Part shown: one piece after another, positions 1 to 56,519 of the stretch
Layout: each line of letters begins with the position of its first letter
How positions within the stretch are numbered: position 1 is the first letter of the stretch
Assembly (NCBI RefSeq): GCF_003334815.1
Contig: NZ_QOWO01000027.1
Origin: Escherichia coli
GTDB taxonomy: Bacteria > Pseudomonadota > Gammaproteobacteria > Enterobacterales > Enterobacteriaceae
Reading direction: 5' to 3' (one strand)
DNA length: 56,519 nucleotides
The notes under the pieces: model-generated
Told to the model about the DNA's origin: nothing
Databases searched by the model: none
Seen by the model: only the letters and a program-made list of their open reading frames with translations
Program-made: the position numbers and the translations under genes

Positions 1-10056: not shown

Positions 10057-10950
10057 TCATTTGTGGTTCGGCAAAATCTTCCAGAATGCCTCAATTAGCG
10101 GCTCATGTAGCCGCTTTTTCTGCGCACACACGCCCAGCTCAAACGGCGTTTTCTCATCGCTGCGCTCTAAAATCATCACGCGGTTACGCACCGGTTCGGG
10201 GCTGTTTTCCAGCACCACTTCCGGCAACAATGCCACGCCACAGCCGAGTGCCACCATCGATACCATCGCTTCATGCCCGCCAACCGTGGCGTAAATCATC
10301 GGGTTACTGATTTTATTGCGTCGAAACCACAGTTCAATGCGGCGGCGTACCGGCCCCTGATCGGCCATAATAAACGGCACCGTTGACCAGTCCGGCTTCT
10401 CTACCGACACCTGATTACGCACCGGGCAGGGCAGCGCGGGGGCAATCAGCACTACTGCCAGATTCTCCAGCATCGAAAACGCCACTGCGCCGGGCAAGGT
10501 TTCCGGTTTACCCGCAATCGCCAGATCCGCTTCACCAGTGACCACCTTTTCCATCGCATCTGCCGCATCACCAGTAGTAAGTTTAATCTCCACCGACGGG
10601 TGTTCCGCGCGGAAGCGATCCAGAATCGGCGGCAGATGGCTGTAGGCAGCGGTCACCGAGCAGAAGATATGTAATTCGCCAGAGAGCGACGGCCCTTGCT
10701 GATCGATGGTGTGGCGCAACTGCTGATACTGCAACAGCGTTTGCTGGGCGAAAACGCGCAGCTCTTCGCCCGCTTCAGTCAGCGTCACCGTGCGGTTATC
10801 GCGCACAAACAGCGGCTGACCGAGATCTTCTTCCAGGCGCTGAATCTGCCGTGAGAGCGTGGATGGGCTAACGTGCATCGCCCGCGCGCTGCGGCCAAAA
10901 TGGCGGCTTTCCGCCAGATGCAGGAAGGTTTTCAGATCGCGTAAATCCAC
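10057..10950 (-). CDS. ilvY: LysR-type activator of ilvC
   Basis: Track ORF is 325 aa; the annotated 297-aa protein begins at an in-frame GTG ([44 protein letters not shown], LysR HTH). Divergent from ilvC. Confidence 0.9.
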
Positions 10951-10973
10951 AGGGACAGCCCTCGATGTTGACG

Positions 10974-10988
10974 TTGCAAAAATTGCAA
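10974..10988. promoter_or_regulatory. Candidate IlvY operator palindrome in the ilvY-ilvC divergent region
   Basis: ttgcaaaaattgcaa: two copies of the self-complementary hexamer TTGCAA separated by AAA, placed between the divergent starts as expected for a LysR-type operator. Confidence 0.4.
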
Positions 10989-11099
10989 TGTGACGTTGTG
11001 AATATATCAATTTCCGCAATAAATTTCCTGTCATATAGTGAATTCAATCTCGCAAACGCGAACCGAACAATAAGAAGCACAACATCACGAGGAATCACC

Positions 11100-12575
11100 A
11101 TGGCTAACTACTTCAATACACTGAATCTGCGCCAGCAGCTGGCACAGCTGGGCAAATGTCGCTTTATGGGCCGCGATGAATTCGCCGATGGCGCGAGCTA
11201 CCTTCAGGGTAAAAAAGTAGTCATCGTCGGCTGTGGCGCACAGGGTCTGAACCAGGGCCTGAACATGCGTGATTCTGGTCTCGATATCTCCTACGCTCTG
11301 CGTAAAGAAGCGATTGCCGAGAAGCGCGCGTCCTGGCGTAAAGCGACCGAAAATGGTTTTAAAGTGGGTACTTACGAAGAACTGATCCCACAGGCGGATC
11401 TGGTGATTAACCTGACGCCGGACAAGCAGCACTCTGATGTAGTGCGCACCGTACAGCCACTGATGAAAGACGGCGCGGCGCTGGGCTACTCGCACGGTTT
11501 CAACATCGTCGAAGTGGGCGAGCAGATCCGTAAAGATATCACCGTAGTGATGGTTGCGCCGAAATGCCCAGGCACCGAAGTGCGTGAAGAGTACAAACGT
11601 GGGTTCGGCGTACCGACGCTGATTGCCGTTCACCCGGAAAACGATCCGAAAGGCGAAGGCATGGCGATTGCCAAAGCCTGGGCGGCTGCAACCGGTGGTC
11701 ACCGTGCGGGTGTGCTGGAATCGTCCTTCGTTGCGGAAGTGAAATCTGACCTGATGGGCGAGCAAACCATCCTGTGCGGTATGTTGCAGGCTGGCTCTCT
11801 GCTGTGCTTCGACAAGCTGGTGGAAGAAGGTACCGATCCAGCATACGCAGAAAAACTGATTCAGTTCGGTTGGGAAACCATCACCGAAGCACTGAAACAG
11901 GGCGGCATCACCCTGATGATGGACCGTCTCTCTAACCCGGCGAAACTGCGTGCTTATGCGCTTTCTGAACAGCTGAAAGAGATCATGGCACCCCTGTTCC
12001 AGAAACATATGGACGACATCATCTCCGGCGAATTCTCTTCCGGTATGATGGCGGACTGGGCCAACGATGATAAGAAACTGCTGACCTGGCGTGAAGAGAC
12101 CGGCAAAACCGCGTTTGAAACCGCGCCGCAGTATGAAGGCAAAATCGGCGAGCAGGAGTACTTCGATAAAGGCGTACTGATGATTGCGATGGTGAAAGCG
12201 GGCGTTGAACTGGCGTTCGAAACCATGGTCGATTCCGGCATCATTGAAGAGTCTGCATATTATGAATCACTGCACGAGCTGCCGCTGATTGCCAACACCA
12301 TCGCCCGTAAGCGTCTGTACGAAATGAACGTGGTTATCTCTGATACCGCTGAGTACGGTAACTATCTGTTCTCTTACGCTTGTGTGCCGTTGCTGAAACC
12401 GTTTATGGCAGAGCTGCAACCGGGCGACCTGGGTAAAGCTATTCCGGAAGGCGCGGTAGATAACGGGCAACTGCGTGATGTGAACGAAGCGATTCGCAGC
12501 CATGCGATTGAGCAGGTAGGTAAGAAACTGCGCGGCTATATGACAGATATGAAACGTATTGCTGTTGCGGGTTAA
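11100..12575 (+). CDS. ilvC: Ketol-acid reductoisomerase
   Basis: Track ORF is 536 aa; start placed at [23 protein letters not shown] (ATG 11100, RBS gagg upstream) to give the 491-aa IlvC. Confidence 0.95.
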
Positions 12576-12600
12576 GTGCGCGCTGATGCCCTCACCCCGA

Positions 12601-12657
12601 CCCTCTCCCACAGGGAGAGGGAGAAAACACTCAAGGCCTTCTCCTGGAGAAGGCCTT
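12601..12657. terminator. Tandem inverted repeats between convergent ilvC and ppiC (terminator region)
   Basis: Two hairpins: ccctctccc-aca-gggagaggg and aaggccttc-tcctgga-gaaggcctt. The second has a T-rich tract on the minus strand, suggesting it terminates ppiC. Confidence 0.5.
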
Positions 12658-12661
12658 GCTA

Positions 12662-12967
<306 letters not shown>

Positions 12968-13141
12968 TCAGGCGGCGATTTTAGCATGATCCGCAGATGC
13001 TAACGTAATTGTCAGTCAGGGAGTGGCTGGTACATATATGGCAAAAGCCCGGAAAATCCGGGCTTCGCAGGTCCCTCAAGGGGAGAAAACTTAGGGCCTC
13101 TATGGGCTACAAAGTCATTATCGGGGATGGTTATTTTATTG

Positions 13142-13632
13142 TCAATTTATGAGCGATATGGCATTGATTGACTTGATGACCGCCCTCTGTATGTCTGCAA
13201 CCAACTCATGTGGCAAACATTGATTAAGATACCCTCTGTAAGTTCTTGCTCTGTTTAATCTGTTTCGACTGACTTGTTGTACCAGGTCGGCTTTGGCCCA
13301 ACGAATCTGCTGATCAAAGAATTGCAGGTCATTGATAACATTACTGGCTATTTCAACATGCATTCCACGTTTTAACTTGTCTGGTCGCGAGTGGTTGATA
13401 ATGGAACGACGATGCATGCGTTGCCATTAATTTTTCCGTTGAGCACGACAACTAACCTGTTTTTTATCATTTCAGGAGGAATGCGGCCATCGTAATACGT
13501 CGTGCTGAACGGTCCATTTTGGCTAACAGGATAGTTACCAAAGTTGCATTCCAGTATTTCACCAACCTTAGGGCTGAAATTAATCGCCACGAGTAAACCT
13601 CTCCTTAGTAAACTCTGAAAAAGTAATAACAC
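13142..13632 (-). pseudogene. yifN: Frameshifted PemK/MazF-family toxin remnant (yifN-like)
   Basis: Two overlapping minus-strand ORFs of 86 aa (13372..13632) and 91 aa (13142..13417) in different frames. The first carries a PemK/MazF-like N-terminal pattern (G.I....F...NRLVVVL...C.VVPLSTT). No antitoxin-sized ORF is visible next to it. Confidence 0.6.
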
Positions 13633-13806
13633 AACGTTACGACCCGATATTTTCTAAGTCTAATGGATTCACGATGAACTCCGATTTCGGTCTTCTCTCT
13701 CTGATTTAAACATCCGCAGCCAACCGGTTAGCGGCTTACACGCGGTCACATTCAAATGCGATTCTGCTACAATCCTCCCCCCGTTCGAAGATTGAGCAAT
13801 ACACCT

Positions 13807-15828
13807 ATGCGTCTAAACCCCGGCCAACAACAAGCTGTCGAATTCGTTACCGGCCCCTGCCTGGTGCTGGCGGGCGCGGGTTCCGGTAAAACTCGTGTTA
13901 TCACCAATAAAATCGCCCATCTGATCCGCGGTTGCGGTTATCAGGCGCGGCACATTGCGGCGGTGACCTTTACTAATAAAGCAGCGCGCGAGATGAAAGA
14001 GCGTGTAGGGCAGACGCTGGGGCGCAAAGAGGCGCGTGGGCTGATGATCTCCACTTTCCATACGTTGGGGCTGGATATCATCAAACGCGAGTATGCGGCG
14101 CTTGGGATGAAAGCGAACTTCTCGTTGTTTGACGATACCGATCAGCTTGCTTTGCTTAAAGAGTTGACCGAGGGGCTGATTGAAGATGACAAAGTTCTCC
14201 TGCAACAACTGATTTCGACCATCTCTAACTGGAAGAATGATCTCAAAACACCGTCCCAGGCGGCAGCAAGTGCGATTGGCGAGCGGGACCGTATTTTTGC
14301 CCATTGTTATGGGCTGTATGATGCACACCTGAAAGCCTGTAACGTTCTCGACTTCGATGATCTGATTTTATTGCCGACGTTGCTGCTGCAACGCAATGAA
14401 GAAGTCCGCGAGCGCTGGCAGAACAAAATTCGCTATCTGCTGGTGGATGAGTATCAGGACACCAACACCAGCCAGTATGAGCTGGTGAAACTGCTGGTGG
14501 GCAGCCGCGCGCGCTTTACCGTGGTGGGTGACGATGACCAGTCGATCTACTCCTGGCGCGGTGCACGTCCGCAAAACCTGGTGCTGCTGAGTCAGGATTT
14601 TCCGGCGCTGAAGGTGATTAAGCTTGAGCAGAACTATCGCTCTTCCGGGCGTATTCTGAAAGCGGCGAACATCCTGATCGCCAATAACCCGCACGTCTTT
14701 GAAAAGCGTCTGTTCTCCGAACTGGGTTATGGCGCGGAGCTAAAAGTATTAAGCGCGAATAACGAAGAACATGAGGCTGAGCGCGTTACTGGCGAGCTGA
14801 TCGCCCATCACTTCGTCAATAAAACGCAGTACAAAGATTACGCCATTCTTTATCGCGGTAACCATCAGTCGCGGGTGTTTGAAAAATTCCTGATGCAAAA
14901 CCGCATCCCGTACAAAATATCTGGTGGTACGTCGTTTTTCTCTCGTCCTGAAATCAAGGACTTGCTGGCTTATCTGCGCGTGCTGACTAACCCGGACGAT
15001 GACAGCGCATTTCTGCGTATCGTTAACACGCCGAAGCGAGAGATTGGCCCGGCTACGCTGAAAAAGCTGGGTGAGTGGGCGATGACGCGCAATAAAAGCA
15101 TGTTTACCGCCAGCTTTGATATGGGCCTGAGTCAGACGCTTAGCGGACGTGGTTATGAAGCATTGACCCGCTTCACTCACTGGTTGGCAGAAATCCAGCG
15201 TCTGGCGGAGCGGGAGCCGATTGCCGCGGTGCGTGATCTGATCCATGGCATGGATTATGAATCCTGGCTGTACGAAACATCGCCCAGCCCGAAAGCCGCC
15301 GAAATGCGCATGAAGAACGTCAACCAACTGTTTAGCTGGATGACGGAGATGCTGGAAGGCAGTGAACTGGATGAGCCGATGACGCTCACCCAGGTGGTGA
15401 CGCGCTTTACTTTGCGCGACATGATGGAGCGTGGTGAGAGTGAAGAAGAGCTGGATCAGGTGCAACTGATGACTCTCCACGCGTCGAAAGGGCTGGAGTT
15501 TCCTTATGTCTACATGGTCGGTATGGAAGAAGGGTTTTTGCCGCACCAGAGCAGCATCGATGAAGATAATATCGATGAGGAGCGGCGGCTGGCCTATGTC
15601 GGCATTACCCGCGCCCAGAAGGAATTGACCTTTACGCTGTGTAAAGAACGCCGTCAGTACGGCGAACTGGTGCGCCCGGAGCCGAGCCGCTTTTTGCTGG
15701 AGCTGCCGCAGGATGATCTGATTTGGGAACAGGAGCGCAAAGTGGTCAGCGCCGAAGAACGGATGCAGAAAGGGCAAAGCCATCTGGCGAATCTGAAAGC
15801 GATGATGGCGGCAAAACGAGGGAAATAA
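13807..15828 (+). CDS. rep: ATP-dependent DNA helicase Rep
   Basis: Track ORF is 690 aa; start placed at [31 protein letters not shown] to give the 673-aa Rep. UvrD/Rep superfamily 1 helicase motifs are present. Confidence 0.95.
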
Positions 15829-15833
15829 TCAAG

Positions 15834-15866
15834 GCCGGAAAAGATGCGTCAGCATCGCATCCGGCA
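15834..15866. repeat. REP element between convergent rep and gppA
   Basis: gccggaaaagatgcgtcagcatcgcatccggca: palindromic, REP-like (gatgcg...cgcatc, gccgga...tccggc). Confidence 0.7.
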
Positions 15867-15874
15867 CTTACTCA

Positions 15875-17359
15875 TTAATGCACTTCCAGCGGCCAGTGGA
15901 CATAGCTCTGCCACTGGCTTTCCTGAGCAATAATCTCTTTACCCAGCGGATGTTGGGTTAGCCAACCTTGCGGAAGCGTCAAGGTCAACAGTTCATGGTT
16001 AGCCTGTAATGTCATCTCTGGCACGAGATCGTCACGGCGACGGCTGGCAAAAATGATGGCCAGGCGTAGTAAACGGCAGAGTTGTTCTGCGACGCGCGGC
16101 GGTACGGCATTTTGCTGATGCAGCGATGAGAGATCGACCGGATTAGTCTGGTTGAGCAGTAGCGTCGCCAGCAATTTTTTCTGTGCGGGGGTAAAACCGG
16201 GAAGATCCAGATTACGCACCAGATAAGCAGCGTGTTGCGGCGCTTGTTTGAAGTCAACGCTCAGGCCGATTTCATGAAGCTGACAGGCGCTGATGAGCAA
16301 ATCGCGGCTTATTGCTTCAAGATGCCATTCGTTTTCCACCTGATCGAAGAAGTTAGCCGCAACTTTGGCTACGCGCTGTGCCTGATCAATATCGATCATA
16401 AAGCGGCGTTGAATATTACGCAGCGTACGGCTGCGAATATCCTGCTCGACGGCCAGATGCAACATGCCGTAGACCAGGCCTTCACGCAGCGCACCGCCCG
16501 CCAGGGTCATACACTGAATATTCAGTTCGGTAAAAATGGCGATCAGGATCGCCAGACCACTCGGGAACACTAACGCACGTTCCAGCGTCAGCCCGTCAAT
16601 CTCCAGTTCCTCCAGCCGACCGCAATGAATGGCTCGCTGTTTCAATTGCTGCAACTTTTCCAGGGTAATGCGTTCATCCATCCCCTGTGCCATCATGATT
16701 TCCTGTAACGCCTGCACGGTGCCGGAAGCACCAACGCACACTTTCCAGCCGTGATACCGTAATTCATCGGCAACCGGACGTAACACTTCGCGTGCCGCTT
16801 TTTCTGCAGCATCAAAATTTTCCTGCCCCAGATTACGATCGGCAAAATAGCGTTCCAGCCAGGTGACGCAGCCCATCGACAGGCTGAACAACGAGGTGGT
16901 TTGTGCACCCGTGCCGGTTACCAGTTCAGTACTGGCTCCGCCTATATCCACCACCAGGCGCTGATCGGCACCACCAGTGGTGTGAGCAACGCCCTGATAA
17001 ATCAGACGTGCTTCCTCTTCACCGCTGATCACCTGTACCGGACAACCGAGAATTTCCTGCGCTTTGGCAATAAAATCACCCGCATTGACGGCAAGGCGTA
17101 ACGTCGCCGTAGCGACAACGCGAATTTGCGAGGGAGGAATATCTTGCAGACGTTCAGCAAACAGGCGCAAACATTGCCAACCGCGCTCCATTGCTTCATT
17201 GGAGAGGGCATTTTCGCTATTCAGGCCAGCAGCCAGACGCACTTTGCGTTTTATTCGCGTCAGCGTCTGGATGCTTCCAGCCACCTCGCGCACAACCAGC
17301 ATATGAAAACTATTCGAACCGAGATCAATGGCTGCATACAGCGACGAGGTGGAACCCAT
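15875..17359 (-). CDS. gppA: Guanosine pentaphosphate phosphohydrolase / exopolyphosphatase
   Basis: Track ORF is 497 aa ([26 protein letters not shown]..., Ppx/GppA fold). Start placed at MGSTSS to give 494 aa; the start codon is uncertain by 3 codons. Confidence 0.9.
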
Positions 17360-17494
17360 ACTCTTCATCCTTCAATCTGTCTCTGTGTTGGCTGCATTCT
17401 TTCACCTGAATCACTTACTACAGTAAGCTCATCGGGATTCATTCTCTTGCCATCTTGATACAGTTTGAATGATTTTGAGTATGACATTTTTTAT

Positions 17495-18760
17495 TTAACC
17501 TGAACGACGACGATTACGCGGAGCGCCAGTACGACGCGGACCATTGCCTGTGCGCGGGCGCGTGAGGCGCAGCGGTTTTGGCAGATCGGTCATCAATGCG
17601 TCCGGATTGTATTTGCTTACCGGAATTGAGTGACCAATATAGGTCTCAATAGCAGGCAAATTCAATGCATACTCTTCACACGCCAGGCTGATAGAGTGAC
17701 CGCTTGCGCCTGCGCGACCTGTACGACCAATACGGTGAACGTAATCTTCACAGTCATCGGGTAAATCGTAGTTAAAGACGTGCGTCACTGCCGGAATATG
17801 CAAACCACGCGCGGCAACGTCGGTGGCAACCAGAATATCCAGATCGCCACGGGTAAATTCATCAAGAATACGCAGACGTTTTTTCTGCGCGACATCGCCT
17901 GTCAATAAACCGACACGATGACCATCTGCTGCCAGGTGGCCCCAGATCTCTTCACAACGGTGTTTGGTGTTGGCGAAAATAATCGCTCTGTCTGGCCACT
18001 CTTCTTCGATCAGCGTTTGCAGCAAACGCATTTTTTCTTCGTTAGAAGGGTAGAAAAGCTCTTCTTTAATACGGTGGCCCGTTTTCTGTTCCGGTTCCAC
18101 TTCAATATATTCGGCATTGTTCATCTGCTCGAACGCCAGTTCACGTACCCGGTACGAAAGCGTGGCGGAGAACAGCATGTTGAGGCGCTGGTTTGCAGGC
18201 GGCATACGGCGGAACAGCCAGCGGATATCTTTAATAAAGCCCAGATCGTACATGCGATCGGCTTCGTCCAGTACCACCACCTGAATGGCACCGAGGTTAA
18301 TGTGGTTCTGCTTGGCGTAGTCAATTAAACGCCCCGTGGTGCCAATCAGAATGTCAACGCCGCTTTCCAGCACTTTCAGCTGTTTGTCGTAGCCATCACC
18401 ACCGTAAGCCAGACCCAGCTTCAGGCCAGTAGCTTCCGCCAGCGGTTCTGCGTCGGCATGGATCTGCACGGCAAGTTCACGCGTCGGTGCCATAATTAAG
18501 GCACGCGGCTGATTCACCTTGCGATCGGCAATCGCAGGATGAGAGAGAAGATAATGAAACGTTGACGTAAGAAACGCCATCGTTTTCCCGGTACCGGTTT
18601 GCGCCTGCCCGGCTACGTCACGACCCGCCAGCGTCAGCGGAAGGGCCAGTGCCTGAATGGGCGTACAGTTATGAAACCCTTTTTTTTCAAGGGCTTCTAC
18701 AACCTTCGGATGCAGGGCGAAGTCGGAAAACTTCTGTTCTGTTAAATGTGTTTTGCTCAT
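17495..18760 (-). CDS. rhlB: DEAD-box RNA helicase RhlB (degradosome component)
   Basis: 421-aa ORF with a Q motif, Walker A (GTGKT), DEAD box (VLDEAD) and an Arg-rich C-terminal tail. Confidence 0.95.
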
Positions 18761-18890
18761 AGTGTGGTAGAATATCAGCTTACTATTGCTTTACGAAAGC
18801 GTATCCGGTGAAATAAAGTCAACCTTTAGTTGGTTAATGTTACACCAACAACGAAACCAACACGCCAGGCTTATTCCTGTGGAGTTATAT

Positions 18891-19220
18891 ATGAGCGATA
18901 AAATTATTCACCTGACTGACGACAGTTTTGACACGGATGTACTCAAAGCGGACGGGGCGATCCTCGTCGATTTCTGGGCAGAGTGGTGCGGTCCGTGCAA
19001 AATGATCGCCCCGATTCTGGATGAAATCGCTGACGAATATCAGGGCAAACTGACCGTTGCAAAACTGAACATCGATCAAAACCCTGGCACTGCGCCGAAA
19101 TATGGCATCCGTGGTATCCCGACTCTGCTGCTGTTCAAAAACGGTGAAGTGGCGGCAACCAAAGTGGGTGCACTGTCTAAAGGTCAGTTGAAAGAGTTCC
19201 TCGACGCTAACCTGGCGTAA
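18891..19220 (+). CDS. trxA: Thioredoxin 1
   Basis: Track ORF is 144 aa; start placed at [13 protein letters not shown] (ATG 18891, RBS ggag upstream) to give the 109-aa protein with the active site WCGPC. Confidence 0.95.
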
Positions 19221-19360
19221 GGGAATTTCATGTTCGGGTGCCCCGTCGCTAAAAACTGGACGCCCGGCGTGAGTCATGCTAACTTAGTGTTGACTTCGTA
19301 TTAAACATACCTTATTAAGTTTGAATCTTGTAATTTCCAACGCTTCCCGTTTTATCTTAA

Positions 19361-19462
19361 ATGCGAAGTGAACAGATTTCTGGCTCGTCACTCAATCCGT
19401 CTTGTCGTTTCAGTTCTGCGTACTCTCCTGTGACCAGGCAGCGAAAAGACATGAGTCGATGA
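19361..19462 (+). CDS. rhoL: rho operon leader peptide (33 aa)
   Basis: ATG at 19361 encodes MRSEQISGSSLNPSCRFSSAYSPVTRQRKDMSR then TGA, in the long leader upstream of rho. Confidence 0.7.
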   Translation: MRSEQISGSSLNPSCRFSSAYSPVTRQRKDMSR

Positions 19463-19546
19463 CCGTAAACAGGCATGGATGATCCTGCCATACCATTCAC
19501 AACATTAAGTTCGAGATTTACCCCAAGTTTAAGAACTCACACCACT

Positions 19547-20806
19547 ATGAATCTTACCGAATTAAAGAATACGCCGGTTTCTGAGCTGATCACTCTCGGC
19601 GAAAATATGGGGCTGGAAAACCTGGCTCGTATGCGTAAGCAGGACATTATTTTTGCCATCCTGAAGCAGCACGCAAAGAGTGGCGAAGATATCTTTGGTG
19701 ATGGCGTACTGGAGATATTGCAGGATGGATTTGGTTTCCTCCGTTCCGCAGACAGCTCCTACCTCGCCGGTCCTGATGACATCTACGTTTCCCCTAGCCA
19801 AATCCGCCGTTTCAACCTCCGCACTGGTGATACCATCTCTGGTAAGATTCGCCCGCCGAAAGAAGGTGAACGCTATTTTGCGCTGCTGAAAGTTAACGAA
19901 GTTAACTTCGACAAACCTGAAAACGCCCGCAACAAAATCCTCTTTGAGAACTTAACCCCGCTGCACGCAAACTCTCGTCTGCGTATGGAACGTGGTAACG
20001 GTTCTACTGAAGATTTAACTGCTCGCGTACTGGATCTGGCATCACCTATCGGTCGTGGTCAGCGTGGTCTGATTGTGGCACCGCCGAAAGCCGGTAAAAC
20101 CATGCTGCTGCAGAACATTGCTCAGAGCATTGCTTACAACCACCCGGATTGTGTGCTGATGGTTCTGCTGATCGACGAACGTCCGGAAGAAGTAACCGAG
20201 ATGCAGCGTCTGGTAAAAGGTGAAGTTGTTGCTTCTACCTTTGACGAACCCGCATCTCGCCACGTTCAGGTTGCGGAAATGGTGATCGAGAAGGCCAAAC
20301 GCCTGGTTGAGCACAAGAAAGACGTTATCATTCTGCTCGACTCCATCACTCGTCTGGCGCGCGCTTACAACACCGTTGTTCCGGCGTCAGGTAAAGTGTT
20401 GACCGGTGGTGTGGATGCCAACGCCCTGCATCGTCCGAAACGCTTCTTTGGTGCGGCGCGTAACGTGGAAGAGGGCGGCAGCCTGACCATTATCGCGACG
20501 GCGCTTATCGATACCGGTTCTAAAATGGACGAAGTTATCTACGAAGAGTTTAAAGGTACAGGCAACATGGAACTGCACCTCTCTCGTAAGATCGCTGAAA
20601 AACGCGTCTTCCCGGCTATCGACTACAACCGTTCTGGTACCCGTAAAGAAGAGCTGCTCACGACTCAGGAAGAACTGCAGAAAATGTGGATCCTGCGCAA
20701 AATCATTCACCCGATGGGCGAAATCGATGCAATGGAATTCCTCATTAATAAACTGGCAATGACCAAGACCAATGACGATTTCTTCGAAATGATGAAACGC
20801 TCATAA
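19547..20806 (+). CDS. rho: Transcription termination factor Rho
   Basis: Track ORF is 443 aa; start placed at [25 protein letters not shown] (ATG 19547) to give the 419-aa Rho, with Walker A (APPKAGKT) present. Confidence 0.96.
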
Positions 20807-20820
20807 ATTTGTCTTATGCC

Positions 20821-20858
20821 AAAAACGCCACGTGTTTACGTGGCGTTTTGCTTTTATA
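20821..20858 (+). terminator. Rho-independent terminator downstream of rho
   Basis: aaaaacgccacgtgtttacgtggcgttttgcttttat: 10-bp stem acgccacgt/acgtggcgt followed by a T-rich tail. Confidence 0.8.
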
Positions 20859-21045
20859 TCTGTAATCTTAATGCCGCGCTGGCGATGTTAGGAAAATTCC
20901 TGGAATTTGCTGGCATGTTATGCAATTTGCATATCAAATGGTTAATTTTTGCACAGGACTGGTGGGTTTGGAACGGACTTTCCCTTCTGAATAAAGGTCT
21001 TCGTGGTTATACTTCTGCTAATAATTTTCTCTGAGAGCATGCATT

Positions 21046-22149
21046 GTGAATTTACTGACAGTGAGTACTGATCTCATCAGTATTTTTTTATTCACGACAC
21101 TGTTTCTGTTTTTTGCCCGTAAGGTGGCAAAAAAAGTCGGTTTAGTGGATAAACCAAACTTCCGCAAACGTCACCAGGGATTGATACCTCTCGTTGGGGG
21201 GATTTCGGTTTACGCAGGGATTTGCTTCACGTTCGGAATTGTCGATTACTATATTCCGCATGCATCTCTCTATCTCGCTTGTGCCGGTGTGCTTGTTTTC
21301 ATTGGCGCGCTGGATGACCGTTTTGATATCAGCGTAAAAATCCGTGCCACCATACAGGCCGCTGTTGGCATTGTTATGATGGTGTTCGGCAAGCTTTATC
21401 TCAGTAGCCTGGGTTATATCTTTGGCTCCTGGGAGATGGTGCTCGGACCGTTTGGTTACTTCCTGACGCTATTTGCCGTCTGGGCGGCCATTAATGCGTT
21501 CAACATGGTTGATGGCATTGATGGCTTGCTGGGCGGGTTGTCCTGCGTCTCGTTTGCAGCAATCGGTATGATTTTGTGGTTCGACGGGCAAACCAGCCTC
21601 GCAATCTGGTGCTTTGCGATGATCGCCGCCATCCTGCCATACATCATGCTTAACCTTGGTATCCTGGGTCGCCGCTACAAAGTCTTTATGGGTGATGCGG
21701 GCAGTACGCTGATTGGTTTTACCGTTATCTGGATCCTGCTCGAAACGACCCAGGGCAAAACCCATCCCATCAGCCCGGTTACCGCTTTGTGGATAATCGC
21801 CATTCCGCTAATGGATATGGTGGCGATTATGTACCGTCGCCTGCGTAAAGGCATGAGCCCATTCTCTCCTGACCGTCAGCATATTCACCATTTGATCATG
21901 CGTGCCGGGTTTACTTCCCGTCAGGCGTTTGTGCTGATTACCCTTGCCGCAGCACTGCTCGCTTCCATTGGCGTGCTGGCAGAATATTCTCATTTTGTCC
22001 CGGAGTGGGTCATGCTGGTGCTCTTTTTGCTAGCATTCTTCCTCTATGGATATTGCATTAAGCGTGCCTGGAAAGTTGCTCGCTTTATTAAGCGCGTAAA
22101 ACGCAGACTGCGTAGAAATCGTGGTGGCAGCCCCAATTTAACCAAATAA
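21046..22149 (+). CDS. wecA: UDP-GlcNAc:undecaprenyl-phosphate GlcNAc-1-phosphate transferase (first ECA step)
   Basis: 367-aa polytopic membrane ORF starting at GTG (MNLLTVSTDLISIFLF...), MraY/WecA family. Confidence 0.93.
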   Translation: MNLLTVSTDLISIFLFTTLFLFFARKVAKKVGLVDKPNFRKRHQGLIPLVGGISVYAGICFTFGIVDYYIPHASLYLACAGVLVFIGALDDRFDISVKIRATIQAAVGIVMMVFGKLYLSSLGYIFGSWEMVLGPFGYFLTLFAVWAAINAFNMVDGIDGLLGGLSCVSFAAIGMILWFDGQTSLAIWCFAMIAAILPYIMLNLGILGRRYKVFMGDAGSTLIGFTVIWILLETTQGKTHPISPVTALWIIAIPLMDMVAIMYRRLRKGMSPFSPDRQHIHHLIMRAGFTSRQAFVLITLAAALLASIGVLAEYSHFVPEWVMLVLFLLAFFLYGYCIKRAWKVARFIKRVKRRLRRNRGGSPNLTK

Positions 22150-22160
22150 ATGAGGATGTG

Positions 22161-23207
22161 ATGACACAACCAATGCCTGGGAAACCGGCCGAAGACGCTG
22201 AAAATGAACTGGATATTCGTGGGTTGTTTCGTACCTTGTGGGCTGGGAAGCTATGGATTATTGGCATGGGGCTGGCGTTTGCGTTAATCGCGCTGGCGTA
22301 TACGTTTTTTGCTCGTCAGGAGTGGAGCTCGACGGCGATTACCGATCGTCCAACGGTGAATATGCTGGGGGGATATTACTCGCAGCAGCAATTTTTGCGT
22401 AACCTGGATGTCCGTTCAAACATGGCTTCTGCCGACCAACCATCGGTCATGGACGAAGCCTATAAAGAGTTTGTTATGCAACTGGCCTCGTGGGATACCC
22501 GCAGAGAGTTCTGGCTGCAAACCGACTATTACAAACAGCGGATGGTGGGCAACAGCAAAGCCGATGCGGCGTTGCTGGATGAAATGATTAACAACATCCA
22601 GTTTATCCCCGGAGACTTTACCCGCGCGGTCAATGACAGCGTGAAGCTTATTGCCGAAACCGCGCCTGACGCTAATAACCTGTTACGTCAGTATGTTGCT
22701 TTTGCCAGCCAGCGTGCAGCCAGCCATCTGAATGATGAGCTGAAAGGCGCATGGGCGGCGCGTACCATCCAGATGAAAGCTCAGGTGAAGCGTCAGGAAG
22801 AGGTGGCGAAAGCCATCTACGACCGCCGGATGAACAGCATTGAGCAGGCGCTGAAAATTGCTGAGCAGCATAATATTTCGCGCAGTGCGACAGATGTACC
22901 TGCCGAGGAATTACCTGATTCAGAAATGTTCCTGCTTGGGCGTCCAATGCTTCAGGCTCGACTGGAAAATTTACAGGCCGTCGGTCCGGCCTTTGATCTC
23001 GACTATGATCAGAATCGGGCCATGTTAAACACCCTGAATGTTGGTCCAACCCTGGATCCGCGTTTTCAGACCTATCGCTATTTGCGTACGCCGGAAGAAC
23101 CGGTAAAACGCGATAGCCCACGTCGTGCCTTCCTGATGATTATGTGGGGCATTGTCGGGGGGCTGATCGGGGCTGGTGTCGCATTAACCCGCCGTTGCTC
23201 GAAATAG
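22161..23207 (+). CDS. wzzE: ECA polysaccharide chain-length modulation protein
   Basis: 348-aa ORF starting at ATG 22161 (a GTG lies one codon upstream), with N- and C-terminal transmembrane segments and a periplasmic coiled-coil region. Confidence 0.9.
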
Positions 23208-23262
23208 CAACACTGCTGCGGTGAGCGCAAAGGCGCTCGCCGCTTATTCGAAGAGAATCGAT

Positions 23263-24393
23263 GTGAAAGTACTGACTGTATTTGGTACGCGCCCGGAAGC
23301 CATCAAGATGGCGCCGTTGGTGCATGCGTTGGCAAAAGATCCTTTTTTTGAGGCTAAAGTTTGCGTCACTGCGCAGCATCGGGAGATGCTCGATCAGGTG
23401 CTGAAACTCTTTTCCATTGTACCTGACTACGATCTCAACATAATGCAGCCAGGACAGGGCCTGACAGAGATAACCTGTCGGATTCTGGAAGGGCTAAAAC
23501 CTATTCTTGCCGAGTTCAAACCAGACGTCGTGCTGGTTCACGGCGATACGACGACGACGCTGGCAACCAGCCTGGCGGCGTTTTATCAGCGTATTCCTGT
23601 TGGTCACGTTGAGGCTGGTCTGCGCACGGGCGATCTCTATTCGCCGTGGCCGGAAGAGGCTAACCGTACATTGACCGGGCATCTGGCGATGTATCACTTC
23701 TCTCCAACCGAAACTTCCCGGCAAAACTTGCTGCGTGAAAACGTTGCGGATAGCCGAATCTTCATTACCGGTAATACAGTCATTGATGCACTGTTATGGG
23801 TGCGTGACCAGGTGATGAGCAGCGACAAGCTGCGTTCAGAACTGGCGGCAAATTACCCGTTTATCGACCCCGATAAAAAGATGATTCTGGTGACCGGTCA
23901 CAGGCGTGAGAGTTTCGGTCGTGGCTTTGAAGAAATCTGCCACGCGCTGGCAGACATCGCCACCACGCACCAGGACATCCAGATTGTCTATCCGGTGCAT
24001 CTCAACCCGAACGTCAGAGAGCCGGTCAATCGCATTCTGGGGCATGTGAAAAATGTCATTCTGATCGATCCCCAGGAGTATTTACCGTTTGTCTGGCTGA
24101 TGAACCACGCCTGGCTGATTTTGACCGACTCAGGCGGCATTCAGGAAGAAGCGCCTTCGCTGGGGAAACCTGTGCTGGTGATGCGCGATACCACTGAGCG
24201 TCCGGAAGCGGTGACGGCGGGTACGGTGCGTCTGGTAGGCACGGATAAGCAGCGAATTGTCGAGGAAGTGACGCGTCTTTTAAAAGACGAAAACGAATAT
24301 CAAGCTATGAGCCGCGCCCATAACCCGTATGGTGATGGTCAGGCATGCTCTCGCATTCTGGAAGCGTTAAAAAATAATCGGATATCACTATGA
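23263..24393 (+). CDS. wecB: UDP-N-acetylglucosamine 2-epimerase
   Basis: Track ORF is 390 aa; start placed at the in-frame GTG giving (M)[19 protein letters not shown]..., 376 aa. Confidence 0.92.
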
Positions 24394-25652
24394 GTTTTGC
24401 GACCATTTCTGTTATCGGACTGGGTTATATCGGGCTGCCAACGGCAGCAGCGTTTGCCTCACGGCAAAAACAGGTAATTGGTGTCGATATCAACCAACAT
24501 GCGGTTGATACCATCAATCGTGGCGAAATCCATATCGTCGAACCTGATTTGGCGAGTGTAGTAAAAACTGCCGTAGAAGGCGGTTTTTTACGAGCGAGCA
24601 CGACGCCAGTTGAAGCGGATGCCTGGCTGATTGCTGTACCCACGCCGTTTAAGGGCGATCATGAGCCAGATATGACCTACGTTGAATCGGCTGCTCGCTC
24701 CATTGCGCCAGTGCTGAAAAAAGGCGCGCTGGTGATCCTTGAATCCACCTCGCCGGTGGGGTCAACCGAGAAGATGGCAGAATGGTTAGCAGAGATGCGT
24801 CCGGATCTCACTTTCCCGCAGCAGGTGGGCGAGCAGGCGGACGTCAACATTGCTTACTGCCCGGAACGCGTGTTACCAGGACAGGTAATGGTCGAGCTGA
24901 TTAAAAACGATCGCGTGATTGGTGGTATGACGCCGGTTTGTTCGGCCCGCGCCAGCGAACTGTACAAAATTTTCCTCGAAGGTGAGTGTGTCGTCACTAA
25001 CTCGCGGACGGCGGAAATGTGTAAGCTCACCGAAAACAGCTTCCGCGATGTGAATATCGCTTTTGCTAATGAATTGTCGCTGATTTGTGCCGATCAGGGG
25101 ATTAACGTCTGGGAACTGATTCGCCTGGCGAATCGTCACCCTCGCGTTAATATTCTTCAGCCTGGCCCTGGCGTGGGCGGTCACTGCATTGCTGTTGATC
25201 CGTGGTTTATCGTGGCACAGAACCCCCAGCAGGCGCGGCTTATCCGTACCGCGCGCGAAGTGAACGATCACAAACCGTTCTGGGTTATCGATCAGGTGAA
25301 AGCGGCGGTGGCTGATTGCCTGGCGGCTACCGATAAACGCGCCAGTGAACTGAAAATCGCCTGCTTTGGTCTGGCGTTTAAACCGAATATTGATGACCTG
25401 CGCGAAAGCCCGGCGATGGAAATCGCTGAACTGATCGCCCAGTGGCATAGCGGCGAAACTCTGGTTGTTGAGCCTAACATCCACCAGTTGCCGAAAAAAC
25501 TGACCGGGCTTTGTACTCTGGCGCAGCTTGACGAGGCGCTGGCAACGGCAGACGTGCTGGTGATGCTGGTCGATCATAGTCAGTTCAAAGTTATCAATGG
25601 CGACAATGTCCATCAGCAGTATGTCGTCGATGCCAAAGGAGTCTGGCGCTGA
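24390..25652 (+). CDS. wecC: UDP-N-acetyl-D-mannosamine dehydrogenase
   Basis: 420-aa ORF with an N-terminal Rossmann motif ([14 protein letters not shown]); its ATG overlaps the wecB stop (ATGA). Confidence 0.94.
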
Positions 25653-26719
25653 TGAGAAAAATTCTGATAACAGGTGGTGCCGGGTTTATTGGCTCGGCGC
25701 TGGTGCGTTATATCATCAACGAAACGAGCGACGCGGTGGTAGTGGTCGATAAGCTGACCTACGCCGGAAACCTGATGTCGCTGGCACCGGTCGCGCAAAG
25801 CGAGCGCTTTGCCTTTGAGAAAGTTGATATCTGCGATCGGGCAGAACTGGCACGCGTATTCACTGAGCATCAGCCAGACTGTGTCATGCATCTGGCAGCC
25901 GAAAGCCATGTTGACCGTTCTATTGACGGCCCGGCAGCGTTTATTGAAACCAACATTGTCGGGACTTATACATTGCTTGAAGCGGCGCGGGCTTACTGGA
26001 ATGCGCTGACGGAAGATAAAAAATCAGCGTTCCGTTTTCATCATATCTCCACTGACGAAGTATATGGTGACCTGCACTCGACGGATGATTTCTTCACCGA
26101 AACCACGCCGTATGCGCCGAGCAGCCCTTATTCCGCGTCAAAAGCCAGCAGCGACCATCTGGTGCGCGCCTGGCTGCGGACCTATGGTCTGCCGACGCTT
26201 ATCACCAACTGCTCGAATAACTACGGCCCTTACCACTTTCCGGAAAAACTGATCCCGCTGATGATCCTCAACGCGCTGGCGGGTAAATCGCTGCCGGTAT
26301 ATGGCAACGGGCAGCAAATCCGTGACTGGCTGTATGTGGAAGATCACGCCCGCGCGCTGTATTGCGTGGCGACCACCGGGAAAGTCGGTGAAACCTATAA
26401 TATTGGTGGTCACAACGAGCGTAAGAATCTCGATGTTGTGGAAACCATTTGCGAGCTGCTGGAAGAACTGGCTCCGAACAAGCCGCACGGCGTGGCGCAC
26501 TATCGTGACCTGATCACCTTTGTCGCTGACCGTCCGGGGCATGATCTGCGTTATGCCATTGATGCTTCGAAAATTGCCCGTGAACTTGGCTGGCTGCCGC
26601 AGGAAACCTTTGAAAGTGGAATGCGTAAAACGGTTCAGTGGTATCTGGCTAATGAAAGCTGGTGGAAGCAGGTGCAGGACGGCAGCTATCAGGGCGAGCG
26701 TTTAGGTCTGAAAGGCTAA
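25652..26719 (+). CDS. rffG: dTDP-glucose 4,6-dehydratase
   Basis: 355-aa ORF with an SDR motif (GGAGFIGS); start overlaps the wecC stop by 1 nt (TGATG). Confidence 0.94.
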
Positions 26720-26737
26720 TTTTCAGCGGAGGCAAAC

Positions 26738-27619
26738 ATGAAAGGTATTATCCTGGCGGGCGGTTCCGGCACCCGATTGCATCCGATTACGCGCGGCGTA
26801 TCGAAGCAACTGTTGCCGATTTACGATAAGCCAATGATTTACTATCCGCTGTCGGTGCTGATGCTGGCCGGTATCCGCGAAATTCTCATCATCACTACGC
26901 CGGAAGATAAAGGTTATTTCCAGCGCCTGCTGGGCGATGGTAGTGAGTTCGGTATCCAGCTGGAATATGCCGAACAGCCCAGCCCGGACGGTCTGGCGCA
27001 GGCCTTTATCATCGGTGAAACCTTCCTTAATGGTGAACCTTCTTGTCTGGTGCTGGGCGATAACATCTTCTTCGGTCAGGGCTTCAGTCCGAAGCTGCGT
27101 CATGTTGCGGCGCGCACCGAAGGGGCGACGGTTTTTGGCTATCAGGTGATGGACCCGGAACGCTTTGGCGTGGTGGAGTTTGACGACAATTTCCGCGCTA
27201 TCTCGCTGGAAGAAAAGCCAAAACAGCCGAAGTCAAACTGGGCGGTGACCGGGCTTTATTTCTACGACAGTAAAGTCGTGGAGTACGCAAAGCAGGTGAA
27301 GCCGTCGGAGCGTGGTGAACTGGAGATTACCTCCATCAACCAGATGTACCTCGAGGCGGGCAACCTGACCGTTGAACTGCTCGGGCGCGGATTTGCCTGG
27401 CTGGATACCGGCACTCACGACAGCCTGATTGAAGCCAGCACCTTTGTACAGACGGTGGAAAAACGCCAGGGCTTTAAGATTGCCTGCCTGGAAGAGATTG
27501 CCTGGCGTAACGGCTGGCTCGATGACGAGGGTGTGAAGCGTGCTGCCAGTTCATTAGCGAAAACTGGCTACGGCCAATATCTGCTGGAGTTACTTCGTGC
27601 CCGTCCGCGCCAGTATTGA
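26738..27619 (+). CDS. rffH: Glucose-1-phosphate thymidylyltransferase
   Basis: 293-aa [21 protein letters not shown]..., nucleotidyltransferase signature. Confidence 0.94.
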
Positions 27620-28271
27620 GCCACTAACCTGGGAAAACGCCTTCTTTGGTGTTAACAGCGCCATCGTGCGCATTACGTCTGAAGCACCGCTCCTGACGCC
27701 AGACGCGTTAGCGCCGTGGTCACGGGTGCAGGCCAAAATTGCGGCATCAAATACGGGTGAACTGGATGCCCTGCAACAGCTGGGATTCTCCCTGGTAGAA
27801 GGTGAAGTTGATTTGGCGCTACCCGTGAACAATGCCAGTGATAGCGGTGCTGTAGTGGCACAAGAGACCGATATTCCCGCATTACGTCAGTTAGCCAGCG
27901 CCGCATTTGCGCAAAGCCGTTTTCGTGCGCCGTGGTATGCGCCTGACGCCAGCAGTCGCTTTTATGCACAGTGGATTGAAAATGCCGTGCGCGGCACCTT
28001 TGATCATCAATGTCTGATTTTACGTGCGGCGTCCGGCGATATTCGCGGCTATGTCTCTTTACGGGAACTCAATGCGACAGATGCGCGAATTGGCCTGCTG
28101 GCTGGACGCGGTGCAGGTGCTGAGCTGATGCAAACGGCGCTAAACTGGGCGTATGCTCGCGGTAAAACAACTTTGCGGGTGGCGACCCAAATGGGCAACA
28201 CCGCCGCGCTTAAACGATACATACAAAGTGGTGCGAATGTAGAAAGCACCGCGTACTGGTTATACAGGTGA
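27597..28271 (+). CDS. wecD: dTDP-fucosamine acetyltransferase (GNAT)
   Basis: 224-aa ORF starting at GTG and overlapping the rffH 3' end by 23 nt; acetyltransferase-like C-terminal half. The start codon is uncertain. Confidence 0.8.
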
Positions 28272-28275
28272 TCAC

Positions 28276-29406
28276 ATGATTCCATTTAACGCACCGCCGG
28301 TGGTGGGAACCGAACTCGACTATATGCAGTCGGCAATGGGTAGCGGCAAACTGTGTGGCGATGGCGGTTTTACCCGTCGCTGCCAGCAGTGGCTGGAGCA
28401 ACGTTTTGGCAGCGCCAAAGTGTTACTGACGCCGTCCTGCACCGCTTCGCTGGAGATGGCGGCGCTGCTGCTCGATATCCAGCCTGGCGATGAAGTGATC
28501 ATGCCGAGCTACACCTTTGTCTCCACCGCCAATGCCTTTGTGCTGCGTGGCGCAAAAATCGTTTTTGTGGATGTTCGCCCGGACACCATGAACATCGACG
28601 AAACGCTGATTGAAGCGGCGATCACCGACAAAACGCGCGTTATCGTGCCGGTCCATTACGCGGGTGTGGCCTGCGAAATGGACACCATTATGGCGTTGGC
28701 GAAAAAGCATAATTTGTTTGTGGTAGAAGATGCCGCTCAGGGCGTGATGTCCACTTACAAAGGGCGTGCACTGGGAACCATTGGTCATATTGGCTGCTTT
28801 AGCTTCCATGAAACCAAAAACTACACGGCGGGCGGTGAAGGCGGCGCGACGCTGATTAACGATAAAGCGTTAATCGAACGAGCCGAGATCATCCGTGAAA
28901 AGGGCACTAACCGCAGCCAGTTCTTCCGTGGTCAGGTCGATAAATATACCTGGCGCGATATTGGCTCCAGCTATTTGATGTCCGATCTGCAAGCTGCATA
29001 CCTGTGGGCGCAACTGGAAGCAGCGGATCGTATCAACCAGCAACGTCTGGCGCTGTGGCAAAACTACTACGATGCGTTAGCGCCTCTGGCGAAAGCCGGG
29101 CGTATCGAGCTGCCGTCGATTCCCGATGGCTGCGTGCAGAACGCGCATATGTTCTACATTAAACTGCGGGATATTGATGACCGGAGCGCGTTGATTAACT
29201 TTCTGAAAGAAGCGGAAATCATGGCGGTGTTTCATTACATTCCGCTGCACGGTTGCCCTGCGGGGGAACACTTTGGTGAGTTCCACGGTGAAGATCGCTA
29301 CACCACCAAAGAGAGCGAGCGCCTGCTGCGCCTGCCGCTGTTCTACAACCTGTCGCCCGTCAATCAGCGTACGGTAATTGCGACTTTGTTGAACTACTTT
29401 TCCTGA
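28276..29406 (+). CDS. wecE: dTDP-4-amino-4,6-dideoxygalactose transaminase
   Basis: 376-aa ORF of the DegT/DnrJ/EryC1 PLP-dependent aminotransferase family. Confidence 0.94.
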   Translation: MIPFNAPPVVGTELDYMQSAMGSGKLCGDGGFTRRCQQWLEQRFGSAKVLLTPSCTASLEMAALLLDIQPGDEVIMPSYTFVSTANAFVLRGAKIVFVDVRPDTMNIDETLIEAAITDKTRVIVPVHYAGVACEMDTIMALAKKHNLFVVEDAAQGVMSTYKGRALGTIGHIGCFSFHETKNYTAGGEGGATLINDKALIERAEIIREKGTNRSQFFRGQVDKYTWRDIGSSYLMSDLQAAYLWAQLEAADRINQQRLALWQNYYDALAPLAKAGRIELPSIPDGCVQNAHMFYIKLRDIDDRSALINFLKEAEIMAVFHYIPLHGCPAGEHFGEFHGEDRYTTKESERLLRLPLFYNLSPVNQRTVIATLLNYFS

Positions 29407-29407
29407 T

Positions 29408-30658
29408 ATGTCGTTGGCAAAAGCGTCCTTGTGGACGGCGGCCAGTACACTGGTCAAGATTGGTGCCGGGTTACTGGTCGGTAAGTTGCTGGCGGTGTCA
29501 TTTGGTCCGGCGGGGCTTGGGCTGGCGGCAAATTTCCGCCAGTTGATTACCGTGCTCGGCGTGCTTGCCGGGGCTGGCATCTTTAACGGTGTAACCAAAT
29601 ACGTTGCCCAGTACCATGATAATCCGCAACAGCTGCGCCGCGTGGTCGGCACTTCATCAGCGATGGTACTTGGTTTCTCTACGCTGATGGCGCTGGTTTT
29701 TGTGCTGGCAGCTGCGCCAATCAGCCAGGGATTGTTTGGTAATACCGACTATCAGGGGCTGGTGCGTTTAGTGGCGCTGGTGCAAATGGGGATCGCCTGG
29801 GGCAACCTGTTACTGGCGCTGATGAAAGGCTTTCGCGATGCCGCAGGTAATGCGTTATCGCTGATTGTCGGCAGCTTGATTGGCGTTCTCGCGTACTACG
29901 TCAGTTACCGTTTGGGCGGTTATGAAGGGGCGTTGCTGGGTCTGGCGCTGATTCCCGCGCTGGTGGTAATTCCTGCCGCCATCATGTTGATCAAACGTGG
30001 TGTCATCCCGTTAAGCTATCTGAAACCCAGCTGGGATAACGGTCTGGCAGGGCAGTTGAGCAAATTTACGCTCATGGCGTTGATTACGTCGGTGACCTTG
30101 CCTGTTGCTTACATCATGATGCGTAAACTGCTGGCGGCGCAGTATAGCTGGGATGAGGTGGGGATCTGGCAAGGGGTGAGCAGTATTTCCGATGCCTACC
30201 TGCAATTTATTACGGCATCGTTCAGCGTATATTTGCTGCCCACGTTGTCGCGGCTAACGGAAAAGCGCGATATCACCCGGGAAGTGGTTAAATCGCTGAA
30301 ATTCGTCTTACCGGCAGTGGCGGCGGCGAGTTTTACCGTCTGGCTGCTGCGTGATTTTGCTATCTGGCTGCTGTTGTCGAATAAATTTACCGCTATGCGC
30401 GATCTCTTTGCCTGGCAGTTAGTGGGTGATGTGTTAAAAGTGGGCGCTTATGTCTTTGGTTATCTGGTGATCGCCAAAGCGTCACTGCGGTTTTATATTC
30501 TGGCGGAAGTCAGCCAGTTCACTTTATTGATGGTATTTGCCCACTGGCTAATCCCTGCGCATGGTGCACTGGGCGCGGCGCAGGCATATATGGCAACTTA
30601 TATCGTCTATTTTTCTCTTTGTTGTGGCGTGTTTTTACTCTGGCGTAGGCGGGCATGA
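29408..30658 (+). CDS. wzxE: ECA lipid III flippase
   Basis: 416-aa polytopic membrane ORF of the Wzx/MOP family, starting 2 nt after the wecE stop. Confidence 0.93.
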
Positions 30659-31734
30659 CTGTACTGATTCACGTACTGGGATCGGATATCCCTCACCATA
30701 ACCGAACCGTTTTGCGGTTTTTCAATGACGCGCTGGCCGCGACGAGCGAGCACGCGCGCGAGTTTATGGTTGTTGGCAAGGACGACGGCTTAAGTGATAG
30801 CTGTCCGGCGCTTTCTGTGCAATTTTTCCCTGGGAAAAAATCGCTGGCGGAAGCGGTCATCGCGAAAGCAAAAGCTAACCGTCAGCAGCGTTTTTTCTTC
30901 CACGGTCAGTTCAATCCCACACTGTGGCTGGCTCTGCTGAGTGGTGGCATTAAGCCCAGCCAGTTTTTCTGGCATATCTGGGGGGCAGACCTGTATGAGC
31001 TTTCCAGTGGCTTGAGATATAAGCTTTTTTACCCACTACGTCGCCTGGCGCAAAAGCGAGTCGGCTGTGTATTTGCCACCCGCGGCGATTTGAACTTTTT
31101 TGCCAAAACGCACCCAAAGGTGCGGGGCGAACTGCTGTTCTTCCCGACGCGGATGGACCCTTCGCTCAATACGATGGCGAACGATCGGCAACGTGAAGGG
31201 AAAATGACCATTCTGGTGGGGAACTCCGGCGACCGCAGCAATGAGCATATTGCTGCCTTGCGCGCCGTTCATCAGCAATTTGGCGATACGGTAAAAGTGG
31301 TGGTGCCGATGGGATATCCGCCTAATAACGAAGCGTACATTGAGGAAGTTCGTCAGGCGGGGCTGGAGTTATTCAGCGAAGAAAATCTACAAATTCTGAG
31401 CGAAAAACTGGAATTTGACGCCTATCTGGCGCTACTTCGTCAGTGCGATCTTGGTTACTTTATTTTTGCCCGCCAGCAGGGCATTGGTACGCTGTGCTTA
31501 CTGATTCAGGCGGGCATTCCTTGTGTGCTTAACCGGGAAAATCCGTTCTGGCAGGATATGACGGAACAACATTTGCCGGTGCTGTTTACTACCGACGATC
31601 TCAACGAGGATATTGTGCGTGAAGCGCAGCGCCAGTTGGCGTCGGTGGATAAAAACACCATTGCCTTCTTTAGCCCTAACTATCTACAAGGCTGGCAGCG
31701 GGCGTTGGCGATTGCCGCCGGGGAGGTCGCATGA
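30655..31734 (+). CDS. wecF: dTDP-Fuc4NAc:lipid II 4-alpha-L-fucosaminyltransferase
   Basis: 359-aa ORF whose start overlaps the wzxE stop (ATGA). Confidence 0.93.
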
Positions 31735-33083
31735 GTCTGCTGCAATTCAGTGGCCTGTTTGTTGTCTGGCTGCTCTGCACGCTGTTTATTGCCACGCTGA
31801 CCTGGTTTGAGTTTCGCCGTGTGCGCTTTAACTTCAATGTCTTCTTTTCATTGCTGTTTTTGCTCACCTTTTTCTTCGGCTTCCCGCTGACCAGCGTGCT
31901 GGTATTTCGCTTTGATGTTGGTGTCGCGCCGCCAGAAATCTTGTTGCAGGCGTTGCTTTCTGCGGGCTGCTTCTACGCGGTTTACTATGTCACCTACAAA
32001 ACCCGCCTACGCAAACGCGTTGCTGATGTACCGCGCCGTCCGCTGTTTACCATGAACCGCGTGGAGACCAATCTTACGTGGGTGATCCTGATGGGTATCG
32101 CGCTGGTAAGCGTCGGCATCTTCTTCATGCACAACGGCTTTTTGCTGTTCCGGCTTAACTCCTACAGTCAGATCTTTTCCAGTGAAGTCTCCGGCGTGGC
32201 GTTAAAACGCTTCTTTTACTTTTTCATCCCGGCGATGCTGGTGGTCTACTTTCTGCGCCAGGACAGCAAAGCGTGGCTGTTTTTCCTCGTCAGCACGGTC
32301 GCCTTTGGCTTGCTGACTTATATGATTGTCGGCGGCACTCGCGCCAATATCATCATCGCATTCGCTATCTTCCTGTTTATTGGCATTATTCGCGGCTGGA
32401 TTTCGTTGTGGATGCTGGCGGCGGCGGGCGTGCTGGGGATTGTTGGCATGTTCTGGCTGGCACTAAAACGCTATGGAATGAATGTGAGCGGCGATGAAGC
32501 GTTCTATACGTTTCTCTATCTCACTCGCGACACCTTCTCGCCGTGGGAGAATCTGGCGTTGCTGTTGCAGAACTACGACAACATCGACTTCCAGGGCCTG
32601 GCTCCAATTGTCCGCGATTTCTATGTCTTTATCCCTTCCTGGCTGTGGCCGGGTCGCCCGAGTATGGTGCTGAACTCAGCCAACTACTTTACCTGGGAAG
32701 TGCTGAATAACCACTCCGGACTGGCGATCTCGCCTACGCTTATAGGCTCACTGGTGGTGATGGGCGGCGCGTTGTTCATCCCGCTCGGGGCGATCGTGGT
32801 TGGTCTGATCATCAAATGGTTCGACTGGCTGTATGAGCTGGGCAACCGCGAGCCTAATCGCTATAAAGCTGCGATATTGCACAGTTTCTGCTTTGGGGCG
32901 ATCTTCAATATGATCGTGCTGGCGCGTGAAGGGCTGGATTCGTTTGTCTCACGCGTGGTCTTTTTTATCGTGGTCTTCGGCGCATGTCTGATGATCGCAA
33001 AACTGTTGTACTGGCTTTTTGAAAGCGCCGGACTCATTCATAAACGTACAAAATCATCGCTCCGGACGCAGGTTGAAGGATAA
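31731..33083 (+). CDS. wzyE: ECA polymerase
   Basis: 450-aa highly hydrophobic multi-pass ORF whose start overlaps the wecF stop (ATGA). Confidence 0.93.
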
Positions 33084-33085
33084 CA

Positions 33086-33826
33086 ATGAATAACAACACC
33101 ACGGCACCAACCTATACGCTGCGTGGCTTACAGTTGATTGGTTGGCGTGATATGCAGCACGCCCTCGATTATCTGTTTGCTGACGGGCAGCTTAAGCAGG
33201 GAACGCTGGTTGCCATTAATGCTGAAAAAATGCTGACTATTGAAGATAACGCCGAGGTCAGGGAGTTAATTAACGCTGCCGAATTTAAATATGCGGATGG
33301 CATCAGCGTTGTACGTTCAGTACGTAAAAAGTACCCGCAGGCGCAGGTTTCCCGCGTTGCCGGTGCCGATCTCTGGGAAGAGCTGATGGCGCGCGCAGGC
33401 AAAGAAGGGACGCCGGTATTTCTTGTGGGCGGTAAACCTGAAGTGCTGGCGCAAACTGAAGCTAAACTGCGCAACCAGTGGAATGTGAATATCGTTGGCA
33501 GTCAGGATGGTTATTTTAAACCCGAGCAGCGTCAGGCGCTGTTTGAACGCATTCATGCCAGCGGTGCGCAAATCGTCACCGTTGCGATGGGATCGCCAAA
33601 GCAGGAGATCATCATGCGCGACTGCCGTCTGGTACATCCAGATGCGCTGTATATGGGCGTTGGCGGGACTTACGATGTTTTCACCGGTCACGTAAAACGC
33701 GCACCGAAAATCTGGCAAACGCTGGGGCTGGAGTGGCTCTACCGCCTGCTTTCGCAGCCGAGCCGCATTAAGCGTCAGCTTCGTTTGCTGCGTTATTTAC
33801 GCTGGCACTACACCGGCAACCTATGA
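33086..33826 (+). CDS. wecG: UDP-ManNAcA:lipid I ManNAcA transferase
   Basis: 246-aa ORF of the WecB/TagA/CpsF glycosyltransferase family; last gene of the ECA cluster. Confidence 0.93.
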
Positions 33827-33844
33827 TTTTCCTCTCTTTGTAAA

Positions 33845-33884
33845 GCGACGGAGTGGTCACTCCGTCGCCTGTCTGCTTTTTTAT
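33845..33884 (+). terminator. Rho-independent terminator ending the wec operon
   Basis: gcgacggagtg-gtc-actccgtcgc hairpin followed by ctgtctgcttttttatt. Confidence 0.75.
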
Positions 33885-34016
33885 TACACAAAGCATTCAA
33901 ATTTTTAATGCTTTATTTGCCATTTCTCCTGAATTACGAAAACATTTGCAACACTCGATGTACCCATAACGATAACCGGTAACACCGGAAAGCATGCAAA
34001 CACAACACGAGGATTT

Positions 34017-35402
34017 ATGGCAGATAACAAACCAGAGCTACAGCGTGGGCTGGAAGCTCGACATATCGAACTCATCGCCCTGGGGGGCACCATTGGCGTC
34101 GGCCTGTTTATGGGGGCCGCCAGTACCCTGAAATGGGCCGGGCCATCCGTATTGTTGGCCTATATCATCGCCGGGCTGTTCGTCTTTTTCATCATGCGTT
34201 CAATGGGCGAAATGTTGTTCCTCGAACCGGTTACCGGTTCGTTCGCCGTTTATGCGCATCGTTATATGAGCCCGTTCTTTGGCTATCTCACCGCCTGGTC
34301 TTACTGGTTTATGTGGATGGCGGTGGGGATCTCTGAAATCACCGCCATTGGCGTTTATGTCCAGTTCTGGTTCCCGGAGATGGCGCAGTGGATACCCGCA
34401 TTGATCGCAGTGGCGCTGGTGGCGTTGGCGAATCTGGCGGCGGTGCGGTTGTACGGCGAAATCGAGTTCTGGTTCGCGATGATCAAAGTCACCACGATTA
34501 TCGTGATGATTGTCATTGGCCTGGGCGTGATTTTCTTTGGCTTTGGCAATGGCGGGCAGTCGATTGGTTTTAGCAATCTCACAGAGCATGGCGGTTTCTT
34601 TGCGGGTGGCTGGAAAGGGTTCCTGACCGCTCTGTGTATTGTGGTGGCGTCCTACCAGGGCGTGGAGCTGATTGGCATTACTGCCGGTGAAGCGAAGAAT
34701 CCGCAGGTGACGCTGCGCAGTGCCGTAGGCAAGGTGCTGTGGCGGATCCTGATTTTCTACGTAGGCGCGATTTTCGTTATCGTCACCATCTTCCCGTGGA
34801 ATGAAATAGGCAGCAACGGCAGCCCGTTCGTACTGACTTTTGCCAAAATCGGTATTACCGCAGCGGCGGGCATTATCAACTTTGTGGTGCTGACGGCTGC
34901 GCTCTCTGGCTGTAACAGCGGCATGTACAGTTGCGGACGTATGCTCTACGCACTGGCGAAAAACCGTCAGTTACCGGCGGCAATGGCGAAAGTTTCCCGT
35001 CACGGCGTACCGGTTGCGGGTGTGGCAGTATCTATTGCTATTCTGCTAATTGGCTCATGCCTGAACTACATCATTCCCAATCCGCAGCGTGTGTTTGTCT
35101 ACGTCTACAGTGCCAGCGTGCTTCCGGGGATGGTGCCATGGTTTGTGATATTGATAAGCCAGCTGCGTTTTCGGCGTGCACATAAAGCGGCGATTGCCAG
35201 CCATCCGTTCCGCTCAATCCTGTTCCCGTGGGCCAATTACGTAACAATGGCATTCCTGATTTGCGTTTTGATCGGCATGTACTTTAATGAAGATACGCGT
35301 ATGTCGCTGTTTGTTGGCATCATCTTTATGCTGGCGGTGACGGCGATTTATAAAGTTTTTGGCCTTAATCGCCACGGGAAAGCGCATAAACTGGAGGAAT
35401 AA
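34017..35402 (+). CDS. yifK: APC-family amino acid permease YifK
   Basis: 461-aa, 12-TM-like ORF with the amino acid permease N-terminal signature ([20 protein letters not shown]). Confidence 0.93.
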
Positions 35403-35504
35403 GCAGCAAAACGCACAAACCGTAACCAAACGCGCAATTTATTTAAAAAGGGACTAGACAGAGGGGTGGGAAGTCCGTATTATCCACCCCCGCAACGGCG
35501 CTAA

Positions 35505-35581
<77 letters not shown>

Positions 35582-35638
35582 TTTAGTCCCGGCGCTTGAG
35601 CTGCGGTGGTAGTAATACCGCGTAACAAGATTTGTAGT

Positions 35639-35715
35639 GGTGGCTATAGCTCAGTTGGTAGAGCCCTGGATTGTGATTCCAGTTGTCGTGGGTTCGAATC
35701 CCATTAGCCACCCCA
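35639..35715 (+). tRNA. hisR: tRNA-His (anticodon GUG), including the extra 5' G(-1)
   Basis: ggtggctatagctcagttggtagagccctggattGTGattcc...ccattagccacccca. Confidence 0.93.
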
Positions 35716-35735
35716 TTATTAGAAGTTGTGACAAT

Positions 35736-35822
35736 GCGAAGGTGGCGGAATTGGTAGACGCGCTAGCTTCAGGTGTTAGTGTCCTTACGGACGTGGGGGT
35801 TCAAGTCCCCCCCCTCGCACCA
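35736..35822 (+). tRNA. leuT: tRNA-Leu (anticodon CAG), class II with long variable arm
   Basis: gcgaaggtggcggaattggtagacgcgctagcttCAGgtgttag...cccctcgcacca, 87 nt. Confidence 0.93.
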
Positions 35823-35864
35823 CGACTTTAAAGAATTGAACTAAAAATTCAAAAAGCAGTATTT

Positions 35865-35941
35865 CGGCGAGTAGCGCAGCTTGGTAGCGCAACTGGTTTG
35901 GGACCAGTGGGTCGGAGGTTCGAATCCTCTCTCGCCGACCA
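35865..35941 (+). tRNA. proM: tRNA-Pro (anticodon UGG)
   Basis: cggcgagtagcgcagcttggtagcgcaactggttTGGgaccag...ctcgccgacca. Confidence 0.93.
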
Positions 35942-35949
35942 ATTTTGAA

Positions 35950-35971
35950 CCCCGCTTCGGCGGGGTTTTTT
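35950..35971 (+). terminator. Rho-independent terminator of the tRNA operon
   Basis: ccccgc-ttcg-gcgggg hairpin followed by ttttttgtttt. Confidence 0.85.
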
Positions 35972-36087
35972 GTTTTCTGTGCATTTCGTCACCCTCCCTT
36001 CGCAATAAACGCCCGTAATAACTCATTGCCCCACGGTATGATTTCGCCCTTAACGTATTGAAGGATGACTTCAGGCAAGGAGCGACC

Positions 36088-37323
36088 ATGCTGCAACAGG
36101 TTCCAACGCGTGCTTTTCATGTGATGGCGAAACCGAGCGGTTCCGATTGTAATCTGAACTGTGACTACTGTTTTTATCTCGAAAAACAATCCCTTTACCG
36201 CGAAAAGCCAGTCACGCATATGGACGATGACACGCTGGAAGCGTATGTCCGTCACTATATCGCTGCCAGCGAACCGCAAAACGAAGTGGCTTTTACTTGG
36301 CAGGGCGGCGAACCAACGCTACTCGGGCTGGCGTTTTACCGCCGTGCCGTAGCGCTACAGGCGAAATATGGTGCTGGCAGGAAGATAAGTAACAGCTTCC
36401 AGACTAACGGCGTGCTGCTGGATGACGAATGGTGCGCGTTTCTCGCGGAGCATCATTTTCTTGTTGGTTTATCGCTGGATGGCCCGCCTGAGATCCACAA
36501 TCAATATCGCGTGACTAAAGGTGGCAGACCCACGCATAAGCTGGTGATGCGTGCCCTGACGCTCCTGCAAAAACATCATGTCGACTATAACGTGCTGGTC
36601 TGCGTTAATCGCACCAGCGCGCAGCAACCGTTGCAGGTATATGATTTTTTGTGCGATGCGGGAGTCGAATTCATCCAGTTTATTCCGGTGGTCGAGCGCC
36701 TGGCTGATGAAACAACTGCCCGCGATGGACTTAAGTTACATGCGCCTGGTGATATTCAGGGTGAGCTAACGGAATGGTCGGTGCGCCCCGAGGAGTTCGG
36801 TGAGTTTCTGGTGGCGATATTCGACCACTGGATCAAACGCGACGTCGGCAAGATTTTCGTGATGAATATCGAATGGGCGTTTGCCAATTTTGTCGGTGCG
36901 CCGGGTGCGGTTTGCCATCATCAGCCAACCTGTGGGCGCTCGGTGATTGTTGAGCACAACGGCGACGTTTACGCCTGTGATCACTATGTTTATCCGCAAT
37001 ATCGGCTGGGGAATATGCACCAGCAAACAATTGCAGAAATGATCGATTCCCCGCAACAGCAGGCGTTTGGTGAAGATAAATTTAAGCAGTTACCGGCGCA
37101 GTGTCGCAGTTGTAACGTGTTAAAAGCGTGCTGGGGAGGCTGCCCGAAACACCGCTTCATGCTCGATGCCAGCGGCAAACCGGGACTGAATTATTTGTGT
37201 GCCGGGTATCAGCGTTATTTCCGCCATCTACCGCCATATCTTAAAGCAATGGCTGATTTGCTGGCGCACGGTCGCCCGGCCAGCGACATTATGCATGCGC
37301 ATTTGCTGGTGGTGAGTAAGTAG
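36088..37323 (+). CDS. aslB: Anaerobic sulfatase-maturating enzyme homologue (radical SAM / SPASM)
   Basis: Track ORF is 421 aa; start placed at MLQQVPTRAFHVMAKPSGSDCNLNCDYCFY to give 411 aa. CxxxCxxC radical-SAM motif near the N-terminus and Cys-rich SPASM motifs near the C-terminus. Confidence 0.9.
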   Translation: MLQQVPTRAFHVMAKPSGSDCNLNCDYCFYLEKQSLYREKPVTHMDDDTLEAYVRHYIAASEPQNEVAFTWQGGEPTLLGLAFYRRAVALQAKYGAGRKISNSFQTNGVLLDDEWCAFLAEHHFLVGLSLDGPPEIHNQYRVTKGGRPTHKLVMRALTLLQKHHVDYNVLVCVNRTSAQQPLQVYDFLCDAGVEFIQFIPVVERLADETTARDGLKLHAPGDIQGELTEWSVRPEEFGEFLVAIFDHWIKRDVGKIFVMNIEWAFANFVGAPGAVCHHQPTCGRSVIVEHNGDVYACDHYVYPQYRLGNMHQQTIAEMIDSPQQQAFGEDKFKQLPAQCRSCNVLKACWGGCPKHRFMLDASGKPGLNYLCAGYQRYFRHLPPYLKAMADLLAHGRPASDIMHAHLLVVSK

Positions 37324-37349
37324 AAATCGGCGGCCGCCTGCGGTTGATT

Positions 37350-37454
<105 letters not shown>

Positions 37455-37481
37455 AAGGCAGATCTCAGCGATAGCGCCGGC

Positions 37482-39137
37482 TTAGTCAGATTTAATCTGC
37501 GCGCGTGGTGGATATTTTTTCAGGATCTCCATATACGCGTGCATTTCGGTCTGTAGCGGTACACCCATCGGAATATGGCGCACGCCGATGGAGTCGCTTT
37601 CCTGCGGATCGGTGTAGAGGTTAAACACCGACGATCCCGCCGTTTGCATTACTGTGCCGGTGAATCCACCCTGATATCCGCTCTGGGTATAAGCGTAAGG
37701 TTGCTGAATCAGGACGTGATACTTGAACTCATCCATACGCACAGCAGCGAGTTTACCGTTGAGGAAGTAGTGCTCGGCCTTACGGTTAGACTGACCATTT
37801 GTTCCCAGGAAGAAGGATGTCTGGTCCACACCATCGATAAAGGTGGTTTTCGGCACTAAATTCGCCACTTTCGCTCCAGGATGCCCTGCCAGATCCAGCG
37901 CGGTAGGGAAGAGATCTGCCAGATCGACAATACCGTCAGATTTACGCGGTTGGATCATCCCTTTCCAGTAAACGAAAGTCGGTACGCGAACGCCGCCTTC
38001 CCAGGTCGAACCTTTCGCACCACGGAACGGGGTGCGTCCGTGCGGCGGTACTTCGGCTTCCGGTCCGTTATCGGAGGTAAAGACGATCAGCGTGTTATCA
38101 AGCTGACCGTTTTTCTCCAGTGTTTTATACAGATTAGCGAACACATCGTTCATCTCCACCATGCAGTCGCCATACGAGGTGCGTGCCGGAGAGCTACCCG
38201 CATATTTCGCATTTGGGTAGTTATCGAAGTGGCAGCCACGAGTGCCGTAGTAGAGGAAGAATGGTTTATCGCTCTTCGCCATCTTGTCGAGGAACTTAAC
38301 GCCATAGTCCATCCAGCGTTGATCCAGATCTTCCATATATTTCGGCGTAATGTCGGCAATGGCCTGTTGTTCGCCGCCGCGCACCGCATGAACGTCATCT
38401 TTGCTGAACGGTAATTGCTTGATGTATTCAGAACGGTCCGGACTCAGGGCCACTTCCGGATTGACGTGAACGTCGCGCCATTCGGTGTACATATCAGACA
38501 CCGAGTTAAAGCCACGGAAATCATCAAAGCCAACGTTCTGCGGCTGCGACTCTTTGTTTTCCCCCATATGCCATTTTCCGATGGCCTGAGTGACGTAGCC
38601 CTGATCGTGCAGCAACTGCGGCAGCGTGGTTAACCCTTGCAGCCCGCCCGGTTGCCCGTACATTGGCGGCATCAGAATGCCGTGGTGGATGGAGTATTGT
38701 CCGGTGAGAATGGTGGCGCGGGTTGGGGAAGAGCTTGGTTGAGAATACGCCGAAGTTAAAATCAGCCCCTGGCTGGCAACGGCGTCGATATCTGGTGTAG
38801 GGTTACCCACCGCCACGCCGCCACCGTTAAAACCGACGTCCATCCAGCCCACATCGTCCAGCAAGAAAACAACCACATTCGGTTTCTTACCGGTTTTTTT
38901 CTCAAGTTCTGCCAGCTTCTGCTGGGTTTCTTTATCCTGCGCCGGATGCTGCATTACTGGCATCATATTGTCGGCAATAGTGGTCGCCGGTTTAACCAGA
39001 TACTGGTTTGGGTGATCGTATCCGGCAAAGCCTTTGCGTGCGGTGGCAGTTGACGGGGTATCTGCTGCGCTGGCCATGAGAGGAAGAGCGGCGGCGACAG
39101 CAACAACAAGACGTTTGGGTGAAAACGAAAATTCCAT
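37482..39137 (-). CDS. aslA: Arylsulfatase-like protein
   Basis: 551-aa ORF with an N-terminal signal peptide and a sulfatase fold ([24 protein letters not shown]-type [12 protein letters not shown] motif). Confidence 0.93.
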
Positions 39138-39561
39138 GCAAAATGCTCCGGTTTCATGTCATCAAAATGATGACGTAATTAAGCATTGATAATTGAGATC
39201 CCTCTCCCTGACAGGATGATTACATAAATAATAGTGACAAAAATAAATTATTTATTTATCCAGAAAATGAATTGGAAAATCAGGAGAGCGTTTTCAATCC
39301 TACCTCTGGCGCAGTTGATATGTAAGGCAGGTTTATTATATCGCGTTGATTATTGATGCTGTTTTTAGTTTTAACGGCAATTAATATATGTGTTATTAAT
39401 TGAATGAATTTTATCATTCATAATAAGTATGTGTAGGATCAAGCTCAGGTTAAATATTCACTCAGGAAGTTATTACTCAGGAAGCAAAGAGGATTACAGA
39501 ATTATCTCATAACAAGTGTTAAGGGATGTTATTTCCCGATTCTCTGTGGCATAATAAACGA

Positions 39562-39768
39562 GTAGATGCTCATTCCATCTCTTATGTTCGCCTTAGTGCC
39601 TCATAAACTCCGGAATGACGCAGAGCCGTTTACGGTGCTTATCGTCCACTGACAGATGTCGCTTATGCCTCATCAGACACCATGGACACAACGTTGAGTG
39701 AAGCACCCACTTGTTGTCATACAGACCTGTTTTAACGCCTGCTCCGTAATAAGAGCAGGCGTTTTTTT
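39562..39768 (+). ncRNA. glmZ: Small regulatory RNA GlmZ (glmS activator)
   Basis: Recognised by sequence (gtagatgctcattccatctcttatgttcgcc...), ending in the terminator hairpin gcctgctc...gagcaggc plus a run of 7 T; a -10-like cataat lies 9-14 nt upstream of the proposed 5' end. Confidence 0.85.
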
Positions 39769-39815
39769 ATGTATCAGGAAGGCCCCGGAGGTGCTTGCCT
39801 CCGGGTGAGAAGGAA

Positions 39816-41012
39816 CTACTGTGGCGGGTTATTCTGCAACGTTAACATCAAACCGTCGCGACGCATCGCTGCAGCTTCTTCCGGCTTGTGCAGTCTGTCC
39901 AGCGCGTCGGCAAGCCATGCGTAATCGTAGGCGTCCGGACGTTGTTTCAGCGCTGCGCGGAAGGCGAGCGATGCTTCCTGCCATTCTCCGTGCTTCATCA
40001 GTGACTGGCCCAGTGTGCTCCACAACAGCGGGCGATCGCCGACGTTTTTGATTTGCTGGCGCAGCACTTTTTCCAGCTGTTCCGGATTGTTTGTTTTCAG
40101 TCGAGGAATCGGCAGCAGTAGGCGATCGTCGTACTGGCGTTTCAGGCCATCGATGATAATTTGCTGGGCAGTATCATGATCGTCACATTCAATAAGATGT
40201 TCCGCCATTGCCACCTGCAACGCTACCTGATGACGCGTTTTCCGGCTTTGGTTTTTCCACCAGTTACGCAAACCTTCGCTACCGTTATCGGCACGCGCCT
40301 GATCCATCAGGCCAATCCATGCCTGTTGTTCCAGCATTGCACGATGTTCTTCATCACCAACATGGGCTTTCGCCATTGATGGGATAATATCCAGCAGCGA
40401 ACTCCATGCACCTGTGCGGATATACGCCTGTTCCGCCAGACGTAATACTTCCGGATGGCGTGGCGTAACTTCCAGCAGCTTATCCACGCCGTGGCGTGCA
40501 GCATGGTTTTCATTACGGGCCAGTTGCAGACGTACGCGGGTGATTTCTACCGGAATGGTGTCGTTGCCGGCCAGCTCCGCTGCGCGTTCCAGATGTTGGT
40601 TGGCGCGTGCTTCATCACCACGTTGTTGCGCGGCTTCGGCAGCCAGTAGATAGTTCACCACCGGTTGTTCCGCGTGATCGGCATTTTTCGCCATCAGCTT
40701 TTCAACTTGCTGATAATCGCCTTCCGCCAGTTTCAGCAGCGCCTGTTCGGTCTGCTTACGTGCACGGCGACGCTTACGTCCGACAAACCACCCACGGGTG
40801 TGCGCGCCAGTGCGGAAGATCCGCCGCAGTAGCCACTCAATGGCAAACAGCACTACCATCGCCAGAATCAATATGATCGCCAGGCCCGTGACGCTGGTTT
40901 CGATATTGTAGTTGTCGGTCTGGATCAGCACATAACCCTGATGGCCGGCAATCATCGGGCCAACCACGATCCCCGCAATCAGCAATACAAAGAGCAATAA
41001 CACTTTTAGCAT
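39816..41012 (-). CDS. hemY: HemY (TPR-containing inner-membrane protein of the hem operon)
   Basis: 398-aa ORF with two N-terminal TM segments and TPR-like repeats; last gene of hemCDXY. Confidence 0.92.
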   Translation of the reverse strand: MLKVLLLFVLLIAGIVVGPMIAGHQGYVLIQTDNYNIETSVTGLAIILILAMVVLFAIEWLLRRIFRTGAHTRGWFVGRKRRRARKQTEQALLKLAEGDYQQVEKLMAKNADHAEQPVVNYLLAAEAAQQRGDEARANQHLERAAELAGNDTIPVEITRVRLQLARNENHAARHGVDKLLEVTPRHPEVLRLAEQAYIRTGAWSSLLDIIPSMAKAHVGDEEHRAMLEQQAWIGLMDQARADNGSEGLRNWWKNQSRKTRHQVALQVAMAEHLIECDDHDTAQQIIIDGLKRQYDDRLLLPIPRLKTNNPEQLEKVLRQQIKNVGDRPLLWSTLGQSLMKHGEWQEASLAFRAALKQRPDAYDYAWLADALDRLHKPEEAAAMRRDGLMLTLQNNPPQ

Positions 41013-41014
41013 GG

Positions 41015-42196
41015 TTATTCTCCTTGCGGCGCGGCTGCCGGAGTATCAGCTTGCGGTGCAGGTGCAGGTTTAGCTTCCGTTGTCCCCGCTGCCGGTTGTG
41101 CCAGCAGGTTACGCACGCGAGTCTGCATCAGTTTTTCCAGCATCGCCTGGCTTTGCAGGGTTTCCGGAAGATCCATCGAGATATTTTGCTGGCTTAACTG
41201 GTCCACCTCGTCGAGGAACGCTTTGGTGGTGGCATCATCAGTATCGTAGTAAGCACGTACCCAGGTGGAGACGTTCTCCAGCGCCTGGCGATAAGTCTCT
41301 TCCTGGTGACGCGGTACAGCTTGTGCTGCGACCAGCAGGCGAGAGCGAATATTTTCGCGCAGATAGATATCCTGATTTGGCGCTAACAGCGGTACGGCGG
41401 TGTCATCACGACGGCGAATCGTAATGAAGTTGTCCATAAAGTTCTGCCAGCTTTTTTGCAGATTGATACGCCATTCGCTGATGGAACTGGAAAGCTCTTC
41501 ACCGTCTGAATCCATCGGCGAACCATCGCTGTCATTATCGGCCAGACGCAGGTTATCTACCTGATTTGAAAGCTGATTAAGCTTAAGGATGATGCCGTCA
41601 TAATCCACCTGCGATACTGCAGAAAGGCTGGCGATATCATCGGTAATTGCCCGACGAACGGTAATCAGACTCGGGTCATTCATATCCGCCAGGCTGGCGT
41701 CTGCACTTTTCAGCAACGCTGCAGCGGTCGTGACGTCCTGATCGCTCCACAGCTTCCGTCCGGCGAGTTTCACCAGAAAATCGGCCTGAGCCAGCAGCCA
41801 GGTTTTAGCATCGCTGCCGGAAATGGTGGCGACCTTTTGTTGGACTTCATCCAACTGTTTTGCCAGCGTTTCTTGCTGACGATTCGCCTGCTTAAGTTGT
41901 GCAGCTTGTTGCTTAATAATGCCTTCCAGCTCGGCTTTTTGGCTCTCCTGGGCTTTTTGCAATGCCGTCAGTTGGTTAGCCAGGGCATCGCTGGTGGCGG
42001 TCTGATTGACGGCCTGTTGTTTACCCCAGCCATACAAACCGATGCCCGCCGCCAGAGCAATAGCGATAGCCACCGCGCTGAGAATCAATGCGGTATTGTT
42101 CTTACTCTTTTTTTCTGTTGCGACAGGTTGTGACGTGGTGTCCACGGCCTCCCTGGTCTCTTCAACCACGGCGGAGGTTTTTTCTTGTTCCGTCAT
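41015..42196 (-). CDS. hemX: HemX (membrane-anchored coiled-coil protein)
   Basis: 393-aa ORF: a Q/A-rich coiled-coil segment following a TM anchor. Confidence 0.92.
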
Positions 42197-42217
42197 TATG
42201 GCTTCCTGTTATGAGAG

Positions 42218-42958
42218 TTATTGTAATGCCCGTAAAAGCGCATCGTTGTCAGCGTTATCGGCGACCTTAATGTCTTGCCAGCCCAGTTCCCGGGCGAGTT
42301 TCGCCAAACGCTCACTGACGACCAATAGTCGACAGTGTAGTAACCAGTGCTCACGATACCATTGTGGGATCAGCGACCAGAGTTGCTGCAACATTTCACC
42401 GCTGGTAACAACGACCATCGTCACCTCGCGGGCTTGCCAGCGCATCGCTTCTTCTGCACCATCGTAATGGATTGCGCATCGTTGATAACATTCACAAAAA
42501 GTGACCTCAGCACCGCGCGCCGTCAGGGTATCCCCAATTAGCTCACGACCACCATTGCCACGTAATATCAGCGCACGTTTGCCCGCAATATTTTGTAATT
42601 CAGGTAATTGTAGCAAGACTTCGCTGATTTCCCGATCCTGCGGGTAGAGAATCTTCTGTCCGCTTACGGTATGTAGTGCCAGTGCGGTGGTGCGTCCAAT
42701 GGCGAAATAATCAGGTAGTCGGGGCCATTTACGATCTTGCTGATGCAGCTGTGATTGGGCAAAAGCAACCGCGTGTTGCGAGAGGGCAAACAACAGATCG
42801 CTCTCCCCCAGCGCTGCCAGTTGATCAGCAAGTTGCGGTAATTGTTGACCCGGAGAAAACTCAATCAGCGGAAAATGCCAGGCCACCTGCCCCAGTGTGC
42901 GCAGACGGCTCACTAACTCTTCTCCAGCGGGAGACGGGCGGGTGACAAGGATACTCAT
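42218..42958 (-). CDS. hemD: Uroporphyrinogen-III synthase
   Basis: 246-aa [23 protein letters not shown]...; its start overlaps the hemC 3' end. Confidence 0.93.
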
Positions 42959-43896
42959 GCCGGGGCGTCTCCGTTATAGACTTCAGCGAGGATCTCGCGC
43001 GCGCCGTTATTCAGTAGCTCTTCTGCCAGCGAAATCCCCATTTGTTCGGCATCTTGCGGCGCACCGCGGCGTTCACCGCGAATAATCTGCGAACCGTCCG
43101 GCGCGCCGACCAGCGCACGCAGCCAGATTTCGCCATCAATAAGCTCGGCGTAGCTACCAATTGGCACCTGACATCCGCCTTCGAGACGGGTATTCATGGC
43201 GCGTTCTGCGGTAACGCGCAGTGCAGTTTCGTGGTGATTCAGCGCGGCAAGCAGCTCGCGAGTGCGTGAATCATCAAGGCGGCATTCAATACCCACCGCA
43301 CCTTGTCCTACCGCCGGAAGAGAAATCTCGGGTGGCAACGCGGCGCGAATACGTGACTCCAGACCTAAACGTTTTAGTCCGGCTACGGCAAGAATGATGG
43401 CATCGTATTCGCCGTTATCCAGTTTGCTCAGGCGAGTGCCGACGTTGCCGCGCAGGGAGCGGATAATCAGATCCGGACGGCGTTCAGCCAGTTGGCACTG
43501 GCGACGTAAACTGGACGTCCCGACGATACTGCCTGCCGGTAACGCATCCAGACTGTCATAGTTATTGGACACAAAGGCATCGCGAGGATCTTCACGCTCA
43601 CAAATAGTGACCAGTCCCAGACCTTGCGGGAATTCAACCGGCACATCTTTCATTGAGTGTACGGCGATATCGGCGCGATTTTCGAGGAGCGCGACTTCCA
43701 GCTCTTTTACAAATAAGCCTTTTCCGCCTACTTTCGCCAGCGGCGTATCAAGAATCACATCGCCGCGCGTCACCATCGGTACCAGTTCAACGACCAGGCC
43801 CGGATGGCTCGCCATCAACTTGTCTTTGACATAGTGTGCCTGCCAGAGTGCAAGTGGGCTTTGGCGTGTGGCAATTCTTAAAACATTGTCTAACAT
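42955..43896 (-). CDS. hemC: Porphobilinogen deaminase (hydroxymethylbilane synthase)
   Basis: Track ORF is 320 aa; start placed at [20 protein letters not shown] to give 313 aa. The start codon is uncertain by 7 codons. Confidence 0.92.
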
Positions 43897-44282
43897 GCTT
43901 GTTACCGTCATTATCATCCGTGGTCCATCCTAACATCCTTGCCAGAGTGATGTCAGTGTTGTGGTGAAACGTAGACGCCTGCGCAAACCGTAAAATGAGG
44001 TCTGGCAGTGGATCCTGACAGGCGTTTCACGCCGTTGTAATAAGGAATTTACAGAGAATAAACGGTGCTACACTTGTATGTAGCGCATCTTTCTTTACGG
44101 TCAATCAGCAAGGTGTTAAATTGATCACGTTTTAGACCATTTTTTCGTCGTGAAACTAAAAAAACCAGGCGCGAAAAGTGGTAACGGTTACCTTTGACAT
44201 ACGAAATATCCCGAATGCCGCGTGTTACCGTTGATGTTGGCGGAATCACAGTCATGACGGGTAGCAAATCAGGCGATACGTC

Positions 44283-46829
44283 TTGTACCTCTATATTGAG
44301 ACTCTGAAACAGAGACTGGATGCCATAAATCAATTGCGTGTGGATCGCGCGCTTGCTGCTATGGGGCCTGCATTCCAACAGGTCTACAGTCTACTGCCGA
44401 CATTGTTGCACTATCACCATCCGCTAATGCCGGGTTACCTTGATGGTAACGTTCCCAAAGGCATTTGCCTTTACACGCCTGATGAAACTCAACGCCACTA
44501 CCTGAACGAGCTTGAACTGTATCGTGGAATGTCAGTACAGGATCCGCCGAAAGGTGAGCTTCCAATTACTGGTGTATACACCATGGGCAGCACCTCGTCC
44601 GTAGGGCAAAGTTGTTCCTCTGACCTGGATATCTGGGTCTGTCATCAATCCTGGCTCGATAGCGAAGAGCGCCAATTGCTACAACGTAAATGTAGCCTGC
44701 TGGAAAACTGGGCCGCCTCGCTGGGTGTGGAAGTCAGCTTCTTCCTGATTGATGAAAACCGCTTCCGTCATAATGAAAGCGGCAGCCTGGGGGGCGAAGA
44801 TTGTGGCTCCACCCAGCATATACTGCTGCTTGACGAATTTTATCGTACCGCCGTGCGTCTCGCCGGTAAGCGTATTCTGTGGAATATGGTGCCGTGCGAC
44901 GAAGAAGAGCATTACGACGACTATGTGATGACGCTTTACGCGCAGGGCGTGCTGACGCCAAATGAATGGCTGGATCTCGGTGGCTTAAGCTCGCTTTCTG
45001 CTGAAGAGTACTTTGGTGCCAGCCTTTGGCAGCTCTACAAGAGTATCGATTCCCCATACAAAGCGGTACTGAAAACACTGCTGCTGGAAGCCTATTCCTG
45101 GGAATACCCGAACCCACGTCTGCTGGCGAAAGATATCAAACAGCGTTTGCACGACGGCGAGATTGTATCGTTTGGTCTCGATCCATACTGCATGATGCTG
45201 GAGCGTGTTACTGAATACCTGACGGCGATTGAAGATTTTACCCGTCTGGATTTAGTACGTCGCTGCTTCTATTTAAAAGTGTGCGAAAAGCTCAGCCGTG
45301 AACGCGCCTGCGTAGGCTGGCGTCGCGCAGTGTTGAGCCAGTTAGTGAGCGAGTGGGGTTGGGACGAAGCTCGTCTGGCAATGCTCGATAACCGCGCTAA
45401 CTGGAAGATTGATCAGGTGCGTGAGGCGCACAACGAGTTGCTCGACGCGATGATGCAGAGCTACCGTAATCTGATCCGCTTTGCGCGTCGCAATAACCTT
45501 AGCGTCTCCGCCAGTCCGCAGGATATCGGCGTGCTGACGCGTAAGCTGTATGCCGCGTTTGAAGCATTACCAGGTAAAGTGACGCTGGTAAACCCGCAGA
45601 TTTCACCCGATCTCTCGGAACCGAATCTGACCTTTATTTATGTGCCGCCGGGCCGGGCTAACCGTTCAGGTTGGTATCTGTATAACCGCGCGCCAAATAT
45701 TGAGTCGATCATCAGCCATCAGCCGCTGGAATATAACCGTTACCTGAATAAACTGGTGGCGTGGGCATGGTTTAACGGCCTGCTGACCTCGCGCACCCGT
45801 TTGTATATTAAAGGTAACGGCATTGTCGATTTGCCTAAGTTGCAGGAGATGGTCGCCGACGTGTCGCACCATTTCCCGCTGCGCTTACCTGCACCGACAC
45901 CGAAGGCGCTCTACAGCCCGTGTGAGATCCGCCATCTGGCGATTATCGTTAACCTGGAATATGACCCGACAGCGGCGTTCCGCAATCAGGTGGTGCATTT
46001 CGATTTCCGTAAGCTGGATGTCTTCAGCTTTGGCGAGAATCAAAATTGCCTGGTAGGTAGCGTTGACCTGCTGTACCGCAACTCGTGGAACGAAGTGCGT
46101 ACGCTGCACTTCAACGGCGAGCAATCGATGATCGAAGCCCTGAAAACTATTCTCGGCAAAATGCATCAGGACGCCGCACCGCCAGATAGCGTGGAAGTCT
46201 TCTGTTATAGCCAGCATCTGCGCGGCTTAATTCGTACTCGCGTGCAGCAACTGGTTTCTGAGTGTATTGAATTGCGTCTTTCCAGCACCCGCCAGGAAAC
46301 CGGGCGTTTCAAGGCGCTGCGCGTTTCTGGTCAAACCTGGGGGTTGTTCTTCGAACGCCTGAATGTATCGGTACAGAAACTGGAAAACGCCATCGAGTTT
46401 TATGGCGCGATTTCGCATAACAAACTGCACGGCCTGTCAGTGCAGGTTGAAACCAATCACGTCAAATTACCGGCGGTGGTGGACGGCTTTGCCAGCGAAG
46501 GGATCATCCAGTTCTTTTTCGAAGAAACGCAAGACGAGAATGGCTTTAATATCTACATTCTCGACGAAAGCAACCGGGTTGAGGTATATCACCACTGCGA
46601 AGGCAGCAAAGAGGAGCTGGTACGTGACGTCAGTCGCTTCTACTCGTCATCGCATGACCGTTTTACCTACGGCTCAAGCTTCATCAACTTCAACCTGCCG
46701 CAGTTCTATCAGATTGTGAAGGTTGATGGTCGTGAACAGGTGATTCCGTTCCGCACAAAATCTATCGGTAACATGCCGCCTGCCAATCAGGATCACGATA
46801 CGCCGCTATTACAGCAATATTTTTCGTGA
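44283..46829 (+). CDS. cyaA: Adenylate cyclase (class I), TTG start
   Basis: 848-aa ORF beginning at a TTG codon (ttg tac ctc tat att gag = MYLYIE...), consistent with the known non-ATG start of cyaA. Confidence 0.95.
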
Positions 46830-46868
46830 TGAACGTGCCGGAAAGCGAGGCTTATCCGGCATGCAATC

Positions 46869-47189
46869 TTAGCGGAAACTGACTGTTTCACCCGCCTGCT
46901 GCGTCGCCGCCTGTTCCAGCAAATCCCAGAAGGTTTCGCCGCTGCGATCACAAATCCACTCATCGCCTTTCAGGTCAAAATGGTAGCCGCCCTGTTTGGT
47001 TGCCAGCCATACCTGGTGCAGCGGCTCCTGGCGGTTGATAATGATTTTGCTGCCATTCTCAAAGGTAATGGTCAGTACGCCGCCGTTGATTTCGCAGTCG
47101 ATATCGCTGTCGCCATCCCAGTCGTCCAGGCGTTCTTCAATGGTCAGCCAGAGTTGATCAGCCAGGCGATGAAATTCACTGTCGTTCAT
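46869..47189 (-). CDS. cyaY: Frataxin homologue CyaY (iron-sulfur cluster assembly)
   Basis: 106-aa [36 protein letters not shown]..., convergent with cyaA. Confidence 0.93.

Positions 47190-56519: not shown

Follow-up and report, generated by a model that had tools for sequence, protein, structure and literature searches.

The segment between ppiC and rep in the 56,519-nucleotide stretch of Escherichia coli DNA analysed here (hereafter the window; contig NZ_QOWO01000027.1) very probably carries the K-12-type null allele of a stand-alone gene of MazF/PemK fold, yifN, whose intact form is likely an RNase without a cognate antitoxin. The best explanation of the locus is that the window holds a recently disabled copy of this gene. 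A single-base deletion in codon 70 cuts the protein after the first half of its predicted beta-barrel, so that the strain lacks a functional YifN product. As judged from fold and invariant residues, intact YifN would most likely be a homodimeric, metal-independent endoribonuclease of the MazF type, and its activity is presumably narrow in targets, weak, or controlled otherwise. No cognate antitoxin appears to be encoded with it, unlike the situation of canonical MazF, Kid and ChpBK, and its control is probably independent of any adjacent antitoxin. The gene is dispensable, and its inactivation or loss has recurred in both E. coli and Shigella.

The window yifN occupies 13142-13590 on the minus strand. 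The two overlapping minus-strand open reading frames found there are the halves of one 149-codon gene split by a frameshift; this had been proposed in the first-pass annotation, and the ORF list together with the alignment now shows that a single base is missing. The elements of the broken gene are the following:

13142..13590, minus strand: yifN pseudogene, 449 bp (450 bp when repaired, i.e. 149 codons plus stop), delimited from RefSeq PGAP annotation, intact alleles and Pfam.
13372..13632, minus strand: upstream ORF, 86 aa when read from an upstream GTG, ending ...NRLVVVLNGKINGNACIVVPLSTTRDQTS.
13142..13417, minus strand: downstream ORF, 91 aa, overlapping the upstream ORF in another frame.
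13381..13382, minus strand: 1-bp deletion, the T of a CAT codon (His70) being missing.
13601..13606, minus strand: Shine-Dalgarno sequence AAGGAG, 10 nt 5′ of the GTG start at 13590.

In the upstream ORF, the native part begins at 13590 and corresponds to residues 1-69, including E40, R45 and S65. Past the deletion, this frame adds three wrong residues (QTS) and stops at 13372-13374. The first 11 residues of the downstream ORF are out of frame and the remainder is the native C-terminal half, residues 71-149. Alignment with the alleles of O157:H7 and strain 144 placed the lesion on the coding strand, where intact CGCGACCATGACAAG has become CGCGACCA-GACAAG in the window (written in full, CGCGACCATGACAAG to CGCGACCAGACAAG), and revealed no second lesion in the window yifN. 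The repaired product and the O157 protein are identical except for 2 of 149 residues. The start of the gene is the GTG at 13590, as chosen by PGAP, and not the GTG further upstream at 13632. Initiation signals at two yifN sites were reported in a Ribo-RET study, one being the annotated start and the other lying upstream in the same frame; the K-12 fragment is therefore translated and may not be inert.

The lesion is real, inherited and already catalogued. An exact 50-mer spanning the site is present in 1,228 complete genomes, among them K-12 MG1655, and a sequencing error was rejected as its cause on this ground. RefSeq annotates the 100% identical sequence of strain 52F4 as a ‘frameshifted’ pseudogene named ‘type II toxin-antitoxin system PemK/MazF family toxin’, and a PLoS Genetics paper mentions ‘a pseudogene yifN'’ at the ppiC-rep locus. 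The window yifN is thus a known, annotated K-12 pseudogene, and its detection here is not new.

The distribution of the alleles was followed in 5,426 complete E. coli genomes. Most of the yifN locus is held by 3,983 of them; the frameshift 50-mer is found in 1,228 and an intact 51-mer in 1,090. These two allele-specific probes together cover 2,318 of the 3,983 locus-bearing genomes, and the others presumably differ by nearby SNPs. The frameshift allele is a clade marker. In most other E. coli that have yifN the gene is intact, as had been anticipated for other strains: seven alleles from outside the K-12 group were examined (O157:H7, O111, strain 144 and four further lineages), and each of them is an unbroken gene of 450 bp. 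Intact alleles differ mainly at synonymous sites and are therefore maintained by purifying selection; pN/pS is 0.02-0.07 for comparisons with the most divergent allele, and most of the remaining pairs give 0.1-0.3. Besides the frameshift allele, at least four truncated forms occur in E. coli and Shigella. Their products break at different positions, from which we conclude that yifN has been inactivated repeatedly.

The gene is absent from about 1,400 of the 5,426 genomes, and its GC content is 42.8% compared with 52-53% for its neighbours. The description of this site as a conserved core position consequently needs amending: the locus is there in most E. coli, but as an old low-GC islet lacking from about a quarter of genomes, and yifN is not a core gene. 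At the common empty site (strain Nord8, L082 396-481) the ppiC-rep spacer is 86 bp long, and its sequence, the stretch just 5′ of rep included, bears no relation to the flanks seen where yifN is present. The presence/absence polymorphism is therefore old, and rep and ppiC have different promoter regions on its two sides. Another yifN-less strain, HH45 (L004 3040-3095), has a 120-bp ppiC-rep spacer that contains about 30 consecutive G followed by TACTTCCT and a run of C; it is matched over its full length in only one of the 5,426 genomes, HH45 itself, and could be either an artefact of assembly or the scar of a unique deletion. Outside the species, Superficieibacter electus shows the identical rep/yifN/ppiC order without a partner gene, its YifN being 84% identical and its Rep and PpiC 93% identical.

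The assignment to the PemK/MazF superfamily, suggested initially from an N-terminal pattern, is borne out by the frame-corrected protein, by the MazF folds heading the Foldseek list and by the PGAP naming. Repaired YifN matches Pfam PemK_toxin (PF02452) with E 1.1e-10 over residues 38-141 (model positions 15-108/109), and its homologues carry a precomputed PF02452 assignment. An AlphaFold2 model built from 37 homologues reached a mean pLDDT of 75.6, with low confidence in the beta1-beta2 loop (residues 20-42) that carries E40. When this model was compared with the PDB by Foldseek, the best 45 matches were all MazF-family toxins (MazF, MoxT, YdcE), with TM-scores to target of 0.59-0.79. They include Mycobacterium tuberculosis MazF-mt1, Staphylococcus aureus MazF, Bacillus subtilis MazF and MoxT, with E about 1e-5. 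The predicted fold of YifN is thus an SH3-like beta-barrel that carries a C-terminal helix and can be superimposed on MazF or Kid.

Four residues, E40, R45, S65 and R111, do not vary in the alignment of the 37 family members, and MAFFT places YifN E40, R45 and S65 on E24, R29 and T52 of E. coli MazF and on E20, R25 and T48 of B. subtilis MazF. A Glu/Arg/Thr set, as in MazF catalysis, is the signature of an active endoribonuclease, and the conserved MazF-like residues suggest that intact YifN would be one. Comparison of the YifN-family profile with single MazF sequences by hhalign gave negligible probabilities, and the residue equivalences between YifN and MazF consequently rest on MAFFT and the predicted fold. 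No NCBIfam family matched repaired YifN at E <= 1, so none of the curated MazF, ChpB or PemK models applies; no PADLOC model matched it, and no PDB sequence matched either the repaired protein or the family profile. Likeness to solved MazF proteins is visible only through the Pfam profile and the fold.

YifN proteins form a small, low-GC family that is often borne by mobile elements. Of 1.84 billion cluster representatives, 492 match at E <= 1e-3, and representatives of about 100,000 species yielded 48 loci. Members share a length of about 150 aa, the motifs PPEM(V/I)K-R, VVP(L/I)S and RWAK..(V/I)Q.VS..RL, and a solitary gene. The repaired window protein fits this description and is 44-85% identical to other members over its full length. 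JGI names them ‘uncharacterized protein YifN (PemK superfamily)’. YifN also matches PHROG 15698, a family labelled ‘unknown function’. Literature retrieved on yifN, COG3692, orphan MazF and leading-region PemK contained no functional study and no activity or toxicity experiment.

An antitoxin partner was sought at several levels. With a threshold of 20 aa, no ORF in the flanks of the window yifN exceeds 47 aa, and none has gene-like marks; the earlier remark that no antitoxin-sized frame is present holds. The distance of about 120 bp then given before rep is to be corrected, the intergenic region measuring 216 bp with rep starting at 13807. It had also been supposed that intact versions could carry a partner. 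The seven intact E. coli alleles have none: they are set in the same rep/yifN/ppiC layout, with no antitoxin gene beside them. No tandem or direct repeats of the kind that would form a type III RNA antitoxin were detected in the window or the homologous loci checked (TRF and repeat search).

We then clustered every neighbouring ORF of 40 aa or more that lies no further than 900 bp from the yifN homologue in 41 loci of other genera, drawn from Serratia, Photorhabdus, Xenorhabdus, Pseudomonas, Roseateles, Herbaspirillum, Rahnella, Xanthomonas and others. No recurrent adjacent ORF family emerged outside within-genus synteny. The few ORFs that tightly abut the gene upstream are, we presume, mutually unrelated: a Rep_3-like C-terminus, a partition-like protein and an AlpA-like HTH protein. 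Only ssb, encoded on the opposite strand, neighbours the gene in more than one genus. It lies 340-540 bp downstream in three loci of two genera (L038, L042 and L044; Xenorhabdus koppenhoeferi and Pseudomonas spp.), and such a downstream opposite-strand layout is typical of the leading regions of conjugative elements. At one metagenomic locus (L023), a 58-aa fragment that resembles the PrlF antitoxin lies 240 bp downstream, in this context only. When upstream regions were aligned across genera, no operator proved to be conserved beyond the E. coli/Superficieibacter pair. The complete 6.3-kb Glaesserella parasuis plasmid p1613, composed of a primase gene, the yifN-like gene, lnu(C), an IS, a relaxase gene and mobC, has no antitoxin gene anywhere, and a 55%-identical YifN paralogue carried by E. 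coli IncF/IncX plasmids is also solitary. In all contexts examined, the YifN family is thus solitary, without an adjacent antitoxin. Because no cognate antitoxin accompanies it wherever it is found, we regard yifN as a stand-alone ‘YifN family’ gene and not as the remnant of a two-gene operon.

Homologues occur on 119 PLSDB plasmids, of which 58 are conjugative. On p1613 (L079 520-2357) the homologue follows a primase-domain gene by 2 bp, and on a Shewanella surugensis contig (L054 22-711) it follows a Rep_3-like ORF by 4 bp. This spacing hints that YifN homologues may be co-expressed with replication functions on small plasmid-like replicons. In pCAR1 and related Pseudomonas elements, the gene sits among runs of small uncharacterised ORFs and an N6-methylase gene. 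A 73%-identical homologue lies on an element bearing Tn3, integrase and ParA genes (L027-L029 239-4468), flanked by the STM2767/STM2766 helicase pair (PADLOC ‘Helicase’) and by the candidate defence protein PDC-S32 (AbiJ_NTD4), a gene content that looks like that of a defence island. The divergent UvrD-like helicase of this mobile element belongs to the STM2767 family and has no real similarity to Rep, so the parallel with rep in E. coli was taken as coincidence and a functional tie between yifN and a helicase was rejected. Phage matches to YifN were three, all weak. In E. coli, Serratia and Photorhabdus, a lone chromosomal yifN stands beside housekeeping genes.

Around the window yifN, ppiC lies at 12662-12943 on the minus strand, leaving a gap of 198 bp downstream of yifN, and rep is annotated from 13807 on the plus strand. 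This rep start (MRLNPGQQ...) is used in every RefSeq record seen; the program-made ORF begins at an ATG at 13756, 51 bp further 5′. The sequence elements between these genes are:

13591..13806: divergent yifN/rep intergenic region, 216 bp, without antitoxin-sized ORF and without tandem repeats.
13745-13773, plus strand: rep promoter-like site, from a consensus scan.
13117..13145, minus strand: sigma-70-like promoter, TTGACA, 17 nt, GATAAT, 11/12 matches to the consensus.
13043..13063, minus strand: probable intrinsic terminator of yifN, GCCCGG-AUUUU-CCGGGC then UUUUGCC, from RNA folding.

The palindrome GCAGCCAACCGGTTAGCGGC, at 13716-13735 inside the divergent yifN/rep promoter region, is a possible operator. 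The sigma-70-like match at 13117..13145 overlaps the yifN stop codon and is directed at ppiC; if it functions as a promoter, as its sequence would suggest, ppiC expression in yifN-bearing strains may rely on islet-borne sequence. The hairpin at 13043..13063, about 80 nt 3′ of the yifN stop, has a predicted energy of -18.3 kcal/mol (z = -2.8) and is probably the yifN terminator; it escaped the consensus scan because its tail holds only 4 U. Upstream of ppiC, the direct repeat TAATTGTCAG (12962-12978 and 13006-13022) flanks a 44-bp segment that contains a perfect hairpin (TTAGCAT-N9-ATGCTAA) and is missing in strain 144; this segment looks like a small insertion or duplication. An Rfam scan of 12600-14000 matched no RNA family.

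The reading first attached to this locus was that of a decaying toxin-antitoxin module, and one part of it stands: the gene is toxin-like and frameshifted. Its other part, a former two-gene module, is contradicted by the 41 loci and by p1613. A classical type II operon whose adjacent antitoxin was deleted first and whose toxin was disabled afterwards would agree with Pfam and PGAP naming, since nearly all known members of the superfamily are antitoxin-paired, and with the PrlF-antitoxin-like fragment of 58 aa near the L023 homologue. This fragment occurs in one context only, however; intact alleles under purifying selection are just as partner-less as the window copy, the Superficieibacter rep/yifN/ppiC locus has no partner either, no neighbour is shared among the 41 loci, and p1613 is devoid of antitoxin. 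We therefore consider such a history improbable. Even less credit, indeed hardly any, can be given to the idea of a functional gene in two pieces, or of two ORFs that programmed ribosomal frameshifting would rejoin. The Ribo-RET initiation signals in laboratory strains and the fixation of the allele across a large clade of 1,228 genomes could be quoted for it, but the break sits in the middle of the predicted beta-barrel, all other lineages examined have a continuous ORF, and both PGAP and the literature call yifN a pseudogene. Programmed frameshifting in particular was rejected, as no slippery heptamer exists at the lesion (GAC CAG ACA AGT TAA) and other clades have different disruptive lesions.

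The two remaining alternatives concern the role of the intact protein. YifN could be a growth-arresting RNase restrained by a non-adjacent antitoxin, such as MazE, ChpS or some host factor, or else through proteolysis or tight repression. The conserved catalytic residues argue for this, repeated inactivation and loss are consistent with a costly gene, and OrtT offers an orphan-toxin precedent in E. coli (PMC4344625). Against it, yifN rides plasmids and ICE-like elements between genera, where a chromosomal antitoxin acting in trans would stay behind, and no candidate partner emerged; on balance this seems rather doubtful. Repurposing of a MazF-fold protein on mobile elements, for example in establishing a plasmid or ICE, in defence against phages, in anti-defence or in controlling the mRNA of replication genes, and not for addiction, can be entertained as a tentative possibility. 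It draws on the 119 plasmid records, on the gaps of 2 bp after the primase gene (p1613) and 4 bp after the Rep-like ORF (Shewanella), on the small-ORF setting in Pseudomonas and pCAR1 with ssb nearby in Xenorhabdus and Pseudomonas, on the homologue lodged between the STM2767/STM2766 pair and the PDC-S32 (AbiJ_NTD4) gene, and on the PHROG 15698 match. This evidence is one of genomic context, though, with no matching PADLOC model; phage matches are only three and weak, and E. coli, Serratia and Photorhabdus have it as a solitary chromosomal gene beside housekeeping genes.

For the window itself these results have little weight, as its yifN is an already catalogued pseudogene, and that in the best-studied of all bacteria. 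What value remains attaches to the family, which combines a predicted MazF fold and conserved catalytic residues with the lack of an antitoxin in about 50 genomic and plasmid contexts. Solitary YifN contradicts the assumption, built into the RefSeq name, that each PemK/MazF protein is one half of a type II module. At stake is whether antitoxin-free MazF enzymes exist and whether annotation pipelines mislabel such proteins as toxins. As a speculative extension, YifN proteins might constitute a distinct class of antitoxin-free MazF-fold endoribonucleases of plasmids, ICE-like elements and defence islands, with a role in mobile-element establishment, replication-gene control, or phage defence or anti-defence, and not in post-segregational killing. 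If so, the K-12 frameshift would represent the loss of one solo effector.

Among known systems, the E. coli toxins MazF (ChpAK) and ChpBK share with YifN the PF02452 family, the predicted SH3-like barrel with a C-terminal helix, and the equivalents of Glu24, Arg29 and Thr52. YifN is only about 23% identical to E. coli MazF and is longer (149 versus 111 aa), its beta1-beta2 loop having 25 additional residues; furthermore, mazEF and chpBIK are chromosomal type II pairs, whereas yifN has no MazE/ChpS-type antitoxin gene upstream. The best structural match to the YifN model is MazF-mt1 (PDB 6kyt, 5hjz; Foldseek E 1e-5). Like other long-loop MazF proteins, MazF-mt1 has an extended beta1-beta2 loop above the active site, a feature that the model also predicts for YifN. 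The two proteins are 13-16% identical, and MazF-mt1 has a cognate MazE where YifN has none. More distantly, the type III toxins ToxN/CptN have a similar Kid/MazF-like fold (4rmo, Foldseek rank 46, E 0.02); in type III systems a tandem-repeat RNA antitoxin precedes the toxin gene on its 5′ side, in contrast to yifN and the homologous loci checked.

Kid/PemK of plasmids R1 and R100, compared here by description only, is a plasmid-borne MazF-fold RNase and in this respect recalls the plasmid homologues of YifN. The parD locus of R1 adjoins the R1 replication genes, a position that may be likened to that of the primase- or Rep-adjacent YifN homologues of small plasmids. Kid is always paired with Kis, while plasmid YifN homologues are unpaired. 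A precedent for a toxin-family gene without antitoxin is OrtT (YdcX) of E. coli (PMC4344625); it differs from YifN by an unrelated fold and mechanism, being a membrane-damaging GhoT-like peptide.

Follow-up and report, generated by a model that had tools for sequence, protein, structure and literature searches.

Within the enterobacterial common antigen (ECA) cluster of E. coli the genes rffH and wecD appear to share 23 nucleotides in different reading frames, and wecD appears to open there with a GTG codon. This raises the question whether WecD indeed begins inside the coding sequence of its upstream neighbor and, if so, whether this arrangement, like the tight packing of the cluster as a whole, exceeds what is common in bacterial operons. 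We analyzed the cluster in a window (i.e. the whole stretch of DNA studied) of 56,519 nucleotides. We consider it very likely that it represents a canonical co-transcribed ECA operon with the usual compact junctions, from which a WecD of 224 residues is made starting 23 nt inside rffH.

A canonical operon with compact junctions

The region is the canonical, already known E. coli ECA operon. Its twelve genes lie on one strand in the order of Table 1, their open reading frames equal the RefSeq coding sequences, and the coordinates are those of the RefSeq coding sequences of an identical E. coli genome; many E. coli genomes match the region at 100% identity and have all 12 genes annotated there. 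All 12 products exceed the curated NCBIfam equivalog cut-offs, mostly with residue 1 on profile position 1, and RffH, which carries the label rfbA in RefSeq, stays below the cut-off of the RfbA-specific model NF012024 (444.7 < 588), which is what one would expect of the ECA paralog. The operon is found downstream of rho, which ends at position 20806 and is followed by a strong terminator (20822-20849), and the order rho-wecA-wzzE is common to Salmonella, Enterobacter, Kosakonia and Atlantibacter. A terminator scan yielded no convincing internal intrinsic terminator in the operon, and rifampicin run-off delays that rise from rfe through rffH and rffC to rffM indicate a single long transcript (PMC4332155). 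No Rfam families were found within the cluster. The antisense ORFs in the region sit opposite well-conserved coding genes and have nothing in their favor.

Table 1. Features of the ECA operon in the window, in order, with the distance of each gene to the preceding one and the NCBIfam match of its product (score vs cut-off)
Feature	Position	Strand	Start and product	Distance (nt) and junction	NCBIfam match
wecA (rfe)	21046..22149	+	GTG, 367 aa; RefSeq CDS		TIGR02380, 575.5 vs 326
wzzE	22161..23207	+	ATG, 348 aa	11, after wecA	NF008645, 693.7 vs 332; residues 1-347 on profile 1-348
wecB	23263..24393	+	GTG inside AUGUGA, 376 aa	55, after wzzE	TIGR00236; residues 1-372 on profile 1-365
wecC	24390..25652	+	ATG	-4, ATGA overlap with wecB	NF008286, 860 vs 459; residues 1-420 on profile 1-420
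rffG	25652..26719	+	ATG	-1, TGATG overlap with wecC	NF007582, 832.3 vs 698; residues 1-355 on profile 1-355
rffH (RefSeq label rfbA)	26738..27619	+	ATG, 293 aa	18, after rffG	TIGR01207, 534.3 vs 360.65
wecD Shine-Dalgarno GGAG	27586..27589	+		7-nt spacer to GTG; in rffH codons Leu283-Glu284	
rffH/wecD dual-coding overlap	27597..27619	+		23 nt, wecD GTG to rffH TGA, different frames	
wecD (rffC)	27597..28271	+	GTG, 224 aa	-23, overlap with rffH	NF008212, 357.6 bits vs 219; residues 1-224 on profile 1-231 of 232
wecE (rffA)	28276..29406	+	ATG	4, after wecD	TIGR02379, 737 vs 434.85; residues 1-376 on profile 1-376
wzxE	29408..30658	+	ATG	1, after wecE	NF011679, 809.2 vs 325; residues 1-416 on profile 1-416
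wecF (rffT)	30655..31734	+	ATG	-4, ATGA overlap with wzxE	NF002752, 856.2 vs 754; residues 1-359 on profile 1-359
wzyE	31731..33083	+	ATG	-4, ATGA overlap with wecF	NF002820, 868.4 vs 510
wecG (rffM)	33086..33826	+	ATG	2, after wzyE	NF002980, 444.2 vs 323

The first-pass annotation had described most junctions as overlapping or at most 2 nt wide, which is correct, since 7 of the 11 are; the individual overlaps it listed (ATGA at wecB/wecC, wzxE/wecF and wecF/wzyE, TGATG at wecC/rffG, 23 nt at rffH/wecD) were retrieved in a check of the sequence, and the GTG starts it had proposed for wecA, wecB and wecD are present and conserved across genera. Some 14% of the genes in the E. coli genome start with GTG, so that three out of twelve does not constitute an enrichment (binomial P = 0.23). 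The neighboring operons within the window are equally tight, with junctions of at most 2 nt in 3 of 6 cases for ilv, 2 of 3 for hemCDXY and 3 of 3 for dapF-yigA-xerC-yigB. The annotation's further remark that all this is expected in a tightly coupled polysaccharide operon, and nothing novel, agrees with both observations. [quoted passage not shown] Given the compact neighbors, the unenriched GTG count and the fact that spacings of -4 and -1 already are the commonest and most enriched overlap classes across prokaryotes (PMC12548453), we deem such an adaptation very unlikely. The tight junctions and GTG starts are real and conserved; they are of a kind typical for bacterial operons and do not surpass chance when compared to other operons.

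As judged from sequence comparison, the GTG starts of wecA and wecB are genuine and conserved. In the case of wecA, Salmonella, Enterobacter, Kosakonia and Atlantibacter share the GTG and the GAGAGC upstream of it; a rival GTG at codon 6 was rejected, the same four genera having GCN or TCG at that position. In the case of wecB, 28 of 28 loci retain the GTG with its context aagagaatcgatGTGaaa, the immediate context being AUGUGA in 24 and UUGUGA in the remaining 4, and residues 1-376 of the product match PDB 1F6D (376 aa). The gene is given in Table 2 of PMC9841429 as having an atGTG start and no Shine-Dalgarno (SD) sequence of at least 4 nt. An upstream GTG (23221) in the open frame of wecB is not its start. 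The open frame of wzzE likewise reaches one codon beyond the annotated ATG, to a GTG at 22158, and the ATG is the start. The 55-nt gap between wzzE and wecB contains a GC-rich predicted hairpin of 11 bp (23218..23243, + strand), whose minimum free energy of -29.6 kcal/mol (z = -4.06) was equaled by none of 200 shuffles.

The start of wecD

The first-pass annotation had singled out both the rffH/wecD overlap and the wecD start as worth confirming. In the wecD frame there is an in-frame stop at 27555-27557, and GTG 27597 is the sole ATG, GTG or TTG between this stop and codon 24. A genome scan seeded with an alignment of eight WecD sequences returned only Enterobacteriaceae, and more distant wecD contexts were obtained via exact-protein look-ups. 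The overlap measures 23 nt in 46 of 46 rffH-containing Enterobacteriaceae loci, in which wecD starts with GTG (45 loci) or ATG (one locus), 11 codons before a conserved Trp. A WecD of only 52% identity still has both the GTG and the 23-nt overlap. Natural deletions of rffG-rffH act as controls: in 34 loci that lack rffH, wecD starts at Trp-10 to Trp-12 (one, L054, at Trp-14), an ATG occupies exactly Trp-11 in 11 of these, and some have a strong SD before wecD (e.g. taaaggaggcgaaATG).

At the protein level, aligning WecD N-termini across species, a check that the annotation had suggested, places homologs with as little as 31% identity in register from residues 1-12 onward. The N-terminal motif L-x-W-E-S-x-F-F is present, and W12 and F17 do not vary, and F16 hardly does, in 37 WecD sequences that extend down to that same identity. 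The protein is 99% identical to that of PDB 2FS5/2FT0, the construct of which covers residues 2-224; this construct is recombinant (the PDB chain has an 11-residue tag added) and therefore does not on its own prove the native start. In 2FT0, residues 3-69 are ordered and make up a partial GNAT domain (PMC4964394). The TRAINSPOTTER and the Salmonella riboproteogenomic supplements hold no wec entries, nor any N-terminal peptide or in vivo initiation peak that would report the native WecD N-terminus directly. With the predicted N-terminus (M)PVRASIE, trypsin would cut at Arg4 and leave a terminal peptide of just 3-4 residues, probably the reason why it is missing from tryptic data. Comparative genomics, family profiles, distant homologs and the crystallized construct with its domain all uphold the GTG: WecD starts at 27597, yielding a protein of 224 aa.

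Three other origins of WecD products have to be weighed. Besides the main product of GTG 27597 there might be a minor one, either an isoform truncated to one of the internal GTG codons (24 or 44) or a short out-of-frame product of a CTG located 13 nt upstream of the start. The INRI-seq data contain a weak, non-annotated signal at this CTG (2 of 5 replicates, peak RPF 6.6), placed at position 3974453 of NC_000913.3, with the GTG at about 3974466, and pairs of N-terminal proteoforms are common in E. coli (PMC13245402). The CTG has no in vivo Ribo-RET signal, the internal GTGs are unconserved and have no SD, and a truncated WecD would miss part of the folded domain, which makes minor products highly improbable. 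We consider it exceedingly improbable that WecD derives altogether from one of the internal codons, i.e. GTG codon 44 (27726), which gives the legacy protein of 181 aa, or codon 24 (27666), such that there would be no overlap and the 5' segment would be an untranslated spacer. Both codons are in-frame GTGs and residue 44 is where the older TIGR02382 model (wecD_rffC) starts, but GTG is kept in only 35 (codon 24) and 49 (codon 44) of 80 loci, the others having non-start codons, the NF008212 match spans the complete protein and codons 9-43 show a clear third-position periodicity in the wecD frame (see below). The legacy 181-aa form is effectively refuted by N-terminal conservation, periodicity and structure. 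Finally, a WecD initiated at a downstream ATG, which the annotation had put forward as the outcome that would remove the overlap, is impossible, as no in-frame ATG occurs before codon 178 (28128), which would leave a 47-aa fragment without most of the GNAT domain, and the next one is codon 199. The above implies that the current annotation of WecD and of the 23-nt overlap is correct and that the older form is a truncation, a matter of slight importance beyond annotation hygiene.

Two reading frames on one sequence

The two frames can be followed in the substitution pattern. Up to position -1 relative to the wecD start, the entropy per codon position (0.30/0.19/1.06 bits) displays the third-position periodicity of rffH; the overlap hardly varies (0.08/0.41/0.0 bits at the three wecD codon positions); and from +23 on the third-position periodicity is that of wecD (0.50/0.45/1.25 bits for codons 9-23 and 0.93/0.73/1.44 bits for codons 24-43). 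The switch between the frames falls exactly at the rffH stop. The constraint extends to bases that are synonymous in rffH: the SD G at -11, a third codon position of rffH, is the same in 47 of 47 sequences, and between -12 and +19 invariant third positions, among which this G and the T of the wecD GTG, number 4 out of 11, as compared to 3 out of 273 elsewhere in rffH (Fisher P = 4e-5). The mean third-position entropy of rffH is 0.59 bits in this stretch versus 1.13 bits in the remainder. A stricter test of synonymous sites, restricted to codons for invariant amino acids and missing the last codon, gave P = 0.12. The overlap, the SD and the start bases are under dual-coding constraint, and rffH/wecD is a textbook case in which the SD and start codon of a gene are kept at synonymous sites of the gene upstream.

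Probable translational coupling and known systems

Initiation of WecD would be SD-directed, and ribosomes that translate rffH or terminate on it probably assist it, i.e. by translational coupling. Such coupling could consist of ordinary initiation on wecD mRNA that is held open by the upstream ribosome, or of re-initiation after termination, which takes place 20 nt downstream of the wecD start. With respect to the former, no RNA structure occluding the wecD ribosome-binding site was found beyond chance (z = -0.44), nor covarying pairs, so that the 'unfolding' form of coupling lacks specific support. With respect to the latter, the position of the start, 20 nt before the rffH stop, makes re-initiation by a backward-moving ribosome a possible mechanism. 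In its strongest form the overlap would be an obligatory coupling device, WecD being made mainly by ribosomes that terminate on rffH and move some 20 nt back, which would fix the ratio of RffH to WecD. On this view the GTG, though weak, would have been retained because an ATG would force a residue other than Arg at RffH position 287, and in lineages without rffH a new wecD start would have been needed, in the form of ATG plus SD or of an NTGA overlap with wecC. We regard this obligatory form as unlikely. A downstream start well inside the upstream gene is likewise seen in the coat/lysis pair of phage fr (-38 nt; PMC12548453). Unlike in that pair, wecD is preceded by a GGAG SD of its own at optimal spacing, with no structure to occlude it, and hence de novo initiation suffices and back-scanning is not required.

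The other junctions also have known counterparts. NTGA and TGATG overlaps are used for translational coupling (PMC6728339, PMC10666635, PMC12548453) and four junctions of the operon (wecB/wecC, wecC/rffG, wzxE/wecF and wecF/wzyE) match these exactly; they too may act as coupling sites that help to fix enzyme ratios. The wecB start is listed among the AUGUG ambiguous initiation sites described for E. coli (PMC9841429). WecD itself is 99% identical to the characterized and crystallized TDP-fucosamine acetyltransferase (2FS5/2FT0; Hung et al. 2006, as cited in PMC4964394 and PMC4363471), and is on that basis predicted to perform the acetyl-CoA-dependent acetylation of dTDP-Fuc4N. As a whole, the operon is essentially no different from the wec/rff (ECA) operon of K-12 (RefSeq; PMC7439462): the 12 genes, their order, strand, coordinates and start codons are the same, as is the setting, with rho on one side and thrP plus a tRNA cluster on the other, and WecD has A80 and S120 where K-12 (PDB 2FS5) has V and G.

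Operon identity and junctions

The genes between positions 21046 and 33826 constitute the canonical operon for the enterobacterial common antigen (ECA), which has been reviewed (PMC7439462), is transcribed as a single long transcript (PMC4332155) and is, as a feature, ordinary and already known. The chromosomes of many E. coli strains match the interval at 100% identity, and 5,425 of the 5,426 complete E. coli genomes contain it at a coverage of at least 80%. RefSeq places twelve genes on one strand, namely wecA, wzzE, wecB, wecC, rffG, rffH (labelled rfbA), wecD (rffC), wecE (rffA), wzxE, wecF (rffT), wzyE and wecG, with rho upstream and thrP plus a tRNA cluster downstream. All twelve products pass the curated cut-offs of the matching NCBIfam models, residue 1 falling on profile position 1 in most. 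At its 5' end the window has two tRNA genes, whereas the projected coordinates in strain 300709 (L087, 1-1705), identical over the ECA cluster, hold an IS110-family element and maoP; the window thus derives from an E. coli strain other than its best-listed match.

Features by window coordinates
Feature	Coordinates	Strand	Remark
tRNA genes	1-157		two, Rfam, at 5' end
'Rev39 5'UTR' family	3376-3668		Rfam, 157 bits, over ilv leader region
TrxA 5'-UTR thermometer	18821-18920		Rfam, 79 bits
ECA cluster	21046-33826	+	twelve genes
mini-ORF	22150-22161		ATG AGG ATG TGA
wzzE-wecB gap	23208-23262		sole sizeable intergenic gap in operon
hairpin	23218-23243		11 bp, GC-rich
AUGUGA at wecB start	23261-23266		GTG at 23263
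rffH	26738-27619	+	
stop upstream in wecD frame	27555-27557		TAG, nearest
INRI-seq CTG	27584		out of frame
wecD	27597-28271	+	GTG start, 224 aa
wecD codon 24	27666		in-frame GTG
wecD codon 44	27726		in-frame GTG
GlmZ sRNA	39562-39768		Rfam, 218 bits

Junction distances, i.e. from the stop of one gene to the start of the next, were all taken from the sequence, and 7 of the 11 junctions overlap or are at most 2 nt apart. The spacings and the GTG starts of wecA, wecB and wecD described in the first-pass annotation are borne out; the remaining nine genes start with ATG.

Junction distances within the ECA operon
Junction	Distance (nt)	Sequence
wecA/wzzE	11	
wzzE/wecB	55	
wecB/wecC	-4	ATGA
wecC/rffG	-1	TGATG
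rffG/rffH	18	
rffH/wecD	-23	
wecD/wecE	4	
wecE/wzxE	1	
wzxE/wecF	-4	ATGA
wecF/wzyE	-4	ATGA
wzyE/wecG	2	

The wecA and wecB starts and their surroundings

The wecB GTG is a genuine start: residue 1 lies on position 1 of profile TIGR00236, PDB 1F6D is the 376-aa protein that starts at this codon, and each of the 28 loci extending as far as the start keeps the GTG with its context aagagaatcgatGTGaaa. The GUG is part of AUGUGA, in which it overlaps an out-of-frame AUG with UGA directly behind it (a start-stop). Of the 28 Enterobacteriaceae loci, 24 read ATGTGAA here and the other 4 TTGTGAA, and a purine-rich AAGAGAA upstream is also conserved. No canonical Shine-Dalgarno (SD) sequence is present upstream of wecB, which has been listed as an atGTG-start gene without SD (PMC9841429). 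In the case of wecA, Salmonella, Enterobacter, Kosakonia and Atlantibacter all retain the GTG and, upstream of it, GAGAGC. The rival GTG at codon 6 of E. coli wecA is GCN or TCG in these four genera.

Directly after the wecA stop (TAAATG) lies a mini-ORF whose TGA overlaps the wzzE ATG (ATGTGATG). The sequence ATGAGGAT also occurs in Salmonella and is absent in Enterobacter, Kosakonia and Atlantibacter; it probably represents no more than the SD region of wzzE (GAGGA). The gap between wzzE and wecB holds the strong hairpin GCGGUGAGCGC-AAAG-GCGCUCGCCGC, followed by UUAUUCG (z = -4.06; none of 200 shuffles folds equally well), a putative element that could act as a weak attenuator or mRNA stabiliser. 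In other genera a stop codon that appears to be that of wzzE is found as little as about 13 nt ahead of the wecB GTG, so that this hairpin may be confined to Escherichia.

The wecD start and its overlap with rffH

The first-pass annotation had flagged the GTG start of wecD and its 23-nt overlap with rffH for confirmation, and sequence, homologue and comparative evidence shows both to be correct. The GTG is the sole canonical start codon between the upstream TAG and codon 24, and it is preceded by GGAG at 7 nt. Initiation at a downstream ATG, named there as the refuting case, is impossible, because no ATG occurs in frame before codon 178, from which a 47-residue fragment would result. A start at the GTG of codon 44, giving a 181-aa protein, is the real historical alternative: residue 44 is exactly where the older model TIGR02382 begins. 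NF008212, a newer model, spans residues 1-224. Full-length homologues (225-247 aa), recovered down to about 31% identity from 1.84 billion representative proteins, align from query residues 1-12 onward with their own residues 1-15. Across an alignment of 37 sequences W12 and F17 never vary and F16 hardly does, and the motif L-x-W-E-S-x-F-F that contains them is located well ahead of both codon 24 and codon 44. PDB entries 2FS5 and 2FT0 hold residues 2-224. As summarised in a review on GNAT proteins with reference to the structure paper (PMC4964394; also PMC4363471), residues 3-69 (with 219-224) form an ordered N-terminal partial GNAT domain, a folded unit that initiation at codon 24 or 44 would truncate. 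The aligned codons, moreover, are GTG in only 35 (codon 24) and 49 (codon 44) of 80 loci and GTT, GTC, GTA, CTG or others in the rest, so that neither is conserved as a start codon. TIGR02382 (wecD_rffC, NCBIfam/TIGRFAM) retains the obsolete 181-aa annotation and drops 43 residues of the conserved, structurally ordered N-terminal domain.

Neither a direct native N-terminus nor an in vivo initiation peak for WecD was found in the N-terminal and initiation data sets examined; Arg4 probably explains the former, as trypsin would leave an N-terminal peptide too short for detection. A weak, out-of-frame CTG without annotation, 13 nt before the wecD GTG, is listed by INRI-seq (PMC9825163, Table S3), where it appears in 2 of 5 in vitro replicates at a peak RPF of 6.6 and lacks an in vivo Ribo-RET signal. 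This CTG coincides with the CTGGAG that holds the wecD SD, and either noise or a shifted call of the genuine site is the likely explanation.

One genome per species was scanned, giving 80 Enterobacteriaceae loci (WecD 64-94% identity). Where rffH is kept upstream (46 loci), the overlap is without exception exactly 23 nt and wecD starts 11 codons before the conserved Trp, with GTG in 45 of them; Intestinirhabdus alba (L023) alone has ATG. The other 34 have lost rffH, and 32 of them rffG as well. They constitute a natural experiment, since their wecD continues to start 10-12 codons ahead of the Trp, L054 (14 codons) being the sole exception. The start is ATG in 14, of which 11 lie at exactly Trp-11, some with a strong SD (e.g. 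taaaggaggcgaaATG in L074 and L080); elsewhere it overlaps the wecC stop as GTGA, TTGA or TGATG. Among the loci that lack rffH (within L005-L081, e.g. L036, 2423-2500; also L025, L029, L030, L033, L045, L055), several keep a 78-nt rffH 3'-end remnant between wecC and wecD, and L015 and L041 keep rffG with intact rffH absent. The pattern suggests repeated, independent deletions with a rebuilt wecD start. Of two more distant relatives, L084, whose WecD is only 52% identical, again shows the GTG and the 23-nt overlap with rffH, and the rffH-less L085 carries agaggattctATG. Matches to rffH in two frames (residues 1-247 and 231-293) in Citrobacter koseri NCTC10786 (L007, 1641-2520) suggest a frameshift or an assembly error, the wecD GTG and 23-nt geometry being intact.

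Per-site entropy across 47 ungapped sequences (positions relative to the wecD GTG)
Segment	Frame	Bits at codon positions 1/2/3
-90 to -1	rffH	0.30 / 0.19 / 1.06
0 to +22 (overlap)	wecD	0.08 / 0.41 / 0.00
wecD codons 9-23	wecD	0.50 / 0.45 / 1.25
wecD codons 24-43	wecD	0.93 / 0.73 / 1.44

The periodicity of the entropy switches from the rffH to the wecD frame at the first base after the rffH stop, and wecD codons 9-43 therefore evolve as coding sequence in the wecD frame. The dual-coding overlap is conserved, and the SD and start bases embedded in rffH are under selection: rffH third positions are invariant in 4 of 11 cases within -12..+19 versus 3 of 273 in the background (Fisher P = 4e-5; one sequence set, so that shared phylogeny acts on both classes equally), and among the invariant ones are the G at -11 in the SD core and the T in the wecD GTG.

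Possible coupling, and compactness

Translational coupling would be possible at the -4 and -1 junctions as well as at the rffH/wecD overlap. Structure around the wecD ribosome-binding site does not exceed chance (z = -0.44, no covariation), and with the well-spaced GGAG ordinary SD-directed initiation would suffice for wecD. By analogy to the fr coat/lysis pair, re-initiation after termination 20 nt downstream could occur, although nothing requires it.

GTG starts make up roughly 14% of those in the E. coli genome, and 3 of 12 ECA genes is no enrichment (binomial P = 0.23). In a review of translational coupling, -4 ranks first among the enriched spacings across prokaryotes, with -1 and -8 next (PMC12548453). 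Junctions of at most 2 nt account for 3 of 6 in ilvLXGMEDA, 2 of 3 in hemCDXY and 3 of 3 in dapF-yigA-xerC-yigB, all in the same window. The packing of the ECA operon is thus not unusual, in line with the earlier low-key reading that it is what a coupled polysaccharide operon should look like: the neighbouring operons are just as compact.

Follow-up and report, generated by a model that had tools for sequence, protein, structure and literature searches.

The small RNA GlmZ, an activator of GlmS, an enzyme for cell-wall precursors, is cut by RNase E with RapZ as adaptor, and its paralogue GlmY titrates RapZ at low glucosamine-6-phosphate. The GlmZ primary transcript comprises 207 nt and is processed to ~151 nt, a step that removes the nucleotides pairing with glmS, inactivates the sRNA and is modulated by GlcN6P (PMC4152352). 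The gene has been described as lying ‘between aslA and hemY’ and as clustering with hemCDXY (PMC2377431, PMC3045617, PMC4152352). Deletion and point mutagenesis established that the region from -40 to +32 is sufficient for promoter activity and that mutation of the -35 or the -10 abolishes expression; GlrR does not bind at E. coli glmZ, whereas the Yersinia and Salmonella genes are sigma-54-dependent with GlrR (PMC3045617). GlmZ is among the best-characterised enterobacterial sRNAs, and its place beside hemY is an already known finding. Another described system that the arrangement calls to mind is the bidirectional intrinsic terminator between convergent genes, which the SEnd-seq work of Ju et al. 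2019, as cited in PMC7815308, is said to have reported.

Here we analyse a 56,519-nt stretch of Escherichia coli DNA (contig NZ_QOWO01000027.1 of assembly GCF_003334815.1; hereafter, the window). A sequence-only reading of it had recognised GlmZ at 39562-39768, convergent with hemY, and had proposed that the terminator hairpin of the sRNA may also serve the hemCDXY transcript. Following up on this, we arrive at a different arrangement, to which we assign a probability of roughly 92%: glmZ is transcribed from a sigma-70 promoter to a canonical terminator of its own, and the hemCDXY mRNA is independent of that terminator, ending at a hairpin of its own.

The interval encodes GlmZ itself

An Rfam 15 covariance-model scan (cmscan) of the whole 56.5-kb window returned GlmZ_SraJ (RF00083) on the plus strand at exactly 39562-39768, covering positions 1-214 of the 214-position model with 218.4 bits (E=3e-56), as compared to a curated gathering score of 60 bits. 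The sequence-only reading had named a scan that misses this interval as the result that would speak against GlmZ; instead, the interval was matched end to end and the identification was borne out. A permissive rescan of 39100-39900 gave the identical GlmZ_SraJ match. SNORA68, Thr_leader and EF3314_EF3315 also surfaced in that region, at E-values of 0.39-0.89 and far under their gathering scores, and were dismissed as chance matches to the terminator hairpin. The main features of the locus are as follows.

39562-39768, plus strand: GlmZ (SraJ/RyiA) primary transcript, 207 nt; full RF00083 model, with a start that matches K-12 b4456
39816-41012, minus strand: coding sequence of hemY (398 aa), the final gene of hemCDXY; from the open reading frame list and from RefSeq annotation of 100%-identical DNA and of K-12
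39816-39818, minus strand: TAG stop codon of hemY

The genes follow one another in the order aslB, aslA, the glmZ interval, hemY, hemX and hemD, identifying the window as the aslB-aslA-glmZ-hemYXDC segment of the E. coli chromosome. The open reading frame list and the RefSeq annotation both confirm that glmZ and hemY converge, and the distance of 47 bp that had been read between the GlmZ terminator and the hemY stop on the opposite strand proved correct (39769-39815, 47 nt). A 51-aa open reading frame on the plus strand (39769-39924), antisense to the hemY 3’ end, was without support. The aslA-glmZ-hemY synteny is general within the species: a 761-nt stretch around glmZ is present in all 5426 of 5426 complete E. 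coli genomes, nearly always as a single copy.

To convert coordinates, 3946870 was subtracted from the K-12 MG1655 position, an offset verified at three points: the start of K-12 glmZ (b4456, 3986432) corresponds to window 39562, the same base as the Rfam start; K-12 hemY (3986686) corresponds to 39816; and the CCA end of proM (3982811) corresponds to 35941, three bases past an Rfam tRNA match ending at 35938. Over 1201 bases (K-12 3985800-3987000), the window and MG1655 differ once, at 39867 within hemY, and the stretch 39562-39818, with the 207-nt glmZ and the 47-nt gap, is identical in both. Owing to this near-identity, experimental data from K-12 are directly applicable here. The published primers glmZ -39..-1, +1..+20 and +248..+207 (PMC2377431) likewise match the window sequence.

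Despite its near-identity to MG1655 at glmZ, the window comes from another strain, since its ilvG (3688-5334) is an intact 548-aa open reading frame that in K-12 MG1655 is a frameshifted pseudogene. Two further Rfam matches were noted elsewhere in the window. A Rev39_5p_UTR match (157 bits, 3376-3668) overlaps ilvL and the start of ilvX according to the K-12 annotation, and thus represents the ilvLXGMEDA leader/attenuator under a different family name, while a TrxA_thermometer match (78.8 bits, 18821-18920) covers the trxA 5’ UTR and start codon.

GlmY and GlmZ are ~63% identical and have a two-stem architecture in common (PMC2377431), and one lower-scoring match from the same Rfam clan had been suppressed in our scan, yet the chance that the element is GlmY is practically nil. 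Of the clan, the GlmZ model scores highest (218 bits); the interval contains the glmS-pairing site that is absent from GlmY (PMC4152352); it is flanked by aslA and hemY instead of lying in the purL/glrK region (PMC3045617); and the K-12 annotation reads glmZ. On these four counts, we reject GlmY. Every testable defining feature of GlmZ is present, and the element is GlmZ (SraJ/RyiA) itself rather than a relative.

The annotated extent of the gene varies between resources. The RefSeq feature for K-12 glmZ spans 3986432-3986603 (172 nt) and ends just before the terminator, compared with 207 nt in Rfam and the literature, and the two PGAP-annotated E. coli records inspected (NZ_CP025903.1 and NZ_CP068041.1) carry no glmZ feature. 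The PGAP omission and the 172-nt RefSeq feature mean that glmZ is under-reported by annotation alone.

Promoter, terminator and processing of GlmZ

Within and upstream of the transcript, we assigned the following elements, with the promoter hexamers read from the sequence.

39526-39555, plus strand: putative sigma-70 promoter of glmZ, with transcription starting at the G at 39562
39526-39531, plus strand: putative weak -35 element, ATGTTA, 18-nt spacer to the -10
39547-39555, plus strand: putative extended -10 element, TGgCATAAT
39562-39626, plus strand: stem-loop I (Rfam structure line, model positions 1-65)
39634-39707, plus strand: central stem-loop II, common to GlmY (Rfam structure line, model positions 75-151)
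39711-39730, plus strand: glmS-pairing site, GlmZ nt 150-169 (RNAduplex against the K-12 glmS 5’ UTR)
39716-39726, plus strand: small hairpin (Rfam structure line)
39734-39768, plus strand: Rho-independent terminator of an 11-bp stem, an 8-nt loop and a T-run (inverted repeat and terminator scan)

Positions 39523-39561 are identical to primer BG184, ‘glmZ -39 to -1’ (PMC2377431). Because the -39..-1 region is thereby the same as in the experimentally dissected E. coli promoter, the glmZ promoter of the window would be of the Escherichia/Klebsiella type, that is, sigma-70 only, without a sigma-54 promoter or GlrR sites. A consensus promoter scan did not call the glmZ promoter, which we attribute to the weak -35 and consider a limit of the scan, and no evidence against the promoter.

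The AT-rich spacer between aslA and glmZ contains a direct repeat, ACTCAGGAAG-TTATT-ACTCAGGAAG (39460-39484), which lies ~80-100 nt upstream of the glmZ start, within a region shown to be dispensable for the glmZ promoter. In two E. coli strains, this spacer harbours an IS1 element: in L124 (NZ_CP068041.1), the insertion occupies 300-997, roughly corresponding to window 39190-39240, and the other strain is hit H2 of our search. At >300 nt upstream of glmZ, both insertions leave the minimal -40 promoter untouched.

The stem of the glmZ terminator is a perfect 11-bp inverted repeat (39734-39744 and 39753-39763) with a T-run extending to 39768. It folds with -19.3 kcal/mol and reaches a T-tail score, calculated in the style of d’Aubenton-Carafa, of 4.3-5.2. 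A consensus scan of 39100-40000 called it as the sole terminator-like site, on the plus strand only. In untreated cells, plus-strand DirectRNA-seq coverage drops from 1924 to 30 reads across K-12 3986668 (PMC7815308 supplementary file 2), consistent with an efficient glmZ terminator.

Whole GlmZ folds with a minimum free energy (MFE) of -60.8 kcal/mol (z = -3.3), and we take its stem-loop II to be the RapZ-binding region. As glmS lies outside the window, its 5’ UTR was supplied by the K-12 glmU-glmS spacer. RNAduplex run on full-length GlmZ against the whole glmS UTR produced a meaningless end-to-end duplex and was replaced by a local computation, in which GlmZ nt 150-169 pair with glmS -40..-22 through two helices (-19.2 kcal/mol), a value equalled by 30 of 2000 shuffles.

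For 3’ ends, we drew on the curated Term-seq data of Adams et al. 2021 (eLife, PMC7815308), obtained from MG1655 in LB at OD 0.4, in LB at OD 2.0 and in M63 glucose. The sequence column of this resource gives 61 nt and places the 3’ end at its position 51, a convention borne out by the proM and hisR CCA ends and by the final U of the sgrS terminator. Internal GlmZ 3’ ends are recorded at K-12 3986583 and 3986585, which correspond to nt 152 and 154 (window 39713 and 39715), fall within the pairing site and—the sequence being identical to that of K-12—agree with the published processing. At the full-length GlmZ end (K-12 3986638; window 39768, plus strand), no curated Term-seq peak is listed for the three conditions, only the nt 152/154 ends, which presumably reflects that GlmZ is mostly processed under these conditions.

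Taken as a mechanism, the 207-nt sRNA is made from a sigma-70 promoter that is constitutive and has an extended -10, and it ends at a canonical intrinsic terminator. Its single-stranded nt 150-169, situated between stem-loop II and the terminator, pair with the glmS 5’ UTR together with Hfq and activate GlmS synthesis, and a cut at about nt 152-154, inside the pairing stretch, inactivates GlmZ. The dependence on Hfq, RapZ and RNase E in this scheme is taken over as background.

The hemY mRNA appears to end at a hairpin of its own

Inside the 47-nt gap, we found a second perfect inverted repeat, 8 bp long and GC-rich, that was absent from the sequence-only reading: CCCGGAGG/CCTCCGGG at 39784-39791 and 39798-39805, enclosing a 6-nt loop.

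39777-39805, minus strand: hemY-proximal hairpin with a 7-nt tail (inverted repeat; Term-seq end at 39777)

The hairpin proper (39784-39805) starts 10 nt past the hemY stop and has a folding energy of -15.8 kcal/mol. The 50-nt hemY 3’ UTR scores z = -2.4, a value matched by 3 of 200 shuffles, and the hairpin is also present in the MFE fold of a 131-nt minus-strand stretch. Its minus-strand tail, GCCUUCC, has a T-tail score of 0.45, and the hairpin is hence no textbook intrinsic terminator.

The sequence-only reading had named 3’ end mapping of both transcripts as a check on its proposal. The published K-12 Term-seq data provide this for hemY, whose end precedes the glmZ hairpin; for glmZ, they hold the processed ends only. 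Within 39864xx-39867xx, a single minus-strand end is recorded, at K-12 3986647 (window 39777), in all three conditions (PMC7815308 supplementary file 1). It is classed as ‘primary hemY’ and, in the two conditions for which counts are given, is backed by 57,000-77,000 reads. The end lies 7 nt beyond the hemY hairpin, and the first GlmZ-complementary base follows 9 nt later. Since this is the only minus-strand end, the stable hemY mRNA ends at its own hairpin, an assignment that is well supported, with one Term-seq study in three conditions as its basis. The SMRT-Cappable-seq supplements contained neither hemY nor glmZ.

Origin of the hemY 3’ end and transcription across glmZ

Whether the glmZ hairpin could be a bidirectional terminator at which the hemCDXY transcript of E. 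coli ends as well was weighed against these data, and we consider it improbable. The convergent genes are just 47 nt apart, and the hairpin folds no less stably when read on the minus strand (-20.6 kcal/mol), where an A7 run precedes it; a Rho-sensitive boundary sits 8 nt past it, at window 39726, and in 7 of the 102 junctions of other species described below, among the matches listed, no other hairpin fits. Downstream of the hairpin in this direction, however, comes AAAACAGG; a U-tract is lacking, the T-tail score is 0.03-1.7, and the terminator scan was positive on the plus strand only. The minus-strand Term-seq end at 39777 comes before the glmZ hairpin in all three conditions, with none beyond it; on the far side (~39726-39733), no minus-strand end is listed for these conditions (PMC7815308). 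Moreover, hemY has a dedicated hairpin, which a compensatory change preserves in E. albertii. The separate hairpin in the gap, the Term-seq end at 39777 and the reversed tail without a U-tract together speak against a shared glmZ terminator in E. coli, and the proposal that it may also serve hemCDXY is unsupported in this species.

The end at 39777 itself could arise in more than one way. Given its poor U-tract, the hemY hairpin is probably a weak, non-canonical terminator, or else a stem that protects the 3’ end and to which longer transcripts are trimmed back. The 7-nt spacing from an 8-bp GC-rich stem would fit intrinsic termination, though the tail is U-poor. It is possible, if doubtful, that Rho instead ends hemCDXY transcription at a point farther on, antisense to glmZ, that 39777 marks a trimming or processing product guarded by the hemY hairpin and that neither hairpin is a minus-strand terminator. 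The U-poor tails of both hairpins on the minus strand speak for this possibility, as does a Rho region with a score of 10.3 at window 39726, and the AU-rich linker UGAUACAUAAAAAAA between the hairpins appears to resemble a single-stranded target of the RNase E type. Yet trimming from 3’ to 5’ should stall first at the reversed glmZ hairpin (-20.6 kcal/mol), where no end is recorded; the span scored for Rho takes in the aslA 5’ region, a confounding factor; and intrinsic termination, too, would place the end 7 nt from the stem.

The Rho data derive from bicyclomycin (BCM) treatment (PMC7815308 supplementary file 2) and comprise two Rho-dependent regions that lie just past the two hairpins: one at K-12 3986596 (window 39726) on the minus strand, antisense to glmZ (score 10.3, p=4e-44), and one at K-12 3986668 (window 39798) on the plus strand, antisense to hemY (score 2.8). 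The scores compare 800-nt windows, and the downstream window of the minus-strand region takes in the aslA 5’ region; as, in addition, its BCM reads are more numerous downstream than upstream (473 > 154), the signal is not cleanly attributable to hemY read-through. It nonetheless shows that some minus-strand transcription crosses the reversed glmZ terminator, antisense to glmZ, and is normally curtailed by Rho.

A more far-reaching scenario, and a decidedly long shot, is that hemCDXY read-through past 39777, normally suppressed by Rho, serves as an antisense sponge or cleavage trigger for GlmZ and that, in addition, the terminator is shared in seven species with short gaps. If this were true, the read-through RNA would be a perfect antisense of the GlmZ 3’ region with its glmS-pairing site (39711-39730); by sponging full-length GlmZ or triggering its cleavage, it could link GlmS control to transcription of the heme operon or to Rho activity. 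In the 7 species whose gaps measure ≤19 nt, the glmZ terminator would then be genuinely shared.

glmZ-hemY junctions across Enterobacterales

GTDB species representatives were searched with a pattern of GATGCTCAT, 100-128 unspecified bases and ACGTTGAGTGA, which yielded at least 120 loci. By a rough estimate, a 20-base gapped pattern should produce a handful to few tens of chance matches in 298 Gb. Four loci without GlmZ features (L042, L080, L093 and L103), including metagenome-assembled genomes labelled Pontiellaceae and actinobacterium, were removed as such, and the remaining loci among the matches listed are Enterobacterales GlmZ loci. A HemY homologue lies ≤1.8 kb downstream in 101 loci which, together with the window, make up the 102 junctions analysed among the matches listed; most GlmZ loci that lack a HemY homologue within 1.8 kb are ones whose sequence ends downstream.

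Throughout these junctions (102 of 102, among the matches listed), the HemY homologue is convergent with glmZ, and a conserved glmZ position by hemCDXY is also stated in PMC3045617. Between the GlmZ U-tail and the hemY stop, the 102 junctions among the matches listed have gaps of -2 to 1464 nt. A hemY-proximal hairpin of -8.7 kcal/mol or stronger, located between the hemY stop and glmZ and no more than 150 nt beyond the stop, was found in 95 of the 102, again among the matches listed. These hairpins are mutually non-homologous, and many are canonical terminators, such as those of the form AGGAGGCC...GGCCUCCUUUUUU at the Enterobacter and Lelliottia junctions. Salmonella and Citrobacter junctions contain a REP-like-looking hairpin, GCCCGGUGGCGCUUCGCUUACCGGGCCUAC, non-homologous to that of Escherichia. 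In Escherichia, it is the CCCGGAGG hairpin that is found, and E. albertii retains its stem via a double change from G-C to A-U plus one extra pair. The recurrence of non-homologous stem-loops after hemY in different lineages suggests that hemY, as a rule, does not depend on the glmZ hairpin.

As a separate observation, a REP-like hairpin, GCCCGGTGGCGCTTCGCTTACCGGGCCTAC, was noted at the Citrobacter/Salmonella junctions L003, L081, L085, L029, L062 and L013.

In 7 of the 102 junctions, among the matches listed, the gap measures -2 to 19 nt (9 nt in Pseudescherichia vulneris) and leaves no room for a second hairpin:

L065, L014, L017 (Pseudescherichia vulneris) and L032 (Escherichia sp. ESNIH1)
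L100, L008 (Acerihabitans arboris) and L016 (Mangrovibacter yixingensis)

At these seven short-gap junctions, where the glmZ stem-loop is the only hairpin after hemY, sharing it appears plausible; the reversed tail in the short-gap species is again UUAAAACAGG-like.

Discussion

With glmZ well characterised and its position beside hemY published, the discovery value of the locus is small. What changes is the picture of the junction: the tail-to-tail pair of glmZ and hemY corresponds to two adjacent stem-loops, and not to one shared terminator.

Relative to GlmZ of K-12 (RF00083), the element itself shows no difference. The 207 nt and the 47-nt gap are identical, as are the start base, the promoter, the glmS-pairing site, the processing positions, the terminator and the aslA-glmZ-hemY context, and only the host strain differs, in its intact ilvG and one substitution in hemY. 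GlmY (RF00128, of the same clan, CL00011) is homologous over its 5’ two-thirds, with stem-loops I and II, but lacks the glmS-pairing stretch that GlmZ possesses and acts as a decoy.

With bidirectional intrinsic terminators, the locus has in common a convergent gene pair, a short gap and a strong hairpin. In contrast to them, however, the glmZ hairpin is devoid of symmetrical A-tract and U-tract flanks, so that a U-tract is not available on both strands, and the 3’ ends of glmZ and hemY lie at two hairpins rather than on opposite flanks of one. As both of these defining features were looked for and found to be absent, we do not class the glmZ hairpin as a bidirectional terminator.

Follow-up and report, generated by a model that had tools for sequence, protein, structure and literature searches.

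The hemC/cyaA divergent control region of Escherichia coli: gene boundaries, predicted promoters, a CRP box and the TTG start of cyaA

The spacer separating hemC from cyaA in the stretch of E. coli DNA analyzed here (56,519 nucleotides, contig NZ_QOWO01000027.1; hereafter the window) is, with a probability that we put at roughly 93%, the canonical region in which two layers of control, transcription and translation, keep the output of adenylate cyclase low and self-limiting. The locus is the well-studied divergent control region of E. coli hemC and cyaA, and the finding is correct but ordinary: textbooks or databases have covered the divergent gene pair, the UUG start and the repression of P2 by CRP since the 1980s. 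In enteric bacteria, carbon catabolite control has cAMP as its master signal, and the spacer sets the amount of cyclase that the cell produces. The main value of this work lies in cleaning up the annotation, i.e., the start of hemC, the length of the spacer, and the coordinates of the CRP box, the promoters and the GalR site. Only a hairpin in the cyaA leader and the invariant region around the initiation codon look undescribed.

Positions 43700-44500 of the window match many E. coli chromosomes with 100% identity and are present in all of the 5426 complete genomes (5426/5426). Positions 42630-47630 are collinear with 3989500-3994500 of E. coli K-12 MG1655 (window coordinate = MG1655 coordinate − 3,946,870), with a sole mismatch in hemD, and the hemC-cyaA spacer shows no difference from MG1655 at all. 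CyaA matched NCBIfam NF006977 at 2048 bits (cut-off 1761), with residues 1-848 aligned to profile positions 1-848, and HemC matched TIGR00212 at 374 bits (cut-off 164) from residue 6 of the 313-aa protein onward, which places it in the equivalog family of hydroxymethylbilane synthase. The two genes are divergently transcribed. Thus, the family matches and the RefSeq annotation agree with the first-pass annotation of the window, which had named this divergent pair from the letters alone. No Rfam covariance model matched positions 43700-44600 on either strand (E ≤ 1). The spacer is bounded by the following two features.

43894..43896, minus strand: ATG start codon of hemC, opening a 313-aa product MLDNVLRIA... 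(RefSeq, PDB, conservation).
44283..46829, plus strand: cyaA, encoding a class I adenylate cyclase of 848 aa (NCBIfam NF006977, RefSeq annotation).

The accepted start of hemC is the ATG at 43896, from which RefSeq (MG1655 and a PGAP genome) annotates 313 aa, and therefore the spacer comprises 43897-44282 and is 386 bp long, not 365 bp. The first-pass annotation had set the left edge at 43918 and was thereby off by 21 nt at the hemC boundary, albeit the stretch it delimited (43918-44282) is still entirely non-coding after the correction. The edge at 43918 corresponds to the first ATG (43917) of the maximal hemC ORF (320 aa), and a third in-frame ATG is found at 43911. That hemC starts at 43917 or 43911 (leaving a spacer of 365-371 bp), or that more than one start is in use, appears improbable to us. 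The Shine-Dalgarno (SD) pairing is indeed weakest at ATG 43896 (−3.2 kcal/mol, against −6.4 and −6.6 kcal/mol at the two upstream ATGs), the −15 ATG (43911) is found in most species, and Salmonella SL1344 carries an annotated 318-aa form starting at 43911, a database start that was called by Ribo-RET. On the other hand, among the ~74 species compared, only the ATG at 43896 is universal; most genera have ACG, TTG or TCG in place of the −21 ATG (43917), and ~16 species lack the −15 ATG. Furthermore, the 12 nt preceding ATG 43896 (acggtaacaagc) are, like the ATG itself, invariant in all species examined, including what would be third codon positions if translation began upstream. The PDB chains of E. 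coli HemC all comprise 313 aa and begin with MLDNVL (1pda, 1ah5 and 1ypn are identical from MLDNVL), and the predicted hemC transcript start at ~43920 would leave ~3 nt before 43917. The N-terminal protein sequence of HemC determined by Thomas & Jordan in 1986 reportedly matched MLDNV as well. The Salmonella 'HemC-L' proteoform was considered as an arbiter between the −15 and MLDNV ATGs and set aside, as it contrasts the 318-aa form only with an internal start (MFVKELE...).

At the other edge of the spacer, three features define the opening of cyaA.

44283..44285, plus strand: TTG (UUG) initiation codon of cyaA (ORF list, RefSeq, conservation).
44262..44264, plus strand: in-frame TAG closing the cyaA frame 5' of the TTG (translation of 44229-44420).
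44265..44300, plus strand: cyaA translation initiation region, composed of A(A/C)ATCAGGCGATA(C/T)GTC, the SD-like AGGcGAU, the TTG and codons 2-6 (comparative analysis).

The 848-aa ORF (44283..46829) opens at TTG, and solely CAA ATC AGG CGA TAC GTC lie between the in-frame TAG and this codon. As none of them is a start codon, TTG 44283 is the first canonical start in the frame. Both the MG1655 annotation and PGAP begin cyaA here, and the start is TTG in 79 of the 79 Enterobacteriaceae species loci, which together bear out the TTG proposed in the first-pass annotation. An ORF opened by TTG is unremarkable when taken alone; the signal lies in the 79/79 conservation and in the substitution pattern. 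Positions 44243-44322 are identical in 5418 of 5426 E. coli genomes. The in-frame stop upstream of the TTG is situated 21 to 162 nt away, depending on the species, and thus there is no conserved N-terminal extension of CyaA. In the 21-genus alignment and the 76 unique sequences, changes downstream of the TTG are synonymous only, while the divergence upstream of −18 is indel-rich and of a non-coding type.

Further in-frame starts occur inside cyaA, namely TTG at codon 17, GTG at codon 19 and ATG at codon 26, and their presence would allow translation to begin at one of them, with TTG 44283 being just the mechanical opening of the ORF. We regard this as extremely unlikely. Since codons 2-16 change synonymously only and indels appear upstream of −18, the coding signature begins at TTG 44283; the invariant TTG is preceded by an invariant block containing the SD, and the family profile NF006977 aligns from residue 1. 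Moreover, changing UUG to GUG or AUG in cyaA altered the output of CyaA, with adenylate cyclase synthesis at UUG:GUG:AUG = 1:2:6 (Reddy et al., 1985, as relayed in PMC5499595), which is also consistent with the weak initiation of cyaA translation expected in the first-pass annotation. The UUG start is kept in the cyaA genes of many Enterobacterales and other gammaproteobacteria (PMC5499595). The tables of transcription starts, Ribo-RET and Rend-seq that we searched contained no row for cyaA or hemC, and no CyaA entry was present in the Ribo-RET or N-terminomics files.

The region around the TTG is almost free of variation. The 76 unique sequences share 89-100% identity at each of the positions −18 to −1 other than −4, and the identity at third codon positions reaches 99% in codons 2-6, compared with 80% in codons 7-80. 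The SD-like AGGcGAU (44271-44277), 5 nt before the TTG, is invariant, and its duplex with the anti-SD (−5.9 kcal/mol) is close to the median of the long ORFs in the window. As the SD is not weak, the start codon is the main determinant of the low translation of cyaA, to which the structure of the leader may contribute. A 17-codon upstream ORF (44254-44307), which overlaps the TTG out of frame, was discounted as it is not conserved.

The first-pass annotation had expected the promoters of both genes in the spacer, and our scans point to three conserved candidates of the sigma-70 type, of which two would serve cyaA and the third hemC.

43927..43956, minus strand: predicted hemC promoter, with −35 CTGACA (43956-43951), an 18-nt spacer and extended −10 TG-t-TAGGAT (43935-43927).
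44048..44074, plus strand: predicted upstream cyaA promoter (P1-like), with −35 TTTACA (44048-44053), a 15-nt spacer and extended −10 TG-c-TACACT (44066-44074).
44094..44122, plus strand: predicted main cyaA promoter (P2), with −35 TTTACG (44094-44099), a 17-nt spacer and extended −10 TG-t-TAAATT (44114-44122).
44065..44086, no strand assigned: inverted repeat GTGCTACAC-TTGTA-TGTAGCGC followed by a T-rich run (terminator-like matches on both strands).

The hemC promoter was returned by the consensus scan and has the highest score of all promoter candidates in the spacer, with a mean hexamer conservation of 0.96 in 77 species sequences, and its hexamer spacing predicts a transcription start at ~43920 (MG1655 ~3,990,790). 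The built-in promoter scan missed both P2 and the P1-like promoter because only 8 of their 12 hexamer positions match the consensus, and they were found with a custom scan that was less strict and weighted by conservation. Both scored 9.0 in the latter. The P1-like promoter has a hexamer conservation of 0.95 and a predicted start at ~44081, and its blocks GGAATTTACA and GTGCTACAC are conserved in the 21-genus alignment; it may correspond to the published P1 (Aiba et al. 1984). P2 has the highest conservation (0.98), lies within the strongest conserved non-coding block of the spacer (44066-44140), and, judging from the spacing, would start at G44129 (MG1655 3,990,999), giving a leader of 154 nt. 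Altogether, the three best-scoring candidates are the three most conserved ones, and all of them bear the TG of an extended −10. Roy et al. in 1983 and Aiba et al. in 1984 are said to have mapped multiple cya promoters and to have proposed the UUG start.

A Pho-box-like direct repeat over the hemC −35 (43939-43956) was rejected, as 4 such repeats were found against 3.95 expected and this one is poorly conserved. The inverted repeat at 44065..44086 overlaps the −10 and the predicted start of the P1-like promoter and is terminator-like on both strands. Most genera retain its arms, GCTAC/GTAGC; Cedecea shows a possible compensatory change, and in two genera the pairing is broken.

The first-pass annotation could not place a confident CRP box and proposed a scan with a position weight matrix (PWM). 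Such a scan returned a top match in the spacer at 44111-44132 (11.3 bits), and we place the box there with confidence on the basis of its PWM rank, its invariance in 21 genera and a match to published ChIP-seq.

44111..44132, no strand assigned: cAMP-CRP site AGG-TGTTA-AATTGA-TCACG-TTT, with its core at 44114-44129 (TGTTAAATTGATCACG) (PWM, conservation, published ChIP-seq).

Classic CRP sites, with cya excluded, served to build the PWM, and these training sites span 8.1-19.2 bits. The box ranks third among the 56,498 positions of the window and is the best in the spacer (P ~0.03 against shuffles), with two mismatches in the 10 core positions of TGTGA-N6-TCACA. The box lies across the predicted extended −10 and +1 of P2, the start of P2 itself being a prediction from spacing. 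At the box, AAGGTGTTA(A/G)ATTGATCACGTTT is invariant in 21 genera. In ETEC H10407, CRP ChIP-seq assigned a hemC/cyaA peak with the site CGTGATCAATTTAACA, which is the reverse complement of the core. CRP is stated, with earlier work cited, to repress E. coli cyaA, and for Y. pestis unpublished binding of CRP over the −10 of cyaA is mentioned (PMC3050693). cyaA has also been named among the known CRP targets, though genomic SELEX did not recover it. The affinity of CRP for this box is probably modest, since the left half-site reads TGTTA, without the key G of TGTGA, and the SELEX did not retrieve the gene. A full-text literature search with the CRP 13-mer returned one unrelated paper only. Aiba reportedly observed in 1985 a cAMP-CRP footprint on P2 and repression in vitro.

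One may argue that 44111-44132 is conserved merely as the core of P2, with CRP binding there being incidental, or that the functional site is a second CRP-like match at 44235-44250; we consider this highly improbable. Because the box falls on the −10 hexamer, the two sources of conservation are inseparable by sequence alone, and the window has no excess of consensus-type CRP matches (14, against 22.6 expected), which means that a consensus match alone is no evidence; the non-recovery of cyaA by SELEX points in the same direction. Nevertheless, the conservation runs through TCACGTTT, past the −10 and over the +1, where a promoter alone constrains little, and the ChIP-seq assigns exactly the 16-mer of the box to the hemC/cyaA peak. 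The match at 44235-44250 was rejected, as it scores 7.0 bits and is not conserved.

Two further features are located in the leader of the predicted P2 transcript.

44136..44182, plus strand: hairpin at +8 to +54 of the leader, with arms ACCAUUUUUUCGUC and GGCGCGAAAAGUGGU (folding and pair counts).
44178..44192, no strand assigned: GalR operator GTGGTAACGGTTACC, +50 to +64 of the leader (published ChIP-chip and PWM).

The hairpin, which is seen in the minimum free energy fold of the E. coli leader, consists of a variable loop on a stem of 14 bp that contains one bulge, and the same long-range stem was recovered in 63 of the 63 unique Enterobacteriaceae leaders when these were folded singly. For the outer 10 pairs, 86% of the cells are paired, compared with 38-58% when the pairing is slid, and 28 cells carry double changes, with one pair split into UA:35 / GC:18. 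The z-scores are modest (median −1.5). RNAalifold predicted no structure from the raw MAFFT alignment of the leaders, and the fold of the whole leader is not more stable than those of shuffled sequences (z = −0.58). The support for the hairpin is confined to the explicit pair counts and the per-sequence folds. Tentatively, the cyaA leader may hold an undescribed post-transcriptional module, in which the hairpin adjoining the conserved GGTAACGGTT core and the near-invariant region from −18 to +18, synonymous sites included, would tune the stability of the mRNA or the access of ribosomes or regulators to the weak UUG, on top of the control already known from CRP and the start codon. We hold this to be rather doubtful; the hairpin and the invariant initiation region are possible determinants of CyaA dosage.

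The GalR operator coincides with a published ChIP-chip peak (probe 3,991,055, equivalent to window position 44185, the center of the site; score 12.4), which was assigned to hemC/cyaA with GTGGTAACGGTTACC as its inferred site. The binding of GalR at hemC/cyaA was validated by ChIP-qPCR, and no regulation by GalR was seen there under standard growth conditions. With a PWM made from the other 18 GalR ChIP sites, which themselves score 14.3-22.3 bits, the operator reaches 19.6 bits and is the best in the window by 7 bits. The full operator is confined to Escherichia; in other genera, the scores of the orthologous sites do not exceed 12 bits.

In the mechanism proposed here, cyaA would be read from tandem sigma-70 extended −10 promoters, the P1-like one (~44081) and the main P2 (~44129). 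A rise in cAMP would load CRP onto the box over the extended −10 and +1 of P2, and RNA polymerase would then be excluded or inactivated; this occlusion of P2 would close a negative feedback loop on cAMP synthesis. In the 154-nt leader, the SD-like sequence 5 nt before the UUG is of ordinary strength, and the UUG, which initiates several-fold less well than AUG, would cap the synthesis of CyaA. For hemC, leftward transcription would proceed from a separate conserved promoter (43956-43927), and the frame starts at ATG 43896. We infer the transcription starts and the occlusion by CRP, with the P2, P1-like and hemC starts predicted from hexamer spacing and conservation. The in vivo occupancy of CRP and GalR and the effect of the UUG codon are drawn from the literature; the analysis presented here supplies the identities of the genes, the start codon together with its conservation, the positions and conservation of the CRP box and the promoter hexamers, and the leader hairpin.

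The region corresponds to the cyaA regulatory region of E. coli K-12 (P1/P2/P', a CRP operator on P2 and a UUG start), being the same locus with an identical sequence. The TTG start and the CRP 16-mer (ChIP-seq) are shared with the latter, while the promoter coordinates given here are predictions. There are other CRP-repressed promoters with the CRP site over the core promoter or downstream of +1, and site I in the autoregulation of crp is likewise a case in which an activator represses by its position and exerts negative feedback on cAMP-CRP (PMC3050693). The site in crp lies at ~+40 and acts via a divergent promoter (PMC3050693), whereas in cyaA the target promoter itself carries the site, over its predicted extended −10 and +1. 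In terms of translation, infC with AUU, spoT with UUG, and tufA/fus with GUG resemble cyaA in that a conserved sub-optimal start codon sets the protein level (PMC5499595). In contrast to the AUU of infC, which serves as the sensor for the autoregulation of IF3, no autoregulatory reading is established for the UUG of cyaA. Finally, the 15-mer GTGGTAACGGTTACC is nearly identical to the galE operator O_I (GTGGTAGCGGTTACA) and is bound by GalR in vivo, which likens it to the GalR/GalS (LacI-family) operators of the gal regulon, but the operator of cyaA differs from them in lying inside the 5' leader, with no transcriptional effect reported.

The segment 43700-44500 was found in all of the complete E. 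coli genomes (5426/5426) with the annotation of hemC and cyaA, and shared 100% identity with many E. coli chromosomes. Altogether, the segment occurred at 5430 places in these genomes; a few genomes possessed a second copy, one of which resided on a plasmid-typed record. The region 42630-47630 was collinear with MG1655 3,989,500-3,994,500 except for a single mismatch in hemD. Thus, a window position equals the MG1655 position minus 3,946,870, and the entire spacer between the two genes is K-12 sequence. The two genes are annotated in MG1655 as follows, and their starts were the same in a PGAP-annotated genome:

MG1655 3,989,825-3,990,766, minus strand, hemC (313 aa)
MG1655 3,991,153-3,993,699, plus strand, cyaA (848 aa)

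The 848-aa product matched the class I adenylate cyclase equivalog from end to end, and the 313-aa product matched the hemC equivalog. Just downstream of cyaA, yzcX of the MG1655 annotation (161 aa; 46980-47465, plus strand) overlaps cyaY on the opposite strand (46869-47189, minus strand).

The first-pass annotation claimed that cyaA can be opened only at a TTG codon, and the comparative data agree with this proposal. The TTG opens the ORF 44283-46829 and is the first start after the in-frame TAG at 44262-44264, with no ATG, GTG or TTG in between; shorter in-frame options are codons 17 (TTG), 19 (GTG) and 26 (ATG). In the 79 species loci of Enterobacteriaceae retrieved with the CyaA N-terminus, the start codon was constantly TTG (79/79) and preceded by the nearly invariant ATCAGGCGATA(C/T)GTC, while the upstream in-frame stop lay 21 to 162 nt away depending on the species. 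The changes in the first codons after TTG were all synonymous, and third positions were 99% identical in codons 2-6 versus 80% in codons 7-80. The positions −18 to −1 showed 89-100% identity among 76 species sequences, −4 excepted, and the sequences upstream of −18 diverged with indels, the leaders (the transcripts from the predicted main cyaA promoter P2 up to TTG) being 93 to 164 nt in length. Altogether, these patterns indicate that the coding signature begins at TTG. Within E. coli, 44243-44322 was identical in 5418 of the 5426 genomes. A 17-codon uORF (44254-44307, plus strand, ATG to TGA) runs out of frame over the TTG; it was discounted, as it is devoid of an SD sequence and its ATG is not conserved, and is probably meaningless.

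Between the SD-like AGGcGAU (44271-44277) and the 3' end of 16S rRNA, the duplex energy is −5.9 kcal/mol, approximately the median of the long ORFs in the window, and therefore the weak element is the codon, not the SD sequence. The TTG fits the weak initiation of cyaA: PMC5499595 quotes a ratio of 1:2:6 for adenylate cyclase with UUG, GUG and AUG starts (Reddy et al., 1985). UUG is kept in the cyaA genes of many Enterobacterales and other gammaproteobacteria (PMC5499595).

The opposite edge of the spacer needs to be revised. The first-pass annotation placed it at 43917, where the longest possible hemC ORF (320 aa) has its first ATG, leaving a spacer of 365 bp, but RefSeq places the hemC start at ATG 43896, every E. 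coli HemC chain in PDB comprises 313 aa beginning with MLDNVL, and ATG 43896 together with the preceding 12 nt was invariant in ~74 species. Of the three in-frame ATGs on the minus strand (43917, 43911 and 43896, the first two lying at −21 and −15), only 43896 is universal, yet it has the weakest SD pairing. Most genera have ACG, TTG or TCG in place of the −21 ATG. The −15 ATG, from which hemC is annotated in Salmonella SL1344, is absent from ~16 of the ~74 species. A riboproteogenomic study of Salmonella called the database hemC start; its long/short HemC pair contrasts this start with an internal one and thus favors none of the three ATGs over the others. ATG 43896 is most probably the true start. 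With this start, the spacer is 43897-44282, 386 bp in length.

The spacer was expected to carry the promoters of both genes, and a sigma-70 scan with loosened criteria and conservation weighting yielded three candidates, which were the three most conserved and all bear the extended −10 TG. The hemC candidate had also been seen in the first promoter scan. We infer the transcription starts as follows:

43956-43951 (−35 CTGACA), spacer 18, 43935-43927 (extended −10 TGtTAGGAT), minus strand, predicted hemC promoter, start ~43920
44048-44053 (−35 TTTACA), spacer 15, 44066-44074 (extended −10 TGcTACACT), plus strand, predicted P1-like promoter of cyaA, start ~44081
44094-44099 (−35 TTTACG), spacer 17, 44114-44122 (extended −10 TGtTAAATT), plus strand, predicted P2 promoter of cyaA, start ~44129

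At 44065-44086, an inverted repeat (GCTACA...TGTAGC) with a T-rich stretch after it is terminator-like on both strands and shares sequence with the −10 and start predicted for the P1-like promoter. The repeat may be bound by a protein instead of forming a hairpin.

No confident CRP box had been placed in the first-pass annotation. TGTTAAATTGATCACG (44114-44129) deviates from TGTGA-N6-TCACA at two positions, but consensus matches in the window were not above chance, and further evidence was therefore needed. In the PWM scan that the first-pass annotation proposed, for which the matrix was built from 17 classic CRP sites with cya excluded, 44111-44132 scored 11.3 bits, within the training range, and was the best match in the spacer and the third among 56,498 positions (P ~0.03 against shuffles). 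Other high matches in the window were 6721-6742 (12.75 bits), 42478-42499 (11.7 bits; inside hemD) and 3035-3056 (11.3 bits). A second match in the spacer, 44235-44250, was rejected for its low score (7.0) and lack of conservation over 77 unique species sequences. Phylogenetic footprinting of the same 77 sequences found 44066-44140 to be the strongest non-coding conserved block, and AAGGTGTTA(A/G)ATTGATCACGTTT was invariant across 21 genera. Furthermore, CRP ChIP-seq in ETEC H10407 gave a hemC/cyaA peak with the site CGTGATCAATTTAACA, the exact reverse complement of the core 44114-44129. The PWM, the conservation and the published site together set the box at 44111-44132.

The CRP core spans the extended −10 and +1 of the predicted P2, an arrangement that would be expected if CRP represses by occlusion. 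Several cya promoters have reportedly been described by Aiba et al. in 1984/1985; cAMP-CRP is said to repress P2, the principal one among them. Repression of cyaA by CRP in E. coli is stated in PMC3050693, which also mentions, as unpublished data for Y. pestis, that CRP binds across the −10 of cyaA; cyaA is a listed known CRP target missed by genomic SELEX. Papers on PhyloScan (PMC1794230), RpoD SELEX (PMC3946193), the PhoB regulon (PMC10294691) and FlhDC SELEX (PMC9962212) mention both hemC and cyaA, and these four papers may hold further binding in the spacer 43897-44282.

Two additional elements lie in the cyaA leader:

44136-44149 / 44168-44182, plus strand, predicted hairpin (+8 to +54 of the predicted P2 transcript)
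44178-44192, GalR operator GTGGTAACGGTTACC directly 3' of the hairpin, a published ChIP-chip and qPCR site (PMC5110547)

All of the 63 unique Enterobacteriaceae leaders, folded singly, formed the same long-range stem with unrelated loops. For the ten outermost pairs, pairing was kept in 86% of cells versus 38-58% with the partner slid, and there were 28 double-change cells, one pair being split into UA (35) and GC (18). RNAalifold on the raw alignment of the leaders returned no structure, the z-scores were modest, and no Rfam family matched 43700-44600 on either strand. We rate the predicted hairpin as real based on the comparison of leader sequences. The GalR peak probe (3,991,055; PMC5110547) is the exact center of 44178-44192. 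With a PWM built from the other sites of the published table, GTGGTAACGGTTACC scored 19.6 bits, higher than any other site in the window. Outside Escherichia, the orthologous sequences scored 12 bits or less, and the full operator is thus Escherichia-specific, although other genera also maintain its core GGTAACGGTT. GalR was bound at hemC/cyaA with no regulatory effect seen (PMC5110547).

In the proposed scheme, cAMP-CRP on P2 would limit cyaA transcription as negative feedback, the conserved UUG would limit its translation, and hemC would be transcribed in the opposite direction from a promoter of its own. The first-pass annotation was right in both observation and interpretation, with two amendments, namely the hemC start with the spacer length and the coordinates of the CRP box. 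The locus follows the published picture and the biology of hemC-cyaA control is already known; the only candidate novelties are possibly the hairpin conserved in the leader and the initiation region (44265-44300, −18 to +18), which is unusually invariant.
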